The translations under genes were made by a program, and so were the position numbers. Below, one piece after another: positions 1 through 62,153 of a DNA stretch of 62,153 bases. The stretch's first letter is position 1, and each line of letters opens with the position of its first letter. This DNA comes from an uncultured Methanospirillum sp. (GTDB lineage: Archaea; Halobacteriota; Methanomicrobia; Methanomicrobiales; Methanospirillaceae), in NCBI GenBank assembly GCA_964637135.1, contig CAZWTX010000004.1, positions 62,001 through 124,153 of the forward strand, read 5' to 3'. The notes below the pieces were generated by a model, which searched no databases, had not been told where the DNA came from, and saw only the letters and a list, made by a program, of their open reading frames with translations.

Positions 1-803
1 AGCAGTTCATTGTAATGCAGGACCGGGATGTTATAGACATCACCGAACTTCTCTTTGATCTCGATCTGACCACGATCAAACTGAAGCTGACAGAACGGAC
101 AAAGCTCGGTGATTGCATCGGTTCCGGCCTCACGCATGTTGATCAGTTTCTCATTGGTGATATCGAGGGCATGAGTAATGTCGTATCCACGAACACCGCC
201 ACCGGCACCGCAGCACTGCATCTTGTTGCGGTACTGGACAGATTCGCACCCGAGTGCATCAACGAGTTCTTCAAACCACATCGGGTTCTCAGTGTCACCA
301 AAGTGCCGATCTTTCTGTGGTTTCATCAGGTGGCAGCCATAGTGACAGGCGATCTTTGCTCCGGTGAGCGGGGTGGTTACGGAGTCGCGGATCTTCTGAA
401 TCCCACAAACCTTCTCGTCGTAATAGAGTTCTGCAAGATGGAAGACATCGATAGTACCCTTGTACTCCATATCAATCTCTTTCAACACCTCATTGACGCC
501 ATTGCGAAGATCCGGGTTGTGCTTGAGGATATGGTTGACTTCCCAGATGGACTTGTAACATCCATTACAGATGAGGGCAATGTCCTTTTTCATCTCCTCT
601 GCAAGACAGAGATTCCGGGCAGCCATAGCATACCAGACATTCAGATCAATGGAACCGAATGCACCGGGAGCCGGACAGCAGCTCGCTCCCTTAAGCGGGA
701 GGAGTTTGATACCGACCTTTTCACTGGTCTTGATTGCTGATGCCTCACAGCCTGGGTACCGGTTCGGAGCGATACATCCTAGGAAAAATGCATATTCGTG
801 CAC
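1..803 (-). CDS. hdrB: Heterodisulfide reductase subunit B (3' end runs off the window)
   Basis: Absent from the ORF track. Manual translation from GTG at 803 gives MHEYAFFLGCIAPNRYPGCEASAIKTSEKVGIKLLPLKGASCCPAPGAFGS, a CCG-domain HdrB N-terminus. Starts 3 nt after the hdrC stop. Confidence 0.93.
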   Translation of the reverse strand, partial: MHEYAFFLGCIAPNRYPGCEASAIKTSEKVGIKLLPLKGASCCPAPGAFGSIDLNVWYAMAARNLCLAEEMKKDIALICNGCYKSIWEVNHILKHNPDLRNGVNEVLKEIDMEYKGTIDVFHLAELYYDEKVCGIQKIRDSVTTPLTGAKIACHYGCHLMKPQKDRHFGDTENPMWFEELVDALGCESVQYRNKMQCCGAGGGVRGYDITHALDITNEKLINMREAGTDAITELCPFCQLQFDRGQIEIKEKFGDVYNIPVLHYNEL

Positions 804-806
804 GCT

Positions 807-1382
807 TTAGTCCCCCTTGAGGATACGGTCAGCATTTTCTTTCAGTTTGTAGTGATCCAGTAACTTCTGAATTCCCTTGATAAACTCGGGATACATGTGT
901 GTCGTCGGCGGGTCAGCAGTCAGACCCAGTTTGAGCCGGGCAGCCCGGTTGACATCGTTGTTCGGAACACCATGACCGGAGTTGTAAATCAACTGGACGG
1001 TCTGAAGGAAGTTCTTGGGAACAATATCACGTTTGAATGCAAGGTTTCTCATTGCCATTATCACATCGGTCGGGGCAATGTCACGCGGGCAACGGTCAGT
1101 ACAGGAGTAACAAGTGGTACATAACCAGAGATCCGGGTCGGTAAGTGCTTCGTTTTCAAGTCCAAGCACATTTCGGCGCATAAACAGGCGAATCCGGTAA
1201 GTGCTGCGGGGTGCAGATGGACAGGAGCCGGTACAGGTACCACACTGGTAGCACATGTTGGCTATTGTGCGGCTTGTCTTCAGAACATCCTTGGAAAACT
1301 GTGGGTTGGAATCGGTGATATGATATCTCTGGTCTGCCAGTTTCTTGTTGAGTTCAGGGTTATCGTATGATTTTGCTGCCAT
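807..1382 (-). CDS. hdrC: Heterodisulfide reductase subunit C
   Basis: CYQCGTCTGSCP and WLCTTCYSCTDRCPR 2x[4Fe-4S] motifs; directly upstream of hdrB. Confidence 0.95.
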   Translation of the reverse strand: MAAKSYDNPELNKKLADQRYHITDSNPQFSKDVLKTSRTIANMCYQCGTCTGSCPSAPRSTYRIRLFMRRNVLGLENEALTDPDLWLCTTCYSCTDRCPRDIAPTDVIMAMRNLAFKRDIVPKNFLQTVQLIYNSGHGVPNNDVNRAARLKLGLTADPPTTHMYPEFIKGIQKLLDHYKLKENADRILKGD

Positions 1383-1393
1383 TTCGATTCTCC

Positions 1394-2560
1394 TTACTGG
1401 CTAACCACCTTTAGTTCGACTGATCCTACGGACTGTGCATTCTCCACAACCCTGGATGTCCGTGGGGTACAGAGCTTGGCCTTGATCTTCTTGAAGAGAT
1501 CCGTTTCCTTGCCTTTCATCCGTACGCTGTCACGGCGGAGATAAATGATATCCTCACCGGGGCACGCATGGACACAGGCACCACACAGGATACAGAAGTC
1601 CTGGTTTACCGCAATATTTGGTTCGATAACACCCTTCATGTCCCGTGCTGCCTTTGGAGTTGGCATGTAGATGGCATTTGCTGGACAGACATCAACACAG
1701 GTTGAACATCCTCCAGGGCATTTCTCCGGGTGGAAGGTGATCTCTCCCTCGAAGATCTTGTTAACGGTAATTGCCTCTGTCGGACAGTTGATTGCACACC
1801 AGCGACAGGTACAACAGTCTTCGTCGATGATCTCAACAGACCCAAGGTTTCTCTTCCCATTGACCGTACGGGTTACCGTGATAGCATCATTCGGGCAGGC
1901 CTCTGCACAGACATTACAGCCATCGCAATATGCTTCGTCCCAGAGCACCTGTCCCTCTACCTTTCCGGTTTCAGGGGTGAACGGTTTGTGAATGACCTCG
2001 ATAGCCTCACAGAGATTGCCGCAGATACCACATTTGGTACATTTCTCGTCGTCGACCTTGAATTCAACGGTCAGGTTGATTCCCTGGCCTTTTGCAAGAC
2101 CATCCTTATCCTGACCTTCAAAGAGGGGGACATCACGGTCGATTGCATCACGTGGGCAGACATCTGAACAGATGTTGCAGCGGACACATTTCTCCTGGTC
2201 GATTTTCGTTCCCTTGTCATATGTCGGGAAACCTTCTTTCTCAAGAATCGGGAGCTTCTCCTCGCCGTCTATCTTCAGGGCAAGGGCAGAGAACGGACAC
2301 ATGATGACACAGACACCACAGTACGAACACTTGGTCTCGTCGACGTGGATGCTTGCTGCATCATTGATAAGTCCTCTCCGGACTCCTCCGACTGCTCCGA
2401 CAACAATAGCTTCTTCCGGGCAGACTTCTGAACAGATTCCGCAACCGGTACAGATATCGTTGTCGAGGATCAGGTTGTTGACCTGTTGGAGGAGCCGCTG
2501 CTCCATTATCACCTTGGACCCGTCCTGGGTCTTGGAGTACTTCGGAAACAGTGTTGACAT
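1394..2560 (-). CDS. fmdF: Polyferredoxin, formylmethanofuran dehydrogenase subunit F
   Basis: Eight CxxCxxCxxxC(P) motifs; ATG at 2560 preceded by GAGGT; lies between fmdG and hdrC. Confidence 0.85.
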   Translation of the reverse strand: MSTLFPKYSKTQDGSKVIMEQRLLQQVNNLILDNDICTGCGICSEVCPEEAIVVGAVGGVRRGLINDAASIHVDETKCSYCGVCVIMCPFSALALKIDGEEKLPILEKEGFPTYDKGTKIDQEKCVRCNICSDVCPRDAIDRDVPLFEGQDKDGLAKGQGINLTVEFKVDDEKCTKCGICGNLCEAIEVIHKPFTPETGKVEGQVLWDEAYCDGCNVCAEACPNDAITVTRTVNGKRNLGSVEIIDEDCCTCRWCAINCPTEAITVNKIFEGEITFHPEKCPGGCSTCVDVCPANAIYMPTPKAARDMKGVIEPNIAVNQDFCILCGACVHACPGEDIIYLRRDSVRMKGKETDLFKKIKAKLCTPRTSRVVENAQSVGSVELKVVSQ

Positions 2561-2618
2561 TAAGATACCTCGCACATGTTCGCTAATTCAATTCTGAACG
2601 CATGTACCTGTGAAACCC

Positions 2619-2876
2619 TTATGCAGGGACACCTTCAGGTTTCTGACCTGACAGTACAATCACATCGTATGGGCACGCATCGACACAGATCCCGCAACCG
2701 GCACAGAGTTCATGCTTGACATCAAGGATGACAGCGTCACCATTGATGACTTTGTAGATCTTGTTGGTTGAAGCGGGGTTTACTGTGAAGAGCTCCAGGG
2801 CGTTGACCGGACAAGCCACCACACAATTGTTGCAGCCGGTACAGCGTTCCATGTTCACATGAAGTGCAAATGCCAT
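2619..2876 (-). CDS. fmdG: Formylmethanofuran dehydrogenase subunit G (2x[4Fe-4S] ferredoxin)
   Basis: MAFALHVNMERCTGCNNCVVACP...CAGCGICVDACP; start placed at ATG 2876. Confidence 0.85.
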   Translation of the reverse strand: MAFALHVNMERCTGCNNCVVACPVNALELFTVNPASTNKIYKVINGDAVILDVKHELCAGCGICVDACPYDVIVLSGQKPEGVPA

Positions 2877-3521
2877 TCTATCGCACCAGCCTGATCGATT
2901 AAAAATCGACTGAACAAAGGTTGTGAGAAAATATAGATAAAGGTTCTGAAGTTTCCTGCGATTTTTTTCCAAAACCGATAGCCAATGTTAGATTTTAAAT
3001 TTTAACAACACGACAATGTAAACATAAACTCACCATCATTTTCAGAATTATTCTCATGATTAATCATGATATTAGAATTTTGCGGATCAGTTATCATCTC
3101 TTCGGATATCCCGGTAAAACCAAAACAATGGATAATGACCGGTTTGTTTTAGGATGCCCCCAGGCCAGTATCGTCTAATCCGTCCATTTATGGATATTTT
3201 TTCAGATAAGTGTCACAATGGGGTGATTTTACCGGGCGGTGAGATAGTGGGATTCATTTCCTCTGAAATATGCCCATATTTCTTCTATGCGTGATGATAT
3301 CTTCGATCCTAAAGGCAAAGCAGGGTATATCTTTGAGATATCCGATACCGATTGCCTCCCTCCTGCTCTGAAAAAGATCACCTGCCGCAGTTGATTTCGA
3401 TGAATTGTGATTGCTTGTAAAAAAGCAGGATATATATTCGGTACTGCCCACCGAAAATAATCAATCTTTCCGGCACAGATGGAACTATTATACCTTCAAT
3501 CTGGTAGAGTATTATTCAGTT

Positions 3522-5594
3522 ATGACATTATCAGAGGTGACAACTATCTGTCCGTACTGTGGGACCGGTTGTTCCCTGAACCTGGTAGTCAGGGACGGCC
3601 GGGTTATCGGCACATCCCCCTATTTTCGATCGCCGGTTAACGGGGGACGGCTCTGTCCGAAGGGGACTTACTGTCACCAGTTCATCCATCATGCTGAACG
3701 ACTGAAAAAGCCCCTTATCCGGAAAGGTGATATTTTTTACGAGACTGACTGGGATGTTGCCTTTGAATACATGGTCAGCCGGTTGGGGAAACACCTTCCT
3801 GAAGAGATGGCCGTCCTGACCTCAGCCCGGTGTTCCAACGAAGACAATTATATCGCGATGAAATTTGCACGGGGAGTGCTGAAAACGAGGCATGTGGATC
3901 ATTGTGCCCGTCTCTGCCATTCTTCAACCATGGCCGGACTGCTCCATGCCTTTGGGAATGGTTCGATGACTAACTCCATTCCTGACATCGGGGCTGCTGA
4001 CTGTATTCTCTGCCTGGGAAGTAACACCTTCGAGCAACATCCCCTTGTCGGCAGGCAGATTATCCGTGCCAGGCAAAGGGGTGCAACCCTGATCTATGCT
4101 GATCCCCGATATACTCCGACAGCGATACAGGCAGATATTTTTCTTCAGTATTATTCAGGCAGTGATGTATTAATCCTGAACGCGATCATGGGTGAGATCA
4201 TCAGGAATGGCGATGAAGACAAGGTTTTCATCAGAAATCGGACCACCGGGTACGAATCCCTCAGAAAACTGGTTCTCAATCCCAGGTATGAACCTGATTC
4301 TGTTGCTGAACTTGCCGGGGTTCCTGCCGGGATGGTGTGTGATGCAGCAGAGAGGATAGGAAAGGCAGAGCGCTGTTGCATTCTCTATGCAATGGGGACA
4401 TCACAACATGTCACCGGGATAGATAATGTCCATGCAATAGCAAACCTGATGCTCCTGACCGGAAACCTTGGAAGACCCGGCACCGGGGTGAATGCCCTCC
4501 GTGGTCAGAATAATGTCCAAGGAGCCTGTGATGTCGGATGTCTTCCCGATTACTACCCCGGGTATATCCCGGTAACGGATCGGTCGGCACACCAAAACCT
4601 GGAGCAGATATGGGGATTTCCCGATGGGATCTCTGAACCGCATGACGGGTATGGGATCACGACCCTCTTTGAGAAACTCCGCTGTCATGCCCCTGAAATC
4701 AGGGTATTGTACCTGATCGGGGTCAATCCACTTGTATCAGAACCAAATCTGGCTGCAGTTGAGGCGGGATTAAAAAAACTGGATCTCCTGATCGTTCAGG
4801 ATATCTTCTTCACCGAGACCTGTCAGCAGGCAGATGTTGTCCTTCCGGCAGCCTGTTTTGCTGAGAAAGATGGAACACAGACGAATACCGAGCGTCGTGT
4901 CCAGCGGATCAGAAAAGCAGTTCATCCACCGGGAGAGGCAAAATCTGACTGGATGATCATCAGTGAACTGGCCGCCCGCATGGGATACGGTGATCAGTTC
5001 TCCTACCCGTCAGCGAAAGAGGTCTTTACCGAGATATGCCGGGTAATTCCCCAGTATAGAGGAATGACCTATGAACAGGTCGGACTTCCGGATGGTATCT
5101 GCTGGCCATGTCCTGATCCAGACCACCCGGGGACACCGGTTCTGTATGAGGAGTTTTTTGACACTCCGGATGGGAAAGGCCATTTCTGCCCGGTGGAATG
5201 GAAAGAACCCCCGGAAAAACCAGACAAGGAATTCCCGTTCCGATTGACCACCGGCCGGGTCATCTGGCATGGTCAGTCCGGGACGATGACCCGGCGATCA
5301 GAGAGTCTTGCCGATGAAATTACTGAAGGATACATTGAGGTGAACGGTGAGGATGCAGCCCCCCTCGGCATCCGGGATGGTGATCGTGTCAGGATAACCT
5401 CCCGGCGGGGATCAGTAGAATGTCTGGTACGGATTACCCGGGATATCCGGCGCGGAATGGTTTTTATGCCGTTTCATTTTGCAGAAACTGCGGCGAACCG
5501 TCTCACGAGTGATGTGCTGGATCCGGTGGCCGGGATCCCTGAGTACAAGGCAACCGTTGTCTCCATCGGACGAATCGGGAGGTCCGGGCTGTGA
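3522..5594 (+). CDS. fdhA: Formate dehydrogenase alpha subunit (Cys-type, Mo/W-bisPGD), copy 1
   Basis: CPYCGTGC...LCPKG, CARLCH active site, LRGQNNVQGACD, EKDGTQTNTERR; start moved to ATG 3522. Confidence 0.93.
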   Translation: MTLSEVTTICPYCGTGCSLNLVVRDGRVIGTSPYFRSPVNGGRLCPKGTYCHQFIHHAERLKKPLIRKGDIFYETDWDVAFEYMVSRLGKHLPEEMAVLTSARCSNEDNYIAMKFARGVLKTRHVDHCARLCHSSTMAGLLHAFGNGSMTNSIPDIGAADCILCLGSNTFEQHPLVGRQIIRARQRGATLIYADPRYTPTAIQADIFLQYYSGSDVLILNAIMGEIIRNGDEDKVFIRNRTTGYESLRKLVLNPRYEPDSVAELAGVPAGMVCDAAERIGKAERCCILYAMGTSQHVTGIDNVHAIANLMLLTGNLGRPGTGVNALRGQNNVQGACDVGCLPDYYPGYIPVTDRSAHQNLEQIWGFPDGISEPHDGYGITTLFEKLRCHAPEIRVLYLIGVNPLVSEPNLAAVEAGLKKLDLLIVQDIFFTETCQQADVVLPAACFAEKDGTQTNTERRVQRIRKAVHPPGEAKSDWMIISELAARMGYGDQFSYPSAKEVFTEICRVIPQYRGMTYEQVGLPDGICWPCPDPDHPGTPVLYEEFFDTPDGKGHFCPVEWKEPPEKPDKEFPFRLTTGRVIWHGQSGTMTRRSESLADEITEGYIEVNGEDAAPLGIRDGDRVRITSRRGSVECLVRITRDIRRGMVFMPFHFAETAANRLTSDVLDPVAGIPEYKATVVSIGRIGRSGL

Positions 5595-6841
5595 TACGAC
5601 AGGGGGATGTCTATTATGCATGGGCAACTGATCCTACAGTCAGGGGGGCCGGAACCTGTGGAGGCTTTGTTACCGGAATCCTGATACACCTTCTGGAATC
5701 ATGCACGGTTGATGCTGTTATCGGAGTGAGAACGGGGGCCGATATCTATGATGCCACGCTTGCCATTATGGAAACTCCTGAAGCGGTGAGGTCTTCTGCA
5801 GGAACGCTCTACTGCGGAACCCTGCTCGTAACCAAACTGCTGATCCGGTATCTCGAAGGAAATGCAGGGAAGAAACTTGCCGTTGTGGTCAAGGGATGTG
5901 ATGCAAAGGCAATTATCGAAATGTCGAAACGAAACCGGATTGATCTTGATGATATCCTTCTCATCGGGCTGACCTGTAGCGGAACGATAAGTCCGGTAAA
6001 TGCCCGGGAGATGGCATCCCATATGTTTGGAATCAATCCTGGCGATGTCACTGGTATTGAACTCTCCCAGGGTCAGTGCATTCTCCGGCATTCCGGTGGA
6101 GAAAAGGGAATCCCGATTGAGGATCTGGAAAAGGAGGGATATGGGAGACATCCCTGCTGCCAGCGATGCCTGACCCGGGTACCCCGGCAGTGTGATCTCG
6201 TCTGTGGTTCATGGGGGGTGACGGGGGAGTATGCTGGAAACACCACTTTTATAGAGGTTTGTTCAAAAAAGGGAGCTGAAACCCTTCAGAAGGCAGCCCG
6301 GGCAGGAGCAGTCGGTATCGAACCTCCTGGTGAGAAGGCAATAGAGATCAGGAAGCAGGTTGAAGAGGCGATGATGAAACTCAGCAGAAACAACCGGGCT
6401 GCACAGTTCTATGAGGCTGGCTATGGGCAACAGTTACTCGACCGGATGATGACCGAGATGTCACGGTGTATCAAATGTTACCAGTGTTCTGAGGCCTGTC
6501 CGCTCTGCATGTGCAGGGAGTGCCAGACGAAAAAACCCTGGTTGGTTAAACCGGGCCAGGTTCCTCCCCCGTTCATGTTTCATCTCATCCGAATCTCCCA
6601 TATAGCCGATTCATGCGTCAATTGCGGACAATGTGAAGACCGTTGCCCGATGGAGATCCGAAATTCCCTCTTCATGAACCGCCTTCAGGATGAACTTGAA
6701 CTGATGTTCGGGTACCACCCCGGAGAAAGAGCCGGGCGACCGGTTGTTGCGAGGGTCAATGAGTTGGAGGAATGGGAACACCATTATTCAGGCATATCCG
6801 GAAGAGAATACCCGTTCTTCCCGGAAAAAAGGAGCCGATGA
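5591..6841 (+). CDS. fdhB: F420-dependent formate dehydrogenase beta subunit, copy 1
   Basis: GTCGGFVT, KGCD, CIKCYQCSEACPLCMCREC, SCVNCGQCEDRCP; GTGA overlap with fdhA. Confidence 0.92.
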   Translation: MIRQGDVYYAWATDPTVRGAGTCGGFVTGILIHLLESCTVDAVIGVRTGADIYDATLAIMETPEAVRSSAGTLYCGTLLVTKLLIRYLEGNAGKKLAVVVKGCDAKAIIEMSKRNRIDLDDILLIGLTCSGTISPVNAREMASHMFGINPGDVTGIELSQGQCILRHSGGEKGIPIEDLEKEGYGRHPCCQRCLTRVPRQCDLVCGSWGVTGEYAGNTTFIEVCSKKGAETLQKAARAGAVGIEPPGEKAIEIRKQVEEAMMKLSRNNRAAQFYEAGYGQQLLDRMMTEMSRCIKCYQCSEACPLCMCRECQTKKPWLVKPGQVPPPFMFHLIRISHIADSCVNCGQCEDRCPMEIRNSLFMNRLQDELELMFGYHPGERAGRPVVARVNELEEWEHHYSGISGREYPFFPEKRSR

Positions 6842-6958
6842 CTTCCCGGTTTGGTAATCTCGTTTAGGAGTACGGAAGTGAGTGATCCGGGGTATCCCCT
6901 GGAATCTTCACCCTCCCGGTGATTTCCAAAAATGGATTAGGAAGTAATTTTGCTGTAT

Positions 6959-7498
6959 TTATACTGGAATCCCGCAATACATCAGCATTTCCTCCTGAGT
7001 AATCTGGTAGTTCCATTTTTTGCGGGAGAAGAGGTCAGAGAGATAGCAGATTGAAAGGGGGATCGGGAGACCGTAAATCCTTGCATAACTCACCTCAGGC
7101 AGGTCACGTCCTGAAAAATTACGGATGGTTCCTCGGTCAACGATGACCCCGATCTCCTGCAGTATTCTTGAAGTATGGTTGAACGGATGAATTCGGGAGA
7201 TAGCCACGCAGAGGTCAATTACCGGTGATCCGAATTTCGTTTCAGGATAAAACGGTGCCCGGGCATAACAGAGTTTTCCACAGTTCCTGCAATAGTATCG
7301 TGAGACCCGGACACTAATGATCCGCTTCTCCCCGTTTTCTACGACCGTGGCAAATCTTTTTGCCCGGATATCGTGAAAACGTACCGGTCCTGAACAGTGC
7401 GGGCATTCGGTCAGGATTGTAAACTCCGTGCCATCCATTCCGGTAAGTGCCGTAATGACAACACCGGAAATGATGGATGGGATTTTTATTGCTTTCAC
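6959..7498 (-). CDS. Zinc-ribbon (2x CxxC) plus HTH-like hypothetical protein; paralogue of 26315-26863
   Basis: CPHC...RYYCRNC...PFY...FGSPVIDLC...GVIVDRGT, aligning end to end with the second copy. Confidence 0.8.
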   Translation of the reverse strand: MKAIKIPSIISGVVITALTGMDGTEFTILTECPHCSGPVRFHDIRAKRFATVVENGEKRIISVRVSRYYCRNCGKLCYARAPFYPETKFGSPVIDLCVAISRIHPFNHTSRILQEIGVIVDRGTIRNFSGRDLPEVSYARIYGLPIPLSICYLSDLFSRKKWNYQITQEEMLMYCGIPV

Positions 7499-7583
7499 GG
7501 GTATTCAGTCCGCGGATAAGGTATACCTGGGATGATTATATGGGATCATGTCGGGCAGAATCACCCGGTTTCAGGTGATAAAA

Positions 7584-7605
7584 CGGGGGGTGATCATACC
7601 CCCCG
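7584..7605. other. Perfect 8-bp GC hairpin downstream of the coiled-coil operon (possible terminator or processing site)
   Basis: CGGGGGGT-gatcat-ACCCCCCG. Confidence 0.4.
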
Positions 7606-7666
7606 GTATCCGGTTCTCTTCCTTGGAAAAAGCGAATGAGAAGGGTAGGGAATAAAAAAATGGCCG

Positions 7667-8044
7667 TTATTCCCCTTCTCTCTCTTCGCATATTCCCTGA
7701 CATTCTCCGGGATCAGATCCTGCCGGGATGAGATCCCCCTGGTCGAGGAGCATCAGGTTCATGATCCCGCTGCAGGAATTACAGAGATAATATCGTCCAT
7801 TCCAGCAGTTTTCACAGGCCCACCTCCCACAGATGACGCACTGGCGATGATCCGAGAGTCTTCCCGGCCGGTGACAGAGATCACAGATGTACCGGGAGAA
7901 CGACTCGCCGTCATGTGATGGTGGCTCATTCTGTTTTCGAACCAGCCTGATCTCCCGTTTCAGCCGGGAATAGATGTCTCTCTCTCCGGAATTACTTTTT
8001 TCTGGTTTCCAGGGTGGATTCAAGTGCATTAAGCCTTGCCTCAA
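7667..8044 (-). CDS. Cys-rich zinc-finger protein (4x CxxC), last gene of the unknown operon; start uncertain
   Basis: CDLC...CVIC...CENC...CNSC; overlaps the upstream gene. Confidence 0.7.
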   Translation of the reverse strand: MRQGLMHLNPPWKPEKSNSGERDIYSRLKREIRLVRKQNEPPSHDGESFSRYICDLCHRPGRLSDHRQCVICGRWACENCWNGRYYLCNSCSGIMNLMLLDQGDLIPAGSDPGECQGICEEREGE

Positions 8045-8339
8045 GATCGTTCAGGGTATTGGTTATCCTGGATTCTGACGCATGCATGGTTCGTATCTGT
8101 TCCTCGTCGCGTTCCAGAACTGCATTCTTTGACTCGGTAAACCGTTTCATTCGGGGACGCTGGACGAGATCCCATTCCTCGATCAGGCGTTCGAACCGCC
8201 GGTCGAGATACTCGTCGATACGGCTTTCCACCGGTCGCCGAAGAGAGATCCGTCGTGATGATCCCTGGAAAAACCAGTAAATCAGGAATGCAGCGACCAG
8301 GACAACGAGGATGATCAGGAGAATCTCGATGAGGGTCAT
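7992..8339 (-). CDS. Membrane-anchored coiled-coil protein
   Basis: N-terminal hydrophobic helix, IDEYLDRRFERLIEEWDLV, heptad C-terminus; ATGA overlap. Confidence 0.85.
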   Translation of the reverse strand: MTLIEILLIILVVLVAAFLIYWFFQGSSRRISLRRPVESRIDEYLDRRFERLIEEWDLVQRPRMKRFTESKNAVLERDEEQIRTMHASESRITNTLNDLEARLNALESTLETRKK

Positions 8340-8557
8340 GGCTGTCTCTCCTTCAGTTTCCTGACCCGCTCTTCCATGTCAGTAATCCTTTTATTCGTCA
8401 TCTGTTCGAATGACTTCAACTCAGCGACGTCAGCCTGAACGGTCTTGAACCTGGCAATCAGATCCTTGAAATCACCTTTCGTGGAGAGTTGCCAGTCATC
8501 GATAATGCTCCCCATCCGGCGATCGAGATAAGCACTCATATACGAGTTTAATTTCAT
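8336..8557 (-). CDS. Small coiled-coil protein
   Basis: MSAYLDRRMGSIIDDWQLS motif plus heptads; ATGA overlaps on both sides. Confidence 0.85.
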   Translation of the reverse strand: MKLNSYMSAYLDRRMGSIIDDWQLSTKGDFKDLIARFKTVQADVAELKSFEQMTNKRITDMEERVRKLKERQP

Positions 8558-8859
8558 TTCTTATCCTCCAGGTCACTGACCGCGTCGGATAATCCCTTGA
8601 TCCGCTGTTCAATGCTCGAACGTTCCGCAACGAGACGTCCTACTTCATATGAGAGGTAATCGATCTTCCGGGATATGAGATCAAGATCGGTCCCGGTAAC
8701 GAGTCCCCACTCTTCCATGATCAGTTCGAGATTGTTCTCAAAGTAGGAATCGATCGTTCTGTCAAAGGTAGGAACGCTTTTCACAAATTCCTCACCGGTT
8801 CTGGAAATGTTTTGCCAGACCTGTTCTGCTTGTGATGATACCTGATACATCCCAATCAC
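8554..8859 (-). CDS. Small coiled-coil protein
   Basis: IDSYFENNLELIMEEWGLV motif plus heptads; 4-nt overlaps with neighbours. Confidence 0.85.
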   Translation of the reverse strand: MIGMYQVSSQAEQVWQNISRTGEEFVKSVPTFDRTIDSYFENNLELIMEEWGLVTGTDLDLISRKIDYLSYEVGRLVAERSSIEQRIKGLSDAVSDLEDKK

Positions 8860-9236
8860 ACCAGTTTCTTCTCTTCTTCGGCGATCTTCTCGATCATCAG
8901 ATCCAGTTTCTCTCGTTTTACGGTATTTTCAAGCCGGCGAATCCTTCCCTCAACCATCTTCTGTTTCATGAAGATGTCAGATTCAACCTTCGCATTTGTC
9001 TCTTCGATCTCGCTCAGAGCACCCAGTTGATCAGGAGATAACCGGAGAGACGGGTCCCTCATGGAACCCTGTTCCGATTTTAGCACGCTTAGCTTCTCCC
9101 GTTCTAGTTCTATTTCCAGTTTGCGGGAATTTGTCTTCATCAGCCGGATTTCGCGGACCATGAGAAGGAGGATCAGGAGCACCCCGAAAAGGATGGCTAC
9201 TCCGATGAGCCCGTCCTGGGTAAAGGTAATCTCCAT
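8856..9236 (-). CDS. Membrane-anchored coiled-coil protein
   Basis: GLIGVAILFGVLLILLLMV TM helix followed by charged heptad segments. Confidence 0.85.
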   Translation of the reverse strand: MEITFTQDGLIGVAILFGVLLILLLMVREIRLMKTNSRKLEIELEREKLSVLKSEQGSMRDPSLRLSPDQLGALSEIEETNAKVESDIFMKQKMVEGRIRRLENTVKREKLDLMIEKIAEEEKKLV

Positions 9237-9237
9237 C

Positions 9238-10053
9238 CTAACCCTCGAGTACTTCTGCCATGTACACCAGGACGTTTTCAGGACCGCTCAGGTAGATAAG
9301 ATCACCTTCGGCTAAAACCTGGGTATCTGAAAGGGTGAGGGCATCACCTCTCTGGACTGCGATGATATCAGCCTCCGGGGGGATCGTGATATCAGAAAGC
9401 ATTCTCCCTGCAGCGGAATGTACCGGAATCACTGCAAGGGGTGCCGCCGCTTCCATGAGGAGTCCGCGGACTTTCTCTGCATCACCAGGCATAAGGCTTT
9501 TCAGCGCAGATTCAACGTCAGCGTTAAACCGGTTGATCGGGAGAACTCCCTGGATTTTTCTCATTCCGGCCTGTGCTGCTTCTCCGATTTTCTCCCCGAT
9601 TGGGGCGACTTCGCCGGCTACTTTCTCTCCGATTTCACGGGCTTTTTCACTGATTTTATCTGCAGTCTCAACAGTTCCTTCTTTGATCTTTTCTGCAGTT
9701 TCTGAGAGCCGCTTTCCTGTCTCTGCTGCTCCGGTCTGTATTTTCTCAGCCGTCTCCCCGGCACTCTTTCTTATCTGTTCGTCGAGGGGTACTTTCCGTT
9801 TTACCGTGACCGATGCTCCTTCTTCAATTCCAAGCCGTCTGATGTCCTCGGCACTGATCCGGATCCTGCCTTCTTCTACCAGGGTATCGGCAAAGAGAGT
9901 GAAGGAATGACTTTTTCCTTCTGCCGTGGTGACCACAATCTCTGATTGATCCACAACTGAAAGATCATCAAGAAGGCGTGCATTTACCCGTACACGCCCG
10001 GATCCTGGCATGGCTCTTTTGGCCACCTGCAGAGTAACGTGATCCATATTCAC
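9238..10053 (-). CDS. Protein with CDC48_N-like double-psi beta-barrel, amphipathic 11-mer repeats and TrkA-C (RCK_C)-like domain
   Basis: N-term GRVRVN..LLDDL....GRIRIS....RRLGIEEG..V.V; middle repeats IRKSAGETAEK/IQTGAAETGKR/IKEGTVETADK/ISEKAREIGEK; C-term AGRMLSDITIP...IIAVQRG...VLAEGDLIYLSG. Confidence 0.75.
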   Translation of the reverse strand: MNMDHVTLQVAKRAMPGSGRVRVNARLLDDLSVVDQSEIVVTTAEGKSHSFTLFADTLVEEGRIRISAEDIRRLGIEEGASVTVKRKVPLDEQIRKSAGETAEKIQTGAAETGKRLSETAEKIKEGTVETADKISEKAREIGEKVAGEVAPIGEKIGEAAQAGMRKIQGVLPINRFNADVESALKSLMPGDAEKVRGLLMEAAAPLAVIPVHSAAGRMLSDITIPPEADIIAVQRGDALTLSDTQVLAEGDLIYLSGPENVLVYMAEVLEG

Positions 10054-10432
10054 ATACCTGGCTTCTATACGTTAATAGGTTTCTAACTGATGCGAATTGG
10101 ATAAAAACCTATCAGCCGGGGAAATTTATGTGAAGAGTCAGGACTGATGAAATACCCGGTATGTTGATAAAATCACCCGTTGGGAGTTCCTGTATCTGAA
10201 AAGAAAGAAATCCGATGGTGAATGATTCCGTGGTATCCGGTTTTTTTTGATGGAGGGTTCCACAATCCATCTGTTCGGAAAAGAAAGACAATCATTCTCC
10301 TGTCCTGTGGCGGAATACTGTCCGGTTATCTCACCTGGCATGATGTCATGAAATTTTTCAGAACCTCAAATCAGAACTCCTTTACCTTCCTGAGGCAGAT
10401 TTTTGTTTGCCCTTCCGCTTGTAGGAGGTCAA

Positions 10433-11044
10433 ATGGGAATCGAGAAGTTACTTGAAGGAAATCAATGCTTCGTTGAAAACGAATACGCAGAAAATATTGA
10501 ATATTACACGGCCCTCCTGAAGGGACAGAATCCTCATGTGATGATGATCGGGTGTTGTGACTCACGGGTCGCTCCTGAGATCACCTGTCATGCAAAGCCA
10601 GGGGAGATTTTTGTTCACCGGAACATCGGGAACATCGTTCCTCCCGGAGACTGGAACGTCGGTACGTTCCTGGAATACGGGATCGAACATCTCAGGATTA
10701 ATACCCTGGTTGTATGCGGACATGAGGAATGCGGAGCGATGAAAGCGCTTTCTCACCGGCATTGCGGTGAGGATTCCCTTATCCCTGGCTGGCTTCGCCA
10801 TGCACAGCCTGCCCTGTCTGCGGCTTGTGCAAATGGGCCGTGTCCGGAAGATCCTGATGCCAAACGGGAATGGCAGACGGAGCTGGAGATCGAGAATGTC
10901 AGGCTCCAGTTAAAACATCTTCGGACGTATAAATGTGTCCGCGAAGCAGAAAACGCTGGGAAACTGCGGGTAATCGGATTGTATTACCGGATGTCAACGG
11001 CGAAACTTGAGGTTATCGATCCGGGTATACCTCTTAAACCCTGA
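10433..11044 (+). CDS. Beta-class carbonic anhydrase
   Basis: GCCDSRV, GEIFVHRNIGN, GHEECGA zinc motifs; GGAGG upstream of ATG 10433. Confidence 0.93.
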   Translation: MGIEKLLEGNQCFVENEYAENIEYYTALLKGQNPHVMMIGCCDSRVAPEITCHAKPGEIFVHRNIGNIVPPGDWNVGTFLEYGIEHLRINTLVVCGHEECGAMKALSHRHCGEDSLIPGWLRHAQPALSAACANGPCPEDPDAKREWQTELEIENVRLQLKHLRTYKCVREAENAGKLRVIGLYYRMSTAKLEVIDPGIPLKP

Positions 11045-11129
11045 TTTTTTACATATCATTGAAGAAACGGTATTCCTGATACCTTGTGTTCTGGTCAGGA
11101 AGGATGGTATTGTTATTGAAAAAAGAGTA

Positions 11130-11546
11130 TTAGATAGCCCCTGCGGGGGATGAAAACGGGTTTTTCTGCTCGCTGACCATCTCATCAACGAATCCTACCG
11201 TCTTGATAATGAGGTTGTGCTGTCTTGCCTCGCTGATCAGGTTCTTTGATTCCTTGGTTACTCCGTTTGAAAGAACGAGGAGATGCGTGGCGTATTCGGT
11301 CATATGCGCGTCACGGACAAGTCCTGCAGCGTTCAGATCATCCTGCCAATTTGGTTCAAACTCTTTGTAGGTGATCTGATGGTCGAGTGCATACTGTTTG
11401 GCGATGAGGTCAACACCAGTTGAACCCCCGGTTATGATCTCGTCTACACCATTCAGTTCTGAAATATACTGCTCAATTTCTGATGAAACCGTATTGAATT
11501 TACGGCAGCCACGAGGGCCTGAAACGATTAGTTTTTTCATGCCCAT
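11130..11546 (-). CDS. SLOG-superfamily (DUF2493/YspA-like) protein
   Basis: LIVSGPR, IITGGSTGVD..A..YA, F.PNW.....AG..R...M pattern. Confidence 0.65.
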   Translation of the reverse strand: MGMKKLIVSGPRGCRKFNTVSSEIEQYISELNGVDEIITGGSTGVDLIAKQYALDHQITYKEFEPNWQDDLNAAGLVRDAHMTEYATHLLVLSNGVTKESKNLISEARQHNLIIKTVGFVDEMVSEQKNPFSSPAGAI

Positions 11547-11737
11547 ACAATTGAGTGGTGCAAGGATATAAAAATGGTGTTTAATATTTTTCTATACTAA
11601 ATTTGTCTGTATCGTATTTGGAATAGAATACTAAAACGATTGCCCTGTAATTACCTCAAAAACCGAATGACAGAAAAAAGAAAGTGGGTGGTATGATGAG
11701 GTTTTCCCGGTACTTGGTGTATCGCCGGATTGAAGTG

Positions 11738-12250
11738 TCATCTTCCGGCTTTTTCCATGAGTGCGAGGATTCCCCGGAGTATTTCAAGAGGTTTTGGTGG
11801 ATTTCCCAAAATCCTGAGGTCAACCGGGATGATAGAATCAACCCCTCCGCGTACTGCATAGGTCCCGGCATATATTCCTCCTGTACAGGCATCGTCGCCT
11901 ATTGCGATGACATATTTCGGATCCGGGGTTGCATCATATGTCTTTTGGAGGGCGAGTTCCATTCCCCTTGTCACAACCCCGGTTACTGCGAGAATATCTG
12001 CATGCCGTGGAGATGCGACAAAGGAGATTCCGAATCTTTCGATATCATAATATGGACCGGAGAGGTTTGAGAGTTCAATCTCTGCAGCATTGTCACTTCC
12101 GCAATCGACCTCCCGGATCATGATCGAACGCCCGAATGCCCGGTGAATCTCACGTTTAAGGGATTCTCCCGTCTTTTCGAGCTCTTCGTCAGTGAAGCAC
12201 ACCGGTTCGGTCACCGGTTTTCTGATGAGTGATGACAGAATTGATACCAT
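11738..12250 (-). CDS. Ehr/HyfI-like small subunit (NuoB family) lacking the four Fe-S cysteines
   Basis: YDIERFGISFVASPRHAD signature; GSDNAA, GDDA and GNPP where the family has GSCNGC, GxCA and GCPP. Confidence 0.88.
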   Translation of the reverse strand: MVSILSSLIRKPVTEPVCFTDEELEKTGESLKREIHRAFGRSIMIREVDCGSDNAAEIELSNLSGPYYDIERFGISFVASPRHADILAVTGVVTRGMELALQKTYDATPDPKYVIAIGDDACTGGIYAGTYAVRGGVDSIIPVDLRILGNPPKPLEILRGILALMEKAGR

Positions 12251-12253
12251 GAA

Positions 12254-13780
12254 TCAGAGATCCCTCCCCGTATACGAGAGATTCATACTTTTATTAATCA
12301 CCGGGAAATCAGGGACAATGTTTCCCATGACTGCGTGTTCGATAGCCTGCCAGTTACAAAAGGACGCGGTCCGTACTTTATAGCGTGAAATCCTGCCGTT
12401 ACTGATAAGGAGCCAGTGAATATTCATCCCACGGGGTGATTCAATAAGGGAGAGAGCATAGCCGTCAGGGATGGTGACATCGGTCGATACCGGCCCATCA
12501 GGAAGTTCACTGATAAGATCGCTGATGAACCGGAGGGAGGCTGCCACCTCTTCGCTCTTGACAAGGAATCGGGCAAGTACATCTCCCTTCGTCTCCCTGA
12601 TACCGTCCGGCTGGCGGAAAAGGTACACCCCGTATGGATGGTCAGTCCTCGTATCGGTATATGATCCTGATGCCCGGGCGACCGGACCGGAAAGGGCAAG
12701 TGGCCTGATGAGGTCAGGACGGATAATCCCGGTCGTTGCAAACCGGTCATGAATGGAGGGAACGGTATATAACCAGCGGAACAGACCGGGCAATTCTGTT
12801 CCGACCTCTTCGACCGTCTTTTTCAGATGAACCAGGATGGCATCGTCGATTTCCCGGGTAATTCCCCCTATGCTGATGATCCCTTTCAGGAATCGTGAAC
12901 CACTTATCGCATCGCATTCCCGCATCAGGCGTTCCCTGAGCATGAGAAGCCGTGAGGCCCCCGTAGAAAAGGCCACATCTGTTGCCATTCCGGCGAGGTC
13001 AGAAAGGAGGGCATATGATCGTTCGAGTTCCAGAATAATCCCTCGGAGTGCGGTTGCCCGCTTTGGGATCCCTGCACCAGCGATCTGTTCCGCTGCCATG
13101 GCATATCCACAGGCATTCGAGGCCGATTCGTCCCCTGCGATGGATTCGGCAACGATGAGGCCCGTTTCCGGTGTCATCCCTTTAGCAAGTTTCTCAATCC
13201 CGCGGTGGAGGTATCCGAGCCGGATCTCAAGGTTCAGAATCTCCTCACCGATTACACTAAACCGGAAATGTCCCGGTTCAATGATACCGGCATGGACCGG
13301 TCCGACCGGGATCTGGTACACGCTGCTTCCTGAGACTTCCCTGAAAGGGTACGGGACGGGATTCTGTTCTGGGATGACCGGTCCGCTCGGGGTATCCTTC
13401 TTCAGCGGATGAAATGATGCAGGATACCATTCATGAAGAAAGAGTCTTCTTGTATCAAAGGCTCCGGTAAAACGAACCCCGAATCCGTCTGTTATCTCCC
13501 GTTCGAAGAGTGATGCAACCGGGAACCAGGGTGTAACAGACTCCGGGCTGTTCGTACTGCATACCAGGGTGAGGAGTTCTGCCTGTCCGTCTTCAAAGAG
13601 GTAAACAAGAGAGAACGGTTCATCATGGAACTCCTCAACCCCGAAGATAGCGATGAGATCAGCCCCGGATGTGGCTACCCGTGCGATCTCTTTGGTGAAG
13701 TCGCCTGGAGGAATCCTGAAATAGCGGGCTGTATGGTCAGTCTTCAGGTGCCATTGTTCTGGATAGATGACTGGTTGCAT
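12254..13780 (-). CDS. Ehr/HyfG-like large subunit (fused NuoC-NuoD) without NiFe-binding CxxC motifs
   Basis: GPVHAGIIEPGHFRF, GYLHRGIEK, ESPRG; ESIAGDES and NKSMNLSY replace RxCxxC and DPCxxC. Confidence 0.9.
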   Translation of the reverse strand: MQPVIYPEQWHLKTDHTARYFRIPPGDFTKEIARVATSGADLIAIFGVEEFHDEPFSLVYLFEDGQAELLTLVCSTNSPESVTPWFPVASLFEREITDGFGVRFTGAFDTRRLFLHEWYPASFHPLKKDTPSGPVIPEQNPVPYPFREVSGSSVYQIPVGPVHAGIIEPGHFRFSVIGEEILNLEIRLGYLHRGIEKLAKGMTPETGLIVAESIAGDESASNACGYAMAAEQIAGAGIPKRATALRGIILELERSYALLSDLAGMATDVAFSTGASRLLMLRERLMRECDAISGSRFLKGIISIGGITREIDDAILVHLKKTVEEVGTELPGLFRWLYTVPSIHDRFATTGIIRPDLIRPLALSGPVARASGSYTDTRTDHPYGVYLFRQPDGIRETKGDVLARFLVKSEEVAASLRFISDLISELPDGPVSTDVTIPDGYALSLIESPRGMNIHWLLISNGRISRYKVRTASFCNWQAIEHAVMGNIVPDFPVINKSMNLSYTGRDL

Positions 13781-13783
13781 GGG

Positions 13784-15253
13784 TCACACTCCCCCCATAC
13801 CGATATCTGCCACAGCAGCGGTGAGAAACGCTTCCTCTCCCGGTATTATCCATAATCCTGCGATGATGGATGCCGCAATGAGGATAATTATCGGGATTTT
13901 CATGGTAACCGGTGGTACATACTGTTTCGGGCGTCCTCCGGAACCGTACCTGAGGGATATCAGCCTGATAAAATACCGCAGGAGTGCAGATGCGGCGATT
14001 GCAAAAAATATCAGGATGATGAGGGCCAGTATCATGGATTTCTGCCCGGCTGCGATCAGGATACCTATCTTTGAGATAAACAGGGGAAACCCGGGCGTTC
14101 CGATGATGGCAATCATCCCGATTCCGAGTGTTCTCGTGGCAAAGGGCTGCATGGAGATGAGATCTCTCGGCTTTTCGTCATCTCCGGGTGTTTCTGGGTG
14201 GTACTGGCGGTTCAGGATCCCTGCTGAAAGAAAGAGCCCTGACTTGACGAGTGAATGGCCTATCATGTGGAAGAGTGTCCAGAAGATAGCAAGCGGTGTC
14301 ATCAGGCCGATTCCGAGGAGAATGAATCCCATGTTTTCGACAGAGGAGAATGCAATAAGCCTTTTTGTTCCGGTCTGGCAGAGCATGGACAGGGCTGCAA
14401 TAGACATGGAGAGAACACCGAAGATAATCAGGATCGTACCTGACTGGAAACTGACAGTGGAATGAGAGACAATTCCCGTCAGCCTGAGAATTCCATATAT
14501 ACCGATGTTCAGGATAACTCCGGACAGAACTGCACTAACCGCAGAAGGAGCCTTTGCATGAGCCTCCGGAAGCCAGGTATGCAGGGGAACAATTCCTGAT
14601 TTCGCTGCAAATCCAATGAAAAAGAAACCGAAGGCTATCCAGAGCATTCCGCTGTCCACCGACGGAGCGATGGCAAGAAGGGTCTTCCAGTCAAGGCTGA
14701 TGGCCCCGGTTGACTGTCTGACCAGTTCAAAGAGAAAAATCACCCCGATAAAGGAGAAAAGCATGGAGGATGATGAAATAAAAATATATTTCAGGGATGC
14801 GTCGATATTTTCCCGAACTGCCAGGACGGCAACAAGTAATGCAGATATTGCTGTTGTCAGTTCTGCACAGATCCAGAACTGGGCAATATTCGGTGAATAA
14901 AAAGCGAGAGTGGTTACGATGAGCAGGATAGAGAAACCTGCATAGAATATCCGCAGGCTTCTCCTGTCGAGTTCTCCATCCCTTACAAGGCCGTCGATGT
15001 ATCCGACTGCGAATACACTGGCACAGGTGAAGACCATCCCGGTGATGAACACCATCAGGACACTTGCATGATCAACCAGGAAGATACCTGATGTATCCTG
15101 CCAGTTTTCAGGAGTCAGTACAAGGATAAGCGTGATAAGAAGACTCCCTGAAGAATGGATAACTCCCAGAATACTGAGGGCGAGATGCTTCTTCTGGAAG
15201 ACCTGGAGAACCAGGATGATCACGGTCAGGATGAGGTAGGCGAGCATAATCAT
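13784..15253 (-). CDS. HyfF-like antiporter-type membrane subunit
   Basis: KSGIVPLHTWLPEAHAKAPSAVSAVLSG, KRLIAFSSVENMG. Confidence 0.9.
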   Translation of the reverse strand: MIMLAYLILTVIILVLQVFQKKHLALSILGVIHSSGSLLITLILVLTPENWQDTSGIFLVDHASVLMVFITGMVFTCASVFAVGYIDGLVRDGELDRRSLRIFYAGFSILLIVTTLAFYSPNIAQFWICAELTTAISALLVAVLAVRENIDASLKYIFISSSSMLFSFIGVIFLFELVRQSTGAISLDWKTLLAIAPSVDSGMLWIAFGFFFIGFAAKSGIVPLHTWLPEAHAKAPSAVSAVLSGVILNIGIYGILRLTGIVSHSTVSFQSGTILIIFGVLSMSIAALSMLCQTGTKRLIAFSSVENMGFILLGIGLMTPLAIFWTLFHMIGHSLVKSGLFLSAGILNRQYHPETPGDDEKPRDLISMQPFATRTLGIGMIAIIGTPGFPLFISKIGILIAAGQKSMILALIILIFFAIAASALLRYFIRLISLRYGSGGRPKQYVPPVTMKIPIIILIAASIIAGLWIIPGEEAFLTAAVADIGMGGV

Positions 15254-15942
15254 GCCTCTTCCTCCTCCCTGGACCAGAGATGAAACTCTGACAGACGACT
15301 GGTATACTCTTCAATACTTGAATCCATGCCTACGGTCAGGATCGTGGTAAGAAGAATGAGGATGATCAGGTCAACCATGATGATAAATTCAACGATAAAG
15401 GGAAGTTCGGTGGCAAACAGACCAAACAGAAGCACCCCATTCTCCATCGAGAGATAACTTGTCACCTTCGTGATCGCAAGTTTCCGGGAAAATATCCCGA
15501 TAAGCCCCATGAGCATGAGGGAAACCCCGGCAACACTCCCAAGGAAAAACAGGCTGTTCTCTGTATACATGGTGTTCAGGATCTTCGAGAAGCAGAGGTA
15601 CACCATGATAATGAGCAGTATACTCACAGCGAGCGCTCCTGCCGGTTTTAGGCCGTAAAAGCCCGTGTCCTGTTCGATTCTGATCTTTTTCTGAATATGC
15701 AGGATAAAAGCCGGGATACCGATCACCTTGGAGACCAGGGTCAACAATGCGACAAAGGCGATCAGAACCTGCTCATCAAGCCAGGCCACCATCAGAGCGA
15801 TGATCACGAGAATGAATGACTGCATCGAGTATGTTCTGACCAGGGCCGGCAGGTTTCGTGACGTCAGAAGAAAGGCTGCTGATATCAGGATGAGAACGAG
15901 GGCAATCCTCAGGCCTGCAACGATAATTTCCGTTCCGATCAC
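15250..15942 (-). CDS. HyfE-like membrane subunit
   Basis: About 7 TM helices, YLSMENG motif; position in the operon. Confidence 0.85.
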   Translation of the reverse strand: MIGTEIIVAGLRIALVLILISAAFLLTSRNLPALVRTYSMQSFILVIIALMVAWLDEQVLIAFVALLTLVSKVIGIPAFILHIQKKIRIEQDTGFYGLKPAGALAVSILLIIMVYLCFSKILNTMYTENSLFFLGSVAGVSLMLMGLIGIFSRKLAITKVTSYLSMENGVLLFGLFATELPFIVEFIIMVDLIILILLTTILTVGMDSSIEEYTSRLSEFHLWSREEEEA

Positions 15943-16877
15943 AGGATCACCTCTATAAAGATCGTCAGCATCGAGAGGAAAAATGCGAGCATAAAGAGAT
16001 TCGGAAGACTAAAAAACCTCATTTTCGCAAAAGACGATTCACTTAACCCGATTATCACCGAAAGGAGACTCCCCTTCATGACAAACGCTGTTATGCCGAT
16101 AAGTATCGCAGGAATGGTACATTCAAGGGCAATACCGAGGGGTATGAGCAGGTTTATCAGAAGCGCCATCAGCAGGGTCTGTTTGACGGCATGGGAGAGT
16201 TCAAAAAGGGCAAGGTTTCTTCCGGAGGTATCAAGAAGCATTCCCTCGTGAATCATGGTCAGTTCCAGGTGGGTCTCCGGATTATCCACCGGAATTCTTC
16301 CGGTCTCGATGATGATAAGGATGAAGAGTGAGACCGAGAGGAGAATGATGGTTGGATTGAATGTCCCTACGGCCCCGGCGGTATTGGCAAACATCTCATG
16401 GATCGAGAGCGTTCCGGTCACAAAGGCCATAGCCGCAAAGACGATGATCGTCGTCGGCTCAATGACTGCAGAGAGACTCATCTCCCGTGAACTGCCCATT
16501 CCGCCAAACGTGCTGCCGGTATCAAGCCCGAGGAGAGCGAGGAGAAACCGTGTCATTGCCAGGAGGTACAGGAAGATAATGATATTTCCGCCGATTCCGT
16601 CGTTAGGGATCCAGAAAACCGGAACAAAAAGCGATGCAACCATCAGAATCGCCAGTGTTGCATTGGGAGCAATCCGTGAAATCGGGCTTGCATACTCTGA
16701 GTAAATGACTTCTTTCCTCAGCAGTTTTGCGATCTGCCAGTATCCCTGGAGGAGGGGGGGGCCATACCGTCCCTGTGCCCGGGCTTTTACTTTCTTCACG
16801 ATGGTCATGTACAGCGGTGCTCCGAGCAGGATGAAACCCAGGTTGATCAATCCGAAGAGGATCGGTTCGAAATTCAT
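15939..16877 (-). CDS. HyfC/NuoH-like membrane subunit
   Basis: QGRYGPP, FGGMGSSRE, ETGRIPVDNPETHLELTMIHEGM; ATG at 16877 overlaps the upstream TGA. Confidence 0.9.
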   Translation of the reverse strand: MNFEPILFGLINLGFILLGAPLYMTIVKKVKARAQGRYGPPLLQGYWQIAKLLRKEVIYSEYASPISRIAPNATLAILMVASLFVPVFWIPNDGIGGNIIIFLYLLAMTRFLLALLGLDTGSTFGGMGSSREMSLSAVIEPTTIIVFAAMAFVTGTLSIHEMFANTAGAVGTFNPTIILLSVSLFILIIIETGRIPVDNPETHLELTMIHEGMLLDTSGRNLALFELSHAVKQTLLMALLINLLIPLGIALECTIPAILIGITAFVMKGSLLSVIIGLSESSFAKMRFFSLPNLFMLAFFLSMLTIFIEVIL

Positions 16878-18802
16878 ACGAATCCTCCGATGACCAGGAT
16901 CATCACGATAACCATGATAAAGACATAGAGGAGATACCGATCCGTGCTCCCGGTATGTATGCCGTTCACAAGGTTTGCATATCGCATGACCCATGAGGCT
17001 GCCGGAAGGTACAGGTACTCCTCGAAGAACTTCATGAGGTGTAGGTGTGCTTCACCTGCCCTGAAGAAACATCCAGAACTATCAAAAAAATCTTTTTTCA
17101 GGGAAATCCGGGTCCGGTATACCGGGGTGAAGATCTTCACTACCGGCTGGGAATATCCTGATCCGGTGTATTCCATCCGGCTGTCAGGGGCATACATCCC
17201 ACAGTCCCAGGTGGGGGCGATTCTTGTCTCCCGTGATGCAGTCAGGTATACTGTAGCGACAACAGCCACGAAGGCCAAAATGAGAAGAACCGATACCTGG
17301 AAGAGATCGGGAAGGAATCCAGAATATCCAAAAAAATCCAGGATCTGTGAGGAAAACACTCCTGAAAGGATACAACAGCCGGCAAGAACAGCCGGGCCGG
17401 CGATCATGGTGATGGGGACCTCTGATGCTTTTTTTGCCCGGGTAGAACGGGGAAGTGCAAGAAATGTGACTCCGAATGCTTTTACAAAACAGGCTGCGGT
17501 AATAGCCCCGGTCAGGCCGAAGAGTGAGAGGCTGATGACCATAAGAACCTGCATAAGCGGAGCTGATTGCTGAAGAGCGAGGAATAATGACTGATATATG
17601 AGCAGTTCACCGGCAAAACCGTTCAGGGGAGGGAATGCAGATATTGCAAATACTCCCACGAGGAACAGCCCACCAGTCATCGGCATTCTGACCAGGATGC
17701 CCCCGAGTTCATCGATATTTCGTGTTCCAGCAGCCTGGACCACTGAACCGGCAGTGAGGAAGAGCAGTCCTTTGAAGAGGCCATGGCTGAATGCATGAAA
17801 TACCGCCCCGATCAATGCCATGGTTCCTATAGCAGGCAGTCCTGTTCCGGAAAGAACCACAAACAGGCCCATCCCGATGAGAATCACGCCAGTATTGTCT
17901 ATTGAACTATATGCAAGCAACCCTTTGAGATCTCTCTCCTTCAGGGCATACATCACCCCGAGTGTTGCAGTCAGGCAGCCGAAAAAGAGGATGATCAGTC
18001 CCCATGATGTCTCCGGAAGAAAAAAGCCTGTTATCGCCCTGAAAAGGATGTAAAGGGCAGTATTGAGCATCATTCCGGACATCAGGGCCGAAACCATCGA
18101 TGGAGCTGCCGGGTGTGCATATGGCAGCCATTTATGAAATGGTATGACCCCGGCCTTGATTGCCACTCCGAGGAAGAGAAAAATAAAAGCCCCCCATGCC
18201 AGCAGGGTGGTCCCCGGAATCCCGGACGGATACACGAATGATCCCGTCAGAAGGTACATGGCAATAACTGAAGAGAAGATGCATACCGTTGAGAGCTGGG
18301 TCATCGCGAAATAAAAAAAGGCTGCGTATCGGGTTTTTTCTTCTTCATATTCTGTAAGGACGAGGAAGAATGAACTGATTGCCATGATTTCCCAGCTGGC
18401 AAGAAAAAGGATGGTAGACTGCGACAGTATCACCAGTAGCATTCCTGCCAGGAATACCGGGATTGCGGCAGGAAGGATATACGGCTGTTTCTCCGGATTC
18501 ATTCTCATGATGTATCCGGGGCTGTACAGGGATATGGCAATCGTGAGTATCCCGAGAAGCAGAATAAAGACCTCTGATAACCGGTCTGCACCGAGGATTA
18601 GCGGGAACTGGGTGGTGAGGTTCATTACGGCAATCCCGGTGCTCTCTCCCGTGTACAACCGGATGGCTGCCCAGACCGAGATAACCAGACCGGCCAGACC
18701 GGTCAGAATAAACGGCTGGAATATTCTTGTTCCCCGTTTTTCCAATGCAACAAGGGCTGCAGCGAAAAAAAGGATCAAACTTATTATAATTGGATCGGTC
18801 AT
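16874..18802 (-). CDS. HyfB-like antiporter-type membrane subunit
   Basis: WEIMAISSFFLV, KAGVIPFHKWLPYAHPAAPS, PPLNGFAGE, WDCG...RMEYT. Confidence 0.9.
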   Translation of the reverse strand: MTDPIIISLILFFAAALVALEKRGTRIFQPFILTGLAGLVISVWAAIRLYTGESTGIAVMNLTTQFPLILGADRLSEVFILLLGILTIAISLYSPGYIMRMNPEKQPYILPAAIPVFLAGMLLVILSQSTILFLASWEIMAISSFFLVLTEYEEEKTRYAAFFYFAMTQLSTVCIFSSVIAMYLLTGSFVYPSGIPGTTLLAWGAFIFLFLGVAIKAGVIPFHKWLPYAHPAAPSMVSALMSGMMLNTALYILFRAITGFFLPETSWGLIILFFGCLTATLGVMYALKERDLKGLLAYSSIDNTGVILIGMGLFVVLSGTGLPAIGTMALIGAVFHAFSHGLFKGLLFLTAGSVVQAAGTRNIDELGGILVRMPMTGGLFLVGVFAISAFPPLNGFAGELLIYQSLFLALQQSAPLMQVLMVISLSLFGLTGAITAACFVKAFGVTFLALPRSTRAKKASEVPITMIAGPAVLAGCCILSGVFSSQILDFFGYSGFLPDLFQVSVLLILAFVAVVATVYLTASRETRIAPTWDCGMYAPDSRMEYTGSGYSQPVVKIFTPVYRTRISLKKDFFDSSGCFFRAGEAHLHLMKFFEEYLYLPAASWVMRYANLVNGIHTGSTDRYLLYVFIMVIVMILVIGGFV

Positions 18803-19481
18803 GGTTTCAACAATGCCTTTGAGGTAATTTGATAAACGGTATCCGTTCGTGGTAAGTTAAGGATTGGTGATGATTGATGACAGGGAGGTTCCTTCACTGA
18901 CCATCCTGTCTGATGGATTGTCCTTCAGGACAGTGGTATCCTGAATCAGATTCCTTGAAACCTGATGACATCAGGCACGATTCATGAATATATCCGTTTC
19001 ATGTGTATATCCCCGATCCAAGGAAGTTCCAGATTGTACCTGAAGATAACAGCCGGCTCCCGGCTTTTCCATGTTCTCATTGGTCATAATATCTTGAAGA
19101 GTGCATGCAATCGGACTACTGAACAGGAATATATATATGGGATTAATTCAGAGATTTTTAAAATTGGGCAATAAATCCGGTAAAATAACAAATGCTATGT
19201 AATGTGGGTGGGTTGTGCCCGGTTAATCCATCCTGATAATACGCCTTGTTTATCTGTGTTTCAGGGAGGTACCATCCTGTCTTCCTGCATGATGCGCCTT
19301 CAGAGCGCTACCTTGGGTTTTCTGTTTCCGTGAGAGAGGCATGACGAGTCAGGAGGATCTACCGTGAAAAGAGGGTAATAGATGGATCGGGGATGGGAAG
19401 AAGGGATTCATCGCATCCCCGCATCCTGGTACCTGTTATCCCTGTTCATGCGGGAGCGGACTTCTGGTGTGTTGTACAGCG

Positions 19482-20633
19482 TTAATTGGTATAGTCCGAA
19501 CTTCCGAGTTTGGGGATAAAGGCGTTGTCTGTTTCAACCCTGATTGCATGTGAGAACAGGGCCAGGGGGATCTCCATGGGACAGAGTTCCTCACATTGCC
19601 CACAGTTGATACAACTGTCAGAGATATGGGCAAACCTGCGCAGATGGAACATCGGATCCGAGGGGAGGAATCCCGGGCGGACCATCATGGATGCATCTCT
19701 TCCTTCAAACGGAGTTGGTGAACAGACCGGGCATTTCTCGATGCATGAATAACACTTGATGCACCTTGATGTCTCCTGGTCTATCGTCTCCCAGAGGTTG
19801 TCCCTGAGGGCAGTGAAGTCATGTTTGCGCCATTTTTCTCCAAGCTTCAGCATGGCACCTTCGACTTTTCCCCGTATCTCGACTCCCTTTGGGGATGCCG
19901 CCTCAACTGCGACTTTCTTGTCCTTTACGGCTTTCGAAAGCAGGTCTGCTCCTTTCTCAGAACATACTTCTACAAAGGTTGCTTTACCGGCCTTGTCACC
20001 GATCACACCCCAGTTACCGCAGGCAAGATCAGCCTGCCGGGGAATTTTGTACTTACAACGGCGACAGTTGCTCCTCCGGCCAAAGCCTTCCTCTTCGAGT
20101 TCATCGACAGAAATTCCTTTGTGACCACCTTCATACTCGATGATGAACTGGCCCTTGTCGATCTCTTCCTTGTGGACTTTATCAGGATCGACACCGTACT
20201 TCGCCCGGATCATCTTCCGTGCTACGATTGGATTGACCGATCCTCCACAGTTTACCCCGATGGTAAGGATGTTTTTCAGGTTGACATCATTCCGCTTTGC
20301 TTCTTCAAGAAGGCCCATCAGGTCGCAGCCTTTGACCACAACTCCGATCTTTTTCTTTTTCGCCCCGTCCAGGTAGTTTTTGATGAACGTGGAGAGAAGC
20401 AGGGTTCCACAGTGAAGTGAACCGGCGGTCCTGTCAAGTTCCTTTGCGTCGGTGATAGCCACCGGGACAGCATCATAGATATCATGCCCTTTCTTTACGG
20501 CAACAACAGCATCCACTATCTTGTTCTCAAGGGCATATTTCAGAAGGGCTGTTACGGCACCCCCGCATTCGGCCTTTCCTGCCAGCTTGCTGTCAGTGGT
20601 CCATGCATAGAGGAGATCTCCTTTTGCTGCCAT
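19482..20633 (-). CDS. fdhB: F420-dependent formate dehydrogenase beta subunit, copy 2
   Basis: AECGGAVT, GSLHCG, RRSNCRRC, ADLACGNWG, SCINCGQCEELCP. Confidence 0.93.
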   Translation of the reverse strand: MAAKGDLLYAWTTDSKLAGKAECGGAVTALLKYALENKIVDAVVAVKKGHDIYDAVPVAITDAKELDRTAGSLHCGTLLLSTFIKNYLDGAKKKKIGVVVKGCDLMGLLEEAKRNDVNLKNILTIGVNCGGSVNPIVARKMIRAKYGVDPDKVHKEEIDKGQFIIEYEGGHKGISVDELEEEGFGRRSNCRRCKYKIPRQADLACGNWGVIGDKAGKATFVEVCSEKGADLLSKAVKDKKVAVEAASPKGVEIRGKVEGAMLKLGEKWRKHDFTALRDNLWETIDQETSRCIKCYSCIEKCPVCSPTPFEGRDASMMVRPGFLPSDPMFHLRRFAHISDSCINCGQCEELCPMEIPLALFSHAIRVETDNAFIPKLGSSDYTN

Positions 20634-20634
20634 A

Positions 20635-22707
20635 TTATTTCCCTCCTGATATCTTCGCTACCGAAACAGCACAATGCTTGAGTTCTGGCATCTTTGAGAG
20701 CGGATCAAGTGCCGTATTGGTCAGGTTGTTGACCCCTTCGTTGAAGTGCATGGTCATGTAGAGATTGCCCTTGCCGATCTCATCGGTGACCCGTGCGATG
20801 GTTTCAGTCTGGCCACGGCGGCTCTTTAGAAGGATCTTCTCTCCCTCGGCGATTTTCAGGCGCTTTGCATCATCCGTGTTGATCTGCACGTATGAGGCCG
20901 GGACTTCGTAATGGAGGGCTGCACACCGGTCGGTCTGGGTCCGCGAGTGGTAATGGAAGATAAGACGGCCGGTCATCAGCGTGAACGGGTACTCCTTGTC
21001 TGCAACCTCTGCCGGGGGCCGGTATTCAAGGCCGAAGAGGTTACCTTTCCCGTCAGCGGTACCAAACTTCTCCATGTGGAGAATGGGTGTCCCGGGGTGT
21101 TCGATTGTCGGGCATGGCCAGACGATGGATTCGGGCTTTTCCAGTTTCTCATAGGTTGCTCCGAACATGTTCGGTGTGCACGCCCGCATATCATCCCAGA
21201 CATCCTTCGCGGTCGGAAGATCAAAGCCCTTCAGCCCCATCTTCTTTGCGAGTTCTGAAAAGATCCAGATGTCTTCCTTTGCCTTACCTGGCGGATTCAC
21301 TGCTTTCCTGACCCGGTTGATACGGCGTTCTCCACTGGTGAATGTTCCATCTTTCTCAGCGAAACAGGCTCCCGGGAGGATAACGTCTGCATAGTTGCAG
21401 GTTTCAGTGAAGAAGATATCCTGAACAACCAGGAAATCCAGTTTTTCAAGTTGCTTTTTCACGTGGTTTGAATTTGGGTATGTCACGACAGGATTGAGAC
21501 CGAGGATGTACATCGCCTTGATCTCATCACCACACTGATTGATCTGCTCGGTGAGCGTGACCCCGTACCAGTCGGGCAGCCCGGTAATCTCCCAGGCTTT
21601 CTCCATTTTAGCCCTGTTCTCGGCAACCTCGCATTTCTGATACCCTGAGTAGACATTTGGATATGCACCCATGTCACAGGCACCCTGCACGTTGTTCTGT
21701 CCACGAAGGGGATTGACTCCGACACCCGGGCGGCCGACGTTGCCGGTCAGCAGGGCAAGATTACCCATCGAACGGACGTTGTCTGTACCGGTGGTCAGTT
21801 CGGTTATTCCAAGACAGTAGATAATGACTGCATTCTTGGCTTCTGCATACTTAAAAGCGAGTTCCTTTACAACAGATGTGGGAACACCGGTAATCTTCTC
21901 AACATCAGCGTATTTCTCAACCGTCTTCTTGAGTTCGTCAAATCCGTTGACCCGTTCACTGATGAACTTTTTGTCGTGCTTGCCTTCCTTGATGATCCAG
22001 TACATCATCGAGTTTGCAAGGGCGATATGGGTTGAAGGATTAAACTGGATCCACTTGTCAGCAATCTTTGCTGTGGTAGAAAGTCGTGGATCGACGGCAC
22101 AGATGGGAATTCCCTTCAGTTTAGCCTGGACAAGACGCCGGCCGGCAAGCGGATGGGCTTCAAGGGCATTTGATCCCCAGACCAGGATAAAATCAGAATT
22201 CAGTGCATCCTCAAATCCGTTTGTTGCTGCACCTGAACCGAAAGAGAGAGAGAGACCGGCGACGGACGGACCGTGGCAAATACGGGCACAGTTGTCCACG
22301 TTATTGGTTTTAAAACCAACCCTGGCGAATTTCTGCATGATATAGCAGTCTTCATTCACCGTTCTGCACGAGACCTGGAACCCGAATCCCTTTGGTCCGT
22401 GCTTGTCGCTCGTCTCCTTGAGTTTCTTTGCAACAAGATCCAGGGCATCATCCCAGGACGCTTCGACAAATTTACCGTTCTTTTTGATGAGCGGGGTTGT
22501 CAGTCTGTCTGGACTATGCACCGGTTCCCAGCAGGTTACTCCTTTCGGACAGAGTTTCCCTTCGTTGATCGGGCTTCTTTTACAGGGTTCGACACCCACA
22601 ACCTTCTCATTTTTTACCACGAGGTTCAGGGTACAACCCACCCCGCAATAGGGGCAGGTTGTCCGAACGTATTGTATCAATCCATCAGGATCAGTTTTCA
22701 TCTGCAT
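20635..22707 (-). CDS. fdhA: Formate dehydrogenase alpha subunit (Cys-type), copy 2
   Basis: CPYCGVGC, LCPKG, CARICH, PLRGQNNVQGACDMG. Confidence 0.95.
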   Translation of the reverse strand: MQMKTDPDGLIQYVRTTCPYCGVGCTLNLVVKNEKVVGVEPCKRSPINEGKLCPKGVTCWEPVHSPDRLTTPLIKKNGKFVEASWDDALDLVAKKLKETSDKHGPKGFGFQVSCRTVNEDCYIMQKFARVGFKTNNVDNCARICHGPSVAGLSLSFGSGAATNGFEDALNSDFILVWGSNALEAHPLAGRRLVQAKLKGIPICAVDPRLSTTAKIADKWIQFNPSTHIALANSMMYWIIKEGKHDKKFISERVNGFDELKKTVEKYADVEKITGVPTSVVKELAFKYAEAKNAVIIYCLGITELTTGTDNVRSMGNLALLTGNVGRPGVGVNPLRGQNNVQGACDMGAYPNVYSGYQKCEVAENRAKMEKAWEITGLPDWYGVTLTEQINQCGDEIKAMYILGLNPVVTYPNSNHVKKQLEKLDFLVVQDIFFTETCNYADVILPGACFAEKDGTFTSGERRINRVRKAVNPPGKAKEDIWIFSELAKKMGLKGFDLPTAKDVWDDMRACTPNMFGATYEKLEKPESIVWPCPTIEHPGTPILHMEKFGTADGKGNLFGLEYRPPAEVADKEYPFTLMTGRLIFHYHSRTQTDRCAALHYEVPASYVQINTDDAKRLKIAEGEKILLKSRRGQTETIARVTDEIGKGNLYMTMHFNEGVNNLTNTALDPLSKMPELKHCAVSVAKISGGK

Positions 22708-23494
22708 TCTCCGAGTTCTTCATACAAGCGGAAAGGCACCATGGGCACCTTAGCTCACCATCTGTTCTCGATTTATCTCAAGCCTAGGTGAATTTCCCGT
22801 TATTCACACACGGCACGATTTCCCGGGGAAAAATCCTGTGCAAAGGCTGAATGGACAGGATCCCGTACGGTGATCTGATAAATGAATCTGGTCAATTCGA
22901 ACAAATGACGAGCATAACAGGACTTTATAAGAGAAGGTGATATATTTACCGAAATTCAGTTTAAAAGGCAATAATAGGGAATTTTTTACTCGGACAGAAT
23001 TGTAACTAAAACAAGTTTCCCTCTGCCATCTGGTATGTGTTTAGAATGGGGCCTTATCGGGCTGACTGGTGAGAAATCCGGCGGTCAAAAGGTATTCACG
23101 CAAAAGAACGAAAGGACAGGTAGTGCGCTATACCGGATCATGGGAATTGTATATGAGAGGGAAAGATTCCCTCCCTCTGTTTCCGCTTGTATGTTACCTG
23201 ACCTCGGGAAAGATCAGATAAACCGGAGATTAATGCTCGGCTTTTCCCAAGATTAACTGGTGAGAAAGTGAGCAAAAGAAGGTTATCCGGGTAGTATTTA
23301 TTTTCATTATATGAGGTGGCCACAATGCAAATGATTATATTCTCCAGTCGAAATTCCCCGGGATCGGTTTATTTCAATAATTGAGCATAATAATGGTGTT
23401 ATAGGGATAAGTCGGTTTGAGTCTAACATAAGGACCATGAGGTACATATCTGTACTGAGCTAAATTATGGATACCTGGGAGGAAATTACACTAC

Positions 23495-24043
23495 ATGGAT
23501 GAATACGGCCGAAAAACGATCCATCTCGTATTCGGGCTGCTCATTGCCGGGTTGATCTGTCTTCTCTCCCGGACAGACATGGTATTCATCCTTTCAGCCG
23601 GACTGCTCGGAGGATGCATTATTATAGATCTCCTGATGAAAGGGACGCATATCCCTCTCATTAGTCTCCTTATCCAGCAATTTGAACGGGATGAGGTTTT
23701 TCCTGGAAAAGGGACGGTTTTTTTCATCATTTCTGCCCTTTTCGTCACCCTTTTCTTTCCTGCCCGGGATGCAGCATGCAGTATTTTTGTCCTTGCGGTC
23801 CTGGATGGGATTGCTACAATAATCGGCATTCGATATGGGAGAATCCGGATTGCTAATCATAAATCACTGGAAGGAAGTGGTGCTGCTGTCTGTGTCACCT
23901 TCTTTCTTCTCCTGTTCTGGTTTACTCCTGAAACTGCCCTGATATTATCAGTAATTGCAGGAATTGTAGAATTATACAGCCCGTTCGATGACAACCTGGT
24001 CATCCCGGTGATCACTGCCGTTCTCCTTGGAATTCTTCCCTGA
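23495..24043 (+). CDS. Polyprenol/phytol/dolichol kinase-family (CTP-dependent) membrane protein
   Basis: RKTIHL, DGIATIIG..YG, KSLEGS, DDNLVIP. Confidence 0.8.
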   Translation: MDEYGRKTIHLVFGLLIAGLICLLSRTDMVFILSAGLLGGCIIIDLLMKGTHIPLISLLIQQFERDEVFPGKGTVFFIISALFVTLFFPARDAACSIFVLAVLDGIATIIGIRYGRIRIANHKSLEGSGAAVCVTFFLLLFWFTPETALILSVIAGIVELYSPFDDNLVIPVITAVLLGILP

Positions 24044-24128
24044 AAAAAGGCGGCTCCTCGTGATGGAGGGGAAGTAATCCTTCCCCGCATTGTGAGATGA
24101 AAAAAACTGCTTTCTGCTATAGTGAGAA

Positions 24129-24623
24129 CTATTTCAGTTTCCGGATTAGGACCCCGTTGACGATGGGATCACCAGCGACAATATACCGGCGGATCACCTG
24201 GCCATAAACCTCCACGATATCATCTTTTCGTATGTCGGTTGTGGGGGCGGTGAACATCTTGACTGGAACAACGCCGGTTTTATCAGCCACGATGAAATGA
24301 GGCCTGTTCAGGTACCGGAATCGTACTTCTTCAACAAGACCTTCGATCCGTACCGGTTTTCCAACCATCTTCTCGGAAATATCACGGATCTTTAGATTTT
24401 TTGCACTCTCCTCGTAGATCGGGGTGAGATCCGCATACTCCTTCTGTGACATCCAAGTCAGTGCCATGGGGATGAGAAGGAGGAGAACAAGCGAAGGCAG
24501 GGCCCATATCAGAATCCCGCTGTTGCCGGTTAATATGATATATACCAGCAGAAGAACACCAAAAAAACCGAAGACAAGGAGATGCAGGATCGATGGTCTC
24601 ATCTGTAGAGATTGTATCTGCAT
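24129..24623 (-). CDS. Membrane-anchored OB-fold protein
   Basis: Two TM helices, then GKPVRIEG.V...F.VADKTG.V.V...D.VEVYG.V; 17 nt after fdhC. Confidence 0.75.
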   Translation of the reverse strand: MQIQSLQMRPSILHLLVFGFFGVLLLVYIILTGNSGILIWALPSLVLLLLIPMALTWMSQKEYADLTPIYEESAKNLKIRDISEKMVGKPVRIEGLVEEVRFRYLNRPHFIVADKTGVVPVKMFTAPTTDIRKDDIVEVYGQVIRRYIVAGDPIVNGVLIRKLK

Positions 24624-24640
24624 GAGAAAAAAAGGGGGGG

Positions 24641-25513
24641 TTACTCGAGTGCTTCAATCTCTTTCTTGAAGGCGATCCAGTAGATTAAACCAACAAAGAG
24701 CAGTCCGCCGACGATGTTGCCAATGGTGACGATAATAATGTTATTCGTCCACATTGTAACCCAGTTCAGGGTCGCCAGTTTTTCTGCTGTTATCGTTGCC
24801 ACCTGGTCTGCATTCAGGTATCCCGCGGTCATGATCCCCGCAGGGATGAAGTACATGTTTGCGACACAGTGTTCAAACCCGGATGAGACGAAAGCCATGA
24901 TCGGGAACCAGATTCCGAAAAATTTGCCAATCAGGTCATCCGCACAGATACCCAGGAGAATTGCAAGGTTTACAAGCCAGTTACAGCCAATTCCCTTGAG
25001 GAATGCAGACCACATGCCTGCGGCACCAACATAACTGACCTTTCCGATCGCAATTTTGACGGCAGTTATCCCGAAGGCATTTACCGTCGCAGCACCAGCT
25101 GCATTAAAAGCAACAAACGGACCGTTTGCCATGATATAGGCATAGAATACCGAGCCGATGATATTCCCTATATAAACCCATATCCAGAGATTCAGGACAC
25201 TGCCCCAGCTGACCTTGTGAATAAAGGCGGCAAGGGGTGCCAGCATGGCGTCACCGGTAAAGAGTTCCGCACCGGTCAGTACGGTGATAATAAGTCCGAC
25301 AGGGAAAACAGATCCCAGAATGAGTCTGCCAAAGCCGTCACCAAGGGCATCTGCAACCCCGGTAGAACAGACGGTGGCGAGGGCACCTCCCATGGCGATA
25401 TAAGCTCCGGACATAAAGCCACGAAGGACCATGTTCCACCATTCTAATCCTGTCTTATACTTTCCTGCACCAGCGCCTTTGGCGATAATTTGTACGGGTG
25501 GATGAAATACCAT
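24641..25513 (-). CDS. fdhC: Formate/nitrite transporter (FNT) FdhC
   Basis: GAELFTG, GIGCNWLVNLA, GFEHCVANMYF, GNIVGG. Confidence 0.93.
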   Translation of the reverse strand: MVFHPPVQIIAKGAGAGKYKTGLEWWNMVLRGFMSGAYIAMGGALATVCSTGVADALGDGFGRLILGSVFPVGLIITVLTGAELFTGDAMLAPLAAFIHKVSWGSVLNLWIWVYIGNIIGSVFYAYIMANGPFVAFNAAGAATVNAFGITAVKIAIGKVSYVGAAGMWSAFLKGIGCNWLVNLAILLGICADDLIGKFFGIWFPIMAFVSSGFEHCVANMYFIPAGIMTAGYLNADQVATITAEKLATLNWVTMWTNNIIIVTIGNIVGGLLFVGLIYWIAFKKEIEALE

Positions 25514-25707
25514 TGTTTGCTACACCTTCACGAGATTTGCCTAACCAAAAACCACACACGCTTGGTAGGCTTAAAGAATAAGTATTTTGTGTAAGTATTA
25601 AACACTTTTGAATTCAATTGAGTGCACAATTGGGCTATGTTTTTCTTTTAGGCATCAATTCAATGATTTTTCTTCCGGCTCATATAACCGATCCGGTTTG
25701 AAGGCGA

Positions 25708-26121
25708 TTGCAACTGACTTCCGGGGATATATCTTTTATATTCAATGGGATTCCCACTCTAATCAGGTGCATGATTCTGATTTTACTCTCATCGTTCATC
25801 GGAAATAATCTCCTTGAAAGGATTTTATCCGCATTGATCCTCATCAGTTCTCTTGGCGGCCTGTTTCTCGGATATATTCTCTTCCTGATGGGCCTGGTCC
25901 CCGACCCCGGTGCATTTTTCTTCGGATGCATCCTTGCTTCCTGTGTTATGGCAGTTCTGGCATTAAAAAAGCCGAAATTCGATATCGTTTCTGCAATAAC
26001 TCCCGTATATGCAGGAATCATCTTCTATGGTATGGGTATCAGTCCATCTGTCCTCTTACAGATCCTCTATATCGGAACCCTGGTGGTATTGCTTGTGAGA
26101 ATGCATACACGATTCAGCTGA
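25708..26121 (+). CDS. Hypothetical membrane protein (start uncertain)
   Basis: Four to five hydrophobic segments filling the intergenic gap. Confidence 0.55.
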   Translation: MQLTSGDISFIFNGIPTLIRCMILILLSSFIGNNLLERILSALILISSLGGLFLGYILFLMGLVPDPGAFFFGCILASCVMAVLALKKPKFDIVSAITPVYAGIIFYGMGISPSVLLQILYIGTLVVLLVRMHTRFS

Positions 26122-26314
26122 TCCTGGTACCCGGCTCCGGACTCATCCTCACCGGGCCCAGGAAAACCCATGAAACAGTACCCTGAATCCTGTGGTGATT
26201 TTATGAGGTTTTATCAGGGTTTTAGGTAAAAAATCCCGTCTTAACAGTTTTTGTACGGCGACACAAAAGCGAAGAGTTATTCTCAGGCCTGATCAACCAA
26301 GTGGTACATCAGCA

Positions 26315-26863
26315 ATGCGCCATATGATCCTCATTCCCCCGATTATTACCGACCTGGTATACCAGGCAGTCAGCGGGGTATCAGGGGTTCAGTTTATTGA
26401 TGCTATCCCGTGTAGCGCCTGCGGAACCCTTCCCGTCAGTCATGACCTGAAGCGAAGGCGGTTTTCTACTGTTCTAACACCGGAGGGTCCGAAGCACGTG
26501 TATGTGTATGTAAAACGGTTTTACTGCCCGGTATGCAGGAATCTCTGTTACGCACCCTCCCCGTTTTATGAGAAATCCCGTTTTGGATCTCCAATCGTTG
26601 ATCTCTGTATTGCGTTATCGCATGACTCATCGTACTCCCGGGCTGCCCTGCTGATGAACAGTCTCGGGATTGTTATCGATCGAGGCACCGTTCGCAAAAC
26701 GGTTCTCTCTCATGCCATCCCGGTAGAGTCCATGGACTTTTTCGGTTTCCAACTCCCCCGCTCACTTATCGATCTCTCTTCAGTCGTAACTTCGGCGGAT
26801 CCATCAGGTCTGATTGATGGCAGGGATGTCCTTAAAGCCTGTGGGTTTAGTCCGGAAGGATAA
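26315..26863 (+). CDS. Zinc-ribbon plus HTH-like hypothetical protein; paralogue of 6959-7498
   Basis: CSAC...RFYCPVC...PFY...FGSPIVDLC...GIVIDRGT. Confidence 0.8.
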   Translation: MRHMILIPPIITDLVYQAVSGVSGVQFIDAIPCSACGTLPVSHDLKRRRFSTVLTPEGPKHVYVYVKRFYCPVCRNLCYAPSPFYEKSRFGSPIVDLCIALSHDSSYSRAALLMNSLGIVIDRGTVRKTVLSHAIPVESMDFFGFQLPRSLIDLSSVVTSADPSGLIDGRDVLKACGFSPEG

Positions 26864-26941
26864 AGACAAGCCGTGACATTCTTTGGATCATTACAAAATA
26901 CTTATTTTTCAGCTCAGGCAACAAAAGAATGAGGACTATAC

Positions 26942-27829
26942 ATGGAACTGAACGGTGTACCGATTGACAACACGTTTGCCGAGGGTTTTCCAATCTGGAT
27001 CTCCCGAATAATCATTACTGCAGTAACCCGTGAATGGGCAATGACCGCTGCAACTGAAGCTACCGGGTTTGCAACTTCTGCGATTGGCTGTCCCTGTGAA
27101 GCAGGAATTGAGGGATATGTCAACGCAGATCAGACTCCTGACGGCCGTCCGGGTGTATCCATCCTGATCTGTGCTTCCAAGAAAAAAGTCCCTGAACAGG
27201 TCATGGAACGGATAGCCGAATGTGTTCTGACTGCAGCCACGACGTCTGTCTTTAACGGCATGCCGGATGCAGAAGAGAAATTCGACATCAAGATCCATTT
27301 CTTTGGAGACAAGTTTGAATCCAAGGTGGAAGTAGGCGGGAGACAGTGCTGGAAGATTCCGATTATGGAAGGTGACTACATCGGAGAGGAAGTCTTTGGG
27401 ATGATCAAGGGTGTTGCCGGTGGTAACTTCTTCGTGATGGGAGAAAACCAGATGGCTGCCCTTATGGGAGCAAAAGCAGCAGCAGATGCCATTCTTGAGG
27501 TTCCAGGAACGATCACCAGTTTTGCCGGAGGTATTGTTGCTTCCGGCTCAAAAGTCGGTTCAAAGAATTACAAGTTCCCGATTCCGGCAACGACCAACGA
27601 ACAGTACTGCCCCTCTATTCGGGAGAAGGTTCCTGACACCAAGGTTCCGGCAGGTATCAAATCCATCTATGAACTCGTGATCAACGGGGTGGACGAAGCC
27701 GCAATCAAGAAAGCCATGGCAGCAGGTATCAGGGCTGCCGTTACGGTTCCCGGAGTCAAGTTCATCAGTGCCGGTAACTATGAAGGAAAACTGGGACCTT
27801 TTAAATTCCAGCTGAAGGAACTCTTCTGA
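26942..27829 (+). CDS. ftr: Formylmethanofuran:H4MPT formyltransferase
   Basis: MELNGVPIDNTFAE, GFATSAIGCPCEAGIE, TPDGRPG, GVAGGN, SAGNY.GKLG. Confidence 0.96.
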   Translation: MELNGVPIDNTFAEGFPIWISRIIITAVTREWAMTAATEATGFATSAIGCPCEAGIEGYVNADQTPDGRPGVSILICASKKKVPEQVMERIAECVLTAATTSVFNGMPDAEEKFDIKIHFFGDKFESKVEVGGRQCWKIPIMEGDYIGEEVFGMIKGVAGGNFFVMGENQMAALMGAKAAADAILEVPGTITSFAGGIVASGSKVGSKNYKFPIPATTNEQYCPSIREKVPDTKVPAGIKSIYELVINGVDEAAIKKAMAAGIRAAVTVPGVKFISAGNYEGKLGPFKFQLKELF

Positions 27830-27979
27830 TCCTGCCATGACCACAGGATCAATCACGTTCTTATTTTTAATAATCCTGCCTGATATCCGACAGATCCAGA
27901 TTCAATTCTTACTCTAACCGCTCGTAGAAACAATTATACCTGCCAGGGTAAAGAGAACCATGTCAGTTCGGAGGTACCC

Positions 27980-28438
27980 ATGAAGAATGAAGAGTACAAA
28001 AAAATCCTCCTTGCCGCTATTGACAAGGAGGTTGAATCGTATGCATTCTATCGTGCCGTTTCAGAAAAAGTCGGAAACGGAGCCTTGAAGGTCATTTTTG
28101 CCGATCTCGCCGAACAGGAGAGCCTTCATCGCAGGACCCTGGAAGAGTACCTCGCCGGAGGAGCAAAAAAACAGATCACGTTTGATGAAGTCAAGGATTA
28201 CCATCTCTCTGACATGATCGAAAAGCCCAAGCCGTCGATCGATATGAAACCTCTCGAAGGGCTTCAACTCGCCATAAAAAGGGAAGAAGAAGCCATGGAG
28301 ATGTATCAGAAGTTTGCAGACGCGAGTGTGGACAAGGAACAGAAAGAGATCTTTCTGGAACTCTCCAAGATGGAACGAGGCCATAAAGCCCGGCTTGAGG
28401 ATATCTATACAAACGCTGCCTATGCAGAGGCCTGGTAG
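27980..28438 (+). CDS. Ferritin-like/rubrerythrin-family di-iron protein
   Basis: Duplicated AI..E......Y / E..H motifs. Confidence 0.85.
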   Translation: MKNEEYKKILLAAIDKEVESYAFYRAVSEKVGNGALKVIFADLAEQESLHRRTLEEYLAGGAKKQITFDEVKDYHLSDMIEKPKPSIDMKPLEGLQLAIKREEEAMEMYQKFADASVDKEQKEIFLELSKMERGHKARLEDIYTNAAYAEAW

Positions 28439-28625
28439 GAACAATCTGCCTTCATCTTCCCCGGCGGAAAGGTGAGGATTCGTAGGATGCAGATCCGGCT
28501 GGATTTTACCCTCCCGGTGAATGGGAACGGGTGTATCCAGCCGGGAAATTCAGATATACTGAACTGCCGGTTATACCTGAACCGGGCCGGTTCTGATGAA
28601 ATGCTGATTGGGCTGGCTTATTCTA

Positions 28626-29135
28626 CTATTCATTTTTATTCTGCCAGGCCCTGCAGAGGATGGGATCGGTGAACCTGATAATGTCGCTGCTTCCTGTAAG
28701 CGCAATATCTCCCAGGAAGATGACCGGGTATGAGATTTTTGTGGTATTGAACCGGTCCAGGTACTGGTTGAAGAGTTCCTCGTTCCTCGTGTCAATGGCA
28801 AGGTTGTGAAATCTGATGTTGACCTGTGGTTTTTTCCTGGCGTAATCCCGGAGATAGGTGAGCGAATCCCTGCATGACTGGCATTCATGATCATAGAAAT
28901 AGTCAAGGGCAATGACGGCTCCTGACGGGGCTACAGGTAATCGTTCAGCGGGAATACCGGGTATTGAGTCAGCAATGGTCTCTTTTAAAACTTCAGTTCC
29001 ATCCGGGAGGATGAGCGATGCTGATCCGGCATGAGCCAGGAAACATACCAGAAGAATCCTGTATAAAACATGAGGAACGAGTGCCCCTATTTGCCACTCG
29101 GGATATCCTGCCATGATAATTGGTGGGATCTTCAT
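28626..29135 (-). CDS. Exported thioredoxin-fold (CxxC) protein; start uncertain
   Basis: Hydrophobic leader, YFYDHECQSC, YPVIFLG. Confidence 0.6.
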   Translation of the reverse strand: MKIPPIIMAGYPEWQIGALVPHVLYRILLVCFLAHAGSASLILPDGTEVLKETIADSIPGIPAERLPVAPSGAVIALDYFYDHECQSCRDSLTYLRDYARKKPQVNIRFHNLAIDTRNEELFNQYLDRFNTTKISYPVIFLGDIALTGSSDIIRFTDPILCRAWQNKNE

Positions 29136-29301
29136 ACAGATACCGGTAACGGGATACCCATCCTGTAGCTGATAAACCGGATGAAAAAATCCTTCCAGAA
29201 TCCGGGAGTATCCACAGGGGCTGCCAGTATGGTAACATAAGCATTATCCGTGAGAACTTGGAGAGATCTCATATCAGGACCGGTATAGGAGTGAATCGAA
29301 G

Positions 29302-30552
29302 ATGAAAGTGGCCCCGGAAAGGTGGAAACCCGTATTTTGGTGTATCATGTGCATCATTCTGATCGGTATTCAGGGAATAACTGCAGATAATTCCGGACTC
29401 CCTGAAGCACTTCCGCAGAGTGAAGAAGTGACTCCCGGGCTTGATATCACTGATCCGTGGGCGCTTACCGATCAGAGCGGTGGATACCAGAGCCTCTATA
29501 CGACGGCACGGTGGGCCGGCTATATCCCGATCTCCTGTCCGCCAATGAATAAGAAGGTCGCGGATGTCGCAGGTGATTATCTGAAAGTCTCTGCGAGTGT
29601 TATTTATCAGAATGTTTCTGATCCCATCTTTGAATCAGCAGATTCCTACCGTGGATGGTCGTTATCCCGGGATACCGGTAGTATCCCCTTCAGCAGGTAT
29701 CCCGGGGGGACGATTGTCCAGAGGACTGAGCCTCTTGACAGTTCCAGTCAGACAACCATTCATACCTCTATCCGTGGCTGGGTGGACCAGCATACGGAAT
29801 TCCGGGTGAATACAGAAGGATCTGTGAAGAAGTGGATCCTCGACGAAGAAAACTGCACGCCCTCCTATGTAGAACGAAAGCAGAAGATGGAAATCCTGGT
29901 ACCTGAAGAAGCGATCCGGGTGAGTGATCTTGTCTATCACCGGCTGACCGGAACAGGGGATAAGAATCAGACCGGAACCGGCCCGGTTGCCATGACCCCA
30001 GAGCCATCGCCAACGCCGGTTCCTACACTAGATCCGACACCGGTACCGTCACCGGACGCCCCGCCGGCCAGTGTGATAATCGAAGATCCTGGTGTTGTCC
30101 TTGATGAATACCGGGAGTACCAGGATCATGCCCGGGAGCTCCGTACTCTTCTGAATGACGAATACCAGGAGATCGCCAGCGAGATTGAAGATACTTCAGT
30201 CTCCAGACTGCACGCAGAGGCATCAGATCTTGACGCCCGGATCATCTCCGGGAAGAATGAATTCTCAAAACTGACCGTTCTTGAAGAAGAAATAGGGGAC
30301 GCAAACATATCCGCTCCCTGGGGAATCCTGACGAGTGATTCGTATCATGACCTGAAAATTGCAGAGGAGGAGTTGATCGAATATTATACCCTGAAACGGG
30401 ATACAATTCAGGATAAGCTGGACAGATATGAGTCCCAGCAGGAACGGTATCATCTGGTTGAAGAATACCTTGGTGTGATCGATGTCTTCCTGATGCAGAT
30501 CGGGAGTGAGATAAAACGACTCGAGAAGATGGGGGCCGAATCGTCACAATAA
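29302..30552 (+). CDS. Hypothetical exported protein with Pro/Thr linker and C-terminal coiled coil
   Basis: Signal-like N-terminus, TPEPSPTPVPTLDPTPVPSP linker, acidic helical C-terminus; GGAGTGA RBS. Confidence 0.7.
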   Translation: MKVAPERWKPVFWCIMCIILIGIQGITADNSGLPEALPQSEEVTPGLDITDPWALTDQSGGYQSLYTTARWAGYIPISCPPMNKKVADVAGDYLKVSASVIYQNVSDPIFESADSYRGWSLSRDTGSIPFSRYPGGTIVQRTEPLDSSSQTTIHTSIRGWVDQHTEFRVNTEGSVKKWILDEENCTPSYVERKQKMEILVPEEAIRVSDLVYHRLTGTGDKNQTGTGPVAMTPEPSPTPVPTLDPTPVPSPDAPPASVIIEDPGVVLDEYREYQDHARELRTLLNDEYQEIASEIEDTSVSRLHAEASDLDARIISGKNEFSKLTVLEEEIGDANISAPWGILTSDSYHDLKIAEEELIEYYTLKRDTIQDKLDRYESQQERYHLVEEYLGVIDVFLMQIGSEIKRLEKMGAESSQ

Positions 30553-30956
30553 ACCGTTTCAGGCCGGATTTGTTCATCGTCCCTTTTTTTACTCCTTCAA
30601 ACCGCTACACGTGTTGTATCGACATTAAGGGTCCATAGTATCGTTTTTGTGATATCCACTACCCTGAATGGATCAACCGGTACCCATCTGCAACTGACAA
30701 GTATGGTGTATCAGCACGGTTTCACATGTTCAGATGTATGTAAATCCCCTCTTCCCATTTCTGGCAGATGGTCCAATCGTGGGTTTTGAATCCTTCCTTG
30801 AATGGAGGGGGATGATTTGGTACGGATTTCGGGATTACCGGCCCTTGGATATTACATAATGGGGTTTATTATATAATGACCCCCGATATTCCCCGATTCC
30901 AACCGGTGAGCCTATCCCTATTTAAGAACTAATCTGAACTGGGGATATAAGGAGGC

Positions 30957-33053
30957 ATGAAAGCAGCACGAGCCTCAGTCTGGGACCTCTATAACGGGGC
31001 AAAACAATACGTGGTCCCGCTCTTTCAACGGCCGTACGTTTGGTCACCGGATCAATGGGAGCAGCTCTGGACGGATATCTGGGAGCAGTATCAGATCCGG
31101 GGCGGTACCGGGGTAAAAAAAACTGCCCGGTTCCTTGGCTCTATCGTCGTGGTACGGGAATACGAGAAGAACCTCGATAAGTTTACGGTCATTGATGGTC
31201 AGCAGCGGATCACCACGATCAGCATTCTCCTTGCGGTTATCAGGGCTTTTGCCAGGGAACGGGGAATGAATGAACTGTACGGTCAGATATCTGATTTTCT
31301 GCGCAATACACCTAAAACAGGAGAAGGTCAGTATGTGATCATCCCCACCCGGGTGGACAAACCCTCATTGTATCACATTTTTAACGAGGATTATACCTTT
31401 GAACAGGATTCCCGGATCGTTGAATGCTTTGATTATTTCTGGCGCACGCTTGACAGTACCCCGGGAATCGATCTTAATATCCTTCAGCAGGTGATCACCG
31501 AGGATCTCTGTGTTGTATATATCGAACTTGATGAGGGTGAAAACCCGAATCAGGTGTTCGAAGCATTGAATTACCGGGGAGTCCCCCTTGAAGAGTCTGA
31601 TCTGATCCGCAATTTCTTCTTTGCATGCCTTGAATCTCCCGAGATCGCTGAAGCAGAGTATGATCAGTACTGGAAACCGATGGAAGAGCGGTTGTTCAAT
31701 GACCAGGAACTCATCTCCCGGTTTATCCGTCATTTCCTGATGCAGACCGGGGAGATTATCCGACCGGGTGAAGTGTTCGAAGCAATTCGTGAACGATACC
31801 TGCACTCGTCAACCGACCAGATACGCCAGTTACTCCAGGATCTGAACCGGTATTCGGATTATTACCGTCGCATATGGTATCCTGAAGAAGAGATACCCGA
31901 GGATCCCATCTTCAGGATGATAATCCGCAGTCTGATCCGAATCCGCCTGCTTGGTCCTGATCAGATTTGCCCGTTTCTCATGCTCTGTCTTGCAGATAAT
32001 GATCCTGCATCAGATTCAGGAAACCGGCTGTCGGATGAAGACCTCTGCCGTGTGTTGCGCACCTGTGAGAGTTACCTGGTCCGAAGAGCCGTGTGTAACC
32101 GGTCTGACAGCGGGTATACGCAGGTCTTTTCAGACCTCTGCCGCGAAAGTCGTGATGGAGGGCCCGACCCAGGCAGGGTTGCATCATTTTTTACCGGCCT
32201 TCGGGAACCGCATGCATGCCCTGACGATGACGAATTTGATGATCATCTCCGGCATTCAGATCTTTACCAGCCCGGAGGGGATAACATCCTTGTCTGGATT
32301 ATCCTCCAGTCTCTTGAGGAATTCTTTGATGACCAGTCACGCCGGTCTGATCAGGCACGCGAACCTGATCTCTTTGAAGACGGGCCGGCATCCCGGATGA
32401 TTGATCATATCATGCCAGAGACCGTCACCGGCTGGTGGCAGGAACATCTTGGCCAGGATTATTCGACCGTGCACCAGGATTTTCTTCACCGGCTTGGGAA
32501 CCTTACCCTCACCCTGGAGAACCCTGCAGTAAAAAGTGCTGATTTTGAGACGAAAAAGGCCTGGTATGGGCTTGACTCAATTCTGCTGAATACTTCGATG
32601 AAAAGTATCCGAATCTGGAGAAGATTCCAGATTGATCAGCGGAGCGGGATTCTTGCGGCTTTTTGCAGGAAGATCTGGCCGTCGGTACCGTTACCGCCGG
32701 AAATTCCGGCTGTGGTTCATGAATCCTCGCCATGTATGCGCCAGGGGGAGATCCCGAAACGGGCACGGCCGGTTATGGTGACCGTGCAGGGCACTGCATA
32801 CCCGGTGAAGTTCTGGTACCAGGTCCTTGAACAGACAGTTCAGGCAATCTTCCAGAAGGAACCTCGAAAATTCGAACGGGTCATCAGGGAATACCCGTCT
32901 TTCTTCTCCGAGGATCCAGCGCAGTACAAATCGGTGGTCGGGGGGTACTCGTATAAATCGCGATTCGGGAGGTACCAGGTTCGTGATATGTGCCTGCACA
33001 TGGTGCTGCTTGTCGGCTGGACCGAGGATTCCTGGTGTCTGACCTGTGAATAA
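30957..33053 (+). CDS. GmrSD-type (DUF262 + DUF1524/HNH) modification-dependent restriction nuclease with extra C-terminal domain
   Basis: P.FQRPYVW, FLGSIV, IDGQQRITT, FEALN.RG.PL; DHIMP...GNLTL; AGGAGG RBS. Confidence 0.85.
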   Translation: MKAARASVWDLYNGAKQYVVPLFQRPYVWSPDQWEQLWTDIWEQYQIRGGTGVKKTARFLGSIVVVREYEKNLDKFTVIDGQQRITTISILLAVIRAFARERGMNELYGQISDFLRNTPKTGEGQYVIIPTRVDKPSLYHIFNEDYTFEQDSRIVECFDYFWRTLDSTPGIDLNILQQVITEDLCVVYIELDEGENPNQVFEALNYRGVPLEESDLIRNFFFACLESPEIAEAEYDQYWKPMEERLFNDQELISRFIRHFLMQTGEIIRPGEVFEAIRERYLHSSTDQIRQLLQDLNRYSDYYRRIWYPEEEIPEDPIFRMIIRSLIRIRLLGPDQICPFLMLCLADNDPASDSGNRLSDEDLCRVLRTCESYLVRRAVCNRSDSGYTQVFSDLCRESRDGGPDPGRVASFFTGLREPHACPDDDEFDDHLRHSDLYQPGGDNILVWIILQSLEEFFDDQSRRSDQAREPDLFEDGPASRMIDHIMPETVTGWWQEHLGQDYSTVHQDFLHRLGNLTLTLENPAVKSADFETKKAWYGLDSILLNTSMKSIRIWRRFQIDQRSGILAAFCRKIWPSVPLPPEIPAVVHESSPCMRQGEIPKRARPVMVTVQGTAYPVKFWYQVLEQTVQAIFQKEPRKFERVIREYPSFFSEDPAQYKSVVGGYSYKSRFGRYQVRDMCLHMVLLVGWTEDSWCLTCE

Positions 33054-33165
33054 CCGGGATTAATCAATCTCCTTTCTTTTTACCGAAAACCCCCTGTTTT
33101 TCCTGAACGATCATCTTATCTTTTTTGCTGACGAAAAACCTGTTGACGAAATTTTCGGTGACAAA

Positions 33166-34125
33166 ATGCCAGTCATGACTCCGGACCAGGTACGGGAGAG
33201 ATTCGGGCCGCTCTTTGCAGAACGGTTTCTGGTGATGGTGGATGAGGAACGAGGTCTTGCTGAGATCATCGAGTCCTGTCGTCATCAGGGAACGATTGAA
33301 TGGGATGTAATGAACAGGCGGCGGGCCGGCGGAGCGATTCGGGCAGCGACGGTTGAGGGCACCACGCTGACCATGATCGCCGCCCTTGGAGAATACCCGG
33401 CCCGTTTCGGACCGGCAGAGCAGGAGATTGGCGGTCAGTCCCTTGAATCAGTGGTTGTATCAGGTTCCGAGGTGGCAACCGGATGGGCTGGAATTGCCGG
33501 TGCAGGGGTGGGCATTGCTGCCTGCCTCCCGCAGGCTCCTGGAGTCATCAGGACCGAGTATCCGCAGGATGAAGACCTGAGTCCTGGTGGCGCACGGATC
33601 TGCCGTACGAAGATCATATCCCCCCGGTATGAGAAGGTGACCATCGGTATTGATGATACTGACACGAAAGACGGGGGTGCTACCTGGGTTCTCGCCCTGA
33701 AATGTGCGGAACAGTGTGCCATAGCGGGAGTTGTTTTCATCCGGATGCGCCTTGTTCAACTTAATCCGAAGGTTCCTGACAAAACGACAAATTGCGTGGG
33801 TGCAGTGCTGGTTTTTGCCGTACGAAGCGATGCTACGAGAGATCTTATCGAATATGTCCGGTCTTTCATCGAGCAGCATGCAGTATCGGGTGAATCCGGG
33901 ATTGCGTACCGCACCGGGATTCATTATGGCGAAGAGAAAACCGGGTTTATAAGACGGGTCAAAGAAGAGATCATCTCCCTTTGTGATGCGGAAGAAGAGG
34001 CAGAACGGCTCGGTGTCCGGTATATCGATACAACCGGGGGAAAAGGACGAATTGGAGCATTAGGGGCGGTTCTCTGGGAACCGTTCGGTGTGGAGGCTGC
34101 AGGATTGTATGGAGAACATCTCTGA
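33166..34125 (+). CDS. Mmp11/TiaS-kinase-domain-like protein (paralogue 1)
   Basis: GIDDTD...GATW, QLNP.VP.KT.NC, G.G.IGALGA motifs shared with the TiaS N-terminal domains. Confidence 0.75.
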   Translation: MPVMTPDQVRERFGPLFAERFLVMVDEERGLAEIIESCRHQGTIEWDVMNRRRAGGAIRAATVEGTTLTMIAALGEYPARFGPAEQEIGGQSLESVVVSGSEVATGWAGIAGAGVGIAACLPQAPGVIRTEYPQDEDLSPGGARICRTKIISPRYEKVTIGIDDTDTKDGGATWVLALKCAEQCAIAGVVFIRMRLVQLNPKVPDKTTNCVGAVLVFAVRSDATRDLIEYVRSFIEQHAVSGESGIAYRTGIHYGEEKTGFIRRVKEEIISLCDAEEEAERLGVRYIDTTGGKGRIGALGAVLWEPFGVEAAGLYGEHL

Positions 34126-34999
34126 ACCGTATGTCATCCATTATCCCTGGATATGTGCTATAAGCCCGGATGACGGGAACGAAGTCGAACTGATCGAGTG
34201 TTTTGACTGTATCGGCGGGGCGATGTGGGTGAAGAAACATTATGCACAGTCCCCTCTCGTCCGTTCGATCAGGACGATCGGAACCACCAACCGGTACCTG
34301 CTCACCTGTGGCTCGGTGGATCTTCTCCTTGAAGGATCACGGTTCCCGGCCGGGATATCTGCCGTTTCCGTCTCCGGTGAGGAGATCAGTATCTCATATA
34401 TCGGGATGGGGGGAGGCGGGGTCGGTGCCACGATCTGCCGTGCTACTGCCCAGGGAGTGCTCCGCTCGACCTGTGAGGATTCCGGTGGAGGAAAGGTTGC
34501 CGGTGCGACGATTGTTCTCCCCCGCCGGCGCCGGGTTCTTATCGGTGTGGATGACACCGATACTCCCGAGGAGGGGGCAACCTGGACGCTTGTCCATAAC
34601 ATTGCCACGCAGGTAGCCGATGCCGCACACCAGTACCTCTCGCATACCATTGTGCAGTTCTTCCCGGTAGAATATCGTACCAAGAATTGTGTCGGGGTAG
34701 TTGCAGAGTTTGCCTCCACGAATCCTGAAGTTCTCGCCGATCGGTTTTCAGATCTCCTGAAACGGTATACTCTCTCGGACAAGACCGGGATGGCAGTGTT
34801 TACCGGATTTTCACCGGAACGGCTGCTTGATTATGGCTGGAGGGTTAAACAGGGAGAGGTCAGCCCTGACGAAGCCCTCGCTCTTGCCGGCCCTGATCTC
34901 TCCATCTCTATTGATGGCCGGGGAATCACCGGTGCGGTTGCGGCAATACCATTTGCAACGCGGTACAGGGAGGCGCTTGAATTGTGCGTCCGGAAATAA
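34109..34999 (+). CDS. Methanogenesis marker protein 11-like (paralogue 2)
   Basis: PYVIHY, GGAMWV..HY..SPLV, GMGGGGVGA..CR..A.GV, GVDDTD..EEGATW, RT.NC; ATG 34109 overlaps the upstream gene. Confidence 0.8.
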   Translation: MENISEPYVIHYPWICAISPDDGNEVELIECFDCIGGAMWVKKHYAQSPLVRSIRTIGTTNRYLLTCGSVDLLLEGSRFPAGISAVSVSGEEISISYIGMGGGGVGATICRATAQGVLRSTCEDSGGGKVAGATIVLPRRRRVLIGVDDTDTPEEGATWTLVHNIATQVADAAHQYLSHTIVQFFPVEYRTKNCVGVVAEFASTNPEVLADRFSDLLKRYTLSDKTGMAVFTGFSPERLLDYGWRVKQGEVSPDEALALAGPDLSISIDGRGITGAVAAIPFATRYREALELCVRK

Positions 35000-35946
35000 A
35001 GGCACGACTGCTATATGCCGGGACTGTCCGGATCACCGGAGAACCGGTTGAATCCTATATTGCCCGTTCCACTGCAGGTCCGGGAGCAGGAAGTGCTGGT
35101 GCTGTCTTTTATTCTGACGGGAAGGGACGGGTCAGGCTGGGTATCGCCCCTGACGGACCGGTTACGATCACCCATCTCGGTAATGGCCTCGTAGAACTCC
35201 GATATGATGATCTGTTTCTTACAGGAAGCCTTGAAAAACCCGCTTTACACTGTCCCCGGCAGGCATTCATTACCATTACGAGCGCCTGTATCTTCCGCTG
35301 CAGGTACTGTGTTGTCCCGACTCTCTCTGGGAGGAAAACCCCTGAAGAAATTGAAGCCATGGTCCGTTCGGTTCTCCCTGAAATTGATGCCATCTCTCTG
35401 ACATCCGGGGTGCTCTCCTCCATATCAGAAGAAGAAGAATATACCATTGGTATCGTGAAACTGCTCTCGCAGTTTGGTCTTCCGATCGGGGTGTCCATCT
35501 ATCCGACGAGAACCGGTCCGTTAAGACTTCACGATGCCGGTGCCGTCGAGGTCAAATTCAACCTGGAGACGGCAACCAACGCCCTCTTCAGGGAGATGTG
35601 TCCTGATCTTGATCGTGGGGAGGTATTCAGGATTCTCGTCTCCTCTGTACCGATTTTTGGGAAAGGGCATGTATTCTCAAATATCATCATCGGCCTCGGA
35701 GAAAGCGATGACGAGATCAGAACCTGTATTGATCTCCTCTGTGAAAACGGGATAATTCCCGTGATTCGACCTCTCAATCCCGGGGGTGACCTGGCTGGAT
35801 TTTCACGTCCGTCCCCGGAGCGACTGATGGCAACGCATGACTACCTGACCCGTGCCCTTGCAGAGAATGGTCTTGACCCGATGCGGGCAAAAACCATGTG
35901 CCCGGCATGTACCGGATGTGATCTCATTCCAGGGAGGGATGCCTGA
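34984..35946 (+). CDS. Radical SAM protein (biotin-synthase-related) with C-terminal CxxCxxC
   Basis: CIFRCRYC; KFNLET; NIIIGLGES; C-terminal MCPACTGCD. Confidence 0.85.
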   Translation: MRPEIKARLLYAGTVRITGEPVESYIARSTAGPGAGSAGAVFYSDGKGRVRLGIAPDGPVTITHLGNGLVELRYDDLFLTGSLEKPALHCPRQAFITITSACIFRCRYCVVPTLSGRKTPEEIEAMVRSVLPEIDAISLTSGVLSSISEEEEYTIGIVKLLSQFGLPIGVSIYPTRTGPLRLHDAGAVEVKFNLETATNALFREMCPDLDRGEVFRILVSSVPIFGKGHVFSNIIIGLGESDDEIRTCIDLLCENGIIPVIRPLNPGGDLAGFSRPSPERLMATHDYLTRALAENGLDPMRAKTMCPACTGCDLIPGRDA

Positions 35947-37082
35947 TGGATCATCTGGTCAGCGATATCCTGGCATCATCTGACCGGGTATACGGGGTTC
36001 CCGGATACCCGGTTACCCGGCTGATCCAAAAAACAGGAGCCGAACTGGTCATCAACGAGAAGGTCGCTCTTGAATACGCCCTGGGTGATTCTCTCGCCGG
36101 GCGGCGTGCCTGTGTCATCGTGAAACATGTCGGCGTCAACGCGCTTGCCGATCCCCTCGCCCATGCGACCTTCCAGGGATTGAAAGCAGGTGTTGTCCTT
36201 CTTTCAGGCGATGATCCGGTCGCGGCAAACACCCTTACCGTTCAGGATTCCCGATGTTATGGGCCGGTTGCCGGGATACCGGTACTCGCTCCCGGTCCTG
36301 CTTCTCCGTTTCATATCCGGGATGCATATACTGCATCTGAACGGTACTCACGGATCGCCCTCGTCAGAATGACCCCCGAATCCATGGAAACCTATTCTTC
36401 CTGTCCAGAGAGCCCGGACGGCAGGAACGCCGTCAGACCCCCGGGATCCCTGGCCGATCCCGGCCTCACGATGTATGGGCGGGCGAAACAGGCAGCAGAA
36501 GGATATCCCCTGATGGCTGAGGAGGGCCTGATTCCAGGAACGGGACAGTACCCGCCTCCGGCCCCCCTCCCCGGAAACCCGGTCAGCAGGCATGACCGGG
36601 GCACCTGCCGGACCCTGTGCAGAGAGTGCCCGTACCATATGCTCTTTGCCCTGCTCAGGGATCTTGGAAAGGAGGTGATCTGCGATACCGGCTGTAGTCT
36701 GCTTGCCATGAACCCGCCCTATGGATTCGGGCTTGCCTGCTATGGAATGGGTTCTGCAGCTGCTGTCGCAGCCAGGAGCGTCGGAATAGCCCTGACCGGT
36801 GACGGGGCATTGTTCCACTCCGGGCTTCAGGCGCTTATCGATGCCCGGAAAAAAGCAATCCCGCTGCTCTGTATCGTGATGCAGAATCGGTGTATGGGGA
36901 TGACCGGGGGTCAACCGGTGGGTGACATCATTCCATACCTCAAACCCTTTGACCCCCTTATCATCGATGCCAGTGATGTCATGTCAATTGCATCTGCACT
37001 CATGTCCGTCAGTCGTCTCCGTGTGATCGTGGTACAGGGCCGCTGCCCAGAGGTGATATGTCATGAAACCGTGGAATGTTGA
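35946..37082 (+). CDS. Shortened IorA-like thiamine-diphosphate enzyme
   Basis: GVPGYP, NEKVALE, KHVGVN, GDDP, LCRECP, DTGC, GDGALFHSG...N..MGMTG.Q; 378 aa with no C-terminal ferredoxin domain. Confidence 0.85.
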   Translation: MDHLVSDILASSDRVYGVPGYPVTRLIQKTGAELVINEKVALEYALGDSLAGRRACVIVKHVGVNALADPLAHATFQGLKAGVVLLSGDDPVAANTLTVQDSRCYGPVAGIPVLAPGPASPFHIRDAYTASERYSRIALVRMTPESMETYSSCPESPDGRNAVRPPGSLADPGLTMYGRAKQAAEGYPLMAEEGLIPGTGQYPPPAPLPGNPVSRHDRGTCRTLCRECPYHMLFALLRDLGKEVICDTGCSLLAMNPPYGFGLACYGMGSAAAVAARSVGIALTGDGALFHSGLQALIDARKKAIPLLCIVMQNRCMGMTGGQPVGDIIPYLKPFDPLIIDASDVMSIASALMSVSRLRVIVVQGRCPEVICHETVEC

Positions 37083-38235
37083 GATCTGTGATGTAACTCT
37101 GCGCGACGGGGAACAGACCCCCGGCGTCTCATTTAAGCGCGAAGAGAAGATGGAGATCGCTTCCCGCCTTGATGCTATCGGAATCGAGGTGATCGAAGCA
37201 GGATTCCCGATCGTATCGGTACACGAGAAGGAGATCATCCGGGAAATATCCCGGATGGGTCTTTCTGCAAAGATATGCGGCCTCTCACGTGCCTGCCGGG
37301 AGGATGTGGATGCCGCCCTGGAGGCCGAGGTTGACATGATCGGGCTGTTTGTTGCAACCTCAGACCTCCATATCAGGCATAAGTACAAAAAACCCCGCGA
37401 GGAGGTCTTTGCAAAGGCCTTTGAACAACTTGATTATGCCGTTGACCATGGACTGATCGTCAGGTTCGGGGCAGAAGACGCGTCGAGGACCGATCGTGAC
37501 GTTCTCCTCTCCGTGTACCGTGAAGCTGCAGACCGTAAGGCTACGTATGTCACTTATGCCGATACCACCGGGCGCCTTACCCCCCTTGAAGTGGCAACGG
37601 TGATGGACGATCTTATCCCGCAGGTTCCGGTCCCGGTTGCGATACACGCACATAATGATCTCGGTTGTGCGACCGCGAACACGATCATCGCAGCAGAAAA
37701 AGGAGCGTTCCAGTTACATACGACTGTCAACGGTCTTGGAGAGCGGGCAGGAAATGCACGGCTTGAAGAGGTTCTTGTCAGTCTTGTCCTGAAAGGAGGG
37801 ATTAACCGGTATGATCTCACTGTTCTCCCTGGTCTCTCGGCTGAGGTCGAGGAGTATACGGGAATCCGCATGCCGGCAATCAAGGCAGTTGTCGGAGCAA
37901 ATGCGTTTGCCCACGAGAGCGGGATTCATATCGCGGCAATCCTGGAGAATCCCTCAACATACGAATATATCCCTCCCGAACTGCTTGGTCTGGAGCGACG
38001 GTTTATTCTCGGAAAACACACCGGGAAGCGGGCACTTACCCATATCCTCGGGACATTCGGGTATCACCTGGCAGATGAACAGGTAATCGCGGTACTGGAT
38101 GAGATCAAGGAACAGAGCGAGGGAAAGTGCAGGATCACCCCGGTGGTGTTGGCATCGATCATTCACAAGGTATGTGGAGAGGATATCATCAATGGAGCCA
38201 TTAACCGAGAGAATTCTGGGTGCCCCGGCCGGTGA
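37063..38235 (+). CDS. aksA: Homocitrate synthase-family 2-oxoacid elongation synthase
   Basis: DVTLRDGEQTPG, HAHNDLG, NGLGERAGN, HESGIH; no LeuA regulatory domain; operon context. Confidence 0.8.
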   Translation: MKPWNVEICDVTLRDGEQTPGVSFKREEKMEIASRLDAIGIEVIEAGFPIVSVHEKEIIREISRMGLSAKICGLSRACREDVDAALEAEVDMIGLFVATSDLHIRHKYKKPREEVFAKAFEQLDYAVDHGLIVRFGAEDASRTDRDVLLSVYREAADRKATYVTYADTTGRLTPLEVATVMDDLIPQVPVPVAIHAHNDLGCATANTIIAAEKGAFQLHTTVNGLGERAGNARLEEVLVSLVLKGGINRYDLTVLPGLSAEVEEYTGIRMPAIKAVVGANAFAHESGIHIAAILENPSTYEYIPPELLGLERRFILGKHTGKRALTHILGTFGYHLADEQVIAVLDEIKEQSEGKCRITPVVLASIIHKVCGEDIINGAINRENSGCPGR

Positions 38236-39412
38236 ATTCGTAGACCGGAAGGTTGACCGGGCCTTCTGCCATGACGGTACGGGAATCCAGGCGAAAGTAA
38301 TCTATGATGAGATGGGTGCCCCAGGTCTGGCTCATCCCACCGGCGTATACATCATATACGACCATATCGCCCCGGCTAACAACGGGCAGACTGCAGACCT
38401 GCAGCATGAACTCCGGTCCTTTGCCCGGGATAACGGGGTCACCTTCTTTGATATCGGGGCAGGCATCTGCCACCAGGTGATGGCCGAAGGGCTGGTTCTG
38501 CCCGGAGAGGTCGTAATAGGGGCTGATTCCCACTCATGTACCCTTGGTGCGCTCGGGGCCTTCGCGACCGGTGTCGGGGCAAGTGACATGGCCGGTATCT
38601 GGGTATCCGGAGAGACCTGGTTGCGGGTACCGGAAACGATTGCTGTCAGGCTTACCGGTTCCCTCAGGGCAGGAGTTGAGGCAAAGGACATAGCCCTGTC
38701 CTATGTCGGAAGCCTGGGAATGGATGGTGCGACGTACCAGGCAATTGAGTTCATCGGTGACGCATTCCCCGCTCTTCCCATGGAATCCCGCCTGACCCTC
38801 TGCAATATGGCCGTGGAGGTCGGGGCAAAGGCCGGACTCTGTTATGCAGATGCGGTGACCAGAACCTATCTTGCCGGGTTTGGAACAGAAATATCCGAGC
38901 AGATACCTGCAGACTCCGGGTATACCCGGGAGATCGATCTCTCCCTAAATGACCTTGTTCCCCTCCTGGCTGTTCCTCACCGGGTTGACACGGTTTATCC
39001 GGTCCCTGATTATGCAGGAACACCTGTTGATCAGGTATTCATCGGAACCTGCACGAATGGCCGGTATGAAGACCTGAAACGGGCAGCGGATATCCTTCGC
39101 GGACGGCGTGTCTCGGTGAGGACCATTGTTGTTCCGGCATCTGAACGCGATTACCTGAAAGCTGTCCGGACAGGTATTGCCGCAGACCTGATTGCTGCCG
39201 GTTGTGTTGTCTGCCCGCCCGGCTGCGGTCCGTGCCTCGGGGCGCACATGGGGGTTCTCGGGAAGGGCGAGGTTGCTCTTTCGACGGCAAACCGCAACTT
39301 TAGGAACCGGATGGGAATCGATGCCTCGTATTATCTCTGTTCCCCGACGACTGCGGCCGCTTCTGCATTATACGGACAAATCATAGATCCCCGTGAGGTG
39401 TGTTCATGCTGA
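38192..39412 (+). CDS. aksD: Homoaconitase large subunit
   Basis: HDGT, GICHQV, GADSHSCT, FIGTCTNGR, PGCGPCLG, NRNF..RMG. Confidence 0.85.
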   Translation: MEPLTERILGAPAGEFVDRKVDRAFCHDGTGIQAKVIYDEMGAPGLAHPTGVYIIYDHIAPANNGQTADLQHELRSFARDNGVTFFDIGAGICHQVMAEGLVLPGEVVIGADSHSCTLGALGAFATGVGASDMAGIWVSGETWLRVPETIAVRLTGSLRAGVEAKDIALSYVGSLGMDGATYQAIEFIGDAFPALPMESRLTLCNMAVEVGAKAGLCYADAVTRTYLAGFGTEISEQIPADSGYTREIDLSLNDLVPLLAVPHRVDTVYPVPDYAGTPVDQVFIGTCTNGRYEDLKRAADILRGRRVSVRTIVVPASERDYLKAVRTGIAADLIAAGCVVCPPGCGPCLGAHMGVLGKGEVALSTANRNFRNRMGIDASYYLCSPTTAAASALYGQIIDPREVCSC

Positions 39413-39882
39413 CCGGGAGTGGCCATTCGGTCTGCATCGGTGAGGATATAGACACCGATCTGGTCATCGCCGGGCGATACCTCAGGACCAAGGACCGGCA
39501 GGTCTGGGCAGAACATGTTTTTGAGGATCTCGACCCCGCCCTGGCACCCCGGCTCAAAGGCGCCGTCCTTGTCGCCGGTAAAAACATGGGTTGCGGTTCT
39601 TCGCGCGAGCAGGCAGTCCAGGCGCTGAAGTATGCAGGAGTACTGGCGATAATAGCGTCTTCATTTGCCCGGATCTTTTACCGGAACTGCATCAATGTCG
39701 GTCTTCCTGCTCTCGAATGTGAACGTTTTGTCTGCAATGACGGAGATACGATCTCTTATGACTGTATGGCAGGAGTGATCACGGTGAATGGCAAATCCTG
39801 TCAGTGCCGCCACCTTTCTCCCCGGATGCAGGAGATCTTAAGTGAAGGCGGGCTTGTGGAATACTGGAGACGGAGACTGTGA
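39406..39882 (+). CDS. aksE: Homoaconitase small subunit
   Basis: DIDTD..IAGRYLRT (YLRT loop typical of homoaconitases), GCGSSRE, SFARIF.RN. Confidence 0.87.
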   Translation: MLTGSGHSVCIGEDIDTDLVIAGRYLRTKDRQVWAEHVFEDLDPALAPRLKGAVLVAGKNMGCGSSREQAVQALKYAGVLAIIASSFARIFYRNCINVGLPALECERFVCNDGDTISYDCMAGVITVNGKSCQCRHLSPRMQEILSEGGLVEYWRRRL

Positions 39883-40679
39883 TGATCTTTCCCCCTCACT
39901 GTAAATGCATCGGGTATGCGGGGAACAAACCCGTTGGTGACAAGGTCTATTTTCTCTCCCGGTATCTCATCCATGAAACTGGCGGGGGGTTTGAGATCCT
40001 TGCGGTAGAACCGGAAGATGGAGACGGAATGATGCGATCGATCAGATCCATCCGTACACTTGCAGGATCTGACGAGATTTGTGTGTATCCTGAACGCGTT
40101 GTGCTCCATAACCGGGCTGATCTGATACGACGGGCAGCAGGAACCGGAAAACGGTGCACGGTCTTTACCGGTATCGAGGAACACATGATCTTTGTCTGTG
40201 ATCCCGATCTCTCTGCCCTGCTCACTGTTCATGTCTATGACGTTATGCCGCCTCGTCCGCACCTGGCGGAGACCGTGAAAACCCTCGAAGCGACCGGGAT
40301 ATTCGGTGAACTCGAGATCGTCTTTGAATATCATATCCGGGACATCAGGGAGACCGGTGCCGAGGTGTATCCGTGTCGGGCGGGGGGTTTTGCGAAAACC
40401 ATTGATTCTGATCATCTTGGAGGCTCCGAACAGGTTGCCGGATGTATGACGGCACGTCAGGTGCTCTCTGAGTGTTACGGGAATGGTTTTCCGGTCATTG
40501 ACATCTGTCCGGCCAACGTGGCAGCGGAAGAACCGTTTCTTGCACGGTGCTGCCGGGCAGAACGGACCGGCTGGCAGACAATAAATGGAAAACAGGGACA
40601 GGTTGTTCACTGGGGTTCATCACCAAAACAGATTACTGACAGTATATATGCCCTTGTTGGACAATGGAGGCAGAAATGA
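39879..40679 (+). CDS. Cys-rich hypothetical protein inside the aks operon
   Basis: MIFP.HCK..G, YFLSRY, PCRA, GC, CP, CCR, VVHWG; 4-nt overlaps on both sides. Confidence 0.85.
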   Translation: MMIFPPHCKCIGYAGNKPVGDKVYFLSRYLIHETGGGFEILAVEPEDGDGMMRSIRSIRTLAGSDEICVYPERVVLHNRADLIRRAAGTGKRCTVFTGIEEHMIFVCDPDLSALLTVHVYDVMPPRPHLAETVKTLEATGIFGELEIVFEYHIRDIRETGAEVYPCRAGGFAKTIDSDHLGGSEQVAGCMTARQVLSECYGNGFPVIDICPANVAAEEPFLARCCRAERTGWQTINGKQGQVVHWGSSPKQITDSIYALVGQWRQK

Positions 40680-41674
40680 ACGGAAAAATGAAGGTAGTCG
40701 TGGCACCCGGTGACGGGATCGGCCAGGAGGTTATTCCTCCTGCACTTGATATCCTCAGGTTTTTCCACCCTGAATGGGAGTACCAGCAGGTCTATCTTGG
40801 GTATGAATGCTGGAAACGAACCGGCAATGCCCTTTCCGATACCACCCTCGGTGTTCTTCGCGATGCTGATCTTATCCTCTTTGGTGCGGTTACCACGCCC
40901 CCGGATCCGAAATACCAGAGCGTGGTCCTCAGGATCAGGAAGGAACTTGATCTCTATGCAAACCTGCGTCCTGTATTCGGGGATGGATTTGATATTCTGA
41001 TCGTCAGGGAGAACACCGAAGGCCTGTACTCTGGGATAGAATGGGAAGAGAAGGACCGGGCATGTACCCTCCGCGTAGTCAGTGAATCCGGTTCACGTCG
41101 TATTGCCCGGTTTGCCAGTTCCTGTGCAAAACGGCGAAGAAGGCATCTTACCATTGGAAATAAAGCCAATGTACTGAAATCTGATGCTTATTTCCTTCAT
41201 ATCTGCCTTGAAGAGGCTGAAAAGATGGGAATCTCTGTGGATCGCAAGTATATCGATGCACTGGTTCTTGACGTACTTCAGCATCCTGCACGGTACGACG
41301 TGATTGTCACGACCAATATCTTCGGCGACATCCTGTCCGACGCCGCAGCATACCTTGAAGGCGGGCTCGGGATGTTGCCAAGTGCGAATATCGGGAAAGA
41401 GCATGCCCTTTTCGAGCCGGTTCACGGGAGTGCCCCTGACATTGCCGGCAAGGGAGCAGCAAATCCGGTGGCTGCTATCAGGTGTGTCTCTCTCCTCCTC
41501 AAGTACGTGGGTGAGCGGGATCGTGCACGCCTGGTCGAGAAAGCGATTCAACAGGCACTGTCAGACGGAATCCGGACCGGGGATCTCGGTGGGACCGCCG
41601 GGACCGCAGAGATGGGGGAGGCTGTTCTTGCCCGGCTCAGGGTCATCGGGGCAGTGGATGCTCTGGACATCTGA
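40676..41674 (+). CDS. aksF: Isohomocitrate (homoisocitrate) dehydrogenase
   Basis: GDGIGQEV, LYANLRP, RENTEG.Y, N.FGDILSD, FEPVHGSAPDIAGK; ATGA overlap. Confidence 0.82.
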   Translation: MNGKMKVVVAPGDGIGQEVIPPALDILRFFHPEWEYQQVYLGYECWKRTGNALSDTTLGVLRDADLILFGAVTTPPDPKYQSVVLRIRKELDLYANLRPVFGDGFDILIVRENTEGLYSGIEWEEKDRACTLRVVSESGSRRIARFASSCAKRRRRHLTIGNKANVLKSDAYFLHICLEEAEKMGISVDRKYIDALVLDVLQHPARYDVIVTTNIFGDILSDAAAYLEGGLGMLPSANIGKEHALFEPVHGSAPDIAGKGAANPVAAIRCVSLLLKYVGERDRARLVEKAIQQALSDGIRTGDLGGTAGTAEMGEAVLARLRVIGAVDALDI

Positions 41675-41795
41675 TTATCAGGTTCAGAGTCCGGCGTGGA
41701 TCACCCGGGGACCCTTTTTCAGGTCCCTTCATATCGGATTGTTTTCAGGGAGATTCTGAATACTGGAAAAAGGGTCTAGATATTGTAAAATAGTA

Positions 41796-43832
41796 TTAAA
41801 TATCAGTTTCGCCACATAACCGGTTCAGTTCGGAAAAAAGGCGTGAAAATTGAGCCACCGTTTCTTCGTCAACCGTGCCGGGAGCTTCGCAGATACGATC
41901 GGCAAGCAACTCGGCTACTTTCCACCGTTCGAATCTCTCTCCCCGTCTCTGTTCGATTACATCCTCGATCCGGGAGAGTATGCCCTGTTCCTGGAACCCG
42001 TCCGAGCTTGGCGGGGTGATCAATCCGGATGCAAGTCCGGATGAGATCTCCGTTACACACGAACGGTAGAGATCACTGCTGATAAGATCCTCGACGGTAG
42101 CCTCGCGAACCGGTGTAAACTGGTTGTACAGGAGTATTGTCCGCTTTATTCCGTCTGCCTGCGTGTGATCGAGCATCTCCCGCGGGATCTCCTTTCCTGA
42201 AAGGAGAACAACTGCCTGGTGCCGGCCGGCCTTGATCAGGGTTGCAAGGGGAATGAGGTTGATGATCCCTCCGGCAGGGGTAAGGGTAATGGCAGGATTT
42301 ATCCCACCTTTTTCCTGCTTTAACAGCACATAGTTCATCGCCTGGAGGATCCAGAGATCTGCGAGATCCTCAACAAGCACCTGCTTTCCGGTGACGAGGA
42401 TTTTCTGGGCGATCCGGTATGCAAGAGCTGCTTCGAGGGGAAAGAGGGAGTCACGGTCTTTCGGCCAATCCCTGACTGACACCTTGGTGGTCCCGTCCTC
42501 GCTCTCAAAGACCGTTCTGACCCGTTCCGGATGATCAAGATCGATCATGAACGGAGAATGGGTAGAATACATGATCTGGTTCTGTTGCGAGAGCTGTTCA
42601 AAAAACTTGACCGAATGGAGTTGTGATGTGGCGTGTAGTTCTATACCGGGTTCGTCAAGGAGCAGGATACAGTCATGGTAGGCATCTCCTGATTCCACAA
42701 GGAAGATGAGATAAAACGAGAAGAAGTACTGGAGTCCGGCACTTCTCTGTTCAAGCTCGATTTCAGAGGGATCGAGGTCATCAGAGACCCATACTCTGAA
42801 ATAATCGCCGTCGATGTCATACCTGAACCGTATCCGCCGCTGTTCCCACCAGTTCTCGAACTTCTTTGTCATCAGGTTGGATGCAGTTGAGAGAAGGATG
42901 GATCGCTCATCAACCTGCCTTCGTATTATCGGGTTGTCATCGGTTGCATTTTTGTGAGAACCAAGTTTATCCAAAAGATCCAGGTCAAGATTCACATGCC
43001 TGAAGAGGCAGTTTGTCGCCCGCAAGCCGGGTGAGTCAGGATGTGACTTGAGGGTGGCGATAAAAGTTGGGATGTGAATCGCACTCTCAATTACGCTGTA
43101 CTGATCGAAATAGAGAAATTTCGGGAGGTGATCGATGATATACCGGTTTGCGGTCATCAGACTTTCGTAAATCTCAATCTGACGATTGAGCCGGTAGAAC
43201 GGTTCGGTTATCGGGCTGAGAATCTCCTGTTGCCAGGGCTCGTTTGCACGGCTTTTAAGGGCATTAATCAAATCGGTGACCTGACGGCGTTGGATCTGCC
43301 CTTCTTCTGGGATGGCTGTCTTCTGTTCTTCGAGGAATATGAGCAGGGTCTCCTTGATCCTCCCGAGTGTTTCTCCCCGTCCCTCTGGTGCGGAGAGATT
43401 CCTGATCTGCTCTACGGCAACCTCAATGGTATGGATGAGCTCCTTACTGGTAATGAGGTCGATCCCGATGTCAGGATGATAGGTGATGCCGTATCTTCCC
43501 GTGTAGTGCCTGGTGACCTCGACAGACTGAACATCCTGGCAGAGTTCAGATATTCCGGCGAGATCCTGTCGCTCCTTATCGTTCAGGACAAACCTGCAGG
43601 AAGCCACAGGCCAGTCGGTCCGGGTGATCTCAGATGCATACCGCTGTCTTGGAAACTCTTTCAATCCATCATATCCTGCCCCGTCAGAGGGATTCATTTT
43701 TGAAAGGGCCCTGAAGATGGCAGATTTTCCAGACTCGTTCTTCCCGACAAAGATCGTAAGTCTGTCAACCGGAACCCAGCCAGTATCTTGGATGATCTTA
43801 TAGTTCTGGACCCGGAACTCGGCAAGGTGCAT
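41796..43832 (-). CDS. OLD-family ABC-type ATPase with degenerate TOPRIM-like C-terminus
   Basis: GKNESGKS Walker A, RSAG, LLLDEP, STHSP; VLVEDLAD at the TOPRIM glutamate position. Confidence 0.8.
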   Translation of the reverse strand: MHLAEFRVQNYKIIQDTGWVPVDRLTIFVGKNESGKSAIFRALSKMNPSDGAGYDGLKEFPRQRYASEITRTDWPVASCRFVLNDKERQDLAGISELCQDVQSVEVTRHYTGRYGITYHPDIGIDLITSKELIHTIEVAVEQIRNLSAPEGRGETLGRIKETLLIFLEEQKTAIPEEGQIQRRQVTDLINALKSRANEPWQQEILSPITEPFYRLNRQIEIYESLMTANRYIIDHLPKFLYFDQYSVIESAIHIPTFIATLKSHPDSPGLRATNCLFRHVNLDLDLLDKLGSHKNATDDNPIIRRQVDERSILLSTASNLMTKKFENWWEQRRIRFRYDIDGDYFRVWVSDDLDPSEIELEQRSAGLQYFFSFYLIFLVESGDAYHDCILLLDEPGIELHATSQLHSVKFFEQLSQQNQIMYSTHSPFMIDLDHPERVRTVFESEDGTTKVSVRDWPKDRDSLFPLEAALAYRIAQKILVTGKQVLVEDLADLWILQAMNYVLLKQEKGGINPAITLTPAGGIINLIPLATLIKAGRHQAVVLLSGKEIPREMLDHTQADGIKRTILLYNQFTPVREATVEDLISSDLYRSCVTEISSGLASGLITPPSSDGFQEQGILSRIEDVIEQRRGERFERWKVAELLADRICEAPGTVDEETVAQFSRLFSELNRLCGETDI

Positions 43833-43897
43833 GATTGATCTGTTATGTTACTGAATAAAAGGGATTCTCTTATGACCGTGACACCCGCCCCATCAGA

Positions 43898-45430
43898 TCA
43901 GGAAATGGGGATCACCGACGCCCCTTCGTTCTGCCCGGTGGTGATTCGGGTATATCCTCCCCCGGCCTCGGAAAGGAAGGAATCTATCGATTCAGCTGCT
44001 TTTCGCTCACCGGTATCGGTAATAAGGAAGAGAGTTGGCCCGAATGAGGACATGCCGGCTGCCCCGAGTCCTCCATCCTGCATGAAACGGAGCGTTTCAC
44101 GGATGGGTTCCGGTTGCAGTGCTATTTCCCTGGCTTTAAATCCGTTCTGCTGGATAGTCCGGAGAGCAGTATCAAATCCGTCGAGATCCTCTTCAATAAC
44201 TGAGGGAATGAGTCCCATAAGGACGGCATGTGCCGTGGCCCTGACTTCTTCGATCGGAACCGGGCAATACCGGGTAAAGATGTCCTTTTCTCTCTCTCCC
44301 GATATCTGGCACCCGGATCGTGGGCAGGCGAGGATAACTTTCCATGACTCCGGGAATGGGTACCGCCCGAGTACCGGAGCCGGCGGAGTGGATACCGAGG
44401 CTGATGAGGGGAGGTAGGTCTCCTTCTGTTTTCCCGGGCCGAATGAATGGCCCCCGTCGACGATAACACCCCCCTGGATGAAGGACTGAAGACCTATTCC
44501 CGAGGTTCCTCCCCTGCCGGTAATTCGTGCAAGGGTGGTCTGGTCTGCCCTGATACCATAGAGTTCCATGACCGCCGAACAAATTGCAAGAGCGGTCTGC
44601 GTCCCACTGCCCAGGCCCTCATGATCAGGGATATAATCATGTACCGTTATGGCTGCCCCGGGAATAACGGGGATATCGGTCTGTATCCGTCTGAATATCC
44701 CTTCTATCTTCTTAGTGAGGGCCGGGCCTGCACCGTTCACTGACCACTCCTCTGCCATGCGTGCCGAGAGGTGCAATCCAGGATCGGCAAGGGTGATTCC
44801 TACCCCTCCATCAATCCGCCCCGTTGTCCCGTTGAGGTCAATCAGGCCGAGATGGAGCCGTGACGGAGTCTTGACATGAACAACCCGCTGGTCAGCATAT
44901 AGTGACGGGGAGAGGTATTCGGTTATATGAAAAAGCGGCTTCTGATTACTGATAATCCGGTAAGATCGGGTTAATAGGGGCAATTTTGGATGAGAACCGA
45001 GTTTCACCGCGATATCGTGCTTATCGTTCTCGGTGCTGATACTGATCAGTTCACGGCGGGATTCAAGGGTGGCATCCCTGAGGATATGCCCGATCGGCCG
45101 GTCTGCCCTCGTCAATTCATCCATGGCGTATCCTGGCATCCGTTCGACCGCCGACCGGGATATTGCGTAGATAAGTGGTTTTTTGGTGATCGACGCCCGG
45201 ATCAGGACCTCCCTGAAGTTCACCGGATCTCCTGGCGAGACGGCGAGAAGGTCAGCATCGGCCACCCCTGCCGGGTGGATCTCCTGGTGATCGGTCAGGA
45301 TCTCAATCGTAGATCGTTCAAAGGCTTCGAGAAGAGCTGTCACCGATCCATCGGTGGTCAGAAGTGCCCGCTGGGCACAGGAAAGATCGCCAATCTTCTC
45401 TTCGAGTGGTTTTAGAAGTCTGTTTTTCAT
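43898..45430 (-). CDS. Fusion of chorismate pyruvate-lyase-like (DUF98/UbiC) domain and beta-RFAP synthase
   Basis: N-term LLTTDGSVT.LLE...PIG.IL...ESRRE...R.Y.I...ITE; C-term PSRLHLGLIDL....GR.DGG.G, H.GLGSGTQ, RGGTSGIG, GMSSFGP. Confidence 0.88.
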   Translation of the reverse strand: MKNRLLKPLEEKIGDLSCAQRALLTTDGSVTALLEAFERSTIEILTDHQEIHPAGVADADLLAVSPGDPVNFREVLIRASITKKPLIYAISRSAVERMPGYAMDELTRADRPIGHILRDATLESRRELISISTENDKHDIAVKLGSHPKLPLLTRSYRIISNQKPLFHITEYLSPSLYADQRVVHVKTPSRLHLGLIDLNGTTGRIDGGVGITLADPGLHLSARMAEEWSVNGAGPALTKKIEGIFRRIQTDIPVIPGAAITVHDYIPDHEGLGSGTQTALAICSAVMELYGIRADQTTLARITGRGGTSGIGLQSFIQGGVIVDGGHSFGPGKQKETYLPSSASVSTPPAPVLGRYPFPESWKVILACPRSGCQISGEREKDIFTRYCPVPIEEVRATAHAVLMGLIPSVIEEDLDGFDTALRTIQQNGFKAREIALQPEPIRETLRFMQDGGLGAAGMSSFGPTLFLITDTGERKAAESIDSFLSEAGGGYTRITTGQNEGASVIPIS

Positions 45431-46530
45431 GGGACCAGGGTATAATCGGTGTATCGTTCCCTGAGCGGGCGGTGAATGTCTGAACAGATGTATTCCATCT
45501 CCCCGGGTTCGAGGTATTCCCCGAAATCAGATCCGGCGCTCCTTGAGATCTGTTCGCAATAGAGCGTGCCCCCGAGATCGTTCGCACCGGAGAGAAGTCC
45601 GAGCTGGGCCATCTTCTGACCGAGTTTTACCCAGGACACCTGGATGTTCCTGAAATTATCCAGGAACAACCGGCTGATTGCGATCATGAGAAGATCCTGT
45701 CTTCCGGTGGCTCCCGGGTAACTTTTCCCCTCCAGGAATAGCGGGGTTTTTGCGTGAACATATGAAAGCGGTACAAACTCGGTGAACATCCCGGTATTGT
45801 CCTGGATTTCCCTGATAATGTCGAGATGGGTTATCCGGTCGGAGAGTGTTTCACAGGATCCGTACATGATGGTTGCGGTGGAAGGGATACCAAGGCGATG
45901 CGCTTCTGTGATGATCCTGATCCATTCTGATGTGGTTACCTTATCCGGACAGATGACCTCCCTGACCGGATCCGAGAGGATCTCTGCCGCGGTTCCACAG
46001 AGGGTCTTCAGGCCTGCGTTCCTGAAGCGTTCGAGGACTTCGGTCGTCGGGATAGCACTTTTTCTTGCAGCATATGCAACCTCCATGGGATTGGAGGCAT
46101 GGATGTGAAGTCCGGGCGCCTCCTCCCTGATGGTGGAGTAGATGGAACAGTATGATTCGGCTGAAAAATCCGGATGAAGCCCGCTCACGGTACAAATCTC
46201 GGTTACCCCCCTGGTTTGTGCCTCCCTTACCCGGAGCCTGATATCGTCCGGAGTGAGGAGGAATGCGTCGGAATCTCCGGTACGGCGTGAATAGCCACAA
46301 AACCCGCATGAATTTACGCAGATATTGGTACAGTTGACATTCTGGTTCCGCACATACGTGACATCCGGACCACAGATGTCTGCACGTTTCTGGTTGGCTG
46401 TATCAAGGATAAGATGGAGATATTCTCCCGATTCCTGGAATAACCGGATGGCTTCGGCTTTCGTTATCCTGTAGCCGCCGAGGATGTCCTCAAGGATGGT
46501 TCGTATAGGAGTTTCGGAGAGAGGGGCCAT
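45427..46530 (-). CDS. cofH: FO synthase subunit 2 (radical SAM)
   Basis: VTYVRNQNVN.TN.CVNSCGFC, GTAAEIL, EFVPL, NIQVSWVKLG, GANDLGGTL..E.IS. Confidence 0.9.
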   Translation of the reverse strand: MAPLSETPIRTILEDILGGYRITKAEAIRLFQESGEYLHLILDTANQKRADICGPDVTYVRNQNVNCTNICVNSCGFCGYSRRTGDSDAFLLTPDDIRLRVREAQTRGVTEICTVSGLHPDFSAESYCSIYSTIREEAPGLHIHASNPMEVAYAARKSAIPTTEVLERFRNAGLKTLCGTAAEILSDPVREVICPDKVTTSEWIRIITEAHRLGIPSTATIMYGSCETLSDRITHLDIIREIQDNTGMFTEFVPLSYVHAKTPLFLEGKSYPGATGRQDLLMIAISRLFLDNFRNIQVSWVKLGQKMAQLGLLSGANDLGGTLYCEQISRSAGSDFGEYLEPGEMEYICSDIHRPLRERYTDYTLVP

Positions 46531-46587
46531 GTTTCACAGGTGCAGGTACCATTTTCCTGGGGAACAAAAAGGGTTCGCATATGATCA

Positions 46588-47451
46588 TCATCTGATCTTC
46601 TGGAACCGGGAAAATGCATCGATAACCTTATTTTTATCTGTGAATTGCATGAGTTCCAGTTGATCCCGCTTAAAATACATATGTGCCGAGACTGAGATTG
46701 TTTCGAGCCATCCCTGGGATATCTCCGGGCTTCCCCGCTTTCTTCCTGAATTGATTCCATCAATAATATATCTCTGAAGATGCGCGAGACCGTAGGCGTT
46801 TTGTCCCCAGGCAGAGAGCATGTCATTGCTCCTGAACAGGCAGACAAGGTTGAGTTTGTTCTCCCGGGTGATGATGCACTGGATGATCTGAAGGCACGGC
46901 GGCTCGTCACGACTGATGTCAAACTCTGGAACCCAGGTAATAGCAATAGCCCTCCGGCTGTTTGGGTTTTCTATGAGTCGATTAATGAGTGACCGCTGGA
47001 TCTGGTCTATGCCACCGGTTCTTCCATCCCCCTTCCAGGAAAGGGTCATTATTCCGGATGCCGGAAGATATCCCAGCTTTCTGAATACCGGGTCGGTGAT
47101 TTTACGGAGAATTCCCGGCTGGCTCTCCATACCCATCTCCTGAACCGGATGGGGATAATCCCTGAGCCGGTTTCCATAGGTATACACGGCATCAGTTCCG
47201 TCTTCCCGTCTTGGGGTGATCGTGTAGAGAGATGCCTGGTACTGTTCTGAGAATCTCTCCCCGAAGAGTGATGCACTCGATCGCATCGGCTCTGAGAACG
47301 GCTCCTCAATATGGATACAGACCGGTTCCTCAGGGTCGTATGTGATCTCCTCATCCTCGGTTACCCGGACATTTCCATTACTCCTTTCAATGATTACCCG
47401 TATGACTTCCTCATGGGCTTCACCGATAGATCGCCGTGTGATGAGAAGCAT
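46588..47451 (-). CDS. thyA: Archaeal thymidylate synthase (ThyA family)
   Basis: YTYGNRLR, DQI, SRRA, PPCLQ, FRSND...A...N, SAH.Y. Confidence 0.8.
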   Translation of the reverse strand: MLLITRRSIGEAHEEVIRVIIERSNGNVRVTEDEEITYDPEEPVCIHIEEPFSEPMRSSASLFGERFSEQYQASLYTITPRREDGTDAVYTYGNRLRDYPHPVQEMGMESQPGILRKITDPVFRKLGYLPASGIMTLSWKGDGRTGGIDQIQRSLINRLIENPNSRRAIAITWVPEFDISRDEPPCLQIIQCIITRENKLNLVCLFRSNDMLSAWGQNAYGLAHLQRYIIDGINSGRKRGSPEISQGWLETISVSAHMYFKRDQLELMQFTDKNKVIDAFSRFQKIR

Positions 47452-47981
47452 GATTCTCTCTTTACTACATCAGAACTTGTCTCACAAAAACCGTTTGGTC
47501 TGATATCCGCAAGATGGCCGGATCCAGAACAGGCATGGTGCAATGGTTATCGTATATCAGAAACCAGCCATGTAGCAGGATTGAAAGGATGTGTGAAACG
47601 GTTTTTCGCCTGCGAGTGCAGGTACCAACCCCGATCGGCAGATCCCGTCCCCGAGATCACGGAAGAAACAGGCGTACCATGCTCCGGGATCAGGGATACC
47701 CGGGATCATGAGGTCGATCGTCCTCTTATCCTCCCAGTCGACCAGGCGGTGTCATCCGGAGGTAAAGCCGGGTGGAGACCGGGTACTCTGTCTGGTATCA
47801 TAGTTCATGAATCATACCTCCCTGGACCAGTATTCATCCAGACCTGTCCTCCTGCGATTGCAGGACTGGTTTGAAACGGAATGGATTGTTTCCCAGTATA
47901 TATTCCTCCTTTCGCAGGTGGATTGGCCTGAACGGTGTGCAGTAGTTTCTCGTTGACGGGCTTGGTGAATATTCTTAACTC

Positions 47982-50510
47982 TTGATGGTGAACCAGATGT
48001 ATCTCTGCTGGATGATATCTGTGATCCGGGTTCTCTACGTCGATGATGATCTGAAATTCGGCGACTTTTTCAGCATTTACCTCGGGAAACAGGGTGATTT
48101 CTCCATACGTGTCATTCAGAACGGACAGGAGGCTCTCATTCTGCTTCGTTCCGAGGTATTTGATATCATCATCTCGGATTATCAGATGCCGGAGATGGAC
48201 GGCCTTTCCCTGCTCCGTTCTGTTCGTGCCTCCGGCATCACGACACCATTTATCCTGTTTACCGGAAAAGGTCGTGAAGAGGTAGTAATTGAAGCTATCA
48301 ACTCAGGCGTTACCTATTACCTGCAGAAAGGGGGTGACAACCGTGCAACCTTTGCGGAACTTGCCCATAAAATACTCCTGGCAACGTCATCAAAGCAGGC
48401 TGCTGATGCTCTCAGGGAAAGCGAGCAGCGATATCGTGAACTTGCTGATCTCCTTCCTGAAAGTGTATTTGAAGCTGATTTAAACGGTACTCTCACGTAT
48501 GTGAACCGGATTGCCCGGGAAAAATTTGGTGTCGATGATACGGCAGATATCTCGGCATTCTCCATATTTGACTTCATCAGCCTGGATGATCACGATCTTA
48601 CGAGAACCCTCCTCCAGGAGATAATCACCACCGGGCGGGACATTCCCCATGAATATGCCGTAATGAGGCGTGATGGAACACGATTCCCGGTTATCATTCA
48701 CTCCTCACCAATATCCTCTTCCGGGGTGCCAGTTGGAATCCGCGGGGTTATTATCGACATGACCCGGCAGAAACAGGCAGAGGAAGCCCTTTTAGAATCA
48801 AAACGCCGCCTTTCTGATATTATCCAGTTCCTGCCTGATGCGACATTTGTAGTCAATAAAGAAGGGGTTGTCACTGCCTGGAATCATGCCATCGAGGAAT
48901 TGACCGGGGTGCCTGCCCGGATGATGATAGGAAAAGGTGACCATTCCTACAGTATCCCGTTTTACGGTGTAAAACGGGACATACTCATTGATCATGCACT
49001 ATTATCGACGAATCCTGAAGAGGAAGGGTACCTGAGAACACAACGAGAGGGGGATGTTATCTTTGGTGAATCATATATTCCCGGCCTCAAAGGAGGAATA
49101 TACCTGTGGAGTATTGCCACCCCGCTTATGGATGCCCGGGGTACTGTTGTGGGAGCGATTGAGAGCGGCCGGGATATCACCGCACGGGTAAAAAGCGAGG
49201 ATGAACTGAACCGGGCCAGGATTGAACTTGAGGAGCGGGTTGCGGTCAGAACAGCCGAGCTCCTGGAACTGAACCGGACGATGATATCTGAGATAGACGA
49301 ACGGAGACATGCCGAAGAAGCCCTCCGGGAGAGCGAGGAACGGTACCGTCGACTGGTAGAACTTTTTCCCGATGCAATCATGGTCTATGACGGCACAAAG
49401 ATCGTGTATGTCAATCCGGCAGGTGTTCATCTGCTTGGAGCCAGGGAGGTCGGTGAAATCATCGGCTTTCCGCTTCAGCGGTTCTTATCTCTTCCTTCCG
49501 TGATTGAGGATATCTTCTCCCTCTCCCGTTATTCAGCAGATTCCGGCCCGGTAATCCCGCTTGAAACACGCATGACAACGATCCCGGGCGATCAGTTTTA
49601 TGCAGAGATCTCTGTCCTACTGATAACCTATAAACACGATCCTGCTCTTCTGATGGTCATCCGGGACATCACCAGGAGAAAGGAGGCTGAGGCGAGGTTG
49701 CGGGAGTATGCTGATGAGATGGTGGACAAGAACAAGGAACTTGATTTCATCACCAACCAGCTCATCGAGATGAATCACCAGCTGGATAAACGGGTGAGTG
49801 AACGGACCCGTGAAGTGTCACGTCTTCTTCACCAGAAGGATATGCTCATCCACCAGCTTGGCCATGATCTAAAAACCCCGCTCACCCCGCTGATCGCCCT
49901 GCTTCCGGATATTGCCAGGAAAGAGGATAATCCGGAACAAAAAGAGATCCTCTTGATTCTCCTTAGATCGGTGTATTCTATTCGGGATCACGTAGAGAAG
50001 ATCCTCCTGATTGCCAGACTGAACCGGGATGACACCGAAGTTATCGCAGAGCCTGTCCGGATTCTGCCGGTTCTCCGCAATATAGTTCAGGATCACACGA
50101 TATCCATCGGGAAGAAGAATCTTGAGATTGTCCTTGAGGTTCCTGATGATACCCTCATTCTCTTCTCCCCCCGTGATGCATCCATTGTTTTTGACAACCT
50201 CATCTCGAATGCGGTTAAATACTCCTATGAAGGTGGTTCAATCCGGGTACACGGTGAAAAGGCAGGAGATGAAGTATCTCTCTCCTTTGAGGATACCGGG
50301 GTCGGGCTGACGGAAGATGAAGCACTGCATGTGTTTGATGATTTTTACATGGCCGATGATTCCCGACATGATCGTGGTTCATCAGGGCTGGGCCTGTCAA
50401 TCGTCCGAAGACTGGTCGGCTTGTATGGGGGAACGGTCATGGTAACCAGCAGGGGGAAAGGGTTTGGCTGTACCTTCACCCTTTCCCTCCGGTCAGCAGT
50501 TCAACCCTGA
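47982..50510 (+). CDS. Hybrid sensor histidine kinase (REC-PAS-PAS-PAS-HisKA-HATPase); true start probably near 48012
   Basis: VLYVDDD, SDYQMPEMDG, three PAS-like segments, HDLKTPLT, NLISNAVKY, DTGVG, GLGL. Confidence 0.92.
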   Translation: MMVNQMYLCWMISVIRVLYVDDDLKFGDFFSIYLGKQGDFSIRVIQNGQEALILLRSEVFDIIISDYQMPEMDGLSLLRSVRASGITTPFILFTGKGREEVVIEAINSGVTYYLQKGGDNRATFAELAHKILLATSSKQAADALRESEQRYRELADLLPESVFEADLNGTLTYVNRIAREKFGVDDTADISAFSIFDFISLDDHDLTRTLLQEIITTGRDIPHEYAVMRRDGTRFPVIIHSSPISSSGVPVGIRGVIIDMTRQKQAEEALLESKRRLSDIIQFLPDATFVVNKEGVVTAWNHAIEELTGVPARMMIGKGDHSYSIPFYGVKRDILIDHALLSTNPEEEGYLRTQREGDVIFGESYIPGLKGGIYLWSIATPLMDARGTVVGAIESGRDITARVKSEDELNRARIELEERVAVRTAELLELNRTMISEIDERRHAEEALRESEERYRRLVELFPDAIMVYDGTKIVYVNPAGVHLLGAREVGEIIGFPLQRFLSLPSVIEDIFSLSRYSADSGPVIPLETRMTTIPGDQFYAEISVLLITYKHDPALLMVIRDITRRKEAEARLREYADEMVDKNKELDFITNQLIEMNHQLDKRVSERTREVSRLLHQKDMLIHQLGHDLKTPLTPLIALLPDIARKEDNPEQKEILLILLRSVYSIRDHVEKILLIARLNRDDTEVIAEPVRILPVLRNIVQDHTISIGKKNLEIVLEVPDDTLILFSPRDASIVFDNLISNAVKYSYEGGSIRVHGEKAGDEVSLSFEDTGVGLTEDEALHVFDDFYMADDSRHDRGSSGLGLSIVRRLVGLYGGTVMVTSRGKGFGCTFTLSLRSAVQP

Positions 50511-50520
50511 AAAAGGATGG

Positions 50521-51315
50521 TTATTCCCTGAGCACTGAAACAAGTCTCTTAACTTCCTGCTCTACAGCAGGAGGAATTGCTTCAGGGTTTCCAAGGTGTT
50601 CTTCGATCTCTCTCACAATGGCTGATCCGACGATGACACCGTCAGCCCCGGCCTGAACCCAGGTTTGTACCTGTTCTGGTGTGGATATACCAAATCCCGG
50701 CAGGATCGGCAGTTTAGTTGCTTTTTTCAATGACTGAAGAAATTCAATGGCGTTCCTATCTACCCCGGTTCTGGTCCCTGTCACTCCGAGAACGGCTACC
50801 ATGTAGATAAATCCACGGGCTCCAGCGGTTATCCGGGTCACCCGGTCCGGCGACGTCGTAGTTCCTGCCATGAGGATAGTATACATCCCGACAGCCACTG
50901 CTGCCGTTTGATATGGTTCTGACTCCTCTATCGGTGCATCGGCAATGACCACGCCGTCAATTCCGGCTTTTGCAGCACGCACATAGAACCGTTCGGCTCC
51001 ATAGGCATGGATCAGGTTTGCATAGGTCAGGATAACAATCGGAATAGCCGTTTCGGTTCTGATGGTTTCGACCATTGAAAAGAGACGGTCAGCGTTCATT
51101 CCTGACTGCAGGGCACGAAGATCCGCCCGCTGGATAACCGGACCGTCTGAGGTCGGGTCAGAGAACGGCAGTCCGAACTCGATAATATCAGCCCCGCCCC
51201 GGATCATTGCCCGTACAATCTCGATGCTCTGTTTCTCATCCGGATCTCCTGCCACTGTGAATGCGACAAGAACCGGATGGCCTGCTTGTCTGAATACCTC
51301 ATCAATCCGGTTCAT
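50521..51315 (-). CDS. trpA: Tryptophan synthase alpha chain
   Basis: [31 protein letters not shown]. Confidence 0.96.
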
Positions 51316-52484
51316 AATTGCCCCTCCATGAGTTCCATTACGGTTGTTACGTCCTTGTCTCCCCTGCCTGAGAGGTTGATCACCAGTATCCCGTCTTTTC
51401 CGAGTGTGGGACCGATCTTACGGGCATACGCGACTGCATGGGATGATTCAAGTGCTGGAATAATCCCTTCAGTCCGTGAAAGGTAAAGAAATGCATCAAG
51501 AGCCTCGTTATCGGTGATAATATCGTAGGTGATCCTTCCGGTATCCCTCAGGTTCGCATGTTCGGGTCCCACGCCAGGGTAATCGAGCCCTGCTGAGACT
51601 GAATGGGATTCCAGGATCTGACCGTACTGATCCTGCAGGATGTAGGAGTAATTTCCGTGGAGAATACCGGGACTTCCGGCACAGAGGGTTGCACCATGCC
51701 GGCGGTCAAGTCCCTCACCACCGGCTTCCACACCGAACAGGCGGACCGGATCAGAGAGAAATGGATGGAACATCCCGATTGCATTTGATCCTCCACCAAT
51801 GCAGGCAATAATCACGTCCGGGAGGCGTCCTTCTGCTTCAATTACCTGTTTCTTTGTTTCATTTCCGATAACACTCTGGAAATCCCTGACAATGGTGGGA
51901 AAGGGATGACATCCGACTACGGTTCCGATGACATAATGGGTATATTCTGCTGTTGCCACCCAGTCCCGATATGCCTCGTTGATTGAATCCTTCAGTGTTT
52001 TCGTCCCGCTCTCGACCGGGATGACCCTGGCTCCCATCATCTTCATCCGGGCAACATTCAAGCTCTGTCTTGCGATGTCAATCGAGCCCATGTATACGTC
52101 AACCTGCAATCCAAGGGCTGCCCCGGCAATTGCAGTCGCTACACCATGCTGTCCGGCACCGGTTTCAGCTATCAGCCGTTTTTTTCCCATGTGTCTGGCA
52201 AGCAACGCCTGACCTATAGCATTATTCAGTTTATGAGCTCCCGAGTGAAGAAGATCTTCGCGTTTCAGATAGACCTTGCATCCGAGATCTGCAGACATAT
52301 TGCGGCAGAATGTGAGCGGCGTCGCCCGTCCGGCATAACTGGTCATGAACCATTCCAGTTCGGTCCTGAACACCTCTTCCCGGGTGATCGTGAGATATGC
52401 TTCTTCGAGTTCCTCGAGTGCATACATGAGTGTTTCCGGTGCAAAACAGCCCCCGTATGGGCCAAATCGTGTTTCCAATCTCAT
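51312..52484 (-). CDS. trpB: Tryptophan synthase beta chain
   Basis: [43 protein letters not shown]. Confidence 0.97.
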
Positions 52485-53056
52485 TCAGATGCCTCTCTGG
52501 CGTTTCGTATGAACTGACGTATTTTTTCGTGGTCCTTGATTCCCGGGCGTGTTTCCACACCGGAGGCTACATCCACTGCATAGGGATGAAGCGTCCGGAC
52601 TGCATGCCCGACGGTTTCCGGAGTGAGTCCTCCGGCCAGGATAACCGGGACCGATGCAGTCCGGATCATTTCCCTGGCAAATTCCTCGTCATAACAGGTT
52701 CCCCGTCCCATGCTGGCATCTATAATAAGTGCATCAGCATTTCCGGCGACAGGATGTTCAGGTCCGCAGACCCTGATGACCCGGGTCACGGTCTGTGGAA
52801 CAGACAGTGACGCCGATATCTGGACTGCGGTCGGTCGCAGGGCAAGGATCTCGTTGAGTTCTTCAGGATCAGCAGTATGGGAGACACAGATCCTGGCGAT
52901 AAATGGCCCGGTTGCTGAGAATATCTTCTGAGCCTGCTCTGTACTGACCGACCGGGGGGAGTCTGAAAAGAGGACTACCCCGACGGCATCCGCCCCGGCT
53001 GCTTCTGCCACCCGGGCATCTTCCGGCCGGGTGATTCCGCAGATCTTTACGCGTAT
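52481..53056 (-). CDS. trpF: Phosphoribosylanthranilate isomerase (apparent ATA start)
   Basis: Frame extends upstream of the called GTG to (I)[33 protein letters not shown]. Confidence 0.9.
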
Positions 53057-53799
53057 ACAAATCCCTCCAGACGCTGTTTTAGATTTTTTGCCGACATGAT
53101 CCCCGAACCGACCAGGAACCCGTGGGCATACCGCCTGAGCGATCTGATATCACATGGCCAGATCATACCACTCTCTGCGATCACGGTTTTTCCTGCACTT
53201 CGTATGGCCGGACCCAGCCGGGCAGTGGTCCCGAGATCTATCCGGAGGGTGGATAGATCCCGGTTATTCACACCGATTATTGTTGCGTCTGTATCAAGTG
53301 CCATTTTAACTTCCCTGCTGGTATGGACCTCAACTAGTGGCTCCAGCCCTGATCGGAAGGTTGCAGATACGAACTCATCAAGTCTGTCTTCAAGAACGGC
53401 TGCAATGAGCAGCAGTGCATCGGCACCAAGTGCCCGTGTCTCCTGGATCTGCTTCAGATCCACGATGAAGTCTTTTCTCAGGATAGGAACCGGGCAGCAC
53501 TCCCTGATCGAGGGAATGGTGGTTGCATCTCCCTTGAAATATGCCGGTTCGGTCAGAACCGAGATGGCTGTACATCCTCCTGAAATATACCGGTCAGCAA
53601 TGAAAGATGGACTGATACCAGACCGGATCTGTCCCCGTGACGGCGATGCAAACTTGATCTCGGCAATCACTGCATTTCTGTCAGTCTGATTTCTGATCGA
53701 GTGTTCAAGGCTAATCGGATGGTATGAGGGGATGGTGAACTGCTCTGGGAGAAGTTCGGCCCGCCTGCCGGAATCTGCAACGATGGTGTCGAGGATCAT
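53047..53799 (-). CDS. trpC: Indole-3-glycerol phosphate synthase
   Basis: IAEIKFASPS, SVLTE, LRKDF, LVEVH, GVNNRDL, AESG. Confidence 0.96.
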   Translation of the reverse strand: MILDTIVADSGRRAELLPEQFTIPSYHPISLEHSIRNQTDRNAVIAEIKFASPSRGQIRSGISPSFIADRYISGGCTAISVLTEPAYFKGDATTIPSIRECCPVPILRKDFIVDLKQIQETRALGADALLLIAAVLEDRLDEFVSATFRSGLEPLVEVHTSREVKMALDTDATIIGVNNRDLSTLRIDLGTTARLGPAIRSAGKTVIAESGMIWPCDIRSLRRYAHGFLVGSGIMSAKNLKQRLEGFVYA

Positions 53800-54806
53800 G
53801 TCCCATGCACCCTGGTCAGGAGTTCGAGGGTTTTTTCAGCTCTCCCTGAATCAATCGCTTTTTCTGCCGCAACAACTCCCTCGCGGAGAGATTCAGCTCC
53901 CCCACCGAGCATGATGGCGGCTGCAGCGTTGAGGACAACCACATCACGTTTCGGTCCGGCCATCCCTCCCAGAATTCCGTGGATTATCTCTGCATTCATT
54001 GCGGCATTCCCTCCGGTGAGATCAGACGGGCATGCCCTCTGAATACCGAATTCTTCAGGTACTATCCTGAACCGCCGGATCGTTCCGTCATGCAGCTCCG
54101 CGATCTCGGTCGGGCCGCAGACGGTTATCTCATCGGTACCGTTCCCATGGACGACCATGGCACGGGGAATTCCAAGGCTTTTCAGGGTTTCAGGAACCGT
54201 TGAGAGGAGATTCTTATCTCCGACACCAATCAGTCGTGCCTGTGCCCGTGCCGGATTGAGGAGTGGTCCGAGGATATTGAAGACCGAGAAAAATCCGGTC
54301 TCTTTTCGCGCTGGTGCAACCCTGCCCATCGCCGGATGAAACCGGGGTGCATACAGGAACGCAATACCGCTTGAAGTGACCGAGCGGGCAGCCTCCTCGC
54401 AATTCAGTTCAATCGGAACCCCGAGCGCTTCAAGCACGTCGGCAGATCCGCAGGATGATGAGACGCTCCGGTTGCCATGTTTGACAACCCTGACCCCGGC
54501 TGCTGCAGTAACAATGGCAGCAGCAGTGCTGATATTGAAGGTGTTTGCCCCGTCACCTCCTGTACCGCAGGTATCCACGAGTATCTCATCCTTCTCCGGT
54601 ACGACCGGGATGGCATGTTCCTGGAGAACCCGTGCAAATGCTGTCAGTTCCGGGGTGGTTACCCCCTTCATGCGCATTGCTGTGATGAAACAGCCTATCT
54701 GGGCATCAGTCATGCTGCCTGAGGCGATAGCAGACATAATCGCAGATGCTTCTCCTGCAATCAGATCTTCTCCCGCGATTAGTTTATGCAGTATCGGCTT
54801 GATCAT
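53796..54806 (-). CDS. trpD: Anthranilate phosphoribosyltransferase
   Basis: DTCGTGGD...TFNIST, KHGNRS.SS..GSAD.LE. Confidence 0.96.
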   Translation of the reverse strand: MIKPILHKLIAGEDLIAGEASAIMSAIASGSMTDAQIGCFITAMRMKGVTTPELTAFARVLQEHAIPVVPEKDEILVDTCGTGGDGANTFNISTAAAIVTAAAGVRVVKHGNRSVSSSCGSADVLEALGVPIELNCEEAARSVTSSGIAFLYAPRFHPAMGRVAPARKETGFFSVFNILGPLLNPARAQARLIGVGDKNLLSTVPETLKSLGIPRAMVVHGNGTDEITVCGPTEIAELHDGTIRRFRIVPEEFGIQRACPSDLTGGNAAMNAEIIHGILGGMAGPKRDVVVLNAAAAIMLGGGAESLREGVVAAEKAIDSGRAEKTLELLTRVHGT

Positions 54807-55381
54807 TATTCCCCCCTCCGGGAAAGGAAATTTTTCATCAGGGCAGTGCCTGAGGGACTCATGATGCTTTCCGGATGGAACTGGAGTCCGTATACTGCCT
54901 GATCCGGATTGATAACACCCATGATACTGTTATCATCCAGTGCACGGGCACAAACCGAAAGGGTTTTTGGGATGTTCTCCGGGTCAGCGGTGAGGGAGTG
55001 GTACCGTGTTGCCCTGATCGGGCATTCAAGTCCCTGGAACAGACCTCTTCCATCATGTTCGATGAGGCTGGTTTTCCCGTGAACCGGGACTGAAAGCCGG
55101 GTGATAGTCCCTCCTTCCGTGTGGATAATTGTCTGATGTCCGAGACAGACCCCGAGTATCGGGATTTTACCGGAGTAGGTTCTTATCACATCTGCACATA
55201 TCCCGGCATCTTTGGGAGTTCCCGGACCGGGGGAGAGGATAATCCGGTCTGGCTCGGTATTTTTAACCTCATCAATCGTTCTGTTGCAGGTTACAGCCAC
55301 CGGTTCGGCACCAAGTGATCCGACGAGCTGGTACAGGTTATAGGTAAAACTGTCAAAGCAGTCGATGATGGTAACATTCAT
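54806..55381 (-). CDS. trpG: Anthranilate synthase component II
   Basis: DSFTYNL, SPGPG, GVCLGHQ, RYHSL, QFHPES. Confidence 0.96.
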   Translation of the reverse strand: MNVTIIDCFDSFTYNLYQLVGSLGAEPVAVTCNRTIDEVKNTEPDRIILSPGPGTPKDAGICADVIRTYSGKIPILGVCLGHQTIIHTEGGTITRLSVPVHGKTSLIEHDGRGLFQGLECPIRATRYHSLTADPENIPKTLSVCARALDDNSIMGVINPDQAVYGLQFHPESIMSPSGTALMKNFLSRRGE

Positions 55382-56898
55382 GGAAGTTCCCCCGCGATAT
55401 GGAGGGCCGCAGCAAGGGCCGCTCCCTTTACATTTGTCTCCTCATACTCACGGCAGGGATCTGAATCTGCTACGATTCCTGCTCCGACTGATATCGACGC
55501 GTTCTCTCCGGAGATGATGATGGTCCGGATGGCGATCGCAAATTCAAGCATTCTGGAAAAACCGATATACCCCACTGCTCCGGCATACAGGCCACGGGGA
55601 CGGTTTTCAAGTTCGCTGATAATCTGCATCGCCCTGATCTTCGGTGCCCCTGATACGGTTCCGGCAGGGAAACAGGAAGCAAATGCATCGAACTGATCAC
55701 AGCCCTCATGAAGCGTTCCGGTGACTGTCGAAGTGATATGTTGGACATGTGAGAACTTCTCGATAGACATGAATTCATCCAGGCGGACTGATCCGAATGC
55801 TGATACCCGTCCGATGTCATTTCTCGCGAGATCAACGAGCATCAAGTGTTCTGCACATTCTTTCCCGTCTGAAAGAAGGTCTTCTGCAAGGGCGTTATCT
55901 TCTGCCGGATCTCTTCCCCGGGGGCGTGTACCTGCAATTGGAACCGTGGTTACCTGATCACCGGTTACCCTGACCAACATTTCAGGACTTGATCCGATGA
56001 TCGTCTCGTCAGGGAATGCAAGGTAATACAGGTATGGGGAAGGATTGAGTTGTCTGAGCACCTCGTATACCCGGTAGGGATCACCAGTGAACGGCTGGCT
56101 GAATTCGCGTGAAAGAACGACCTGGAAGATATCTCCTGCCCTGATATGATCAAGCCCTTTCTGCACAATTCGGGCAAATTGCTCCTCTTCACCGGGAATT
56201 GAGTCAGGTCTCATTCCTGCAGGAATCCCGGGAATCCGGATATCTCCGGTGGGAACCGATGAAACCTGCCCAGCGAGGTTTTCAGCTTCTCTCCTCGCTC
56301 TTGTCAGTACTGTTTCGCGGTCCTCTGTTCCGTCCAGGATCGCGGTGATGGTGATCGTGCATCTCTCCCTGATGTGATCAAATATAATGCACCGGGTTGA
56401 ACAGAGGAATTTGGCAAAGGTGCCGTGTTTTTCGTGTTCAGGAACAAGCCCGTGATGCATCCTGCTGACCATGTCATAGGAAAAGTATCCGACAAACCCG
56501 CCTGAGAAATCCGTATCCTGGTTCCCGGTTATCCGGAATGCTTCTGCAACCTTCTTCATGTGGATAACCGGATCCCCTTCTTCAGTCGTCTCATCCCCGG
56601 GGGGAAACAGGGGTGCTATTGCACCGGTAATGGTTACCCGGTCTGTTATCGAGATGATACCTGCTGATTCCAGCCCGATGATGGATCGTACCGCCCGCCG
56701 GGGCACTCCTTCCATTGATTCGAGGAGAAAACCGGTCTCTCCCTTCAGGGCTTTGAATATCGCCGCTGGAGAAGCAGCCGGCATCGGGATAGATACCGAA
56801 ACCGGGAGTGCCCCGATGAATGATGAAGGTTCATCTCTGCCCATGAGCGGGTTGTTCTTTTCCTGGAGCGGGGTTTTACCCGCCGTACCGGTTACCAT
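55378..56898 (-). CDS. trpE: Anthranilate synthase component I
   Basis: LLES, GDIFQVVLS, NPSPY, SSPE, PIAGTRPRG, EHLMLVDLARND, PAGTVSGAPK. Confidence 0.96.
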   Translation of the reverse strand: MVTGTAGKTPLQEKNNPLMGRDEPSSFIGALPVSVSIPMPAASPAAIFKALKGETGFLLESMEGVPRRAVRSIIGLESAGIISITDRVTITGAIAPLFPPGDETTEEGDPVIHMKKVAEAFRITGNQDTDFSGGFVGYFSYDMVSRMHHGLVPEHEKHGTFAKFLCSTRCIIFDHIRERCTITITAILDGTEDRETVLTRARREAENLAGQVSSVPTGDIRIPGIPAGMRPDSIPGEEEQFARIVQKGLDHIRAGDIFQVVLSREFSQPFTGDPYRVYEVLRQLNPSPYLYYLAFPDETIIGSSPEMLVRVTGDQVTTVPIAGTRPRGRDPAEDNALAEDLLSDGKECAEHLMLVDLARNDIGRVSAFGSVRLDEFMSIEKFSHVQHITSTVTGTLHEGCDQFDAFASCFPAGTVSGAPKIRAMQIISELENRPRGLYAGAVGYIGFSRMLEFAIAIRTIIISGENASISVGAGIVADSDPCREYEETNVKGAALAAALHIAGELP

Positions 56899-56943
56899 TC
56901 CACCGGCATCACCTTGTTTTGAATAGGCAATGTCATACTCATC

Positions 56944-56969
56944 TGTACGTTATTGTATATCTATATACA
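56944..56969. promoter_or_regulatory. Three TRP-box-like hexamers with 4-bp spacers overlapping the trpE TATA-like element (putative TrpY operator)
   Basis: TGTACG-ttat-TGTATA-tcta-TATACA; each hexamer is one mismatch from TGTACA. Confidence 0.7.
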
Positions 56970-57372
56970 TTGCTGATCTTTAGTGTTTAGCGCGATGCAA
57001 AAAAGTATTGATTTGTATTATTACTTCATACGCATTCTCATCTCGTAATTGCGCCCACTATTAGTCTTCCGAAATTGTTCTGGGATGCTCAATCATTTCA
57101 CAAATGTTGTTTAAAGGGACAATAAGGTGTATGTGGGTGGTTAATATATTTCCTGTGATATCCGGGCAATCAACACTAATATATATTATGTAAACCTAAG
57201 CATGGCTGCCATGTCAGCAGCCCGGGACGGCTGCTGGTAATACTGATATCTCCAGGATCATCCGGATTGTTCGTTGCATGGAAGTATCTCCGGATCACCT
57301 GACGCGGCATCAAGAGAGAGCCTGTCGATCACGGTACTTGTACCGGGAATACCTGTAATCATAAAGATATTC

Positions 57373-58512
57373 ATGGAACGAAAGCGGATAGCCTTTTTCT
57401 GCTGGGAATCCCTTTACACCGATCGCGTGGGAGGCCTTGCAAATGCGACGACATATCTCGCCCAGGAACTGGCAAAAGAGAATGAAGTCCATTTCTTTAC
57501 TCGTGGTCTTGGTGATTTCACCTTTCATGGAGTTCATTACCATACGGTCCGTCCCGAGGGAGGAGATGTGGTTGAGTACTGCAGGAATATGTCTCACCAG
57601 ATGGTAGACCGGTTTCATGAGTTTGATCAACCTGGTTTTGATATCCTCCATTTCCATGACTGGCATGTGACTGAAGCCCTTCATCTTCTCAAGGATCGGA
57701 ATACTGTTTTTACCTACCATTCAACCGAATACGGGAGGAATGGGAATGTTCATGGTGACTGGTGGGAGTACCGTGAGATATCCGGAAAAGAATGGTATGC
57801 CGGTCTTATCGCAAAAAAAGTCACGACGGTAAGCGGCATTTTAAAGAATGAGGTGATGAGTCTCTACCATGTTCCTGACTGGAAGATTAACGTTTTCCCG
57901 AACGGTGTCATTCCCGAGCAGTATGATGTCATTCTTGACCAGGGCAGGGTAAAAGAAGAACTTGGTATCCACCCGTACGCCCCGACCGTCTTCTTCATAG
58001 GAAGGATGGCATATCAGAAAGGACCGGATATCCTTCTAGAAGCCCTTCCATGGGTTAAGGATCGGTTCTGGGGAGTCCAGGTGATCATGGCAGGTGATGG
58101 GGGAATGAGGCCGTGGCTCATGGAACAGGCATGGCATCGTGGTCTTCCGGTGCGGTTTCCAGGGTACATATCTGACTCTGAATACGTCAGGTACCTGAAT
58201 GCAGCTGATCTGGTGGTGATTCCAAGCCGCAACGAACCGTTTGGCATCGTTCTTCCAGAAGCGTGGAGTGCCGGAAGAGCGGTTGTTGCCTGCGATGTCG
58301 GAGGTCTTCACGAGAACATTGACTCCTTCCAGGATGGGATCAAGGTACCCGTCTCTCCTGAAAGCCTGGCGTGGGGGATCTGTGAGACCCTTGATGATCC
58401 ATCCCGTGCTCTCAGGTTCGGCAGGTCAGGGCGGGAAAAGGTATATCGGAATTTCCGGTGGGAAGGAATTGCCCGGCGCCTTGATCAGATGTATTGCGGA
58501 ATCACCGCCTGA
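57373..58512 (+). CDS. GT4-family glycosyltransferase (glycogen/starch synthase-like)
   Basis: VGGLA, HFHDW, T.HSTE.GR, GR...QKG, PSRNEPFGIV..EA; ATG 57373. Confidence 0.88.
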   Translation: MERKRIAFFCWESLYTDRVGGLANATTYLAQELAKENEVHFFTRGLGDFTFHGVHYHTVRPEGGDVVEYCRNMSHQMVDRFHEFDQPGFDILHFHDWHVTEALHLLKDRNTVFTYHSTEYGRNGNVHGDWWEYREISGKEWYAGLIAKKVTTVSGILKNEVMSLYHVPDWKINVFPNGVIPEQYDVILDQGRVKEELGIHPYAPTVFFIGRMAYQKGPDILLEALPWVKDRFWGVQVIMAGDGGMRPWLMEQAWHRGLPVRFPGYISDSEYVRYLNAADLVVIPSRNEPFGIVLPEAWSAGRAVVACDVGGLHENIDSFQDGIKVPVSPESLAWGICETLDDPSRALRFGRSGREKVYRNFRWEGIARRLDQMYCGITA

Positions 58513-58619
58513 TTTTTCTTTTTTCGTATCTCCTGGATGACCCGCAATGAACGACGGTCTCTTATGGACGTGTTTTACCGGAATCGGAAACAATCATGAT
58601 TTACAGATCTGGCTGCTGA

Positions 58620-60071
58620 ATGGATCCCATTTTTTATTCCCCTTACCTATGGGTAGACATGAGAGTGAGTGGCCGGGAAGATAATACCCTGATTCCTGTA
58701 TTCAATCCCGCTGATGGAACCCTAGTAGGGACTGTTCCTGGTAATACTCCGTCAGACCTTAATGAGGCGGTTGAAGCATCCCTGACTGCGTTTCCCTCAT
58801 GGAGCCGGAGAGATATGGTTGATCGGGGGAAAGTTCTCTTTACCGCTGCCCGGATGGTTCGTGATCAACAGGATCATCTTGCGACACTCCTCACCCGTGA
58901 GCAGGGAAAGCCCTTAAAGGAATCAGCAAACGAAATAGCCGGTTTTGCCCGCGTCCTCGAGTACTACGCGTCTGTCTCGGGTTCTCTTCGTGGTGAATAT
59001 TCGTATTCCCGCCTGTATGGTCACTCTATTGTCTCCCGCCGGCCACTCGGTGTCTGCGGGGCTATCATCCCGTGGAACATGCCGGTTCTCATCATGGGCT
59101 GGAAGATTTGTCCGGCACTCGTTTCCGGGAACACCATGGTACTCAAACCAGCCACGACAGCGCCGCTCACCTGTATCGCCCTTGCCGGCATTCTCGTCAC
59201 TGCCGGGATCCCGGAAGGGGTACTCTCCATCCTCACCGGGCCGGGGGAAGTGATCGGTGAGGCGATGGCAGCCCATCCGGATATCAGGGCCCTTTCATTC
59301 ACCGGAGAGATCTCAACGGGAATCAGGGTTTCCACCCGGGCTGCCTCGACGATGAAGCGGCTGATTCTGGAACTTGGCGGTAGTGATGCAATGATCGTAT
59401 GCAGGGATGCAGACATCGGTGCAGCTGCATCGGGTGCTGTTTCGGGAAGATTCTTTAATTGCGGGCAGACCTGTACGGCAGTAAAACGGCTCTTTGTTGA
59501 TGATATCATTGCAGATGAATTCATCTCACGGGTGAAAGAGAGGATATCTGCAATGAAGGTGGGAAACGGCCTTGTCCCGGGCACAGATATGGGCCCGATG
59601 CATACTGCATCACACCGGGATCGGCTTTTAGACCAGGTTGAACGGACAGTCTCTTCCGGCAGGGGAAGGATCATCCTTGGTGAGGCGTTGCCGGACCGGA
59701 CCTCCCCGGATGGTTCCTTCCTGAATCCTATCCTTATGACCGATGTGAGTCCGGATGCCCCGGTGGTCACCGAGGAGGTGTTCGGACCGGTCCTTCCGGT
59801 TATCAGGTATCATAAACTAGATGATGCGATACAGATGGCAAACCATACCCGGTACGGGCTTGGTGCCTCGGTCTGGACAGAGGACCTGAAAACCATAACC
59901 CGGACGAGTGAAGAACTCACCTCCGGTATTGTCTGGATTAACCAGCACCTGAAAATCCCTCCGGAGGTTCCGTTCGGAGGGATGAAGGAGTCTGGTCACG
60001 GGCGAGAAAACGGGATACGTGCACTGGATCACTATCTTGAGGACAAGACGATCCTGATCAGGAGTACCTGA
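58620..60071 (+). CDS. NAD(P)-dependent aldehyde dehydrogenase
   Basis: I.PWN.P, LKP, SFTG, LELGG, FNCGQTC, EEVFGP, PFGG.K.SG.GRE. Confidence 0.93.
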   Translation: MDPIFYSPYLWVDMRVSGREDNTLIPVFNPADGTLVGTVPGNTPSDLNEAVEASLTAFPSWSRRDMVDRGKVLFTAARMVRDQQDHLATLLTREQGKPLKESANEIAGFARVLEYYASVSGSLRGEYSYSRLYGHSIVSRRPLGVCGAIIPWNMPVLIMGWKICPALVSGNTMVLKPATTAPLTCIALAGILVTAGIPEGVLSILTGPGEVIGEAMAAHPDIRALSFTGEISTGIRVSTRAASTMKRLILELGGSDAMIVCRDADIGAAASGAVSGRFFNCGQTCTAVKRLFVDDIIADEFISRVKERISAMKVGNGLVPGTDMGPMHTASHRDRLLDQVERTVSSGRGRIILGEALPDRTSPDGSFLNPILMTDVSPDAPVVTEEVFGPVLPVIRYHKLDDAIQMANHTRYGLGASVWTEDLKTITRTSEELTSGIVWINQHLKIPPEVPFGGMKESGHGRENGIRALDHYLEDKTILIRST

Positions 60072-60919
60072 TGGTACGGGTAGGTGTGCATGTCTCCATT
60101 GCCGGTTCACTTGATAAGGCTGTTGAGCGGGCGGCCGAACGTGGATGCGACTGTTTCCAGATATTTACCCGTAATCCGCGGGGATGGGCTGCCAGGCCGA
60201 TTACAGATTCTGATGCAGACCGGTTCAGGAAGGCAGTACAGCACTCAGGCATAGGGCCGGTCTTTGCCCATATGCCCTACCTTCCGAATCTTGCCGGGAC
60301 AGATCTGGCATTGCATGAGAAGAGCATCCGTGTATTACTGGAAGAAATCTGGCGGTGTGATCTGCTTGGGATACCGTATCTCGTGACCCATCTCGGACAT
60401 GCCCGGGATTCCCCGGATTCAGGACGTGCCCGGGCAATAGCAGCGATATTGCAGGTTTACGGGGATTATGATGGTTCTGTTATGCTCCTGCTTGAGAACA
60501 CAGCCGGGGAAAAAAATTCGATAGGAAGCCGGATTGAGGATCTCACAACCGTGTTCTCCGGAATTGGTATGCCGGACCGGATCGGGATCTGCCTTGATAC
60601 CTGCCATGCCTTTGCAGCCGGGTATGAACAGCGGACCCCTGCTGCCCTGAATGCTCTCGTGGAGGCGATCGATGCCGGTATCGGTCTTTCCCATCTCCGG
60701 CTGATCCATCTCAACGATGCAAAGGGAGAACTCGGAACAGGGCTTGACCGCCATGAGCATATTGGTCTCGGCTCGATCGGGATGCCGGGAATGAAGACGA
60801 TCCTTCATCATCCTGCCCTGAGGTCAGTTCCGCTCATCTGCGAGACGCCGGTTGATGATCGGCGCGGGGATGATGAGAATATCAGGATGGTACGGGCGCT
60901 GGCTCAGGATCCCTCCTGA
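60071..60919 (+). CDS. nfo: Endonuclease IV
   Basis: GVHVSIAG, H.PY..N, LENTAG, C.DTCH.F, HLND, DRH..IG, ETP. Confidence 0.93.
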   Translation: MVRVGVHVSIAGSLDKAVERAAERGCDCFQIFTRNPRGWAARPITDSDADRFRKAVQHSGIGPVFAHMPYLPNLAGTDLALHEKSIRVLLEEIWRCDLLGIPYLVTHLGHARDSPDSGRARAIAAILQVYGDYDGSVMLLLENTAGEKNSIGSRIEDLTTVFSGIGMPDRIGICLDTCHAFAAGYEQRTPAALNALVEAIDAGIGLSHLRLIHLNDAKGELGTGLDRHEHIGLGSIGMPGMKTILHHPALRSVPLICETPVDDRRGDDENIRMVRALAQDPS

Positions 60920-61152
60920 AGAAAATGGAAAAACAACTCGTTTTTTTGGATTTTTTAATTAAATTCAGGCAGTTCTATATTCCCCTTCGGATATCTCTCT
61001 GAAGAGGTTTATATCCCTTCATATGACCGGAAGCCTGATAAAATCATTAAAACCTGGTGGAAAATACGAGAACCTTATAGGGACCTACACAAAACGATAC
61101 ACATGGAAGATACTGCAATGGTTTGATTGCGGTATCTGTCAGGTGAAACCGC

Positions 61153-62153
61153 ATGAAACCGATGGGATATTATTGTGCAGGGGTGCTCCTCCTGCTTCTC
61201 GTTCTGGTCACGGTGGCGACAGCCCAGCCGATTACTCCTCCGGTTGTCATTACTGCCCCCGGAACTTATGAACTGGTTGCTGATGCCAGGGGCATCAATG
61301 ATGTATACGGAATCAAGATTGAGTCTTCTGACGTGACCATTGACGGACAGAGTTACTTTGTTGGGGGAACAAGCCGTGACAAGTCTGCCGGGGTATTCGT
61401 GAACAAGTACGGGAGTTCCATCACTAATGTCACGGTTAAAAATCTCAAGCTTGAGAACTGGGATACCGGGGTAGGGTACGAGTATGTGAAAGGGACTGAA
61501 GGGGATATCAATCTCATCTCCAATTGTGATATCATCAACACCAACACAGCTGTTGACCTCAAGTACTCTGATTATGTGACCGTTGAATCCAATCTTATTC
61601 GTGAAACCTCGACCGGCATTGCGATTCAATCCCTCTCGACGAATATTCTTGCCGAAAAGAACACGATCAAGGATTCAGGAGTCGGTATCTCCGTTCTGAA
61701 TACGGATGAAGCCACTATCAGTGATAATAACGTCAACTCGTGCAAGGTTTACGGGGTTGAGGTGACTGATTCGACAAACCTTAACATCAATAGAAACAGT
61801 ATCAGCGATAACACCTATGCAGCGCTCAGAATTGACAATATCAGGGATGGAAAAATAACCTCGAACAACTTCTCAAAAACTGAGACCGGTGCTGTCTTTG
61901 TGGTCGGGAATGATGTCAGCGGTGTGCAGGTGACTGACAATTACTTCGGAAGTGTCACCAATATTGCCATCGATGATATCAGTTCCGGGATTGTATGGAA
62001 TACCACGCTCCAGACAGGAGTGAATATCCTTGGCGGTCCGTATCTTGGCGGCAATTACTGGGGTTCTGCTCCCGGTCTTGAGGGAGAATCGGACAAGGCA
62101 GATGATGTGGACGGGTATGGCATCTGCGATGAACCCATTGTCATCAATGATTA
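61153..62153 (+). CDS. Secreted parallel beta-helix (NosD/CASH-type) surface protein, runs off the window
   Basis: Absent from the ORF track. AGGTGA RBS, MKPMGYYCAGVLLLLLVLVTVATA signal peptide, ITAPGTYEL..D, beta-helix repeats, NILGGPYLGGNYW...D..G.GI.D.P. Confidence 0.85.
   Translation, partial: MKPMGYYCAGVLLLLLVLVTVATAQPITPPVVITAPGTYELVADARGINDVYGIKIESSDVTIDGQSYFVGGTSRDKSAGVFVNKYGSSITNVTVKNLKLENWDTGVGYEYVKGTEGDINLISNCDIINTNTAVDLKYSDYVTVESNLIRETSTGIAIQSLSTNILAEKNTIKDSGVGISVLNTDEATISDNNVNSCKVYGVEVTDSTNLNINRNSISDNTYAALRIDNIRDGKITSNNFSKTETGAVFVVGNDVSGVQVTDNYFGSVTNIAIDDISSGIVWNTTLQTGVNILGGPYLGGNYWGSAPGLEGESDKADDVDGYGICDEPIVIND

Follow-up and report, generated by a model that had tools for sequence, protein, structure and literature searches.

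Ehr is a known family of membrane complexes, reportedly defined by its taxonomic profile in a BBA paper of 2013 and said to have received its name in a paper on Geobacter. In M. hungatei, ehrABCDLS corresponds to Mhun_1817-1822, and fdh and a formate transporter are listed nearby (PMC4704411); in Geobacter sulfurreducens, Ehr is GSU0739-45 (PMC7894505, excerpt). Metabolic maps of methanogens show the complex as a ferredoxin-reducing hydrogenase, and it has been said to 'likely reduce Fd' (PMC4704411). In these sources, one of them an excerpt, Ehr is treated as a redox enzyme or the loss in the large subunit alone is mentioned (PMC4704411, PMC7894505). At the locus described here, the apparent novelty is a cluster-less form, in which the small subunit also lacks its [4Fe-4S] ligands. 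This form was not found in the literature searched; the papers defining Ehr lay outside that search and may already mention the missing Cys.

An intact six-gene Ehr operon

The operon occupies positions 11738-18802 on the minus strand of the window, that is, the whole stretch of 62,153 nucleotides that was analysed, from an uncultured Methanospirillum sp. Its genes and the neighbours discussed below are as follows.

18802-16874, minus strand: hyfB-like gene (EhrA), antiporter-like subunit of 642 aa (PF00361; PRK08667, 789 bits)
16877-15939, minus strand: hyfC/nuoH-like gene, 312 aa, its ATG overlapping the upstream stop (PF00146)
15942-15250, minus strand: hyfE-like membrane-subunit gene, 230 aa (PRK11492, E 2e-14, below the curated cut-off)
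15253-13784, minus strand: hyfF-like gene, antiporter-like subunit of 489 aa (PF00361; PRK08676 over the cut-off)
13780-12254, minus strand: EhrL, large subunit of 508 aa, a HycE-like NuoC+NuoD fusion that lacks the NiFe ligands (PF00329 and PF00346; HycE, E 2e-67)
12250-11738, minus strand: EhrS, NuoB/HycG-like small subunit of 170 aa, with D53, A56, D120 and N150 at the [4Fe-4S] Cys sites
10403-11044, plus strand: beta-carbonic anhydrase (PF00484, E 2.5e-46), convergent, 694 bp downstream of the operon
11130-11546, minus strand: SLOG (YspA-like) protein (PF10686), between the operon and the carbonic anhydrase
19482-22707, minus strand: fdhA-fdhB, F420-dependent formate dehydrogenase (TIGR01591 over the cut-off, FrhB_FdhB domains), ending 680 bp upstream of the operon
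24641-25513, minus strand: FdhC-like formate/nitrite transporter (PF01226, E 9e-74)

The six-gene set that marks an Ehr complex (HyfB/C/E/F-like, large and small subunits) is present in one operon. An earlier note on this DNA had called the six reading frames intact and tightly coupled, and indeed all frames are open, three junctions being 4-nt overlaps and two being 3-nt gaps. The note's further claim that a HyfH/NuoI ferredoxin gene is missing was borne out as well, and no fused ferredoxin domain was found in the operon either. Neither clustering of the neighbours of 31 loci nor a Pfam scan that took in 141 of the 169 candidate neighbour ORFs and one more (142 in all) revealed a seventh conserved subunit or a redox partner. 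The small-subunit gene is covered by contigs from four other studies, with no listed ligand-codon difference and no indel; run X2 spans all four ligand codons in one contig. Sequencing error as the cause of the Cys loss was rejected on the identical letters in independent runs. A sigma-70 promoter scan was set aside because the host is an archaeon.

The charged membrane axis is intact across the four membrane subunits, and the charged motifs noted earlier in the antiporter-like subunits correspond to conserved Glu/Lys/His in both. EhrA, whose nearest solved structure is HycC (7z0s_C), has conserved E138, K216, H230, H336/H340/K344 and E399. The corresponding residues are E132, E140, E191, D198, E205, E211 and E226 in the HyfC/NuoH-like subunit (match to HycD, 7z0s_D, E 1e-27), E167, E185 and D191 in the HyfE-like subunit, and E131, K218 and H333/K337 in the HyfF-like subunit. 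The last matches MbhH/MrpD, and its K234 and K395 are typical of the cluster-less clade.

Metal sites of the small and large subunits

Alignment of EhrS to E. coli HycG and Pyrococcus MbhJ placed D53, A56, D120 and N150 at the positions of the four cluster Cys, in agreement with the first reading, and bases 12080-12110 indeed encode VDCGSDNAAE on the minus strand. Neither the four conserved [4Fe-4S] Cys of Hyq-type Ehr nor the tandem CC that holds cluster N2 in the NuoB of complex I is found. D53 and D120 are invariant carboxylates among the 120 nearest homologs, and position 56 is A, T or P. The suggestion of an alternative metal site built on the Cys of DCGS and DAC stood only in part: C122 (DAC) is invariant in 120/120 homologs, but C50 (DCGS) varies (T69/C30/A15/S6) and was rejected as a ligand, Cys being present in only 30. 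The EhrS model (pLDDT 91.3) has the NuoB fold, with an rmsd of 1.9 A to MbhJ.

In EhrL, A215/E218 and S502/G505 sit at the four NiFe Cys in the alignment to HycE, and none of the six operon proteins contains a CxxC motif. The large subunit is thus group-4-hydrogenase-like without NiFe CxxC, as in other Ehr and as the earlier note had it; the two Ni-Fe-binding CxxC of a group 4 [NiFe] hydrogenase are absent, and of its NuoI/HyfH 2x[4Fe-4S] subunit just a degenerate N-terminal stub is seen. The EhrL model (pLDDT 86.8) has a TM of 0.86 to HycE. Twelve residues are invariant in 120/120 homologs: H163, E168, H171, E212, D217, E218, R450, H482, N496, K497, N500 and D507. H163/E168/H171 are inherited from HycE, and D217, N496, K497 and N500 are Ehr-specific residues of the old active-site cavity. 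E218, C475 and H482 are lost in Patescibacteria-type forms. No recognisable zinc motif was found in the large subunit. Arg213, which contacts the cluster and supplies the R of RxCGxC, is kept in 41/43 four-Cys operons and in 0/28 cluster-less ones, and R is not among the four residues listed at this site for the 120 homologs. The conserved Cys near 266 and 495 of HyqG, as given in an excerpted source, are not kept in the cluster-less clade.

The NuoI wire was seen in four states that form a series of loss: a separate NuoI gene (6 loci); NuoI fused in long forms (also PMC6349859, excerpt); NuoI shortened to an N-terminal stub, with a median of 22.9 bits, where the four-Cys form is short; and, in the cluster-less form, a degenerate stub, a weak signal with a median of 1.7 bits vs -2.9 for shuffled sequences. 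An HMM built on the N-terminus of the cluster-less clade did not match the NuoI proteins of the genome.

Spread of and selection on the cluster-less form

The ligand replacement is common to 120/120 nearest small-subunit homologs, and the cluster-less form makes up 31/81 compared GTDB-type sequences as one clade (SH-aLRT 99), so that the Cys-less clade whose existence had been raised as a question is real. The motif occurs in 52/52 Methanomicrobiales loci, in proteins recorded under the names M. stamsii (P0089) and M. lacunae (L014), at loci of several other archaeal and bacterial phyla, and in 9/15 loci in the family of L010. The operon itself is patchy, being present in 56/201 genomes of the class Methanomicrobia. 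In the first tree, which came from a quick search and kept the ligand columns, the small subunit falls among those of other Ehr, with the Mbh, Ech and Eha small subunits of its own genome outside (support 96).

Among 150 distant representatives, 21 have at most one ligand Cys, and 14 of these 21 have two or three Asp/Glu. A single origin of cluster loss in Ehr was rejected (p-AU 0.023, 6 changes) with a 138-column tree from which the ligand columns were dropped and for which 32 Cys-poor rows and 40/93 four-Cys representatives were hand-chosen. As read from this tree, cluster loss arose more than once. The independent losses use differing residue sets, several without Cys at 122.

The dN/dS of the small subunit was 0.024-0.207 in seven pairs with dS under 2, and that of four-Cys control small subunits was 0.04-0.08 (three pairs). 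Across every operon gene and every unsaturated pair it was 0.02-0.25, the reliable values being those of other clade pairs only, as the window's own synonymous sites are near saturation against the two nearest loci (pS 0.68-0.76). In several pairs, the strongest constraint of all the genes falls on the small subunit. The window proteins are 57-73% identical to their nearest relatives. Ratios far below 1 exclude strain-specific relaxed selection, and strain-specific decay was rejected on these purifying values and the clade-wide sharing. Because of the clade-wide invariance, the low dN/dS, the co-loss of Arg213 and the repeated independent losses, selection for a cofactor-free state, as first proposed from the sequence, is supported.

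Gene neighbourhood, function and known systems

The beta-carbonic anhydrase of the window is the only PF00484 match in the genome. A beta-CA lies within 1.3 kb of the operon in 22/56 Methanomicrobia genomes, in four genus groups and five arrangements, and the SLOG gene accompanies it in seven close loci. In other lineages, it was near the cluster-less operon in 0/30 loci: carbonic anhydrase, SulP and DabA were absent beside 21 scanned cluster-less loci outside Methanomicrobiales, about half of them with short flanks, and beside nine loci in the family of L010. A divergent beta-CA-like gene is directly upstream in one of six cluster-poor loci (phylum of L065). Neighbours of four-Cys Ehr (48 loci) include SulP (15, mostly of one order), DUF2490 (6), DabA-DabB (1) and RuBisCO (1). 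Within the class, the operon occurs in 10/20 genomes without beta-CA and in 46/181 with it, these being related, incomplete bins.

The sequence features point to a complex that is probably a non-redox, proton-coupled machine. No cluster would be bound, the D53 and D120 carboxylates replacing the net -2 charge of a Cys-ligated cluster, and the cavity would still be coupled to the membrane arm as it is in complex I. The former NiFe cavity (E168, D217, E218, R450, N496, K497, N500) would be the site of the predicted acid-base chemistry, and the proton-consuming or -releasing step would be HCO3-/CO2 interconversion, driven by a proton gradient (as in DAB) or generating one. If the complex is non-redox, CO2/bicarbonate is perhaps an evenly balanced choice of substrate. 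The whole reading, in which a non-redox proton pump works on CO2/bicarbonate as part of an acid-base balance linked to formate, is put forward tentatively, at somewhat less than even confidence. DAB1 is a precedent as a cofactor-free NuoL-coupled CO2 hydratase (PMC13684180, excerpt), and Geobacter Ehr rises on formate (PMC7894505, excerpt). Against this reading, the Methanomicrobiales loci are kin and the carbonic anhydrase may belong to a formate-use gene neighbourhood; invariant C122 could ligate a metal; and deletion of the four-Cys hyq from Azorhizobium reduces the growth rate in diazotrophic culture only, with CO2 at 5%, a phenotype interpreted as H2 recycling (PMC2650096, excerpt).

A secondary transporter of the Mrp type that balances pH or cations, with the large and small subunits as a non-catalytic structural or regulatory cap, is unlikely. 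Two antiporter-like subunits matching MrpA/MrpD, the missing metal ligands and the lack of a neighbour common to all lineages among the loci scanned would suit it, as would one cluster-poor locus placed after ATP synthase beta/epsilon genes and the GNAT gene that abuts the first gene in 21/52 loci and may regulate the operon. However, the six genes include none of MrpB/C/E/F/G, the sodium module in Mrp structures, the Ehr-specific cavity residues are invariant, and the constraint on the small subunit exceeds the need of a passive cap.

A non-redox pump powered by some other reaction of a small molecule in its cavity, such as a decarboxylation, a hydrolysis or the handling of formate/formic acid, shares the conservation evidence of the CO2/bicarbonate reading and the formate response in Geobacter. 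In addition, fdhAB/fdhC flank the operon in the window and at six further loci, L005 has a formate/nitrite transporter nearby, and L009 has a gene of an acetate-transporter family. Nevertheless, this is quite improbable: the fdh link is limited to two genus groups, and no candidate enzyme gene accompanies the operon.

It is equally improbable that the complex is still redox, with D53, D120, N150 and C122 holding a non-canonical Fe-S cluster or metal that receives electrons from formate dehydrogenase or ferredoxin. Ligation of [4Fe-4S] by a single Asp is known, and C122 and both carboxylates are invariant; however, we know of no [4Fe-4S] site with one Cys or fewer, position 56 is non-ligating, Arg213 and the NuoI wire are lost, and the independent losses differ in residue set, several lacking Cys 122. 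P0214 and P0230 keep the ferredoxin domain yet lack the NuoB ligands. The adjoining fdhAB fits the proposal of electron transfer between FDH and Ehr (PMC6349859, excerpt), and L027 has NuoE/NuoF-like genes downstream, L025 genes of the ubiA/ubiE families upstream. Finally, a decaying hydrogenase remnant or an artefact, which the patchy presence and modest identities might suggest, is almost certainly wrong, being refuted by the selection data, the six intact frames and the agreement of independent runs.

Extended to the family, the CO2/bicarbonate reading would make Ehr a third type of carbonic anhydrase energised by the membrane, with an empty NiFe cavity, a full complex-I-type pumping arm and an Fe-S cluster that is vestigial family-wide and was dropped several times; this is rather doubtful. 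Were it true, the repeated loss of the cluster would show that the coupling machine of complex I needs nothing but proton chemistry. A widespread and strongly conserved form without canonical metal ligands removes the ferredoxin-reducing-hydrogenase reading for about a quarter of the Methanomicrobia genomes searched and many other anaerobes. With its six genes and no need of maturation, the operon is also a natural system in which to ask if the coupling arm of complex I can work in the absence of electron transfer, and one open to expression in laboratory E. coli.

The locus shares with the Ehr of M. hungatei and G. sulfurreducens the two antiporter-like, NuoH-like, HyfE-like, NuoCD-like and NuoB-like subunits and the absence of NiFe CxxC, and with M. 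hungatei the fdh and formate-transporter neighbourhood (PMC4704411); beyond the large-subunit loss mentioned in the sources on Ehr, the NuoI wire and the cluster ligands of the small subunit are missing here as well. The Azorhizobium caulinodans Hyq 'endo-hydrogenase' has the same subunit set and order, and HyqG lacks both CxxC (PMC2650096, PMC3357923, excerpts), but HyqI keeps four cluster Cys and HyqG three conserved Cys, neither of which the cluster-less clade has (PMC3357923, excerpt). Sequence and fold searches returned no solved Ehr structure. The nearest solved complexes, E. coli formate hydrogenlyase HycCDEG (7z0s) and Pyrococcus MBH (6cfw), match in four subunits by sequence and in both peripheral ones by fold, but they contain a NuoI-like subunit as well as Fe-S and NiFe centres. 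The Mrp Na+/H+ antiporter (7qru, 6z16) likewise has two antiporter-like subunits with conserved Glu/Lys/His, but its sodium-path subunits MrpB/C/E/F/G are missing here, and NuoH-, NuoB- and NuoCD-like ones are present. With the DAB1/DAB2 vectorial carbonic anhydrases, the complex would share a cofactor-poor NuoL-type proton channel and non-redox chemistry (PMC13684180, excerpt); in contrast to DAB, the six proteins contain no DabA (PF10070) or beta-CA fold, and the catalytic candidate is the hydrogenase-fold subunit.

Ligand positions of the six-gene operon

Family scans assigned the six ORFs of the Ehr operon to HyfB-like, NuoH/HyfC-like, HyfE-like, HyfF-like, fused NuoC-NuoD large and NuoB-like small subunits, and the closest relatives bearing names were Methanospirillum. 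The features concerned are as follows.

18802 to 11738, minus strand: Ehr operon, six ORFs
16874 to 18802, minus strand: HyfB-like subunit, with C438, C477 and C534 kept in both Ehr classes (cluster-less and four-Cys) and aligned with cysteines of E. coli HycC
7667 to 10053: block of small genes, the last one encoding a CDC48-N-like/TrkA_C protein that carries a helical repeat insert; close relatives share the synteny

The tight coupling of the ORFs that had been noted earlier was seen at every joint: three overlap by 4 nt and the other two are gaps of 3 nt. Alignment to HycG and MbhJ placed D53, A56, D120 and N150 at the four cluster-cysteine positions of the small subunit, and alignment to HycE placed A215, E218, S502 and G505 at the four NiFe-cysteine positions of the large subunit. 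The earlier note's claims that all four cluster cysteines are replaced and that both NiFe CxxC motifs are missing were thereby confirmed, and a motif check found no CxxC in any of the six proteins. The ligand codons were identical, with no indels, in contigs of four other studies where these cover them. The same genome has normal cysteines in its three further NuoB-family genes, which belong to Mbh-, Ech- and Eha-like operons. In predicted models both peripheral subunits adopt family folds (pLDDT 91.3 for the small and 86.8 for the large subunit); large-subunit residues 149-175, the loop contacting the membrane arm in complex I, were disordered when this subunit was modeled alone.

The cysteine-free clade and loss of the electron wire

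Among 80 GTDB loci, 30 carried the window motif, 48 were four-Cys and 2 had a different cysteine-poor motif. The 30 loci, from methanogens, Bathyarchaeota, Thermoplasmata, Woesearchaeota, Altiarchaeota, Chloroflexota, Moduliflexota and Margulisbacteria, formed one branch with the window in a quick tree (SH-aLRT 99); a Cys-less clade of NuoB-family small subunits, which the earlier note had raised as a question, therefore exists. Of 201 genomes searched in the class, 56 carried an Ehr operon, and the 52 loci inspected were all cysteine-free (L015 and L135 are one place). The selection suspected earlier was also supported, since among 12 cluster-less pairs the 7 with dS < 2 had small-subunit dN/dS (Nei-Gojobori) of 0.024-0.207, next to 0.04-0.08 for three four-Cys controls. 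The cysteine-free small subunit is a clade trait, not an accident, and the loss of cofactor ligands in the window is real and conserved, inside the already known Ehr family. No description of such a subunit was found in the portions of the Ehr/Hyq literature searched, including PMC4758237; the two defining Ehr papers lay outside this search, and priority is uncertain. Ehr large subunits of CPR without cysteines are described in the main text and supplement of PMC7304191.

The Ehr electron wire (NuoI and the NuoB cluster) has been taken apart in steps, on more than one occasion. Clustering at 50% identity gave 150 distant small-subunit representatives: 93 four-Cys, 21 with at most one Cys and all four positions aligned (one a doubtful fragment), and 36 partial or keeping two or three. 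The hypothesis that the cysteine-poor forms arose only once was rejected (p-AU 0.023; 6 changes; 72 rows and 138 columns, ligand columns removed). In 14 of the 21, two or three Asp/Glu occupy the four ligand positions, where they may take the place of the net charge (-2/-3) that a cluster held by cysteines would have. Large-subunit Arg213, which by complex I equivalence we take to be the Arg ahead of the first NiFe motif, adjoining the cluster, was present in 41 of the 43 operons of four-Cys type versus 0 of 28 of the window clade, which fixes E212 and E218 instead; Patescibacteria-type forms retain the equivalent Arg. Short four-Cys small subunits start with a stub of the NuoI N-terminus (median over 46 sequences, 22.9 bits), and this stub is degenerate in the window clade (median 1.7 bits; 73/120 exceed the 95th percentile of shuffles).

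Matches were found in 16 of 61 genomes in the family of L010, a compared locus; 9 of its 15 fetched loci were cysteine-free and 6 were four-Cys with a separate NuoI-like gene. The four-Cys operons of small-genome relatives of L010 (L159-L164) have this gene (112-117 aa) and a universal-stress-like gene downstream. The small subunits P0214, P0230 and P0150 keep a fused ferredoxin domain and have lost the NuoB cluster ligands.

Gene neighborhood

The Ehr operon of the window sits between fdhC-fdhA-fdhB and the genome's sole PF00484 carbonic anhydrase; some 5 kb downstream of the operon there is another fdhAB pair. Of the 52 class loci inspected, 18 have a beta-CA gene no more than 1.3 kb from the operon, and 4 further genomes show equal spacing by coordinates; the resulting 22 of 56 class genomes is a lower bound because about 10 contigs end within 1 kb. 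This adjacency spans four genus groups, two families and five arrangements, the tightest being 19 bp from the small-subunit stop; its chance is an estimated 0.2% or so per genome, kin genomes not being independent. Genes for fdh flank the operon in 7 class loci. In 21 loci of five genus groups (L097:4313-5161 and 20 others), a GNAT acetyltransferase gene, absent from the window, directly precedes and sometimes overlaps the first ehr gene; its product is possibly a regulator of the operon.

A Pfam scan of 135 neighboring ORFs (three, together with 132 out of 190 candidates) around 48 four-Cys loci found SulP at 15, DUF2490 at 6, DabA-DabB at 1 and RuBisCO at 1, mostly in Methylococcales. The methanotroph locus L050:1-16361 is a co-directional SulP-SulP-ehr-dabA-dabB-DUF2490 block. 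In the phylum of another compared locus, L065, 8 of 301 genomes had matches and 6 of 7 fetched loci were cysteine-poor. Directly upstream of one of these six operons is a divergent beta-CA-like gene (L144:13837-14427), whose product has CxDxR and HxxC motifs and Atlas structure matches to Pro_CA_2, without a Pfam match; another is just preceded by ATP synthase beta and epsilon genes (L148:7014-8826). No CA, SulP or DabA was found by Pfam scan and motif check near 21 cluster-less loci outside Methanomicrobiales, nor beside the 9 cysteine-free loci of the L010 family, which counts against an inorganic-carbon link, and four of five genomes tested individually gave no PF00484 match. The inorganic-carbon context of Ehr is partial.

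Retained residues and candidate chemistry

The Ehr complex of the window probably works without electron transfer. In the former NiFe cavity, E168, D217, R450, S473, N496, K497, N500 and D507 are invariant (120/120) and common to four-Cys Ehr and Patescibacteria forms, which argues for a predicted substrate site shared by all Ehr, for which the cluster would not be needed. We tentatively propose that the complex interconverts CO2 and bicarbonate, coupled to proton movement; this would serve formate-linked carbon and pH balance. In the portions searched, the Ehr/Hyq literature (PMC3357923 and PMC2650096 for Hyq) held no report tying Ehr to inorganic carbon. Ehr is given there as a hydrogenase, ehrABCDLS, located beside fdh and likely to reduce ferredoxin (PMC4704411), as up on formate, its role never having been investigated (PMC7894505), as part of an FDH-Ehr hypothesis (PMC6349859), or as of unknown function (PMC10284858, PMC10432482).

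The membrane axis is intact, its charged residues being conserved to 90% or more in both Ehr classes: E138, K216, H230, H336, H340, K344 and E399 of the HyfB-like subunit, E131, K218, H333 and K337 of the HyfF-like subunit, E167, E185 and D191 of the HyfE-like subunit, and seven acidic residues of the NuoH-like subunit. Their helix assignment, partly from alignments, is in part our assumption. An Mrp-like antiporter bearing the peripheral subunits as a cap is unlikely, and a different non-redox reaction in the cavity is more doubtful still.

Equally doubtful is a non-canonical redox site based on C122. Among the 120 best small-subunit homologs (58-71% identical, window query included), position 53 was always D, 56 was A, T or P, 120 was D or E, and 150 was N in 119 and D in the other. 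Of the neighboring Cys suggested earlier as possible ligands (DCGS, DAC), C122 is kept in 120/120 and C50 in 30/120, which speaks against C50. Decay is scarcely credible, dN/dS of all six Ehr genes being 0.02-0.25.

Known systems compared include E. coli HycE, from which the Ehr cavity differs at D217, N496, K497 and N500, and the DAB vectorial carbonic anhydrase, with NuoL-type coupling (PMC13684180).
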